This document shows positions 1 through 28,696 of a stretch of DNA of 28,696 nucleotides, one piece after another. Source of the DNA: Minisyncoccota bacterium (GTDB lineage: Bacteria > Patescibacteriota > Minisyncoccia > Phycocordibacterales > XYD1-FULL-46-19); the NCBI GenBank assembly GCA_035453545.1, contig DAOTDH010000001.1, positions 1-28,696 of the forward strand, in the 5' to 3' direction. A model generated the notes under the pieces. It did no database searches. It was not told the DNA's origin and saw only the letters and a program-made list of their open reading frames with translations. Each line of letters opens with the position of its first letter. The first letter of the stretch is position 1. The position numbers and the translations under genes were made by a program.

Positions 1-1362
1 AATGGGGCGGATTTAATCGTGACTGATCTGAAGACCAAAGAAGATTTGGCTGATTCGCTAAAGAAGATAAAAAAAGCCTTAAAGCCAGAAGTTTTTAAAA
101 AAATTAAATTTGTTCTCGGCGAGCATAAGTTAGAAAATTTTAAGAATAGAGATTTTATCTTAAAAGCGGCCGGTGCGCCCCTTGATTCTCCTTTTGTTGC
201 CGAAGCGCGCAAAAATAATATTCCGATCAAAATGGATGCCTCATGGTTCGCGGAGCTTACCCTGAGCGCCGTCGAAGGGCTGAAGATTATTGGCGTTACT
301 GGTACCCGTGGCAAATCTACCGTCACTCACTTAATTCATGAAATTATAGAACCTTCCCAAGGACTCTCCTTGAGAGGCTCCCAAAGGAGAGTCCTTGGGA
401 AGGTTCACTTAGGAGGTAATGTCAGAGGTCTGGCGACTTTGCCTTTACTTAAGAAAGTAAAAGCGGAGGACATTGTGGTGATGGAGTTGGACTCATGGCA
501 ATTGCAGGGTTTCGGTGATTCTAAGATTAGTCCGAATATTTCTGTTTTTACTAACTTAATGGTAGATCACCAGAATTATTATAGTTCGATGGATAAATAT
601 TTTGCTGACAAAGCGAATATTTTCTTAAACCAAAAAGAAGGGGATAGCTTAGTGTGTGGAAAAGAGGTCTTAAGTTTGATTAGAAAAAAATTCCCCAAAC
701 ATTCTGGGCGAGCGATTGTACCTGACGCGGGGGTGGTACCCAAGAGTTGGAAGGTGAAGTTATTGGGCGAACATAATCGTCTGAATATTGCTTATGCGGT
801 GACAGTTGCGAGGATTCTTGATATTCCCGAGAAAATTATAAAGACATCGGTAGAGAATTATGCTGGTGTACCAGGGCGTCTGGAATTTGTGCGCGAAGTC
901 AAAGGCATAAAATATTATAACGATACAACAGCGACCACCCCCGATGGGGTAATAGCGGCATTAAAAGCTCTTAGCCCCCAAGGACTTTCCTTGAGAGGTT
1001 CCCAAAGGAGAGTCCTCGGGGACATTATTCTAATTGGTGGCGGAAAAGATAAAGAGCTAGATTATAAAAAATATGCGCCAGTAGTTAAGAAGAGCGTGAA
1101 ATCTTTGGCGCTTTTTGCCGGTACCGGCTCAGATAAAATAATTAAGGCACTCGGAAATACTAAACTGCCTGCCCGAATCGGTGTGCGAGGCGGGCCTGTC
1201 GAAATTTTCGACAATATGCCATCAGCTTTTGCTTGGGCGAATGGTCAAGCGAAGAAAGGGGACATTGTCTTGCTCTCACCCGGCGCAGCTTCTTTTGGTA
1301 TTTTCAAAAACGAATTTGACCGCGGTGATCAATTTGTTGCTCAAGTTAAAAAATTAAAATAA
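1..1362 (+). CDS. murD: UDP-N-acetylmuramoyl-L-alanine--D-glutamate ligase, 5'-partial; carries in-frame palindromic insertions
   Basis: The frame is open from base 1 (NGADLIVTDLKT...), so the GTG at 19 is internal. Motifs: P-loop GVTGTRGKST, LGGN, VMELDSWQL, NLMVDHQNYY, PGRLEFV, YYNDTTATTP, LLSPGAASFGIFKNEFDRG. Confidence 0.95.
   Translation, partial: NGADLIVTDLKTKEDLADSLKKIKKALKPEVFKKIKFVLGEHKLENFKNRDFILKAAGAPLDSPFVAEARKNNIPIKMDASWFAELTLSAVEGLKIIGVTGTRGKSTVTHLIHEIIEPSQGLSLRGSQRRVLGKVHLGGNVRGLATLPLLKKVKAEDIVVMELDSWQLQGFGDSKISPNISVFTNLMVDHQNYYSSMDKYFADKANIFLNQKEGDSLVCGKEVLSLIRKKFPKHSGRAIVPDAGVVPKSWKVKLLGEHNRLNIAYAVTVARILDIPEKIIKTSVENYAGVPGRLEFVREVKGIKYYNDTTATTPDGVIAALKALSPQGLSLRGSQRRVLGDIILIGGGKDKELDYKKYAPVVKKSVKSLALFAGTGSDKIIKALGNTKLPARIGVRGGPVEIFDNMPSAFAWANGQAKKGDIVLLSPGAASFGIFKNEFDRGDQFVAQVKKLK
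349..406. repeat. Palindromic element copy 1: perfect 23 bp inverted repeat with 12 nt loop, inside murD
   Basis: Arm gaaccttcccaaggactctcctt (349-371) is the exact reverse complement of aaggagagtccttgggaaggttc (384-406). It is read as EPSQGLSLRGSQRRVLGKV. Confidence 0.95.
976..1021. repeat. Palindromic element copy 2 inside murD, same orientation and frame as copy 1
   Basis: ccccaaggactttcctt-gagaggttccca-aaggagagtcctcgggg: 17 bp arms with one G.T pair and one mismatch. It again encodes QGLSLRGSQRRVLG. Confidence 0.95.
1168..1194. repeat. Possible degenerate GC-rich palindromic insertion of a second family in murD
   Basis: cctgcccgaatcggtgtgcgaggcggg is 27 nt and markedly GC-richer than its flanks, with imperfect arms cctgcc/ggcggg. 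It encodes PARIGVRGG in an apparent loop. Only one copy is seen. Confidence 0.4.
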
Positions 1363-1365
1363 ATA

Positions 1366-2646
1366 ATGGATCTAAAAAATATAAGAAAAGTTTATTTTAT
1401 TGGGATTGGGGGCATTGGGATGTCGGCGGTGGCAAGGATGCTCTTGGGTGAGGGGAAACAAGTTCTTGGCTCAGATCGATCTCCTTCTCTCGTTACCGAA
1501 GAATTGGAGAAATTGGGCGCCAAGATTTTTTATGAGCAAAAAGCGGAGAACATTACAGCCGATATTGATTTAGTAATTTATACTATTGCGATGCCGTCTG
1601 ATAGTCCTGAGTTGGTTAAGGCTCGCGAGTTGGGGATCGAGTGCAAAACTTATCCTGAAATGTTGGGTATTATTTCGGCCGATAAGTACACGATCGCTAT
1701 CGCCGGCACACATGGTAAGACAACCACGACAGCAATGATTGCTGAGATAATGATTGAAGCAGGATTAGATCCGACGGTAATCGTGGGGTCGTTATTGAAG
1801 CCAATCGGACCCGAGGACTCTTCTTTAAAGGCCTCCCAAGGAGAGTCCTCGGGTACTAATTTCATCGCTGGCCAGAGTAATTACTTAGTGGTGGAGGCGT
1901 GCGAATATCAACGGTCGTTTCTTAATCTCCACCCGACATTAGCGATTGTTACCAACATTGATGCGGACCACCTTGATTATTATAAAGATTTGGACGATAT
2001 TAAGAATGCTTTCGCACAGTTTCTTTCGCAAAGCAAAAATCAGATCGTTGACTATCAAAGATATTTACCGAAGGTGCCGGAGTTGCTGGTCCCTGGCGAG
2101 CATAATCGGCAGAATGCGGCCGCGGCTTTAGCGGTGGCTGATTTTTTAAAGATTGATTTGGTGGTGGCGATAAATTCGTTAAAAAAATTTACCGGCACTT
2201 GGCGACGTTTTGAATATAAGGGAAAGACAAAAGATGAGGCCCTCGTCTATGACGATTACGCTCATCATCCAACAGAGATCAAAGCTTCTATTCTGGGAGC
2301 GCGAGAATTCATGAAGAAGCGAGGATTGAAGGGGAAATTAATTGTTGCTTTCCAACCCCATCTCTATAGCCGGACGAAATTGCTTAAAGATGATTTTGCT
2401 GAAGCTTTGGCGGGGGCTGATCAGGTTTTTCTTCTTCCAATTTATGCGGCTCGTGAATCTCTTGATCCGGAAATTAGCTCGGAGCTTTTGGCTGATTTTA
2501 TTCGGACGAGGGGAGGGGTTGTGGATAATGCCCGAGACCTCTTCGAAGCTTCTAAAATGCTTCTAAATCAAGCCCGAACGGGGGATTTGGTAATTACTAT
2601 GGGCGCTGGAGATATTTCCCAATTAGCCCCAAATTTGCTAGAATAG
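1366..2646 (+). CDS. murC: UDP-N-acetylmuramate--L-alanine ligase
   Basis: YFIGIGGIGMSAVA, GSD, IAIAGTHGKTTTTAM, VVEACEY, TNIDADHLDYY, RRFE, DDYAHHPTEI, FQPHLYSRT, TMGAGDI. Confidence 0.97.
   Translation: MDLKNIRKVYFIGIGGIGMSAVARMLLGEGKQVLGSDRSPSLVTEELEKLGAKIFYEQKAENITADIDLVIYTIAMPSDSPELVKARELGIECKTYPEMLGIISADKYTIAIAGTHGKTTTTAMIAEIMIEAGLDPTVIVGSLLKPIGPEDSSLKASQGESSGTNFIAGQSNYLVVEACEYQRSFLNLHPTLAIVTNIDADHLDYYKDLDDIKNAFAQFLSQSKNQIVDYQRYLPKVPELLVPGEHNRQNAAAALAVADFLKIDLVVAINSLKKFTGTWRRFEYKGKTKDEALVYDDYAHHPTEIKASILGAREFMKKRGLKGKLIVAFQPHLYSRTKLLKDDFAEALAGADQVFLLPIYAARESLDPEISSELLADFIRTRGGVVDNARDLFEASKMLLNQARTGDLVITMGAGDISQLAPNLLE
1809..1854. repeat. Palindromic element copy 3 inside murC, reverse orientation
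   Basis: acccgaggactcttctt-taaaggcctccc-aaggagagtcctcgggt. The 44 bp core matches the reverse complement of the copy 1 core at 36/44 positions. It is read as PEDSSLKASQGESSG. Confidence 0.92.
2616..2644 (+). promoter_or_regulatory. Candidate sigma70 promoter overlapping the murC 3' end
   Basis: TTCCCA (2616-2621), 17 bp spacer, TGc-TAGAAT extended -10 (2636-2644), then 9 nt to the ATG at 2654. Confidence 0.5.
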
Positions 2647-2653
2647 ACCCCAT

Positions 2654-2908
2654 ATGAGACACATTATTTGGCGCAATCGAGCGAGTGCTATCTTGGGGAT
2701 TTTGGTGATGCTTCTGGGTCTATATTCAGGTTTTCCTGATGTTATTGGGGATACTTTAATAGTTCTATTGGGGTTCTTAATTGCTCTTTTTGGCTTTTAC
2801 CATGGTTCCAATAACTATGCTTTTGTTGAGGAAGTAGCGGAAGAAAAAGATAAGATCGTGCCTAAACAAAAAGATAAAGTAAACAATGGATCAACCTCTT
2901 CCTCCTAG
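2654..2908 (+). CDS. Small membrane protein, two N-terminal hydrophobic helices and a charged tail
   Basis: 84 aa ORF filling the gap between murC and the next gene. Hydrophobic segments are AILGILVMLLGLY and LIVLLGFLIALFGFY. Confidence 0.7.
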   Translation: MRHIIWRNRASAILGILVMLLGLYSGFPDVIGDTLIVLLGFLIALFGFYHGSNNYAFVEEVAEEKDKIVPKQKDKVNNGSTSSS

Positions 2909-4097
2909 ACACCATACCCTAACTCTCTTAGCTATTGTTTTGGGTTTTTTTGTTTTTGCCTTAATTGCTTTTTCGTCTTTTCTCTCGATTGATGCCGAGG
3001 GGAGAGATAATCTGCTGGCTAATTCTTCGTCTTTGGGGGCATCCTCTCCTCAGACTCTTTCGGCGACGGATTTTTCTTTCCCTAAAGTTGTTGTCTCGCA
3101 CAAGAAGACTCCTGAGTCAGTTAAGGCTATCTATATGTCGAGTTGGGTTGCTGGTTCCAAAGAAGCAAGAGAAAAAATGCTGAAGCGGATAGAGGGAACT
3201 AATATAAATTCTATTGTTCTTGATATTAAAGATACTTCAGGCAAAATTGTTATCAAATTGAATTCTCCGGCTCTCGTCAAGTATCAATCAGAAGAGAGTC
3301 GTGTCTCGGATATTACTGAGTTTGTCGATGACTTACACCAGCGAGGTTATTATGTGATTGGTCACATCGCTGTCTTCCAAGATAATTATCTGACACGAGT
3401 TCGGCCAGACCTCTCGATGCGCCGCCAAGATAATAATGAGATTTGGCGAGATGCGAAAGGGATGGCTTGGCTTGATGTTAGTCAGCAAGAAGTTTGGGAT
3501 TACAATATTGCTTTGGCCCGAGAAGCTTACTCAGCTGGCTTCGATGAATTGAATTTTGATTATGTTCGTTTCCCGACCGATGGTGATATCTCGCAGATAC
3601 GTTATCGCAATTATGACCCAAACAAGGAGACAAGGGTTGAGGCCCTGCGTAAATTCTTCGTTTACCTTCATGATAATATTCAAGATATTGGCGTACCCAC
3701 CTCAGCTAATGTTTTTGGTATGGTAACGACGAATGATGATGACTTAGGTATTGGCCAAGTGATAGCAAACGTCGCTCCTTATGTGGATTATATCGCCCCC
3801 ATGCTTTACCCCTCACATTATCCTAAGGGTTGGAATGGTTTTAAGAACCCTGCCACTGTTCCGTATAAAGTTGTTAAGATAAGTATGGATAGCGGAATTA
3901 AGAAAATTGAGGCCCTTGGTTTGTCTAAAAATAAGCTTAGGCCATGGTTGCAAGACTTCGATCTCGGAGCAACTTATACGGCTGAGATGGTTCGGGCTCA
4001 ACACGAAGCGGTGTCTGACGCCGGATTAAATTCTTGGATGATGTGGGATGCGACAAACAAATACACACTTAGCGCCTACCAAAAAGAAGATAATTAA
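2886..4097 (+). CDS. Membrane-anchored putative glycoside hydrolase (DUF4015/PF13200-like TIM barrel)
   Basis: An N-terminal hydrophobic helix and Ser-rich linker precede VKAIYMSSW, NSIVLDIKD, GFDELNFDYVRFP, DYIAPMLYPSHY and LRPWLQDF, which are typical of this family. Confidence 0.8.
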   Translation: MDQPLPPRHHTLTLLAIVLGFFVFALIAFSSFLSIDAEGRDNLLANSSSLGASSPQTLSATDFSFPKVVVSHKKTPESVKAIYMSSWVAGSKEAREKMLKRIEGTNINSIVLDIKDTSGKIVIKLNSPALVKYQSEESRVSDITEFVDDLHQRGYYVIGHIAVFQDNYLTRVRPDLSMRRQDNNEIWRDAKGMAWLDVSQQEVWDYNIALAREAYSAGFDELNFDYVRFPTDGDISQIRYRNYDPNKETRVEALRKFFVYLHDNIQDIGVPTSANVFGMVTTNDDDLGIGQVIANVAPYVDYIAPMLYPSHYPKGWNGFKNPATVPYKVVKISMDSGIKKIEALGLSKNKLRPWLQDFDLGATYTAEMVRAQHEAVSDAGLNSWMMWDATNKYTLSAYQKEDN

Positions 4098-4116
4098 ATT
4101 ATAATAGAAGGAGGTT

Positions 4117-5778
4117 ATGGCTGAGACGACAATAAACTATTTTGCCCAAACTGACTTCCGTGGCAAACGGATTCGTTTTGGTGTTAAAGCTGAGGATCGA
4201 GCCAAACATGTCTATGTTATTGGCAAGACCGGTATGGGTAAGTCTACTCTTCTGGAGAACTTGGTTATCCAAGATATTAAGAATGGAGAAGGGCTGGCTT
4301 TTGTTGATCCGCACGGTAAGTCGGCGGAGTTTCTCTTAGACTTTGTTCCGCCTGAGCGACTTAAGGATGTTATCTACTTTGCCCCCTTCGACCTTGAGTA
4401 TCCCATCTCCTTCAACATCATGGAGGACGTGGGTCATGACAAACGTCACTTGGTGGCGAATGGTCTAATGTCGTCGTTCAAGAAGATTTGGCCAGATGTT
4501 TGGTCTAGCCGAATGGAGTATATTCTTAATAATTGCTTGTTGGCCCTTCTCGAATATCCAGAAGCCACTTTGCTTGGGGTTAACCGTCTGCTCTCTGATA
4601 AGGTCTATCGTCAGAAGGTGGTTGATAATGTCACTGACCCATCTGTTAAATCTTTTTGGGTTGATGAATTTGCCAAGTACAACGAGCGCTATATGCAGGA
4701 GGCGGGAGATGCGATTAAGAACAAGATTGGTCAATTTACCGCGAACCCTCTAATCCGTAATATTATCGGTCAACCTAAGTCGACCATAGATTTGCGTCAG
4801 GTTATGGACGAGAAGAAGATTCTAATTGTGAACTTATCGAAAGGGCGTCTTGGTGAGCAAAATGCCAATTTGTTGGGTGGGATTTTGATTACGAAAATTT
4901 ATTTGGCCGCCATGTCACGAGCCAGTGCGGAATCTAATTTATTATCTCGTTTACCTTACTTCTATTTGTTTGTCGATGAGTTCCAGTCTTTCGTTAATGA
5001 ATCTTTTGCTGATATTTTGTCCGAGGCACGCAAGTATAAATTAAGTCTAACTATCGCTCATCAGTATATCGAGCAGATGCCCGAGGAGGTGAGAAATGCC
5101 GTTTTTGGTAACGTGGGTACGACCATCGCTTTCCGTGTTGGGCCTTTTGATGCTGAAGTTTTGGAGACAATTTTCTTCCCAACCTTTACTAAAGAAGATC
5201 TAGTTAATCTTGGTTTTGCCCAAATTTACCTAACCTTATCTATTGATGGTGTTGGTTCGCCACCTTTCTCGGCGACAACCTTACCACCAATTGTTGTCAC
5301 GACTAGTTCTCTTAAGGAAGAGATAATCGATAATGTGAGGAAGACTTATGCTAAGCCACGCGAGGTTGTTGAGAAAGAGATTACGGATTGGTATGTTCCT
5401 GATGTGGCATCAGCTAAGACATCGCCTAGCACTAGTGCTAAAGCAAGGACGCCAGAGCGAGTTGGAGCTTCGGCTCCGTCACGAGCTAAGCCCGTGGAGG
5501 TTGTGCCTAAGAAAGTTACCCTCCCTCCTGCGAAGTCAACACCTAAAGAGGTTGTTAAAGAGGTGCCCAAAACTTTTTCTCTCGGAGTTCTTAAGAACAA
5601 ACCCAAGCCAGACAAGAACAAAAACGAGCTTAAAGATCTGCTCAGTGGGATTATGTCTGAAAAGAAGGTTGAGAAAAAACAAGAAACACCTAAAGTTGAT
5701 GTTGTCGCGAAGCAAGAATCGGCCGGTATTTCTGTCGAGAGATTAAGAAAGATGTTAGAGGTTAATTTGGACGAATAG
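4117..5778 (+). CDS. TraD/TraG/VirD4 (TrwB-like, HerA/FtsK clan) P-loop ATPase with a low-complexity Lys/Pro/Glu tail
   Basis: Walker A VIGKTGMGKST, FVDPHG, Walker B LFVDEFQ, EARKY, IAHQY, FGNVGT. No N-terminal membrane helices are evident. Confidence 0.88.
   Translation: MAETTINYFAQTDFRGKRIRFGVKAEDRAKHVYVIGKTGMGKSTLLENLVIQDIKNGEGLAFVDPHGKSAEFLLDFVPPERLKDVIYFAPFDLEYPISFNIMEDVGHDKRHLVANGLMSSFKKIWPDVWSSRMEYILNNCLLALLEYPEATLLGVNRLLSDKVYRQKVVDNVTDPSVKSFWVDEFAKYNERYMQEAGDAIKNKIGQFTANPLIRNIIGQPKSTIDLRQVMDEKKILIVNLSKGRLGEQNANLLGGILITKIYLAAMSRASAESNLLSRLPYFYLFVDEFQSFVNESFADILSEARKYKLSLTIAHQYIEQMPEEVRNAVFGNVGTTIAFRVGPFDAEVLETIFFPTFTKEDLVNLGFAQIYLTLSIDGVGSPPFSATTLPPIVVTTSSLKEEIIDNVRKTYAKPREVVEKEITDWYVPDVASAKTSPSTSAKARTPERVGASAPSRAKPVEVVPKKVTLPPAKSTPKEVVKEVPKTFSLGVLKNKPKPDKNKNELKDLLSGIMSEKKVEKKQETPKVDVVAKQESAGISVERLRKMLEVNLDE
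5461..5480. repeat. Short hairpin with cUUCGg tetraloop in the ATPase variable tail
   Basis: gttggagc-ttcg-gctccgtc: a perfect 5 bp ggagc/gctcc stem with an imperfect extension. It encodes VGASAP. Confidence 0.4.
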
Positions 5779-5783
5779 TTTTT

Positions 5784-6881
5784 ATGGTTAAAAAAGTTTT
5801 GATTTATTCGACGGCTTATTTCCCGATGGTGGGTGGGGCAGAGGTGGCGATAAAGGAAATCACTGATCGTTTGCCAGACTTTAATTTTATTTTAGTTACG
5901 GCTCGTTTAAGTAGAGCTTATTCTAAGAAAGAGAAAATTGGTAATGTCGCCGTGTATCGTCTAGGCTGGGGGACTTGTTTTGATAAGCTCTGGTTGGCCT
6001 TTTATGGGGGTCATTTTGGTCTAAAATTGGCCAAAGACGAGTCTTTTTGCCTAGTCTGGGGGGTGATGGCTAGTTTTGCGGGTTTGGCGGCTTTGCGCTT
6101 TAAAGAGTTAAGTCCGAGGTCTAAGTTCTTGCTTACTCTACAAGAAGGGGATGATCTTGAAGAAGTCGAGAGAAAGATGCGAGTTTTACGGTGGCGTTTT
6201 AAGAAAATTTTTACTTTGGCCGATCAGGTGCAAGTTATTTCCCGTTACTTAAGAGAGTGGGCCCAGAGTTTTGGGACGGAGGAAAAAAATATTACTATCA
6301 TTCCCAATGGGGTTGATCTTGATAAATTTAATTTTAGGGGACAAACTAAAAATAAGACGATTGTCACTACCTCCCGTTTGGTTAAGAAAAATGGGGTGGA
6401 TACTTTAATTAGATCTCTAACTTTTTTACCAGATGATTATCGTCTAAAAATTTTAGGAGTTGGTCCCGACGAAAAGAAATTAAAAAATTTGGTCAGAGAA
6501 CTTGGTTTGAGTGAGCGGGTTGATTTTGTTGGTTTTGTTTCATCCGAAAATATTAAAGATTATTTTGCTCAAGCGGAAGTTTTTGCTCGACCCGCCTTGT
6601 CTGAGGGTCTGGGCAATTCTTTTCTCGAAGCGATGGCCTTCGGTCTGCCGGTGCTCGGGACTCCGGTGGGGGGGATTGTCGATTTTCTTAAGGAGGGGGA
6701 AACGGGCTGGCTGATTCCACCAAATGATCCTCAGACTTTGGCCGAAAAAATAAAGTTTATTACTAAAGAAGAAAATGGGGCTCAGGTTGAAGAGGTTACC
6801 AGAAAGGCGCGAAGTCTAGTTGAAGAAAAATATGATTGGGTTAAGATAGCGAGAGAGATGGGTCACTTATTCTATAAATAA
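5784..6881 (+). CDS. Glycosyltransferase family 4
   Basis: YFPMVGGAE, IIPNGVD, RLVKKNG, E-x7-E motif SEGLGNSFLEAMAFGLPV. Confidence 0.92.
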   Translation: MVKKVLIYSTAYFPMVGGAEVAIKEITDRLPDFNFILVTARLSRAYSKKEKIGNVAVYRLGWGTCFDKLWLAFYGGHFGLKLAKDESFCLVWGVMASFAGLAALRFKELSPRSKFLLTLQEGDDLEEVERKMRVLRWRFKKIFTLADQVQVISRYLREWAQSFGTEEKNITIIPNGVDLDKFNFRGQTKNKTIVTTSRLVKKNGVDTLIRSLTFLPDDYRLKILGVGPDEKKLKNLVRELGLSERVDFVGFVSSENIKDYFAQAEVFARPALSEGLGNSFLEAMAFGLPVLGTPVGGIVDFLKEGETGWLIPPNDPQTLAEKIKFITKEENGAQVEEVTRKARSLVEEKYDWVKIAREMGHLFYK

Positions 6882-6886
6882 TCAGG

Positions 6887-7921
6887 ATGACAAACAAAAA
6901 AACAATTTTAATCGCGACCGGTATCTACCCGCCCGATATTGGCGGTCCAGCGACTTACGCTAAGGCACTCGAAGAGGAGTTTCGCTCTCTTGGTTTTAAT
7001 GTGCTTGTTCGTTATTTCCGTCAAGAGAAGGGTTTGCCCCCAATCTTGAGGCATATTTTTTATTTCTTAAAAGTTTGCTTGGTTATGTCGAGGGTTGATT
7101 ATGCTATCGCTCTTGATACTTTTAGTGTTGGCCTACCAACCGTTTTAGCTGGCCTTATTTTTAGAAAGAAAGTTATCATCCGCACGGGAGGTGATTTCTT
7201 GTGGGAGACTTATGTTAATCGAACTAAAAAAAGTTTAATTCTTTCTTCTTTTTATCTTAAGTCGCCAGATTTTACGAGTAAAGAAAAAATAATTTTTAAA
7301 CTAACTAAGTTTGCTTTAGGGGGAGCGGATAAGGTCGTCTTTAGCACTGATTGGCAGAGGAATATTTGGGTTCCGGCTTATAATCTTGATTTTAAAAAAA
7401 CAAAAATAATTGAAAATTTCTTTAATTTCCAAAATTTCGAAGAGGTAGAGAGCGATTTTCTTGTCGTTGCCCCTCGTAAATATCTTTGGGCTGGTCGGGA
7501 TATTTTTCTTAAAAATACGAACTTTCTTAAGCAGGCTTTCGCTAATGCTAAAAAAGAGAATCCTGATCTTGATTTAGAAATTATCACTAATTTACCACAG
7601 GCTAAGCTTTTTGAAAAAATGAAGGCTTGTGATGTTGTTACCGTCCCTTCTTTATCAGAAATTAGTCCCAACTTGGTTTTAGAAGGATTGAGCTTAGGGA
7701 AACCATTTATTTTATCTAAAGAAACTGGTTATTTTGAAAAACTTAAAGGGCTCGGTCTTTTTGTTGATCCTTTAAGTATTGATGAAATTTCTAAGGCTAT
7801 TCTAGAAATGGCCAAACCGGAAATTTATAAAAATTATCGAAAGGCAATAAATAACTTTAATTTTTCTCATTCTTATAGAGAGATTTGTCTAGAATTTATT
7901 GATTTATTTGAAGAAAATTAA
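6887..7921 (+). CDS. Glycosyltransferase family 4
   Basis: GIYPPDIGGPATY, RTGGDFLWE, PSLSEISPNLVLEGLSLGKP. Confidence 0.88.
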   Translation: MTNKKTILIATGIYPPDIGGPATYAKALEEEFRSLGFNVLVRYFRQEKGLPPILRHIFYFLKVCLVMSRVDYAIALDTFSVGLPTVLAGLIFRKKVIIRTGGDFLWETYVNRTKKSLILSSFYLKSPDFTSKEKIIFKLTKFALGGADKVVFSTDWQRNIWVPAYNLDFKKTKIIENFFNFQNFEEVESDFLVVAPRKYLWAGRDIFLKNTNFLKQAFANAKKENPDLDLEIITNLPQAKLFEKMKACDVVTVPSLSEISPNLVLEGLSLGKPFILSKETGYFEKLKGLGLFVDPLSIDEISKAILEMAKPEIYKNYRKAINNFNFSHSYREICLEFIDLFEEN

Positions 7922-7924
7922 TTT

Positions 7925-9034
7925 ATGAAAGTTTTATCTATTGGTACAGATCGGCTAATTTTTGATAAGAATAGTAATGTTCGCCAACGCTTGATTGAGT
8001 ATGGTGGTTTGTTTGATGAATTGCATGTGATTGTTTTTGCCAAAAAGAAATTGGATTATCAGCAAGAACAAATAGCTAAAAATGTTTTTGTCTACCCAAC
8101 TAGTTCTAGTAATAAATTAGGTTATATTTTCGATGCTCTTAAAATTGGAGAGAGGTTGATTGATAATAACAGTGATTGGATGATAACTTGTCAGGATCCA
8201 TTTGAGACCGGTTTGGTTGGTTGGTGGCTGAAGAAACGCTCTAAAGTAAAATTACAACTTCAAGTGCACACTGACTTGATGAGCCCTTTTTTTGTTCGCG
8301 AATCACTTAAAAATAGAATTAGGGTTGTTATGGCTAAATATCTTTTGCCCCGAGCTGACAAAATTCGAGTCGTCTCAGAGAGAATAAAAAATTCTCTTAA
8401 AGTTCTTAAATTGAAGAGTGAACCCATTGTTTTGCCAATTTTTGTGGAAGTTGAGAAAGAAACGGCAATAAAAATAGACCTTCATGATAAGTACCCGCAA
8501 TTCGATTTTATTATTTTGATGGCTTCTCGTCTGACACGAGAAAAGAATTTCCCTTTAGCTCTAGAAGCCTTTTTGTTAGCCAGAGATAAAAGTGAGAAGA
8601 AGATTGGTTTGGTTATTGTCGGGGCTGGTCCAGAGAAAGGCGGTATTGAGAGAAGGATAAAAGATCTTGGGTTAACAGAGAGCGTTATTTTAGAAACTTG
8701 GACGGAGAATTTAGCTTCTTATTACCAGACGGCTGATTTATTTCTGTTAACTTCTAATTATGAGGGTTATGGCCGGACGCTGGTTGAGGCTGGACTTTTG
8801 GGTTGCCCGATTCTGACAACTAATATTGGCTTAGTGGGCGAAATAGTTAATAATGATAATGCCCTAATTTGTCCCGTTGGGGGTAAGGATTGTTTAATTG
8901 AAAAATTAGTTTGGGCCGTGGTGAATCCCCGAGAACTAGAAATTTTAGGTAAGAAATTAGAAAATGACACCGGGGGAGGTCTTTTGAATAAAACAGATTA
9001 TTTAGATAGTTATCGCCAAGCGATAGTAAATTAA
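7925..9034 (+). CDS. Glycosyltransferase family 4
   Basis: CQDPFETG, QVHTD, SRLTREKN, SNYEGYGRTLVEAGLLGCP. Confidence 0.9.
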   Translation: MKVLSIGTDRLIFDKNSNVRQRLIEYGGLFDELHVIVFAKKKLDYQQEQIAKNVFVYPTSSSNKLGYIFDALKIGERLIDNNSDWMITCQDPFETGLVGWWLKKRSKVKLQLQVHTDLMSPFFVRESLKNRIRVVMAKYLLPRADKIRVVSERIKNSLKVLKLKSEPIVLPIFVEVEKETAIKIDLHDKYPQFDFIILMASRLTREKNFPLALEAFLLARDKSEKKIGLVIVGAGPEKGGIERRIKDLGLTESVILETWTENLASYYQTADLFLLTSNYEGYGRTLVEAGLLGCPILTTNIGLVGEIVNNDNALICPVGGKDCLIEKLVWAVVNPRELEILGKKLENDTGGGLLNKTDYLDSYRQAIVN

Positions 9035-9036
9035 AG

Positions 9037-10059
9037 ATGAAACTTTTGGTTATTACGCAAAAAATCGATTTGAACGATCCTGTTTTAGGTTTTTTCCATC
9101 GTTGGGTGGAAGAATTTGCTAAAAAATGTGAATTTGTCACGGTTATTTGTCTAGAAAAAGGGCAGTATAATTTACCTCAAAATGTTAAAGTTTTATCTCT
9201 CGGCAAGGAAAAAAAACTTGGGCGTCTTGCCTATCTCTGGAATTTTTATAAGTATCTTTGGCAAGAGAGGAATAATTATGATTCAGTTTTTGTTCATATG
9301 AACCAAGAATACGTACTTCTTGGCGGGTTGGTTTGGAAACTTTTAGGTAAAAATATTCTAATGTGGCGTAACCATGCAAAAGGAAACTTTTTGACCAGGT
9401 TGGCTGTTTGTCTCTCTGATAAGGTCTTTTGCACCTCGCCTCAATCTTTTACCGCTCGGTTTAAAAAAACAAAATTAATGCCAGTAGGGATAGATACTGA
9501 TTTTTTTTGTCCAAATCCTTCTGCCCAAAAGATACCCAACTCCATTCTTTTTCTCGGGCGAATTGCTCCTGTTAAGAATGTGGATGCCTTTATTGAAGCT
9601 CTTAATGAATTAAATAAGACGGGTACTAATTTTTTTGTTACTATCGCTGGCGGGGCTTTGCCGGTGGATGCCGAATATGAAAAAAAGGTTAAAGATAAGG
9701 TTGAGAAATATGGCCTAAAAGATAAAGTTAGATTTATTGGCCCAGTAACTCAAGTGGGAGCGCTTGAATTGTATCAAAAACATGAATTATATGTTAATCT
9801 AACACCGGCGGGTAGTCTGGATAAGACTATTTTTGAGGCCATGGCTTGTGATGTTGCCTCATTAGTTTATAATCGTGATCTGGCGAAAATAGTTGGTGGG
9901 GAATTGCTTATTACTGTCTTGATTCCTCTTGAGGTGGCAAGAAGGATTAAGACATTTCTTTTGGGCAAAAGAAAAGAAGTCGATTATAGAAGTTTTGCGG
10001 TTAAGGAACATAGTTTAGAGGCCTTAACTAGGAAATTTAAATTAGAATTATTAAATTAG
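9037..10059 (+). CDS. Glycosyltransferase family 4
   Basis: GRIAPVKN, GSLDKTIFEAMAC, GT-B architecture. Confidence 0.88.
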   Translation: MKLLVITQKIDLNDPVLGFFHRWVEEFAKKCEFVTVICLEKGQYNLPQNVKVLSLGKEKKLGRLAYLWNFYKYLWQERNNYDSVFVHMNQEYVLLGGLVWKLLGKNILMWRNHAKGNFLTRLAVCLSDKVFCTSPQSFTARFKKTKLMPVGIDTDFFCPNPSAQKIPNSILFLGRIAPVKNVDAFIEALNELNKTGTNFFVTIAGGALPVDAEYEKKVKDKVEKYGLKDKVRFIGPVTQVGALELYQKHELYVNLTPAGSLDKTIFEAMACDVASLVYNRDLAKIVGGELLITVLIPLEVARRIKTFLLGKRKEVDYRSFAVKEHSLEALTRKFKLELLN

Positions 10060-10075
10060 CTTTTAAGAAATTAAT

Positions 10076-10825
10076 ATGTTTTTTTTAAAACTGAGAAGTT
10101 TCAAAGTCAGCTATCCTTATCCTTTAGGTTATCCGATTAAGGCTGTTATAAAAAATTTTAACACACGAGCTTTAATTGGTTGGTTGTTCCAGAAGTATGG
10201 TGCTTCCATCAAGCCGGAAGAAATATTGGTTTCAGAAAGAATTGTTGAGCTCCCCCTTCTTCACCAATGGCTTAGCCGAGTTCCTCTTGATTCAAAAAGT
10301 AAAATTCTTGAGGTTGGCCATGTCGCAAGCAGTGTTTTACTTGAGCTTGCCAGTCTTGGTTATAATGTCACGGGCATTGATCTTCGGCCATATCCATTTA
10401 CTCACAAAAACCTTAAAAGTTTGGTTGGTGATTTTCTTCTCCATGATTTTTGTGACGAAAAATTTGATTTTATTTATTCACTGTCTGTTATTGAGCATTT
10501 TGGTTTTACTCAAAGGTATGACGGAGAGAAGAATGTCGATAATCGCCTTGATGAACAGGCTTTTTCTAAGATGTTTAAATTGCTCAAGGCGTCTGGTCGT
10601 GTCGTTATTAGCGTACCATATTCTCGGCAAGTCTCTTCTGGCGACTGGTTTCGTGTTTATACTCGCGATGATCTAGAACGGAAGCTTGGGGAACATTTCC
10701 AGATTTTGGAACAACAATTTTATGCTCGTGGAAAGGGTCAATGGAACAAAGTTCTAGATATCTCTGGGGATCCTGATTCGGCGAGAGACGGGGTGGCTTT
10801 ATTCCTTCTTTCTCCTAAAAGTTAA
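10076..10825 (+). CDS. Class I SAM-dependent methyltransferase (DUF268-like)
   Basis: ERIVE, motif I ILEVGHV, GIDLR, FDFIYSLSVIEHFG...RYDG, G(R)VVISVPY. Confidence 0.8.
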   Translation: MFFLKLRSFKVSYPYPLGYPIKAVIKNFNTRALIGWLFQKYGASIKPEEILVSERIVELPLLHQWLSRVPLDSKSKILEVGHVASSVLLELASLGYNVTGIDLRPYPFTHKNLKSLVGDFLLHDFCDEKFDFIYSLSVIEHFGFTQRYDGEKNVDNRLDEQAFSKMFKLLKASGRVVISVPYSRQVSSGDWFRVYTRDDLERKLGEHFQILEQQFYARGKGQWNKVLDISGDPDSARDGVALFLLSPKS

Positions 10826-11961
10826 TGAATAAAAGAATTACAACTTTTTTAATTTGTATAGTTGCTATTGGTAAAGCCCTTCTCTGTGGGCGAGCCAATT
10901 CTGCGCTGAAACTCCCCCCCAAAAATATTGTAGCGATGGTTTTAACTAGCAATATTGGGGATATGATTTTTGCCACTTCAGTTTTTAGGGCGATAAAGGA
11001 GAAATATCCCGATTCCCATCTTACTGTTGTTGGTAGTCAGAAAAACAAAGTAACTCTTTATGGCAACAATGACATCGATGAGTACCTCGTCGATCCAAAA
11101 AATTCTTGGCAATTGATCTGGTGTTTGAGAAAAATAAAAGCCGATTATGGTTTTAGTTTGGCAAATAGTTCGGCGGACATTGCTGTTATGTTTTTGTCGG
11201 GGGTCAAGTCAATTGCTTGTTTCGATGTCAAAAATGCTCCTGCCGCGCATACTAAACTTTACAGAGTTTTGAAGACCCTATGTCTACAAGTTCCTTATTA
11301 TATTGGCAACTATTGTTCTTTGGAATATCTTAAAATTTTGGAACCATTGGGTATTTTCTCCAAGAACACTAAGAAATACTTATTCTATGATCAGGTGATT
11401 GCTAGTAATCTAAGAGATAAGTTAAAGAATTACGATTTGGATATTTCTCGAGAAAAGATAGTTGCGATATCTCCTGGGGCGGGAACTAAAATAAAATTAT
11501 GGCCAGCTGAAAGGTTCGCCAAGGTTGCCAACTTTTTAACTCAACAGGGGTATAGGATTGCCGTTATTGGTGGTCCTAGCGACAGGGATGAAGTTAGACT
11601 TTTCAAGTCTAAGTTAATTAATGCTTCTCAGATTGTTGATGCCTCAGAGTTCTCTTTAGGGGAATTATTTTATTTTATTTCTTGTTGCCGCTTATTGGTT
11701 GCTAATGACAGTGGGCCGGTTTATATTGCCGAAGCTTTTAATGTTCCCACCTTGGTGATTGTTGGCCCAACTGACGAAAATGAGCACCCCCCTCATGGCC
11801 CGCTTAATTTTGTCGTGACTCCTAGTCGAGAGAAAGAATCACCAGAAATGCGCGGGCATATTGTTGGTTATAACGAGCAAATTGCTCGAGAGCAAATTGA
11901 ACGGGTTACAGTAGAGGAAGTCCTTTCCGTTCTAAAAATTTTACTTAATAATCTAAGTTGA
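10825..11961 (+). CDS. Glycosyltransferase family 9 (heptosyltransferase-like), paralog 1
   Basis: SNIGDMIF, ISPGAGTKIKLWPAERF, LGELFYFI, NDSGPVYIAEA. Confidence 0.88.
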   Translation: MNKRITTFLICIVAIGKALLCGRANSALKLPPKNIVAMVLTSNIGDMIFATSVFRAIKEKYPDSHLTVVGSQKNKVTLYGNNDIDEYLVDPKNSWQLIWCLRKIKADYGFSLANSSADIAVMFLSGVKSIACFDVKNAPAAHTKLYRVLKTLCLQVPYYIGNYCSLEYLKILEPLGIFSKNTKKYLFYDQVIASNLRDKLKNYDLDISREKIVAISPGAGTKIKLWPAERFAKVANFLTQQGYRIAVIGGPSDRDEVRLFKSKLINASQIVDASEFSLGELFYFISCCRLLVANDSGPVYIAEAFNVPTLVIVGPTDENEHPPHGPLNFVVTPSREKESPEMRGHIVGYNEQIAREQIERVTVEEVLSVLKILLNNLS

Positions 11962-11986
11962 TTTAAAGTTTCTAGGGTGATAAGAT
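11958..11986 (+). promoter_or_regulatory. Candidate sigma70 promoter upstream of the GMD-like gene
   Basis: TTGATT (11958-11963), 17 bp spacer, TGa-TAAGAT (11978-11986), ahead of a 55 bp intergenic gap. Confidence 0.55.
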
Positions 11987-12016
11987 ACTTTCAAATAAGT
12001 AAATAAGAAAATTTTT

Positions 12017-13066
12017 ATGAAAAGAGCTTTTATTACAGGGGTTACTGGACAGGACGGATCATATCTTGCCGAGTTTTTAAGTGACAAAGGCTATGAAGTC
12101 TACGGTTTTCTCCGTCGCGTGAGCACTGATCCTTTTATGAGGATCGAGGATTTATATGAAGCTGGCAAAATTAAGCTTATTTATGGTAACTTGCGTGACT
12201 TGCCAACTTTAATCAATGCTTTGGAGGTTGCTCAACCGGACGAAATATATAATCTGGCGGCGCAATCTCATATTGGTGTTTCGTTTGCTTGCCCAGACGA
12301 AACAGTTGATATTAATTTTAGGGGTTTAGAAAGATTAGCTACAGAAGCTTTTAAAAGAAATCCTAAGGTAAAAATTTTTCAACCTTCAACTAGTGTTATG
12401 TATGGCAATGCAGATTTTCCTCAAAGTGAACAGACGGTTTTCGCTCCGGTTCAATTTAGCCCCTATGGAGAGGCAAAACTTAAGGCTCATAACGAAGTAG
12501 TTGTCCCTTTTAGAGAGAAAGGTTTTTTTATTTGTTCTGGGATTCTTTTTAATCATGAATCACCTCGACGGGGGAAGCATTTTGTAACCAAAAAGGTTAG
12601 CCATTCTTTAACAAAACTTAAGTTTGGTAAACAGGACGTTATGACGATGGGTAATCTTGATGTAAAGCGTGACTGGGGCTTTGCTGGTGATTATGTCGAA
12701 GCGATGTGGCTAATGCTCCAACAGGAAACTCCTGAGGACTATGTTATTGCTACAGGGAAGAGCTATTCGGTCAGGGAGTTTATTGAAGAAGTTGCCAAAT
12801 ATCTTGGTTTGACTCTAAAGTGGGAAGGACAAGGTCTAGATGAGGTAGGGAAAGATGAAAATGGTAAAGTAATTATTAAAATTGATGAAAAGTTTTATCG
12901 CCCTAACGAAATAGACAATCTTTTGGGTGACAATACTAAAGCTCGAACAAAGTTAGGGTGGCTACCAAAAACAGACTTCAAGGCTCTGGTCAAAATGATG
13001 GTGGATTCGGATATAAAACAAGTTGTGGGGGTTAACGAGAATAATTATGATCAGAATGTTGGCTAA
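12017..13066 (+). CDS. gmd: GDP-mannose 4,6-dehydratase-like SDR with a non-canonical active site
   Basis: ITGVTGQDGSYLAE, EIYNLAAQSH, SPYGEAK, GILFNHESPRRG, GNLD.KRDWG.A.DYVEAMWLMLQQ..PEDYVIATG. The catalytic STSE motif reads STSV. Confidence 0.85.
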   Translation: MKRAFITGVTGQDGSYLAEFLSDKGYEVYGFLRRVSTDPFMRIEDLYEAGKIKLIYGNLRDLPTLINALEVAQPDEIYNLAAQSHIGVSFACPDETVDINFRGLERLATEAFKRNPKVKIFQPSTSVMYGNADFPQSEQTVFAPVQFSPYGEAKLKAHNEVVVPFREKGFFICSGILFNHESPRRGKHFVTKKVSHSLTKLKFGKQDVMTMGNLDVKRDWGFAGDYVEAMWLMLQQETPEDYVIATGKSYSVREFIEEVAKYLGLTLKWEGQGLDEVGKDENGKVIIKIDEKFYRPNEIDNLLGDNTKARTKLGWLPKTDFKALVKMMVDSDIKQVVGVNENNYDQNVG

Positions 13067-13478
13067 AGATAAAGATATCCTCATTATGGCCCCGGTTGCC
13101 TTAGGAGAACTTATTGATAAAATAACTGTTTTGAAAATTAAAGAGGAACGTATTTCTTTTCCTGAACGTTTAGTGAATGTTAGGAGGGAATTGGGTTTAT
13201 TAACGACCGCAAAGAATGAGTATTTCTTGAAAAACGGTTATCCTGTGGAAAAGATATCCGACCTTGAGCTTCAATTAAAAAAGTTCAACGAAGAAATTTG
13301 GGACATGGGAGAGAAAATACGTGAGCTAGGTGAAAAACAAAATTTTGGTAAGGAATTTGTGGAGGTGGCTTACGGCATTCATCTAGTTAATGACCAGCGA
13401 GCAGCTGTCAAGAAAGATATCAACCTTATTTTCGGTTCTTCTATTGTTGAAGAAAAGTCTTATCAACACTGGCGCTAA
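13056..13478 (+). CDS. DUF6165-like small helical protein
   Basis: LGELIDKITVLKIK, N.EIWD..E.IR, ND.RA.VK..IN, IVEEKSY. The start is uncertain (ATG at 13047, 13056 or 13087); the ORF-track GTG at 13023 is probably too early. Confidence 0.7.
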   Translation: MLAKDKDILIMAPVALGELIDKITVLKIKEERISFPERLVNVRRELGLLTTAKNEYFLKNGYPVEKISDLELQLKKFNEEIWDMGEKIRELGEKQNFGKEFVEVAYGIHLVNDQRAAVKKDINLIFGSSIVEEKSYQHWR

Positions 13479-14773
13479 CTATTTTTAGTGATAACTTCGA
13501 ATTTTGGACAGGGGACAATCAATTTTCCTCCCTTTTCAATGAAGTTAATTTCTCTTTTTTTAAATTCAGCAATAAAGTGCCAAGGAAGCACTAAAAGATA
13601 ATCGGGTTTAGCTTTGCGCATTTCCTCTTCCGAATAAATTGGAATGTCGGTTCCCGCTGTTTTTAAACCGAATTTGGCTGGGGAACGTTCGGCGATGCCG
13701 TCAATTAGGGAATTATCCAGACCAAACCATTGAAGCAAAGTGTTGCCTTTGGTTGAGGCTCCGTAACCCCAGATTGTTTTACCTTTATTTTTCTCTTTTT
13801 TGATAAAGTCAACAGTTTCTTTTTTTAATTTATTTATTTTTTTCCAGAAGTCAGAGTAAATTTTTTTTCTATTAAGCCCCAAAGTTTTTTCGTAAGCTAA
13901 GATTGAGTTTACTCTCATCTTGGCCACGTCTCGGTAAGGGGCGGTGGCGAAGGTTGCAGGATCGGCAGTATTATGTCTGACATAAACCCGAAAGCTCCCC
14001 CCGTTGATATCATTTAGTTCGCAGTCAACTATTTGGAGCTGGTGTTTATCGAGTAAGTATTTTAGAGTGCTTAGACTGTAATATTCGAGGTGCTCATGAC
14101 AAATATTATCAAAGGCTAATTGTGTTAGCATTAGAGGCAAATAACTCATCTGGACAATCCAGAGACCATTTTTGTCTAAAGTATTTTTTATGTCTTTAAC
14201 AAAATTGTTTGGGTCTTCAAGGTCATAAAACATGGCGATACTAGTGATGATCCTCGCTTTTTTCTTGCCATATTTTGTTTTTTTGTATTCTTTAGTCGTG
14301 AAATAATTAGTGACGATTAAATCAGCCTGTTTGCTTGATTCAGCTTTGAAGTCATTTGGGTCAAAACCGATTCTGGTCATTTTTTTGTCCACGAAGGAGA
14401 AAAGGGTGCCGTCGTTACACCCAATATCAAGAAAGATATCACCAGGTTTAATCAGGGAGAGATTTTGCGCTTTCTGGGCAATATTCATTAACTCGTTTGT
14501 CATGGTGGCGTTAGTCCCCGACTTATACCAATATTTTCGATACATAATATCTCCCGGTACTGTGTGAGCTAATTGTACTAAACCAGATTTGGGTGCTAAG
14601 CGTAGCTCAAGCTCTACGGGGACATATTTAGGGGTTTCGTCCTGTTTAATAAAATCGGATAAGTAGAGTTGGCCGAGAGAAAAAAGGGGAACAGTCTTTT
14701 CTCCGGATATTCTGCAAGTTTCTCTTCTCTTTATTTCCCCATTTTTTTTCTTAGTTTTTTGTTTTTTAAGCAT
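13475..14773 (-). CDS. NDP-sugar C-methyltransferase-type protein (TcaB9/KijD1/TylC3-like architecture); the only minus-strand gene
   Basis: CRISG...LVQL N-domain, YWYKSG, motif I LDIGCNDGTL, AMFYDL, catalytic CHEHLEYYS, NGGSFRVY, C-domain GYGASTKGNTLLQ and LVLPWHF. Confidence 0.88.
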   Translation of the reverse strand: MLKKQKTKKKNGEIKRRETCRISGEKTVPLFSLGQLYLSDFIKQDETPKYVPVELELRLAPKSGLVQLAHTVPGDIMYRKYWYKSGTNATMTNELMNIAQKAQNLSLIKPGDIFLDIGCNDGTLFSFVDKKMTRIGFDPNDFKAESSKQADLIVTNYFTTKEYKKTKYGKKKARIITSIAMFYDLEDPNNFVKDIKNTLDKNGLWIVQMSYLPLMLTQLAFDNICHEHLEYYSLSTLKYLLDKHQLQIVDCELNDINGGSFRVYVRHNTADPATFATAPYRDVAKMRVNSILAYEKTLGLNRKKIYSDFWKKINKLKKETVDFIKKEKNKGKTIWGYGASTKGNTLLQWFGLDNSLIDGIAERSPAKFGLKTAGTDIPIYSEEEMRKAKPDYLLVLPWHFIAEFKKREINFIEKGGKLIVPCPKFEVITKNS

Positions 14774-14779
14774 AAGAAA

Positions 14780-14826
14780 ATATTACATGTTTTTCCTTGC
14801 AATTGCAACATATTGTGGTTTATACT
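14780..14826. promoter_or_regulatory. Candidate bidirectional promoter centred on the palindrome TTGCAATTGCAA
   Basis: Plus strand: TTGCAA 14797-14802, 18 bp, TATACT 14821-14826, 7 nt to ATG 14834. Minus strand: TTGCAA 14808-14803, 17 bp, TAATAT 14785-14780, 6 nt to ATG 14773. Confidence 0.65.
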
Positions 14827-14833
14827 TGGAAAG

Positions 14834-15772
14834 ATGAACGGTGATAATCACTATATTAAGATCGTTGAGGGGATCCCTTTTTTTTCTGAAGATCGTTATT
14901 GGGGCAAAAATTCTAAGGTCGAACTAGAGAAAGCCTTGTCTCTTATCAAGGAACGTGGTTGGGATGAATTTAAAGTTAAGTATCAGCATCGGTTTGACTT
15001 CACTTTTGAAGAAAACAGGGCCGACTGGCGTTTCATGATACCCCTTTCTAGGGATTCTCGGGTTTTAGACGCGGGAGCGGGGATGGGGAGAATTAGCGTT
15101 CCTTTGGCGAGGGTTGTGGGCAAGGTTGTGGCGCTTGACCCTTCTTTCCTTCGGATGAAGTTTCTTAAGTTACGAGCCGAAAAAGAGGGTTTAAAAAATA
15201 TTGAAGTTTACGTTGGAGACATTTTTGATAAACCTTTTTCCAGAGAAAGCTTCGACCTCATTGTTATGAATGGATTACTTGAATGGGTCGGAGTTACTGA
15301 TCGTTTTTCTAATCCTCGTGAGGCTCAAATTGCTAGTTTAAAAATTTGTCGAGATTTGTTAAAGAAAGATGGTTACTTGTACGTTGGGATAGAGAACCGT
15401 TTCGCTTTATCATACTTGCGTGGGCGAGACCATAGCGGTTTGTATTACACAAGCTATTTACCACGCTGGCTAGCTAATTTTTACACTAAGTTTAGAAAGG
15501 GGGAGAATTATCAAACTTATACTTACACCAAAGTTGGTTATGAAAAGCTCTTTCGCGAAGTGGGGTTTGATAATGTTAGTTTTTATCTCCCTTATCCGGG
15601 GTATAATCTTCCAAGAGTAATGATTCCTTATAACAACCTAAAAGCTTTAGCTTATCTGATTGGAACAACAAGGGTTAAGAGTAAGATAGTCAGATATTTG
15701 GTTTGTTTTCCCTTGGTTCTTCGTCTCTATCGTTATTTTTTCTTTAGTTTTGGTATTGTCATAAAAAAATGA
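14834..15772 (+). CDS. Class I SAM-dependent methyltransferase
   Basis: VLDAGAGMGRIS, VVALD, FDLIVMNGLLEWV, GIENRF, D-H. The start is moved from the ORF-track 14669 to the in-frame ATG at 14834 because the upstream part overlaps the minus-strand gene and its promoter. Confidence 0.88.
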   Translation: MNGDNHYIKIVEGIPFFSEDRYWGKNSKVELEKALSLIKERGWDEFKVKYQHRFDFTFEENRADWRFMIPLSRDSRVLDAGAGMGRISVPLARVVGKVVALDPSFLRMKFLKLRAEKEGLKNIEVYVGDIFDKPFSRESFDLIVMNGLLEWVGVTDRFSNPREAQIASLKICRDLLKKDGYLYVGIENRFALSYLRGRDHSGLYYTSYLPRWLANFYTKFRKGENYQTYTYTKVGYEKLFREVGFDNVSFYLPYPGYNLPRVMIPYNNLKALAYLIGTTRVKSKIVRYLVCFPLVLRLYRYFFFSFGIVIKK

Positions 15773-16674
15773 TATCTCTCATTACTCAAATTGTAGAAAA
15801 ACACCCTGAATGGCTTCGTGGTTCGGGGGCTCCGCTTTCATTTTTAAAGTTGAGCACAGCTTCTTTAGGGCGATATTCTGAAGAAGGAAAGGTTCTCATT
15901 TTTGTCTTTGAAGATAGGCAAGCCTCACCGACTCTCTGTATTAAGACAGTAAGAAGATATTCAGCCGGTGATTTGATTAAACGTAATTACCATAATCTTC
16001 AGGTCCTTGAAAAGGAAACAAGGGGAAGTAGTTTTATCGATATGTTTGCTAGGCCACTTGACTTTTATGATGACGGAGAAACAATTTTTGTTATTGAGAC
16101 AATTTGTCCCGGGTCAATGTTTTCAGCCCAGATACAAAAGATGAGTATTGTCATTGAAAAATATACTGCCTGGCAGACTTATCTTGCTCGCCTTAGCAAT
16201 GAAGCTTGGACCATCTTTGATATTCAAGAACTTGTTTTTGATTTGATTGAATCCCTTACTTTAGCCGAGGAATCTCCCCTTGTTTTACACGATTATTATA
16301 ATCGGCTAAATCTTGATTTTAATATCAGATTGCCGAGAATTGTTCAGCATGGAGATATGACCCCTGATAATGTTTTGATATCGGATAAAAATGTTTACCT
16401 AATTGACTATGATTATGTGGATTTTACGAGACTTCCAGGTTTTGATTTGTTTAATTTTTTGATGAAATCAAAATCTCAAAAAAATTTCTTCCCTGACAAT
16501 TATGAGCGATACTTTTTGGAATATTTTAAAATGATTGGAGCAGAAGTTGAAGCGGTCGAGGGCCTCTTGTTCGTCTATTATCTATTGGAAATTAAGCGAA
16601 AGAATAATCGAGGAGGGCAAAAAAATAGTCAGGAAATAATAAAGGATTTCTCTGCTCTTATAAACAAAACATGA
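15769..16674 (+). CDS. APH/choline-kinase-fold phosphotransferase
   Basis: LCIKTVR (beta3 Lys), catalytic loop QHGDMTPDNVLI, metal-binding LIDYD, and GFDL. ATGA-coupled to the methyltransferase. Confidence 0.85.
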   Translation: MISLITQIVEKHPEWLRGSGAPLSFLKLSTASLGRYSEEGKVLIFVFEDRQASPTLCIKTVRRYSAGDLIKRNYHNLQVLEKETRGSSFIDMFARPLDFYDDGETIFVIETICPGSMFSAQIQKMSIVIEKYTAWQTYLARLSNEAWTIFDIQELVFDLIESLTLAEESPLVLHDYYNRLNLDFNIRLPRIVQHGDMTPDNVLISDKNVYLIDYDYVDFTRLPGFDLFNFLMKSKSQKNFFPDNYERYFLEYFKMIGAEVEAVEGLLFVYYLLEIKRKNNRGGQKNSQEIIKDFSALINKT

Positions 16675-17849
16675 TTAGGATAATTTACATATCGCGAATA
16701 AATCTTTTGTCGGGACGGACCAATGTCTATAATTTGGCAAAAACTTGCGAGGCCTTAAATGACCAAAAGGATTTTAAGGTGACACTCGTTACAACTGACC
16801 AGTCGGGTGACCTGAAGACTTTTTTTAAAAAAATGGGAGTTCATCGTCCTTTTGATATAATTTGCCTTGGGGTGACCAACACGGCTTCACCGTTTAGTGG
16901 TCACGGCTGGTATGAATTTTTAATGCTTTTGTTGGCGAATCTTCGATTGTCTCTCTTTCTTTTGGGACGAATTAGGCAATTTGAAGTTGTCTATTTCCGC
17001 GACGAATCCCTATTCTTTACTGCGATTTTAGCTCGGATATTGCTAGGCAAGGGTGTTTTTTTTGAGATTCACTCGGTTCTTGGCCGTCCCCATCGACAGT
17101 TGATGAATTTGTTAGCGATACGATTCGCGACTGGCGTCATTGCTATCAGCTCTGGGCTTAAGAAATATTACCAGAAAATAAATAACAATATTCTGGTTTC
17201 TTTGTGTAGCGCCGCTGAGGACTCCTGGTTTGATTATTCGAAAGATAAAAAGGTTTGGCGAGAGGAATTAAATCTTCCGAAAGCTAATTTTCTTATTGGT
17301 TATGCGGGAGTAATAGGCGCCAACCCGAACAATGATTATTATGAAATAGACGATATTGTTCGGAGCTTAGCTTCTTTGCCCGAAGAAATAATTTATGTTG
17401 TTGTTGGAGAACTAAATAGTAATGGCACTTGGTTGCGTCAGATTGCCGAAGAACTTGGTGTTTCCCAGCGGTTAATTATCGTCCCTTGGCAAGAGAGAAG
17501 TGAAGTTTCTAGGTATCTCTTGGCTTTCGATCTTATTCTTATACCTAAGCGAAAAAAGGATTTAGTTGGGGATTCCCCAGCTAAAATGTTTCCGGCCCTG
17601 GCCTCTCGACGCCCAATAATTGCTGGTCGGGCCGAATGTATTGAAGAGGTCTTAACTAATAATCAGGATTCCCTTATTGTTGAAACAAATAACCCTGCTG
17701 GTTGGACTAAGGCGATTCTCCAAATTTATAATAGTCAAGAACTTGCCGAGAGACTGGCTCGTCAAGCTGAGGTTACTAAAGGTAAATATACTTGGGAGAA
17801 GCGCGGTCTCAATATCGCTGAATTTATTAAAAAACAATTTAATTTTTAA
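16671..17849 (+). CDS. Glycosyltransferase family 4-like with an altered signature
   Basis: FEIH, GYAG, VPWQERSEV, and DSPAKMFPALASRRP in place of the usual SPLKLFEYMA.G.P. Confidence 0.8.
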   Translation: MIRIIYISRINLLSGRTNVYNLAKTCEALNDQKDFKVTLVTTDQSGDLKTFFKKMGVHRPFDIICLGVTNTASPFSGHGWYEFLMLLLANLRLSLFLLGRIRQFEVVYFRDESLFFTAILARILLGKGVFFEIHSVLGRPHRQLMNLLAIRFATGVIAISSGLKKYYQKINNNILVSLCSAAEDSWFDYSKDKKVWREELNLPKANFLIGYAGVIGANPNNDYYEIDDIVRSLASLPEEIIYVVVGELNSNGTWLRQIAEELGVSQRLIIVPWQERSEVSRYLLAFDLILIPKRKKDLVGDSPAKMFPALASRRPIIAGRAECIEEVLTNNQDSLIVETNNPAGWTKAILQIYNSQELAERLARQAEVTKGKYTWEKRGLNIAEFIKKQFNF

Positions 17850-17857
17850 TTAAATCT

Positions 17858-19009
17858 ATGAACCTTTCTTCTCGAACTAATCGAGTTTGGCTACTTTTAC
17901 GCTGTTTAGGGCGAGCATTTTTTTTGGGAGTGGCTAAAAAAAAGCCGTCTGATACTTCTAAGGTTATTATTGTCCCGACCGGTAAATTAGGCGATGTTGT
18001 TTGCAATACCCCGGTCCTAATGGCGATTCGCAAACATCGGCCAAAAACTCATATTATTGTGGCTGGGGCAACGAAGCTTCATCGTCCGCTTTTGGCTGAC
18101 AGTGGTTTAGTTGACGAATACCTTGATCTGGGGGAAAGGGGAGCTATCAAAAGAATTAAAGAGAGCAGGGCTCAAGTTGCTTTGGTCACAGGCCCCTCTT
18201 TTGAATCTGTGGCTCCTTTGTACCTAGCTGGCGTTTCCCTGATTGTTGCTCCAAAAGTTGTTGGTGGTTATTCTCCCTCCGAAACTAGGCCTTACAAAAT
18301 TCTTCAAAAATTTATTAAAACCTTTCCTTATAAGATGGGAGAGTATGCCCCTCGAGAGCGATTAAAAGTTTTAGAACCACTCAATATTTTTTCTCAGGAT
18401 ACTCAAAAACATTTAGGCTTTTCCGAAACAGCTAACAAAACAATAGAGGAATTTTTTACAATCAATAATATTAATTTAGGAAAAGACTTTATTGTTGGGA
18501 TGTCTCCGTCCGCGGGGAATAAAATAAAGGAATGGCCCACTGATCGTTTTGCCAAGGTCGCCGATTACCTTAGCGAGAAATATAACGCTAAAATTGCGAT
18601 TATTGGGTCTAAAGGGGAGAAAGCTAAAGTTGAAGAATTCATTAGCTACCTAGACAAAAAAACAATTTTTGTAAACGCTGTCGGCGCTTTCAATCTCGAT
18701 GAGTTAAAAGCCTTTATGTCAAAATTTAATTTATTTATTAGCGTTGATACTGGACCGATTTATATTGCGGAATCATTTAGTATTCCTACTATTGACATTA
18801 CCGGTCCGATTGATGAGAAAGAACAGCCACCTCAGGGGCTATCCCACCGAAATGTTGTCCCTCCAGAACGGTCTCGCCCAGAACTTTTTGTCCTTAACGC
18901 TAGGTCTTATAACCGGGAAGAGGCCTTACGCCAATTGCACTCAATCAGTGTTCCCCTCGTGACTAAGGAGGTTGACTTGCTTATTTCCGACTTAAATAAG
19001 AAATCTTAA
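17858..19009 (+). CDS. Glycosyltransferase family 9 (heptosyltransferase-like), paralog 2
   Basis: GKLGDVVCNTP, SPSAGNKIKEWPTDRF, LDELKAFM, VDTGPIYIAES. Clearly homologous to 10825..11961. Confidence 0.88.
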   Translation: MNLSSRTNRVWLLLRCLGRAFFLGVAKKKPSDTSKVIIVPTGKLGDVVCNTPVLMAIRKHRPKTHIIVAGATKLHRPLLADSGLVDEYLDLGERGAIKRIKESRAQVALVTGPSFESVAPLYLAGVSLIVAPKVVGGYSPSETRPYKILQKFIKTFPYKMGEYAPRERLKVLEPLNIFSQDTQKHLGFSETANKTIEEFFTINNINLGKDFIVGMSPSAGNKIKEWPTDRFAKVADYLSEKYNAKIAIIGSKGEKAKVEEFISYLDKKTIFVNAVGAFNLDELKAFMSKFNLFISVDTGPIYIAESFSIPTIDITGPIDEKEQPPQGLSHRNVVPPERSRPELFVLNARSYNREEALRQLHSISVPLVTKEVDLLISDLNKKS

Positions 19010-19060
19010 TAAATATAGACAAAGTCAATTTTGACCAGAGAGGAGATCCTTAATTTTTGG

Positions 19061-19089
19061 TTGTATCAGAGCGATTAATTTGTTAGTAT
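19061..19089 (+). promoter_or_regulatory. Candidate sigma70 promoter for hldD
   Basis: TTGTAT (19061-19066), 17 bp spacer, TGt-TAGTAT (19081-19089). It overlaps the ORF-track start at 19088, which supports the ATG at 19109. Confidence 0.55.
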
Positions 19090-19108
19090 GAGGAAACGCT
19101 TAATTTAT

Positions 19109-20086
19109 ATGGATAAGAAAATAGTTGTAACAGGGGCCGCGGGTTTTATTGGCAGTGCTATGGTCTCGAAGCTTAATGAACTTGGGTACGGTAATTTAAT
19201 TGTCGTTGACGATTTCACTGATTTGGAGAAAAATAAGAATCTCGAAGAGAAAAAATATTTAGCTAAAATTAGTATCTTTGACTTTCCGAAATGGTTAGCG
19301 GATAACGGAGAACAGGTTTCTTTCATCTTCCATATTGGCGGTAACAGTAGTACAGTAGAAGATCGCCAAGAAGTTTTTGATAAATATAACACTGACTATT
19401 CAAAGAATTTGTGGCAAGAAAGTGTTCGTTCACGAATCCCGATTATTTTTACTTCTTCGGCTGCGACTTACGGTAACGGGAGGCTTGGTTATGTTGATGA
19501 TCATGATCTCGTTCCCAAGTTAGCTCCTCTTAATCTTTACGGTTGGTCAAAACATAATTTTGACTGTTGGGCTTTAAAGCAGGAGGAGACCCCACCTTTT
19601 TGGGTTTGCCTAAAACCGTTCAATGTCTTTGGCCCGAATGAATACCATAAGGGACGGATGGCTTCAATGGTTTGGCATTCTTACCAACAAATAAAAAAAG
19701 ACGGGAAGGTCAAATTATTTCGTTCTTTTACTCCCGACTATGGTGATGGCCAGCATTCACGAGATTTTATTTATATAAAAGACTTGTTGGAAATATATCT
19801 TTTCTTTTTTAATAATCAAACTAATTTTTCTGGTATCTATAATGCCGGCAGTGGCCACGCACGGTCGTTCTTGGATTTGGTTGGGGCCGTCTTTAAGAGT
19901 TTGGGACTAGAACCGAATATTGAATTTGTTGATATCCCCGAGGACATCAGGGAGAAGTATCAGTGCTTTACCGAAGCTGATATGTCTAAACTAAGGCGAG
20001 CTGGTTTTAAAGGGGAACTGAAACAACTAGAAGACAATGTGGCTGATTATGTTAAGAATTATTTGGAAGTTCAAAAATATTATTAA
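19109..20086 (+). CDS. hldD: ADP-L-glycero-D-manno-heptose 6-epimerase
   Basis: MDKKIVVTGAAGFIGS, SSAATYG, PLNLYGWSK, FNVFGPNEYHKGRMASMV, RDFIYIKD, YQCFTEADMSKLRRAG. Confidence 0.92.
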   Translation: MDKKIVVTGAAGFIGSAMVSKLNELGYGNLIVVDDFTDLEKNKNLEEKKYLAKISIFDFPKWLADNGEQVSFIFHIGGNSSTVEDRQEVFDKYNTDYSKNLWQESVRSRIPIIFTSSAATYGNGRLGYVDDHDLVPKLAPLNLYGWSKHNFDCWALKQEETPPFWVCLKPFNVFGPNEYHKGRMASMVWHSYQQIKKDGKVKLFRSFTPDYGDGQHSRDFIYIKDLLEIYLFFFNNQTNFSGIYNAGSGHARSFLDLVGAVFKSLGLEPNIEFVDIPEDIREKYQCFTEADMSKLRRAGFKGELKQLEDNVADYVKNYLEVQKYY

Positions 20087-20098
20087 ATATTAATTCCT

Positions 20099-21010
20099 AT
20101 GATGAAGAAATCGCCTAGAAATTGTATTATTTGTGGGGGGAAAGGCATTCTTGATATATGGAATGGTTTAGACGTTCTTGTTTGCCGTTGGTGTGGTTTA
20201 GCTTGGAGATCGTCATTTAACTTGACCATGGATTATTACGTTAATCTTAATTTTGGGGAATTAGATTTAAGTGAAGCAAAAGCTTCCTCTCGGATCAGAA
20301 ACTCGAGAGATAGACTTTCTTTGCTTAAAAGATTTCTTCCCACTTCTAATATTTGTGATGTTGGATGTGGAGATGGGTCATTTTTGGTCGCACTTAGAGA
20401 TATGGGCTATAAACATTGTTGGGGGATTGAGCCGAGTACTTTTGGACGAGACCTTGCTTTTAAAAGGCAACTCGATGTTATCAAAGGAGATATTTTTGAA
20501 TTAAGGAAATTAAATACAAGTAGAAAGATTGAAGCAATTACTCTTTTTCATGTTATTGAACATTTGTCAGACCCTATCGAAGCTTTAAAAATTTTAGGGA
20601 AAACCTTGAGCCATGGCGGGATTTTAGTTATTGAGACTCCAGATTTGGAGGCTTCTATCCAAAAAGTAACAGATCACTGTAACCCACTTGTGTGTGACGA
20701 GCATTTATTTTATTGGAGTAAAAAAAGTTTGCATGCAATTATCTCACGGGCTGGATTTAAAATTTTACTGGTGGCCCATCGTTCTTTTGATTGGAAGAAT
20801 TCTTCTATTAAATGCTCTTTGGCGAGGCTCGGTCTTTTTTATTCCACCAGTAGAAAAGAAGTTCCTTATTCTTTTTTATCAGATGAACTGGGTGGAATGA
20901 AGGTCATAAGGACAAATTTCTTGCGTAAATGTTTGAGGACATTTCTTGCTTATTTTGTTCATATTGTTGGAAGAGATGATTATCTCATCGTTGTCGCTGA
21001 GAGGTTATGA
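20099..21010 (+). CDS. Class I SAM-dependent methyltransferase with an N-terminal CxxC...CxxC zinc ribbon
   Basis: CIICG, CRWCG, ICDVGCGDGSFL, GIEPS, FHVIEHLSDP, GGILVIETP, EHLFYW. Confidence 0.9.
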   Translation: MMKKSPRNCIICGGKGILDIWNGLDVLVCRWCGLAWRSSFNLTMDYYVNLNFGELDLSEAKASSRIRNSRDRLSLLKRFLPTSNICDVGCGDGSFLVALRDMGYKHCWGIEPSTFGRDLAFKRQLDVIKGDIFELRKLNTSRKIEAITLFHVIEHLSDPIEALKILGKTLSHGGILVIETPDLEASIQKVTDHCNPLVCDEHLFYWSKKSLHAIISRAGFKILLVAHRSFDWKNSSIKCSLARLGLFYSTSRKEVPYSFLSDELGGMKVIRTNFLRKCLRTFLAYFVHIVGRDDYLIVVAERL

Positions 21011-21270
21011 TATATTTCAAAATAAAACAAATGGAATCAATTAAAAAATTAGGAATTTGTGTGTCTAATATGCCCATAGGGCGTCTTTTCTTGAACAAAA
21101 AATTTGCTCATTACACTTGGGTCGGGATTTTTATTTCACTTCTCAATGTCTTTCTTCTCTGGCTTTTTATTGATATTCTTGGTATACCGACTGTAATTTC
21201 TAGCTTAATTGTCGTGGCTGGGACTTTCATTTTACGTTATGTTCTTTTTGATTTTTTTAAGATTTTATGA
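21007..21270 (+). CDS. Short GtrA-like membrane protein
   Basis: KFAHYTWVGIFISLLNVFLLWLFIDILGI...FILRYVL resembles the GtrA N-terminal half and lies directly upstream of a GT2. The start could be 21007, 21030 or 21069. Confidence 0.65.
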   Translation: MIYFKIKQMESIKKLGICVSNMPIGRLFLNKKFAHYTWVGIFISLLNVFLLWLFIDILGIPTVISSLIVVAGTFILRYVLFDFFKIL

Positions 21271-21288
21271 TTGAATATATAAATATAT

Positions 21289-22212
21289 ATGATTTCTATT
21301 ATTATACCCGTATTCAATGAGGAAGAAAGTGTTGCTACTCTTCATCTTGAAATTACCACCGTCTTGAATAGTTTAAACGTTCCTTTTGAGGTCATTTTTA
21401 TAGATGATGGCTCGACCGACGAGACCGTCTTGGAGGTAAGAAAACTAGAGCCAGTTCACCTTATCGTTTTTACCCGCAATTTTGGTAAGTCTCAAGCTCT
21501 TCAGGCTGGGTTTCGTGTAGCCAAAGGGGATTATATCTTTACTATGGACGGTGATCTCCAAGATGACCCAAAAGAAATACCTAACTTCTTAGAAAAAATT
21601 GAGAAAGATAGGGCAGACTTAGTCTGTGGTTGGAAGAGACGCCGGCTCGATAGTTTGGCTAAGCGCCTGGTTTCTAAGGTTGCCAATGGTTTAACAGGAT
21701 TTTTTACTGGGACTAGGGTCCACGATATGAATTGTGGTTTTAAACTTTACCGAAGGGAGGTTGCCAAGTCTCTTAGCTTGTATGGCGATATGCATCGTTA
21801 TATTCCAGCCTTAGTAGCAACTCAAGGCTTTAAAATCTCTGAATTAGCCGTCAATCACCGAGAGAGGAAGTTTGGGGTTTCTAAGTATGGTAATTTTCGG
21901 CGCTTTTCTAAGAGTTTTTTTGATTTTGTGACGCTTTTGCTCATCCGTCGTTTCATGGATAGACCGATGCATTTCTTTGGTGTTATTGGCACAATCTTTT
22001 CGCTTTTTGGTTTTCTTGTTCTTGCTTATCTAAGTTTTATAAAGATTTTTAGCGGAATTATGATCGGGAATCGCCCAGTCCTTATGCTTGGTGTCCTATT
22101 GGTTGTTATTGGGATTCAACTTTTCTCTTCTGGCTTCTTGGGTGAATTGCTGATACGCCAGAATAACAAACAGTCTTTATATACTATTCGTGAAGAAGTC
22201 AATAAATCATGA
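21289..22212 (+). CDS. Polyprenol-phosphate glycosyltransferase, family 2 (GtrB/ArnC/Dpm1-like)
   Basis: ISIIIPVFNEEE, IDDGSTD, RNFGKSQAL, MDGDLQDDP, HDMNCGFK, R.FGVSKYG, and two C-terminal membrane helices. Confidence 0.92.
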   Translation: MISIIIPVFNEEESVATLHLEITTVLNSLNVPFEVIFIDDGSTDETVLEVRKLEPVHLIVFTRNFGKSQALQAGFRVAKGDYIFTMDGDLQDDPKEIPNFLEKIEKDRADLVCGWKRRRLDSLAKRLVSKVANGLTGFFTGTRVHDMNCGFKLYRREVAKSLSLYGDMHRYIPALVATQGFKISELAVNHRERKFGVSKYGNFRRFSKSFFDFVTLLLIRRFMDRPMHFFGVIGTIFSLFGFLVLAYLSFIKIFSGIMIGNRPVLMLGVLLVVIGIQLFSSGFLGELLIRQNNKQSLYTIREEVNKS

Positions 22213-23534
22213 CAGATTTTCTTAATCTAACCAGGGGGAGAAAAAGCGTTCGCAGTTTTTCTGACCAGACTGTTTCTCGTGAATTAATTGAAAGAATTAT
22301 TATGGTCGCGACTTACGCTCCAACAGCTTGCAATCAGCAACTTTGGAACTTTACCGTTGTCACTGAGAAGGAGACAAAAGAACAATTAATAAGAGAAGCT
22401 TCGTCAAGTACTATTATAAGGAAGGCCCCTGTTATAGTTGTTGTTTCTTATGATGGTTGGAATTATAAAGAGGCTATTCAGAACAGCTCTTTGGCGGTGG
22501 GTTACATTTTACTTGCCGCTAGTAATTATGGTCTCGGTTCTTTACCCGTGAACAGTTATGGATCTGATTCAAAGATAAAAAAAATATTAAAGATTCCATT
22601 AACACAAACTATTTGCTGTTTCGTTCTTCTTGGTTACCCTGATGGAAAATCTCAAATCTCTCCTCTTGTTCCTCGTCGTGACCTTTCTGAAGTTTTTCAT
22701 TGGGGACAATTTACCCCAGCGCAAGAAATATCTTATGACTATAACCCAGAAAAATGGACGATCGAATCTCTAGTTCTTCATCAGAAACGTTATTGTCGTA
22801 AAACGTTCTTGGGGAAAGAGATGGATATAATGTCTGAATTTGAACGATGCTTAGTTTCGCGAGAATTATTGAGTGCTAGCGGTCCAATTTTAGATTTTTT
22901 TTGTTATGACGGAGCTTATTTGCGAGAATTTCCTTCCACCATAGATTTGACAGTTGTCGATCTTTGTCAGGAAACTAGCGAATACACTATGGCGGCAGCT
23001 AGTTTTATTGGGAAAAATATTAGTTCTCTCGTTTTTAATAACGATACTGGTATTGATTTTGTTTTTGCGACAAGCACAATATTGTTTAAATTAGAGAGAC
23101 TTCCTAAAGTCTTGCGTCAGTGGGTTTACCAACAAGCAACGGGAGAGTTTATTATTGTTGCTAGAAAAAGTAATATATTTCTGTCTATCTTTTTCCTTGC
23201 TTTAAAAGTTATTTTTGGCCCTGACATTCGACGGACAGGAATCTTCTCTTTTTTTGGCCCCTATCAACCAATTTCTCTCTCTGTGATTATTAAAGAACTT
23301 AAAATGGCTGGGTTTAAGGATATAAAATGGAGTGGTTACTTTATATTACCTCCCTTATTTGAACAGATTTATCAGATGTTTCTTCAGCACAGAGCTAGTG
23401 AAGGATCAAGTTATTTGCATCGTGACAAGCGTGTTAATTTTGTGAGTAGGTTGATCGCCCACATTCTTCGTTTACAGGGCTTGAGAAATTTCGGTCGTTT
23501 CGGTTCTGTTGTTGTTATAAAATGTCACAAATAA
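22209..23534 (+). CDS. Nitroreductase-family domain fused to a degenerate SAM-methyltransferase-like domain
   Basis: N-terminal RKSVRSF, APTACNQQLWNF and YGLGS...LLGYP. C-terminal ILDFFCYDG followed by LTVVD, a motif I/II-like pattern. Confidence 0.72.
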   Translation: MTDFLNLTRGRKSVRSFSDQTVSRELIERIIMVATYAPTACNQQLWNFTVVTEKETKEQLIREASSSTIIRKAPVIVVVSYDGWNYKEAIQNSSLAVGYILLAASNYGLGSLPVNSYGSDSKIKKILKIPLTQTICCFVLLGYPDGKSQISPLVPRRDLSEVFHWGQFTPAQEISYDYNPEKWTIESLVLHQKRYCRKTFLGKEMDIMSEFERCLVSRELLSASGPILDFFCYDGAYLREFPSTIDLTVVDLCQETSEYTMAAASFIGKNISSLVFNNDTGIDFVFATSTILFKLERLPKVLRQWVYQQATGEFIIVARKSNIFLSIFFLALKVIFGPDIRRTGIFSFFGPYQPISLSVIIKELKMAGFKDIKWSGYFILPPLFEQIYQMFLQHRASEGSSYLHRDKRVNFVSRLIAHILRLQGLRNFGRFGSVVVIKCHK

Positions 23535-25069
23535 AAACAAATAAATTTCTTGAGATCGCATTGGAACAAATCCCTAGGCTTCTGGGGCAACTTAATCGTA
23601 ACCCGTCTTCAATATCTTATGGTTCTTTTGACCGTGCTTTTTGGCATTATCGTACGAACGATATCAGTTGTGTCCGTTATCAGGAAGCGACATTGACCCT
23701 TGCTCTTTTGTATTGCCATAATTTTGAAGGAAATAATTATTATCAGGATAAAAAAGTTTTTGAGTGGATACGTGCTTCACTCCTTTTCACTGTTAGACTT
23801 CAAAGGAGAAATGGTTCTTTTGATGAATGGTACATAAATGAAGGTTCTTATGTTGCAACAGCCTTTCAGGTGGTTGCTTTAAGTCAGGCCATAATACTGT
23901 TTAGAGAAAAAGGAGTTGTTTTGCCAGAAGAGGCGGTGGTTCTTACCTGTTTGGAGAAAGCTATTCAGTTTTTAATTAAAAACAAAGAAGAGACAGTGAT
24001 GAACCAAGTATCTGGGGCGATTTTGGCTATTGCCTCAGTTGGGTATCTCTGCCAAAGAAAAGACCTCATTATCTTTGCCGATAACCTCCTGGATGATTTT
24101 ATTACCAAACAGAATTTTGAAGGTTGGTGGAGCGAATATGGTGGCCCGGATATTGGTTATTTAACGCTAACTATTAACTACTTGGAAAAATATCAGACTT
24201 TGACTGGTTCGCAAAAAGTCACCCCAGTAATTTCTAAGGCTAAAGATTTTGTCTTGGCTTTTATTAACCCAGACTTGACGGCGGGCGGTGAGTACATGTC
24301 TAGAAATACTGAATACATAATCCCTTCTGCCGCCTTACCTTATTTAGGAGCGCTTAAACCTCTTCATTTAGATGACCGTTATTTATGTTACATACTCTAT
24401 AATTGGATTGAAGCGGGCTTAAAAATTTTGCCACAGGATTTTGAATTACATAAAGGTAATAATTTTTATAGGAATAGTCGCCTTTTGCGCGTGGCTAGTG
24501 AGTCTTATTTTCTGGTCGTCAATGGTGATAAAGGCGGGTCATTTCGTTTGTATTCAAATGGTAAGGTCTATTATGACAGCGGGTTAGAGATTTCTTCTCG
24601 TCTTGGCCGCTTTTCAACTGGTATTTTGGATAAAAATAATAAAGTTTTATTTGGGCATGGCGAATTTTTGGCGAGTGGCTCAGTCAAGGTGATAAGGGAA
24701 CCACTCATGAAAACTCTAACTACTATTGTTTTTAAGTTCTGGCAGTTTTTTTTGGGCCGCGTTTCTTTTTTCCAGAAATTAGTGAAAGATTTTCTACGTC
24801 CTCGGATGATTAATTACTCCAGTCGCTCCAGTTTAACTTTTGAGCGGAAATTTAAGTATAGTAAAGACGAAATTATCGTTACGGATATTATTTACGGGGG
24901 GGCTAAAAATGATATAAAGTTCGGAGTAAAGGCTTCCTATAGTGCTGTTCCAAGCTCAAAATATGCGGCGGTTCCAGAAAATGACAGTTTGCGTCTACAC
25001 CCGGATTTTGAAGAAAAGGAAGAAAATGAGTTATATCTTATAAAGCGTATTTTTCATTTTGGTATCTGA
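23522..25069 (+). CDS. Uncharacterised protein with a predicted alpha/alpha toroid and a C-terminal beta-rich domain
   Basis: Helical repeats ending in QRRNGSFDEW and QNFEGWWSEY resemble prenyltransferase/QW-type repeats. N-terminal GSFDRAFWHYR. 13 nt overlap with the upstream gene. Confidence 0.6.
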   Translation: MSQIKTNKFLEIALEQIPRLLGQLNRNPSSISYGSFDRAFWHYRTNDISCVRYQEATLTLALLYCHNFEGNNYYQDKKVFEWIRASLLFTVRLQRRNGSFDEWYINEGSYVATAFQVVALSQAIILFREKGVVLPEEAVVLTCLEKAIQFLIKNKEETVMNQVSGAILAIASVGYLCQRKDLIIFADNLLDDFITKQNFEGWWSEYGGPDIGYLTLTINYLEKYQTLTGSQKVTPVISKAKDFVLAFINPDLTAGGEYMSRNTEYIIPSAALPYLGALKPLHLDDRYLCYILYNWIEAGLKILPQDFELHKGNNFYRNSRLLRVASESYFLVVNGDKGGSFRLYSNGKVYYDSGLEISSRLGRFSTGILDKNNKVLFGHGEFLASGSVKVIREPLMKTLTTIVFKFWQFFLGRVSFFQKLVKDFLRPRMINYSSRSSLTFERKFKYSKDEIIVTDIIYGGAKNDIKFGVKASYSAVPSSKYAAVPENDSLRLHPDFEEKEENELYLIKRIFHFGI

Positions 25070-25071
25070 TT

Positions 25072-26817
25072 ATGTCTAAAGTCAAACAAATTTTTAGGGA
25101 ATATTGGTTGGTTATTTTTTTCGCCATTCTTCTTTCTTTTGTTACCGCTTCTCCTCAAATTTATTTTCGTATTGAACATCGTACTGATGGAGTTTATCAG
25201 GGAATAGAACTACTTCCAGACTCACCATGGTCGGCTCGTGTCCGGGAGGTTCAGGACGGTCACCCCAATTTTGGTAGTATCTATTATCACGAGGGCAAGA
25301 ATAACCCTTATCTCTTTCAGCCACTAGGGTCGATGGTTGTTGCTTACCTTGGTAGTCTCTTCAATCTTGACATTAATGATACCCTTTCACTCTCTCGATT
25401 TCTTCTCCCTTTTCTAGCTTTTTTCTTGGTTTATATATTTGTCTTTTTATTATCCAGAGATAAACTTGTATCGCTGTGTTGTAGCTCTTTGCTCTTGTTC
25501 GCTGATTCTATTTTGAATTTTTCTGGCTTATCGCGACTTTTTCACGGATTAAGTCCTGATAATTTTCTACGAATAGCACGGCCGGTTAATCCGGCAATGA
25601 TTTACATACTTCTTTTTGGTTTTCTTATTTCTTTTTGGTTGTTTTGCCAAAAGCGTGACTGGAGATTTGGGGCTTTTAGCTCTGTTCTTCTTGGCTTAAA
25701 TTTTTATAATTATTTTTATTCGTGGACATACCTTTTTGCTTTCGGTGGGTTTTTGGGCTTATTTTTTCTTTTCCAGAGAAGATGGAAAGAGGCTTTAAGA
25801 ATAATGGCCGTCTATATCGGTTCTCTTTTTGTTGCTGTCCCTTATGGTTTAAATTTTTATAGAATAATTAATCACCCTGGCTATTTGGAAACTAGTTTTC
25901 GAAATGGCGTTGTCTTTACTCACATGCCTTTATTTGTTGGTTTTTTTGTTCTTCTTGGCCTTTTTGTCTTTCTTTGGGGTTTCCCCCATGATAATAAGGA
26001 CAAGTATTTTTTGGGTTTATCTTTGTTATTAGCACCGTTTGTGACGATGAATCAGCAAATTTTAACTGGCAAAGTCCTCCAGGCTGCTCATTATCATTGG
26101 TTTTTCCATAAACCAATGGCAATTATTTTTATCTTGATTGTCGTCTTTGGTTTGTTAAGTTCTCGAAATTTGATTTTTTACCGCAAAAGCTTAGCTGTAA
26201 TGATTATCACTCTTAGTATTTTTACCGGAATTTTTGTTCAGGCCAATTCGTATCTATATGATGTCCGGGACGGTGGGGAAATTGCCGTTGAAAGACAAAA
26301 ATATGGTCCGATAATGAAGTGGCTGAATGAAAACGGGGGAAAAGACTCTATCGTTTTATCCAACGATGAAATTTCTCATCTTGTCGTTATTTATACACCC
26401 TTCGATGTTTTTTATCACCGAGCAGCGATGTATTCACTAACAGCAACGAGATCTCGCTTGCTCGATGTTTTGTTTTCTTTTTATCGTTTACGCGGTGTCT
26501 CCTCGATTGATGTCCGAAAAATCTTTTTTGCTGAGAGAGGTTATATTTCATCTAACATTTATGGTATGTATTATCGAGAGTTGTATGGTTCCTATGAAGC
26601 AATCCCCGATGACGAGATCGATGATATCGTTACCCTTTATAAAGAGACTCTCACTATCTCCCGTTTTGTTTGGTTGGAAGAAATCTTAGAAAAATATAAG
26701 GTTGAATATCTAGTTTGGGATAAAAGGGCAGACCCTTCTTGGAATTTAGGGCAGTACCCATTTTTGGAAGAGGCCGCCATTTTTGGCGATGTCGCTATTT
26801 ATCAATTTAGCCAATGA
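25072..26817 (+). CDS. Polytopic GT-C-fold-like membrane protein (lipid-linked sugar transferase candidate)
   Basis: About 11 or more hydrophobic segments, an acidic first external loop (PDSPWSARVREVQDG), and a soluble C-domain with WLNEN...IVLSND and KYKVEYLVWD. No WWDYG motif. Confidence 0.65.
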   Translation: MSKVKQIFREYWLVIFFAILLSFVTASPQIYFRIEHRTDGVYQGIELLPDSPWSARVREVQDGHPNFGSIYYHEGKNNPYLFQPLGSMVVAYLGSLFNLDINDTLSLSRFLLPFLAFFLVYIFVFLLSRDKLVSLCCSSLLLFADSILNFSGLSRLFHGLSPDNFLRIARPVNPAMIYILLFGFLISFWLFCQKRDWRFGAFSSVLLGLNFYNYFYSWTYLFAFGGFLGLFFLFQRRWKEALRIMAVYIGSLFVAVPYGLNFYRIINHPGYLETSFRNGVVFTHMPLFVGFFVLLGLFVFLWGFPHDNKDKYFLGLSLLLAPFVTMNQQILTGKVLQAAHYHWFFHKPMAIIFILIVVFGLLSSRNLIFYRKSLAVMIITLSIFTGIFVQANSYLYDVRDGGEIAVERQKYGPIMKWLNENGGKDSIVLSNDEISHLVVIYTPFDVFYHRAAMYSLTATRSRLLDVLFSFYRLRGVSSIDVRKIFFAERGYISSNIYGMYYRELYGSYEAIPDDEIDDIVTLYKETLTISRFVWLEEILEKYKVEYLVWDKRADPSWNLGQYPFLEEAAIFGDVAIYQFSQ

Positions 26818-28046
26818 AAATTATTTTTCTTTCAGACGACTTTCCGCCTCAAAGTTTTGGCGGAGCAGGGATTTCTACTTACGATTTGGCCATCGGGATG
26901 AAAGAGGCTGGTCATCAGGTTTTTGTTATTACCACTTGTCGCAAAAAGGATGAAGCTGGTGAGTTTAATTTTAATGGCCTGGAGGTTTTTAAAATTGCGA
27001 GTAATTACCCAGGTAAGTGGCGATCATACTTAAGCTTATACAATCCCTTTGTTGTCTGGCGAGTCAAGGAATTATTAAAAAAAATAAAACCAGATGTTGT
27101 TCACGTTAATAATGTTCATTTTTATCTTTCTTATTATTGTTTAAAATTGGCTAAGAAGTATTCTAAAGTTGTTGTTTTTACGGCTCGGGATGTAATGACT
27201 TTTAATTTCGGGAAATTAAATACCCAGCGTTACTTAGAGAACTTTGATGCCCACACAACATGGCTTGACCACCTCAAACAGGCTGGGAAAAGGTGGAATC
27301 CTTTTCGGAATTTCTTTATTAGGAAATATCTTAAATTTGCTGATCAGATTTTTGCTGTCAGCAAAGCTTTAAAAGAGGCGCTTGAACAAAATGGTATTAG
27401 GGACGTTGAAGTAATGCACTCGGGAATAGATATTGATTTGTGGCAGGTCAGTGAAGTTGAAAAAGTTTTTTATCGAAAGAAGTATAATTTAGAAAATAAG
27501 AAGGTTATTCTTTTTGGTGGCCGTTTGAGTGGAGCAAAAGGTGGGGGAAAAACACTCTTAGCTCTGGTGGAGGTGGCCAAGGTTGTTCCTGAAGTAGTGC
27601 TTCTGGTTGTTGCTAGTTTGGATAATTACACTAATCAGTTGAAGAGAGACGCCGAGCGACTGGGGGTCGGAGACAAACTTATTTTTACTGGTTGGGTTGG
27701 ACGAGATGAGATAAAATATATTTATGCCTGTGTTGATCTTGTTTTGGTACCATCGATTTGTTTTGATTCTTTCCCGCGAATTGTCCTTGAAGCGATGGCA
27801 TCTGGTAAACCAGTCATCAGTACCCCCTTCGGGGGGGCTAAGGAGATTATAGGGGATGGGATAACTGGCTATGTTGTTAATCCTCTTGTCGGAAATGGGT
27901 TGGCGGAGAAAGTTATTGATTTGTTAGAAAATTCTGAAAAATCAAAAAGATTCGGTCAGGTGGGCAAGGAGAGAGTTAAAAAATATTTTAATATTTGTGA
28001 TAAAACCATGAGATTAATTGTATTTTATGAAAATTTGATAAAATGA
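26814..28046 (+). CDS. Glycosyltransferase family 4
   Basis: DDFPPQSFGGAG, DVVHVNN, GRLSGAKG, PSICFDSFPRIVLEAMASGKPVI. Confidence 0.92.
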   Translation: MKIIFLSDDFPPQSFGGAGISTYDLAIGMKEAGHQVFVITTCRKKDEAGEFNFNGLEVFKIASNYPGKWRSYLSLYNPFVVWRVKELLKKIKPDVVHVNNVHFYLSYYCLKLAKKYSKVVVFTARDVMTFNFGKLNTQRYLENFDAHTTWLDHLKQAGKRWNPFRNFFIRKYLKFADQIFAVSKALKEALEQNGIRDVEVMHSGIDIDLWQVSEVEKVFYRKKYNLENKKVILFGGRLSGAKGGGKTLLALVEVAKVVPEVVLLVVASLDNYTNQLKRDAERLGVGDKLIFTGWVGRDEIKYIYACVDLVLVPSICFDSFPRIVLEAMASGKPVISTPFGGAKEIIGDGITGYVVNPLVGNGLAEKVIDLLENSEKSKRFGQVGKERVKKYFNICDKTMRLIVFYENLIK

Positions 28047-28696
28047 TAAAAACTTCAAAATTTAGGGGCGCGGTGCTTGTTGTTTTTGATAAAGATTTTA
28101 ATCCGAGTCATCTATTGCGTGGGGAATTTGGTACAATTGTAGCAGACAAAATATTTAAAAAACACATTGAGGATTTAGGTTGTGAGTTTGTTGAACTTGA
28201 GGCTCTTGTTGGAACAGGGAGTGTTTATGAAGCAGAAAATTTGTTGGAGGAATTTCCAAATCTTCTCTTTGATGATGGTTCTCGTGTGTCTAAGTCTGTC
28301 AATTATCGGGGTTATGAATTGTGGTGGGTACATTATAATAGTTTTTTTCAATATTTTTGCATTCCTTATGTCAAATATGTAAATCTTTTGGAGTTTCTCA
28401 GAAGTTTTAGTGTTATTTATTTATATCGCGTTCCCTATAAAAGTCTTTTTTATTGTTATTTGAAAGCTTACGAGAAAAAGGTCCAGTTGTTTGATGGGGC
28501 TAGATCTAAGCCACTACCTTTTGGGGTTTTTTTGCAGATTTTTCTAACGTTTATTTGTCTTCCAGTTCTCGTGGTTCGTAGGTGCCGACTCCTTTTGTTT
28601 ACCAGCGATAAGTTTAATGGCTCTCGAAATGAGGATTTTAGAATGGGATTTATTTATGATGAACTGAGAAATAGGAATATTCCTTTTGTTGAATTT
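28043..28696 (+). CDS. Hypothetical protein, 3'-partial, absent from the ORF track
   Basis: ATGA overlap with the preceding GT4. I read 218 codons without a stop to the window end (MIKTSKFRGAVLVVFDKDF...YRGYELWWVHY...NRNIPFVEF). Confidence 0.8.
   Translation, partial: MIKTSKFRGAVLVVFDKDFNPSHLLRGEFGTIVADKIFKKHIEDLGCEFVELEALVGTGSVYEAENLLEEFPNLLFDDGSRVSKSVNYRGYELWWVHYNSFFQYFCIPYVKYVNLLEFLRSFSVIYLYRVPYKSLFYCYLKAYEKKVQLFDGARSKPLPFGVFLQIFLTFICLPVLVVRRCRLLLFTSDKFNGSRNEDFRMGFIYDELRNRNIPFVEF

Follow-up and report, generated by a model that had tools for sequence, protein, structure and literature searches.

The 28,696-nt window, that is, the whole stretch of DNA analyzed, raises the question of how one short palindrome came to lie three times, in frame, within two neighboring Mur ligase genes, and what becomes of it in the encoded proteins. 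The first gene (1..1362, plus strand), which hosts copies 1 and 2, is murD, encoding UDP-N-acetylmuramoylalanine--D-glutamate ligase with the Pfam domains Mur_ligase_M and Mur_ligase_C; its 5' end is open at the contig end, and MurD is the name given to its homologues, 70%–85% identical, by their sources. The second gene (1366..2646, plus strand) hosts copy 3 and was assigned to a murC-type Mur ligase by the domains Mur_ligase, Mur_ligase_M, and Mur_ligase_C and by alignment with relatives.

Copy 1 (349..406, plus strand) is a 58-nt palindrome with a core at 356–399, a 12-nt loop, and perfect arms of 23 nt each, placed by a repeat finder at 349–371 and 384–406. Copy 2 (976..1021, plus strand; core 977–1020) and copy 3 (1809..1854, no strand assigned; core 1810–1853) are 46-nt palindromes, and the family core is 44 nt long at each of the three. 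A pattern search allowing up to three mismatches found 356–399 and 977–1020, with no matches in 100 shuffles, and the repeat finder added 1810–1853 at 82% identity. Covariance model R1, whose training set included only copy 1 from this window, matched exactly these three window loci and no others. The three in-frame copies proposed in an earlier sequence-only reading of this DNA were thus borne out by all three methods together. They are also genuine rather than products of assembly: in a second, independent assembly of the source material, an anaerobic-digester sample, a single 2161-nt contig contained copies 2 and 3 and showed 0 differences, and copy 1 fell where two contigs overlap, as is usual for repeats.

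Copies 1 and 2 are in the same codon phase and yield one MurD insert peptide, QGLSLRGSQRRVLG (the translation of copy 1 includes EPSQGLSLRGSQRRVLGKV), and copy 3 in MurC yields PEDSSLKASQGESSG, as had been claimed. The three differences between copies 1 and 2 are all synonymous third-codon transitions (P about 0.02–0.05). The MurC peptide is unlike those of MurD because copy 3 is read in codon phase 1 instead of 2. The murC copy had been described as reversed, but whether it runs with or against copies 1 and 2 is ambiguous: the covariance model favors the minus strand by 3.6 bits, while alignment to copy 1 gave 29 directly and 28 as the reverse complement.

Comparison with relatives revealed empty sites in both genes, a check suggested together with the original claim. 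The net gain is 33 nt for copy 1 relative to the empty site of genome G006 and also 33 nt for copy 2 relative to those of G006 and G002, and copy 3 is a clean 48-nt (16-codon) gain between SLLKS and GTNFI of the empty site. The inserts are therefore multiples of three, as expected earlier, but not 44–46 nt long. Both murD inserts are absent from G006, and the site 2 insert is absent from G002. The murC site is empty in five of the eight genomes of the same genus, and among the other genera compared the insert is absent in all except G020 and G021. Folding predictions gave no structure at empty sites and about -14 to -58 kcal/mol at occupied ones; the three sites of G000 ranged from -29 to -46 kcal/mol, with -46 kcal/mol for the site 1 stretch with its palindrome. 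Across eleven genomes, the three Mur sites carried 19 inserts, every one of them a multiple of three and stop-free. One protein site can carry different palindromes in different species, and the insert peptides diverge fast between species.

In the MurD structure model, the copy 1 insert lies with low pLDDT between a helix (105–119) and a strand (135–139), and the copy 2 insert lies between a helix (314–324) and a strand (342–347), with pLDDT <50 at residues 328–338. The proposed position between a helix and the next strand therefore holds for both MurD inserts. Inserts of this kind would add floppy loops of 11–16 residues to their host proteins. A possible fourth, degenerate insert in murD (1162..1190, plus strand; peptide PARIGVRGG) occurs otherwise only in relative G003 and is a gap in the remaining relatives. 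The model gave pLDDT <50 at residues 391–396 of this region, and the stretch showed only a weak partial hairpin and no match to model R1.

Do these inserts reach the protein at all? GC-rich palindromic "byps" of Magnusiomyces mitochondria and gene 60 of phage T4 are the comparisons for removal or skipping by the ribosome, and an insert could likewise be cut from the mRNA or bypassed. Very stable hairpins within coding sequence and the quick divergence of the peptides would be consistent with such a process. However, inserts taken out before translation or skipped in its course would no longer be bound to the reading frame, and about two thirds of them would then shift it, whereas every Mur-site insert is in frame and stop-free, and all 23 intragenic doublets of this genome described below keep the reading frame open. 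The purely synonymous divergence of the two murD copies also argues against untranslated inserts. RNA-level removal or ribosomal bypass was rejected on the basis of frame preservation, and we consider it highly improbable; the inserts are probably translated. None of the RNA runs holds this sequence.

Every copy consists of two inverted hairpin units of ~15 nt (CAAGG-ACTCY-CCTTG) with a 10–12-nt loop between them, and such a doublet amounts to a miniature REPIN. The genome contains several families of such doublets, in which the arms differ and covary and one asymmetric, non-palindromic loop, RAGKGAGCCCR, is common to all. Across families, 93% of the cells in the arm alignment were paired, 14 of 16 pairs were altered on both sides, and none of 500 shuffles matched the score. 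The outer arms are copy-specific and still complementary. The structural features of a REPIN, namely two inverted units with a spacer, a predicted hairpin, and compensatory changes, were found, with a spacer of just 10–12 nt. The boundaries of the palindromes showed no target-site motif. Searches of Rfam returned only sub-threshold matches to microRNA precursors, which represent generic hairpin noise, and were not taken as assignment to a known RNA family.

The palindromes are not confined to the Mur genes. The 550-kb Paceibacterota (CPR) MAG carries ~40 doublets of several families: about 38 have the loop consensus, to which copies 2 and 3 are added. The covariance model gave 73 matches in the genome at E <= 0.01, both strands counted. 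Only doublets were counted, since matches to the loose single-unit pattern include chance intragenic ones. At least 23 of the 40 doublets lie in frame inside genes (21 of the 38 loop-bearing ones, in open reading frames of at least 150 aa, plus copies 2 and 3), so that most doublets depart from the extragenic location typical of REPs. The many further copies, over half of them in frame in housekeeping genes, were what the sequence-only reading had proposed to look for. Of the 21 host reading frames, 20 are housekeeping genes identified by Pfam. The hosts include Mur ligases, UvrA (with two elements), UvrB, UvrD, PolA, the delta-prime subunit of Pol III, enolase, RpoD, and the Cys-, Arg-, and Phe-tRNA synthetases, and no gene is split by a doublet. 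Orientation relative to the host gene was 15:8, which is not significant. All nine family A doublets and 13 of 17 in family B are intragenic, in a gene-dense genome with about 87% of its length in long reading frames. The earlier suggestion of a short selfish palindrome that colonizes the coding sequence of essential genes and gives their products additional peptide loops is supported by the empty sites and by these numerous in-frame copies.

Whether the palindromes are adapted to being translated is a different matter. The core of copy 1 is stop-free in five of six frames, a count that had been offered as a reason why most insertions would be tolerated. The count is correct, but it does not exceed chance: relative to shuffled palindromes of the same composition, five open frames in family A correspond to P of about 0.20 and six of six in family B to P 0.06, and open frames as an adaptation were rejected. 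Families C, D, and E have four, one, and three open frames, respectively.

Family C doublets are mostly intergenic and are flanked by A-runs and T-runs, like bidirectional terminators. This location, together with pairing conserved through compensatory changes and the roles played by REPs in other bacteria (PMC3733652), is compatible with hairpins kept mainly for a host function in DNA or RNA, such as termination, mRNA stabilization, pausing, or protein binding, and spread by recombination, so that mobility would be irrelevant today. On the contrary, the intragenic copies have no T-runs and occupy unrelated positions in unrelated genes, congeners vary in the presence of an insert at one site, and host function leaves unexplained both the flanks of the transposase genes described below and their co-occurrence with doublets. 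We therefore find this explanation quite unlikely as the main one; the mobile-element reading preferred here leaves room for exaptation of some intergenic copies.

Four open reading frames of the genome, 209–224 aa long, matched PF01797 above the Pfam cut-off. In 11 sequences, the HUH (N-H-x-H) and Y-I-H-x-N-P motifs were invariant or nearly so. When the structure model was compared with PDB folds, the top match was 4ER8, E. coli TnpA-REP in complex with a REP hairpin (E 2.2e-6, probability 1.0); the TnpA proteins of IS608 and ISDra2 came next. The fold search was needed since sequence searches against PDB, both single-sequence and profile, were weak (E 0.014 to 0.84, the latter being the profile against the 4ER8 sequence). 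The only NCBIfam match was NF047646, the REP-associated tyrosine transposase, at 22–47 bits, below its cut-off of 80, which points to a distant lineage rather than a member of the curated equivalog. All three transposase genes with both flanks on their contig (C15, C39, and C94) are bracketed by a unit of one family. At C15 and C39, the unit lies upstream of the gene and is repeated downstream as its reverse complement; the units on the two sides of C94 are in ambiguous orientation, and C98, with a single flank on the contig, carries the unit there. The C15 unit is an arm of the murD/murC family, and the C39 unit is an arm of family B. Thus, the proteins combine a predicted Y1/HUH fold with the HUH motif and catalytic tyrosine, and the genes have flanking units, inverted at C15 and C39, in line with the criterion of Nunvar 2010. 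No TnpB partner was seen, and the transposase gene has not been copied along with its ends.

Doublets and transposase genes also occur together in other genomes. Among 41 related genomes, doublet counts correlated with PF01797 counts (rho 0.75; 0.70 outside the genus), and 11 of the 12 genomes without a PF01797 match had no doublet; the relatedness of the genomes and the training of the model on this genome mean that these values overstate independence. The palindrome load of 20 Mur loci, later replaced by the genome-wide count with the covariance model, was not significantly related to the RAYT count (rho 0.32; Mann-Whitney P 0.06).

Taken together, these data make it likely that the three palindromes are non-autonomous mobile copies of REP/REPIN type, probably mobilized in trans by RAYT-like transposases. 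The RAYT-like genes elsewhere in the genome, bracketed by units of the doublet families, would provide a mechanism for doublet movement: the encoded Y1/HUH tyrosine transposases could mobilize doublets in trans as single-stranded DNA hairpins. Insertions would land throughout the gene-dense genome, and the intragenic copies that survive would be those that keep the frame, are free of stop codons, and lie in surface loops able to tolerate them; they would then be translated as loops of 11–16 residues. Presence and absence of inserts differ between species, and movement within a population is a separate matter: no joint removing an element was found in the assembled contigs, and no identical recent copies were seen.

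Simple insertion does not explain why one protein site can carry different palindromes in different species, and this counts against the mobile-element reading, as do the low scores with the RAYT model, the missing GTAG or CGTC head, and the lack of a target motif. Replication template switching (quasi-palindrome correction) could produce such a pattern, with a short hairpin seed growing as one flank is copied onto the other; the palindromes would then be made and kept in place, and the transposase-like genes would be bystanders. The complementarity of the copy-specific outer arms agrees with this, as does the finding that one of the outer arms at each Mur site matches ancestral host codons deduced from the empty sites (in murC, TCGGG; in murD, CAAGG for site 2 and AGGAAGGT for site 1). 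However, template switching cannot locally yield near-identical 36–44-nt cores with an asymmetric loop at about 40 unrelated loci, nor does it account for transposase genes bracketed by units and for doublets missing from nearly all relatives without such genes. As a full explanation it is unlikely; it may act after insertion, which makes it more a complement to mobilization by transposases than a rival.

REP/REPIN-RAYT systems were described by Nunvar 2010 (PMC2817692) and Bertels and Rainey 2011 (PMC3116915). Similarly to these systems, short hairpin units here form inverted doublets able to fold into one long hairpin with compensatory pairing, several families coexist in one genome, each with a Y1/HUH gene bracketed by its own unit, and a few transposase genes accompany many repeats. 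The differences are considerable. Pseudomonas REPINs have spacers of 71 and 110 bp (PMC2817692; PMC3116915), whereas the spacers here are 10–12 nt and the whole element is 36–58 nt. A GT(A/G)G or CGTC head is not a feature of these elements (it was found near an end of 4 of 38 doublets, which is the chance level, and in none of the transposase-flanking units); one asymmetric loop is common to all families. Over half of the doublets are intragenic rather than extragenic. The proteins, at about 220 aa, score below the NCBI RAYT cut-off, and the host is a CPR bacterium, while Nunvar 2010 found no homologues outside Proteobacteria (PMC2817692). IS200/IS605 TnpA proteins (IS608, ISDra2) share the fold, the HUH/Tyr chemistry, and hairpins as recognition elements, but the genes found here differ in the apparent lack of a TnpB partner and of multiplication with their ends, and the fold search ranked TnpA-REP higher.

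Intragenic REPs are already known in other phyla: Di Nocera 2013 reported GTAG/CGTC REPs, as singles and dimers, inside uvrA, uvrB, dnaE, recB, and tRNA synthetase genes, sometimes twice per gene (PMC3733652). The host list overlaps strongly with that found here (UvrA twice, UvrB, UvrD, PolA, Pol III delta-prime, tRNA synthetases). Intragenic GTAG/CGTC copies are a small, tagged minority (PMC3733652), while the elements described here are much smaller, tagless, mostly intragenic in families A and B, and located in a CPR genome. The likeness to Rickettsia palindromic elements (RPEs), which had been drawn at the outset, is supported as an analogy: the source describes in-frame palindromes in unrelated housekeeping genes of a reduced genome, with peptides predicted to be compatible with the fold (PMC10969869). 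According to the same text, citing Ogata 2000, RPEs are about 150 bp long (RPE-4 and RPE-6 are shorter), encode longer peptides, and have no dedicated transposase. The elements of this Paceibacterota MAG, compared with RPEs by description, have cores of about 44 nt, add 11–16 residues, and are found in genomes with RAYT-like genes that have this unit in their flanks, so that the likeness is functional only and concerns in-frame palindromes. A full-text literature search, in which most subscription journals were outside the range covered, retrieved no paper that connects CPR to REP/REPIN/RAYT or to in-frame palindromes.

A more speculative and rather doubtful reading is that these mini-REPINs are adapted to coding sequence and constantly supply CPR proteins with new loop insertions, with families A and B almost wholly intragenic and family C intergenic. 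The shared loop RAGKGAGCCCR could then be the site recognized or cut by several diverged RAYT lineages. The hairpin would overwrite adjoining host codons to lengthen its stem, so that DNA symmetry would compete with coding in essential genes and one loop would be refilled by different palindromes across species.

Mobilization by RAYT-like transposases would account for a common oddity of CPR/Patescibacteria, the short and poorly conserved insertions in otherwise conserved enzymes, which in this case would be the footprint of a hairpin transposon and not adaptive features or assembly errors. It would also extend REPIN-RAYT biology, with respect to the literature searched, to a new phylum and size range. 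With dozens of loops inserted into essential enzymes of many species, the system represents a natural experiment for the study of protein insertion tolerance and of the conflict between selection on DNA hairpins and on proteins. In practice, such palindromes break assemblies and make proteins look more divergent than they are, and alignments and phylogenies based on CPR marker genes can be misled by them; the elements could also serve as strain markers.

A scan of a genome collection gave 93 matching stretches, of which about 48 are possibly due to chance by our estimate, and only palindromic matches in CPR were interpreted. By this measure, the doublet also occurs in long reading frames of many other CPR lineages, and it was found in other sequence contexts in other metagenomes.

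The three in-frame palindromes that the sequence-only reading had placed in murD and murC were recovered at 356–399 (copy 1), 977–1020 (copy 2), and 1810–1853 (copy 3). Copies 1 and 2 lie in an ORF at 1–1362, assigned to the Mur ligases by Pfam and to MurD by its homologues, the nearest of which, by source name, place the genome in Candidatus Paceibacterota (CPR/Patescibacteria). Copy 3 lies in the murC ORF (1366–2646), also a Mur ligase by Pfam. Translation and alignments reproduced the insert peptides proposed in that reading. Copy 2 has 3 mismatches to copy 1, a match reached by none of 100 shuffles in the pattern search, and copy 3 was found by the repeat finder at 82% identity. Extended outward, copy 1 has perfect arms of 23 nt each (349–371 and 384–406). 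The genome of the window (G000) is represented by a 550-kb assembly of 103 contigs with 42% G+C and 82.6% completeness. The copies are not assembly artefacts: when the source sample was assembled independently, copies 2 and 3 came out on a single contig with no differences, and copy 1 fell where two contigs overlap, the usual outcome at a repeat. The two murD copies differ solely at three third-position transitions, all synonymous (P about 0.02–0.05), a sequence-level hint that selection acts on the insert peptide.

MurD and MurC were aligned from 8 same-genus genomes and about a dozen genomes of other genera. Empty sites, orthologous positions without an insert, exist in close relatives at all three places: in G006 at MurD site 1, in G006 and G002 at MurD site 2, and in five of the eight same-genus genomes at the MurC site. 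There the empty sequence, SLLKS|GTNFI, occupies 30 nt, compared with 78 nt in G000, G003, and G006, a clean gain of 48 nt. No structure was predicted for empty sites (0 to −3 kcal/mol), while occupied sites folded at about −14 to −58 kcal/mol (−29 to −46 for the three sites of G000). The palindromes at occupied sites differ between species. The expected insert length, a multiple of 3, was observed for all 19 inserts at the three Mur sites. Removal of the inserts at the RNA level or ribosomal bypass is disfavoured by this universal preservation of frame. In the predicted MurD model (pLDDT 83.7), both inserts lie between a helix and the next strand, as had been suggested: insert 1 between helix 105–119 and strand 135–139, insert 2 between helix 314–324 and strand 342–347, both modelled with low confidence.

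Other irregularities were noted in these proteins. An extra MurD segment, PARIGVRGG (window 1162–1190, residues about 388–397), is common solely to G000 and G003; it has low model confidence, a weak partial hairpin, and no match by the doublet model, and may be a decayed insert. MurD of relatives (loci L006–L024) contains more insert sites, for example ACPERSRR / ACPEQSRG in G001, G007, and G006, with G031 carrying several long ones, so the phenomenon is wider than the three sites of the window. MurC of G000, G003, G005, and G006 is without a block of ~22–25 residues that other relatives have (window about 2025–2040), aligning to '..LPSDGYLVCDVNDPLLASAIESAKKKG..' in G007. In one relative's murC contig from a bioreactor metagenome (run X4), an extra 34-nt palindrome, CCCCGTAAAATCCGCCGAAGCGGACCACGGGGTA, directly adjoins copy 3 on its 3' side (window 1859), which suggests that hairpins draw further insertions.

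Both arms of the 44-mer form small hairpins of their own, CAAGG-ACTCY-CCTTG, and about a dozen solitary units of this type were found, such as ATATCAAGGACTCCCCTTGATAT. A whole-genome palindrome census revealed several families of doublets (inverted pairs of such units) with the same build and different arms. About 38 oriented doublets share the asymmetric loop RAGKGAGCCCR, flanked by family-specific arms. When 17 doublets were aligned, 93% of the cells were paired and both sides had changed in 14 of 16 pairs, a covariation reached by none of 500 shuffles. The outer arms of family B are copy-specific yet stay complementary as far as ~24 nt from the axis. Template switching may lengthen stems after insertion, and at every Mur site ancestral host codons do coincide with one of the outer arms; the dispersed asymmetric cores, however, are beyond its reach. 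Family C doublets, CCCGCCAGACCTC-AAGTGAGCCC-GAGGTCTGGCGGG (e.g. C3:9394–9439, C20:7022–7079, and C46:910–965 of G000), are mostly intergenic and have an A-run on one flank and a T-run on the other, resembling bidirectional intrinsic terminators; some intergenic copies may act as such. Two other repeated hairpins, GGTAACATTTTTTACAATCGCAAAAAATGTTACC and ATTATCGAACATCCGATGTTTGATAAT (C32:1–36, C32:608–643, C97:615–648; C44:3–29, C74:2966–2992, C54:3218–3248, C97:669–699), some at contig ends, are unrelated to the doublet families.

Long ORFs cover about 87% of the genome. Loop-bearing doublets lay within ORFs of at least 150 aa in 21 of 38 cases, or 23 of 40 with copies 2 and 3, so that further copies, coding and intergenic, do exist. 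The intragenic share was 9/9 for family A and 13/17 for family B. Pfam identity was clear for 20 of the 21 host ORFs, including Fpg, MnmA, CysRS, UvrB, PolA, DHODH, Pol III delta-prime, Fmt, Dus, ArgRS, LepA, UvrA, SpoU, TsaD, enolase, RpoD, ScpA, UvrD, and PheRS-beta. The doublets use at least three reading phases, and no gene of G000 was found split by a doublet.

Four ORFs of the Y1/HUH transposase family, 209–224 aa long, are present in the genome; each exceeds the Pfam threshold for PF01797, and their HUH and Y-I-H-x-N-P motifs are conserved. Their sole NCBIfam match was the REP-associated tyrosine transposase (RAYT) model, with a score below its cut-off. The best structural match of a predicted transposase (pLDDT 84.6) was 4ER8, the E. 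coli REP-associated transposase with a REP hairpin (E 2.2e-6), followed by those of IS608 and ISDra2. A hairpin unit brackets each of the three genes for which the contig includes both flanks: that of the murD/murC family on C15 and of family B on C39, each with the downstream copy inverted, and that of family D on C94, in ambiguous orientation. The fourth gene, on C98, has one flank available, with a family A-type unit. Bracketing of the gene by repeat units defines RAYTs (PMC2817692), and REPINs are defined as hairpin-forming doublets of inverted units with compensatory changes (PMC3116915). The C94 ORF (C94:137–802, L004) contains an in-frame family D unit (C94:338–364) and has lost the Pro of its YIHLNP motif; judging from its sequence, this gene may be inactivated.

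Of 41 related genomes, 29 had PF01797 matches, the 8 congeners all among them. Searched with a covariance model built for the doublet, G000 gave 73 matches and each congener 7–78; 11 of the 12 genomes lacking a PF01797 match gave none. The rank correlation between doublets and PF01797 was 0.75 across the full set and 0.70 with the genus left out; on the latter set Fisher's test gave P = 0.018. Since relatedness makes the genomes non-independent data points and G000 itself supplied the training set of the model, this co-occurrence is support rather than proof. The palindromes are probably miniature REPINs that RAYT-like transposases would mobilise, with selection afterwards retaining solely in-frame, stop-free insertions within tolerant loops.

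Elements of this kind are already known, since REP/REPIN-RAYT systems, Rickettsia palindromic elements (PMC10969869), and intragenic REPs within repair genes and tRNA synthetases (PMC3733652) have been described. In contrast to these, the elements found here have a total size of 36–58 nt with a spacer of 10–12 nt, lack the GTAG or CGTC head of described REPs, share a single loop in all families, and are intragenic in the majority; their host belongs to CPR, and the transposases lie too far from the curated RAYT model to reach its cut-off. A full-text literature search, its coverage excluding most subscription journals, found no papers tying REP/REPIN-RAYT or RPE-like systems to CPR.

The pattern GGACTYTYCT-N8-18-AGGAGAGTCC matched Vogel-, Kaiser-, Lloyd-, Zambryski-, Beckwith-, and Gottesmanbacteria, Saccharibacteria, and other Paceibacterota, mostly within ORFs of 300–1300 aa; by our own estimate roughly half of the 93 matching stretches are possibly due to chance, so weight is placed on the palindromic CPR matches alone. 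The element also occurs in other sequence contexts on contigs from landfill and bioreactor metagenomes. Tandem arrays of the same AAGGACTCTCCTT unit, mostly outside long ORFs, were found in one Dehalococcoidales MAG, SMAG_U15709 (loci L063, L068, L089, L112, L113, L120, L126, and L129), so this unit is present in a non-CPR lineage.

What the first reader, a model, noticed from the sequence alone, without database searches (positions are those of the whole stretch)
12017..13066. GMD homolog lacks the catalytic Glu needed for dehydration
Seen: QPSTSVMYG where GMDs have QAS(T/S)SE(L/M)(Y/F)G. The Val codon GTT (12395-12397) is two changes from either Glu codon, so a single base error is unlikely. 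The Thr, YxxxK and the NADP-binding RR are intact. Known: in GMD the Glu protonates the C6 leaving group, while Thr/Tyr/Lys perform C4 redox. Inferred: the enzyme may be only a C4 oxidoreductase or epimerase, so the gmd label would predict the wrong sugar.
Basis: partly seen in the sequence, partly recalled or inferred. Interest (0 to 1): 0.65.

Follow-up and report, generated by a model that had tools for sequence, protein, structure and literature searches.

The report
GDP-mannose dehydratase missing its dehydrating glutamate
A sugar-modifying enzyme in a tiny uncultured bacterium has lost the one residue its family needs to remove water from GDP-mannose, yet looks otherwise well kept, so it may now only oxidise and re-reduce the sugar for the methyl-adding enzyme encoded beside it.

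Summary
[quoted passage not shown] Val127 (GTT, 12395-12397) sits where every solved GMD and all 119 nearest homologues have the catalytic Glu. A second contig's protein (348/349 identical) also has Val, so it is not a read error.

The gene is an orthologue of canonical GMDs, sister to an 80%-identical Glu-bearing protein. Its own changes concentrate in the active-site stretch: Y121F, A123P, E127V, T132A, P134F and a 2-residue insertion before Tyr150. Elsewhere it evolves like its sister. NADP site, Thr/Tyr/Lys and GDP-sugar motifs are intact.

Relatives carry GT9, canonical GMD, DUF6165, a Glu-less GMD paralogue and a convergent TylC3-type C-methyltransferase. The window keeps all except the paralogue. 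No other GMD was found in the 82.6%-complete genome.

Best reading (about 0.4): a non-dehydrating C4 oxidoreductase feeding the C-methyltransferase. Rivals are recent inactivation, residual dehydratase activity, or another Glu-independent role. No enzyme was assayed.

This scan has often found Glu-less GMD paralogues beside C-methyltransferases on other DNA. Here the canonical orthologue itself lost the Glu.

The parts
12017..13066 (+). GMD-family ORF (349 aa, P0001); orthologue of canonical GDP-mannose 4,6-dehydratases but lacking the catalytic Glu
   Evidence: PF16363 373.9 bits. TIGR01472 394.3 bits, below the 415 cut-off. 2z1m E=7.6e-103. AF2 pLDDT 91.9 and TM 0.92 to human GMD. Sister of P0002 inside an STSEMY clade.
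12395..12397 (+). GTT codon for Val127, at the position of the catalytic Glu
12377..12418 (+). Remodelled active-site stretch, residues 121-134: F121 (others Y), P123 (A), V127 (E), A132 (T), F134 (P)
   Evidence: 5 of 16 unambiguous lineage-specific substitutions fall in these 14 residues. 4 of 5 deviations from >=95%-conserved columns lie here. P to F needs 2-3 base changes.
12452..12457 (+). In-frame 6-nt insertion CAATTT (Gln146-Phe147), three residues before the catalytic Tyr150
   Evidence: Absent from all 119 homologues. Codon alignment.
12389..12391 (+). Thr125 codon; the redox triad Thr is retained
   Evidence: invariant column
12464..12478 (+). Tyr150-x3-Lys154; the redox dyad is retained
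   Evidence: invariant columns
12113..12118 (+).
   Evidence: invariant columns
10825..11961 (+). GT9 glycosyltransferase directly upstream; a conserved partner of the module
   Evidence: PF01075. 41-51% identical to the GT9 upstream of GMD in L196 and L198, 37% in L007.
13086..13478 (+). DUF6165 protein. The likely start is ATG 13086; the listed TTG 13023 start overlaps the GMD gene. Conserved between GMD and the paralogue or methyltransferase in relatives.
   Evidence: PF19662; atlas 0.93; synteny; sequence
13475..14773 (-). NDP-hexose 3-C-methyltransferase (TylC3/TcaB9 type), convergent with the GMD operon; needs a 4-keto sugar
   Evidence: PF08484 159 bits. 4rv9 E=7e-44 and TcaB9 3ndi E=5e-32. 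62-79% identical to orthologues. Only 4 conservative deviations at 171 invariant columns.
19088..20086 (+). HldD-like SDR, the only other epimerase/dehydratase-family gene in the genome; a possible alternative ketoreductase but unlinked in relatives
   Evidence: TIGR02197 337 bits, above the 274.6 cut-off. 4ej0 E=1e-53. The genome has only these two PF01370 genes. Found in 5 of 401 genomes of the order.

Best explanation
The gene descends from a canonical GDP-mannose 4,6-dehydratase but has become a non-dehydrating C4 oxidoreductase. Shown: the fold, the NADP(H) site, the Thr125/Tyr150/Lys154 redox triad and the GDP-sugar-binding motifs are intact. The single Glu that the family uses for water elimination is Val, and surrounding active-site positions are remodelled. 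Inferred mechanism, in four steps. (1) The enzyme oxidises C4 of GDP-mannose, or a close analogue, to the 4-keto sugar and holds the hydride on NADPH. Without the Glu it cannot eliminate the 6-OH. (2) The neighbouring TylC3-type methyltransferase uses the 4-keto group to methylate C3. (3) A C4 reduction then gives a GDP-3-C-methyl-hexose that keeps its 6-hydroxyl. The reduction is most economically done by the same enzyme returning its hydride, which would also explain why the Glu-less reductase paralogue of related loci is missing here. (4) The adjacent GT9 transfers the sugar to a surface glycan.
For: - Position and family: Val127 aligns to the catalytic Glu. The GMD signature needs that single Glu (PMC8987622). 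Human E157Q was crystallised with GDP-mannose (6GPK).
- The rest of the machinery is intact: all invariant NADP, triad and GDP-sugar columns are kept, and the model is confident and GMD-like.
- Changes are local, not global. 5 of 16 lineage-specific substitutions plus a 2-residue insertion lie in residues 121-147. Outside that stretch there are 11 changes against 9 in the canonical sister. The terminal branch is 0.15 against a median of 0.24. Uniform neutral decay would not give this pattern. E to V and P to F each need two or more base changes.
- Y121F mirrors a family-wide coupling: nearly all non-acidic residues at position 127 go with F or C at 121, as in the stably maintained Glu-less paralogues.
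- Context: the 3-C-methyltransferase is adjacent and as well conserved as its orthologues. DUF6165 and GT9 are retained.
- No other GMD and no GMD-like reductase was found in the genome.
- Precedents: Cj1427 is a GDP-sugar SDR that only oxidises C4 (PMC10680097). Some GMDs also reduce C4 of their released product (PMC3539893). 3-C-methyl-D-mannose exists in nature (PMC12961483).
Against: - No biochemical data exist for this protein.
- The variant is known from only two near-identical sequences among 5.8 billion clusters, so long-term maintenance is not shown.
- All 19 other C-methyltransferase loci inspected in this order keep a Glu-bearing GMD-family gene. The normal substrate of this methyltransferase is therefore probably the 4-keto-6-deoxy sugar, and its pocket shows no matching change in the window.
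- Releasing a 4-keto intermediate from a GMD holding NADPH, and taking it back, is unproven for this family.
- No nucleotidyltransferase or phosphomannomutase was found in the 82.6%-complete assembly, so the source of GDP-mannose is unknown.
Confidence: 0.4

Rival explanations
1. Recent loss of function. The branched-sugar pathway is being dismantled in this reduced genome. The reductase paralogue has already been deleted and the dehydratase is catalytically dead but not yet disrupted.
For: It is a singleton lineage of two near-identical sequences. The paralogue present in the closest relatives is missing. Every other methyltransferase locus examined keeps a Glu-bearing GMD. The module is absent from all 8 other genomes of the genus, so it is dispensable. 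No sugar-activation genes were found.
Against: Substitutions are concentrated more than ten-fold in the active-site stretch, while the rest of the protein changes at the sister's rate. Only one conservative deviation (V86I) occurs in about 100 conserved columns outside the stretch. The ORF is intact in two assemblies. The methyltransferase and DUF6165 show no decay. Multi-step codon changes imply that time passed after the first hit.
Confidence: 0.25
2. It is still a dehydratase, though weaker. Another group takes over proton transfer, for example water with Tyr150, or the lineage-specific Asp133 on the remodelled loop. The usual 4-keto-6-deoxy sugar is then still made for the methyltransferase.
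For: The methyltransferase pocket is unchanged relative to loci with canonical GMDs. The insertion and the Asp133/Phe134 changes reshape the loop that follows the catalytic motif. From memory, unverified here: Glu/Asp mutants of dTDP-glucose 4,6-dehydratase keep roughly 1% activity.
Against: GMD has only this one extra catalytic residue (PMC8987622). Human E157Q was crystallised with GDP-mannose (6GPK). Glu is invariant in 119 of 119 close homologues and about 95% of more than 300 family members sampled. A hydrophobic Val offers no proton relay.
Confidence: 0.15
3. It is functional, but in another Glu-independent role: a GDP-mannose 4-epimerase (GalE-like [ST]...Yx3K site), a ketoreductase acting on a sugar made elsewhere, a C4 oxidase of a GDP-heptose (Cj1427-like, given the HldD and GT9 neighbours), or a non-catalytic partner of the methyltransferase or GT9.
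For: The TSV...Yx3K motif matches the epimerase-type signature in the review's table. Heptose-type genes lie in the same cluster. The local-versus-global constraint pattern shows the protein is kept for something.
Against: Conserved synteny ties this gene to the methyltransferase rather than to HldD, which is absent from related loci. No heptose-nucleotide pathway genes were found. No donor of a 4-keto sugar exists in the assembly.
Confidence: 0.2

Closest known systems
[quoted passage not shown]
   Same: Same fold (TM 0.92). About 50% identical to solved GMDs and 73-80% to CPR (candidate phyla radiation) orthologues. Same NADP site, Thr/Tyr/Lys triad, GILFNHESPRRG and RDWG motifs. Same position in the GT9-GMD-DUF6165 operon.
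   Different: The catalytic Glu is Val. There are further changes at Y121, A123 and P134 and a 2-residue insertion before the catalytic Tyr. It scores 394 bits against the 415 cut-off, where its sisters score 404-416.
Human GMD E157Q laboratory variant (PDB 6GPK)
   Same: A GMD with the Glu removed and the redox triad left in place.
   Different: That variant is engineered, has a single conservative change, and was used to obtain a GDP-mannose complex. The window's protein is natural, has a hydrophobic residue at the site, and has accompanying active-site remodelling.
Glu-less GMD paralogues next to TylC3-type C-methyltransferases (uncharacterised; SS[SA]QMFD and related, labelled 'GDP-mannose 4,6-dehydratase' in databases)
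   Same: No Glu, F at position 121, Yx3K kept, encoded beside the same methyltransferase.
   Different: They form a separate, long-branch clade only 37-51% identical to the window's protein. They co-occur with a Glu-bearing GMD. The window's protein belongs to the canonical clade and stands alone.
[quoted passage not shown]
   Same: A GDP-sugar SDR that stops after C4 oxidation and supplies a 4-keto sugar, with the side-chain hydroxyl kept, to downstream tailoring enzymes (PMC10680097).
   Different: Not a close sequence relative: it did not appear among the PDB sequence hits. It uses tightly bound NAD(H) re-oxidised by alpha-ketoglutarate, and acts on a heptose in an epimerase/reductase pathway.
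Proposed GDP route to virenose (6-deoxy-3-C-methyl-gulose) in Coxiella burnetii: GMD, then TylC3-like C-methyltransferase, then reductase
   Same: The same enzyme families in one cluster. It is the likely model for the canonical version of this module in related CPR genomes (PMC3539893).
   Different: That route needs an active dehydratase and gives a 6-deoxy sugar. It is also only an in-silico proposal. The window lacks both the dehydrating residue and the separate reductase.

Membership tests
GDP-mannose 4,6-dehydratase (EC 4.2.1.47, TIGR01472) | Extended-SDR fold with an N-terminal GxxGxxG NADP(H) site and Arg pair | tested here: met
   G8-T-G-Q-D-G14 and R33-R34 lie in invariant columns. 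AF2 model has TM 0.92 and rmsd 1.5 A to 1t2a.
GDP-mannose 4,6-dehydratase (EC 4.2.1.47, TIGR01472) | Catalytic signature [ST]-S-E ... Y-x3-K, in which the Glu is the only dehydration acid/base | tested here: not met
   The motif is T125-S126-V127 ... Y150-x3-K154. The signature is taken from PMC8987622.
GDP-mannose 4,6-dehydratase (EC 4.2.1.47, TIGR01472) | Score at or above the curated equivalog cut-off (415 bits) | tested here: not met
   394.3 bits. Canonical sisters score 404.5-415.6, so the clade is borderline anyway.
GDP-mannose 4,6-dehydratase (EC 4.2.1.47, TIGR01472) | Phylogenetic placement among proven or canonical GMDs | tested here: met
   Sister to P0002 (support 100/99), nested in a 14-member STSEMY clade.
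GDP-mannose 4,6-dehydratase (EC 4.2.1.47, TIGR01472) | Converts GDP-mannose to GDP-4-keto-6-deoxymannose | not testable with these tools
   Needs an enzyme assay.
Glu-less GMD paralogues partnered with C-methyltransferases (uncharacterised) | Non-acidic residue at the Glu position, with F or C in place of the coupled Tyr121 | tested here: met
   V127 and F121. The coupling is seen family-wide.
Glu-less GMD paralogues partnered with C-methyltransferases (uncharacterised) | Membership of the paralogue clade (SS[SA]Q/R motif, 'SD' instead of 'SH' at residues 84-85) | tested here: not met
   The paralogues form a separate clade. The window keeps STS and SH(I) and is only 37-51% identical to them.
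Glu-less GMD paralogues partnered with C-methyltransferases (uncharacterised) | Encoded beside a TylC3-type C-methyltransferase | tested here: met
   The methyltransferase at 13475-14773 (-) lies 409 nt downstream, with only DUF6165 between.
Cj1427-type GDP-sugar C4 dehydrogenase | SDR with a redox triad but no dehydration acid/base, releasing a 4-keto GDP-sugar | tested here: inconclusive
   The sequence features fit. Release of a keto product is untested.
Cj1427-type GDP-sugar C4 dehydrogenase | Sequence kinship with Cj1427 and ping-pong re-oxidation by alpha-ketoglutarate | not tested
   No entry named Cj1427 was among the 46 PDB sequence matches, and no Cj1427 sequence was available to compare. 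The chemistry needs an assay.

The most novel reading that the evidence does not exclude
A canonical GMD has been converted in nature into a hydrogen-borrowing C4 oxidoreductase. It oxidises GDP-mannose at C4 without deoxygenating C6, lets the neighbouring TylC3-type enzyme methylate C3, and then returns the hydride. The product would be GDP-3-C-methyl-mannose (or -talose). That would be the first genetic route to a 6-hydroxy 3-C-methyl hexose, a sugar class reported from Helicobacter pylori O-antigen. I know of no described pathway for it, and I did not search for one. It would also show that one residue plus a few second-shell changes switches a dehydratase into an oxidoreductase.
Probability: 0.3. 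Interest if true: 0.75.

Novelty: new variant of a known kind. Interest (0 to 1): 0.5.

Why it matters
Annotation pipelines will call this gene gmd and predict a 6-deoxy sugar. The sequence says the defining chemical step is probably gone.

If the protein is active, it is a natural experiment on how extended-SDR sugar enzymes switch between dehydration and plain oxidoreduction. The set of co-changed residues (Y121F, A123P, E127V, P134F and a loop insertion) could be tested directly by swapping them into a close canonical orthologue.

It would also point to a simple two-enzyme route to C-methyl-branched hexoses that keep their 6-hydroxyl. No such pathway turned up in what I read, but I did not search for one specifically.

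If it is merely decaying, it is a clean snapshot of how an accessory glycan pathway is lost in a minimal symbiont genome.

Tried and rejected
- Sequencing error: rejected. A second contig gives the same Val and the same insertion, and the codon needs two changes.
- Compensated frameshift or patch conversion from the Glu-less paralogue: rejected. The residues between the changed positions are the canonical ones, and only F121 is shared with the paralogue.
- Second gmd in the genome: none found with TIGR01472 or PF01370.
- Other proteins with the STSV motif: a region-restricted search of 5.8 billion clusters returned only the protein's own cluster.
The genome contigs and metagenome-contig scans returned only relatives of 60% identity or less. 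Context came instead from the genome search at order level.
- Stand-alone 'C-methyltransferase plus Glu-less GMD' loci, which would prove an oxidase role: none among 12 further loci. All keep Glu.
- 'Loss of the paralogue explains the Val': weakened. G106 and G094 also lack the adjacent paralogue yet keep a canonical GMD, although they have other SDRs elsewhere.
- A substitute acid in a 3D model: not testable, because model coordinates are not exposed.
- Papers: one literature search was wasted on an ill-chosen term. The Pfeiffer 2019 and Cj1427 structure papers are not held.

Full report
**1. Observation**

ORF 12017-13066 (+) encodes a 349-aa protein, P0001, containing KIFQPSTSVMYG. Codon 127 is GTT at 12395-12397.

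The protein matches Pfam GDP_Man_Dehyd at 373.9 bits. It matches NCBIfam TIGR01472 (gmd) at 394.3 bits, under the 415-bit cut-off. Its best solved relatives are all GMDs: 2z1m at E=7.6e-103 and human 6gpj/1t2a at about 1e-98. In their alignments Val127 lies opposite the Glu of STSEMFG/STSELYG.

All 119 best database homologues, at 58-80% identity, have STSEM[YF]G. A second protein from a different 23-kb contig, P0121, is 348/349 identical and has the same Val and the same insertion.

**2.

- Against columns conserved in at least 95% of 119 homologues, P0001 deviates at I86, F121, P123, V127 and F134. It also has a unique 2-residue insertion, Q146-F147, three residues before the catalytic Tyr150.
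- With the sister P0002 (80% identical, canonical) and nine outgroups, 16 substitutions can be assigned unambiguously to P0001's branch. Five of them fall in residues 121-134.
- Outside that stretch P0001 has 11 changes and the sister has 9.
- Four of the five conserved-column deviations lie in a 14-residue window holding 10 of the 110 conserved columns. The hypergeometric p is 1.7e-4 before correction for scanning.
- At the DNA level, E to V needs two changes, P to F needs two or three, and the insertion is CAATTT.
- A maximum-likelihood tree places P0001 as sister of P0002 (support 100/99), inside a 14-member clade that is otherwise entirely STSEMY. Its terminal branch is unremarkable at 0.15, against a median of 0.24.

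The gene is therefore an orthologue of canonical GMDs. It changed on its own terminal branch, in the active site and essentially nowhere else. Uniform neutral decay of a dead gene does not produce that pattern. It means the rest of the protein stayed under constraint.

**3. A family-wide coupling**

Across GMD-family genes collected from about 200 loci, Tyr121 goes with Glu127 in 190 cases. All seven proteins with a non-acidic residue at 127 have Phe or Cys at 121.

A second sample of about 116 proteins gave 101 Y/E, 8 F/E, 6 F/Q and 1 Y/Q. P0001's Y121F therefore repeats what the stably maintained Glu-less paralogues did.

**4. Neighbourhood**

The gene sits in a large surface-glycan cluster with GT4, GT9 and GT2 transferases and several methyltransferases. 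Its immediate neighbours are:

- Upstream, a GT9 at 10825-11961.
- Downstream, a DUF6165 gene, whose likely start is ATG 13086.
- Convergent with these, a TylC3/TcaB9-type NDP-hexose 3-C-methyltransferase at 13475-14773 on the minus strand (4rv9 E=7e-44). This enzyme class needs a 4-keto sugar.

Related CPR (candidate phyla radiation) genomes (G109, G170, G091 and a Saccharibacteria MAG) carry GT9, canonical GMD, DUF6165 (in G109 and the Saccharibacteria MAG), a second GMD paralogue and a convergent methyltransferase. The paralogue reads SSSQMFD, SSAQVFS, ALSSRMLQ or SSAEMYG. The Gln-type paralogue is a conserved small family, with members 56-73% identical to one another. Three of them share a longest-contig length with one of P0001's closest canonical homologues, which suggests the same contig. 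Sources label them 'GDP-mannose 4,6-dehydratase'.

The window has the same layout minus the paralogue. Its methyltransferase is as well conserved as any orthologue, with 4 conservative deviations at 171 invariant columns against 1-7 for the others. DUF6165 is likewise normal.

The assembly is 550 kb in 103 contigs and 82.6% complete. It holds only two epimerase/dehydratase-family genes: this one, and an HldD-like SDR at 19088-20086.

**5. Points that cut the other way**

- G106 and G094 also lack the adjacent paralogue but keep a canonical GMD. They have other SDRs elsewhere.
- In 12 further genomes of the order, the GMD-family gene beside the methyltransferase always keeps Glu. The window is the only methyltransferase locus examined with no Glu-bearing GMD.
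- The Val127 lineage is tiny. A region-restricted search found only its own cluster.
- The module is absent from the 8 other genomes of the genus.
- No nucleotidyltransferase (PF00483, PF12804, PF01467), phosphomannomutase or GmhA was found in the assembly. Two of four relatives with the canonical module also lack PF00483, so this says little.

**6. Mechanistic reading**

A review of nucleotide-sugar dehydratases gives the GMD signature as [ST]SE...Yx3K, with the single Glu as the only extra catalytic residue. GalE-type 4-epimerases have [ST]...Yx3K and nothing more (PMC8987622). The engineered human E157Q enzyme was crystallised with GDP-mannose (PDB 6GPK).

P0001 should therefore still bind NADP and GDP-mannose and oxidise C4, but should not eliminate water.

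Two precedents make the next steps plausible:

- Cj1427 of C. jejuni is a GDP-sugar SDR that only oxidises C4 and hands the 4-keto sugar to tailoring enzymes (PMC10680097).
- Several bacterial GMDs can also reduce C4 of their released product (PMC3539893).

The most economical scheme is C4 oxidation, then C3 methylation by the neighbour, then return of the hydride to C4. The product would be a GDP-3-C-methyl-hexose that keeps O6. 3-C-methyl-D-mannose exists in H. pylori O-antigen (PMC12961483). I know of no described pathway for it, and I did not search for one.

The canonical version of the module in relatives resembles the proposed GDP route to virenose (PMC3539893).

All steps after 'cannot dehydrate' are inference.

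**7. Confidence in each reading**

| Reading | Confidence |
|---|---|
| Non-dehydrating C4 oxidoreductase feeding the methyltransferase | 0.40 |
| Recent inactivation | 0.25 |
| Another Glu-independent role (4-epimerase, heptose oxidase, reductase, scaffold) | 0.20 |
| Residual dehydratase activity through another proton relay | 0.15 |

The AlphaFold model is confident, with pLDDT 91.9, and is GMD-like. Whether Asp133 or another acid reaches the site could therefore not be checked.

**8. Novelty and earlier notes of this scan**

The scan has repeatedly found Glu-less GMD paralogues travelling with, or fused to, C-methyltransferases in other genomes. I confirmed such paralogues in the relatives of this locus.

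The case here is different. The canonical orthologue itself has lost the Glu and stands alone beside the methyltransferase. That makes it a new variant of a known kind. It is interesting to SDR enzymologists and for annotation, but it rests on two sequences and no biochemistry.

Noticed in passing
L197:8222-10322 (G170:C4): The C-terminal ~130 residues of the Glu-less paralogue are largely identical to those of the adjacent canonical GMD: a ~70-residue stretch matches exactly and the tails differ. The N-terminal halves are only about 40% alike. This looks like gene conversion between tandem paralogues. The database proteins P0012 and P0014 appear to be the corresponding chimeras.
   Followed up: partly
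whole genome G000 (550 kb, 82.6% complete): No hit for NTP_transferase (PF00483), NTP_transf_3 (PF12804), CTP_transf_like (PF01467), PGM_PMM_I (PF02878) or GmhA (TIGR00441), although the window alone encodes more than ten glycosyltransferases. Either the genes lie in the unassembled part or activated sugars come from a host.
   Followed up: partly
window 19088-20086 (+): An HldD-type ADP-heptose 6-epimerase homologue passes the TIGR02197 cut-off (337 against 274.6 bits). It is rare in this order, found in 5 of 401 genomes. It sits after a second GT9, and no other heptose-pathway gene was found.
   Followed up: partly
window 13023-13478 (+): DUF6165 is a conserved member of the GMD/C-methyltransferase module in several CPR lineages, always directly after the canonical GMD. 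One protein-atlas cluster of this family is 86% viral. Its function is unknown. The listed TTG start overlaps the GMD gene, and ATG 13086 is the likelier start.
   Followed up: partly
GMD family generally (loci L003-L213, proteins P0123-P0241): Tyr at position 121 (the Y of YQASTSE) is tightly coupled to the catalytic Glu. Almost every natural variant without an acid at 127 has F or C there. This suggests the Tyr hydroxyl works with the Glu, and gives a simple two-residue test for mislabelled 'gmd' genes.
   Followed up: partly
L010:9986-12072 (Candidatus Nomurabacteria MAG): A tandem pair of GMD-family genes lies near a distant C-methyltransferase homologue. The first has Arg at the Glu position (AGSSRMFD) and also NHIS in place of NHES. 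The second is canonical (STSELF).
   Followed up: no
window 14669-16674 (+): A SAM methyltransferase is followed by an APH-fold kinase-like ORF. In G170 the kinase-like part is fused to a GT4 (L197:15299-17371, 690 aa) and sits next to the methyltransferase homologue.
   Followed up: no
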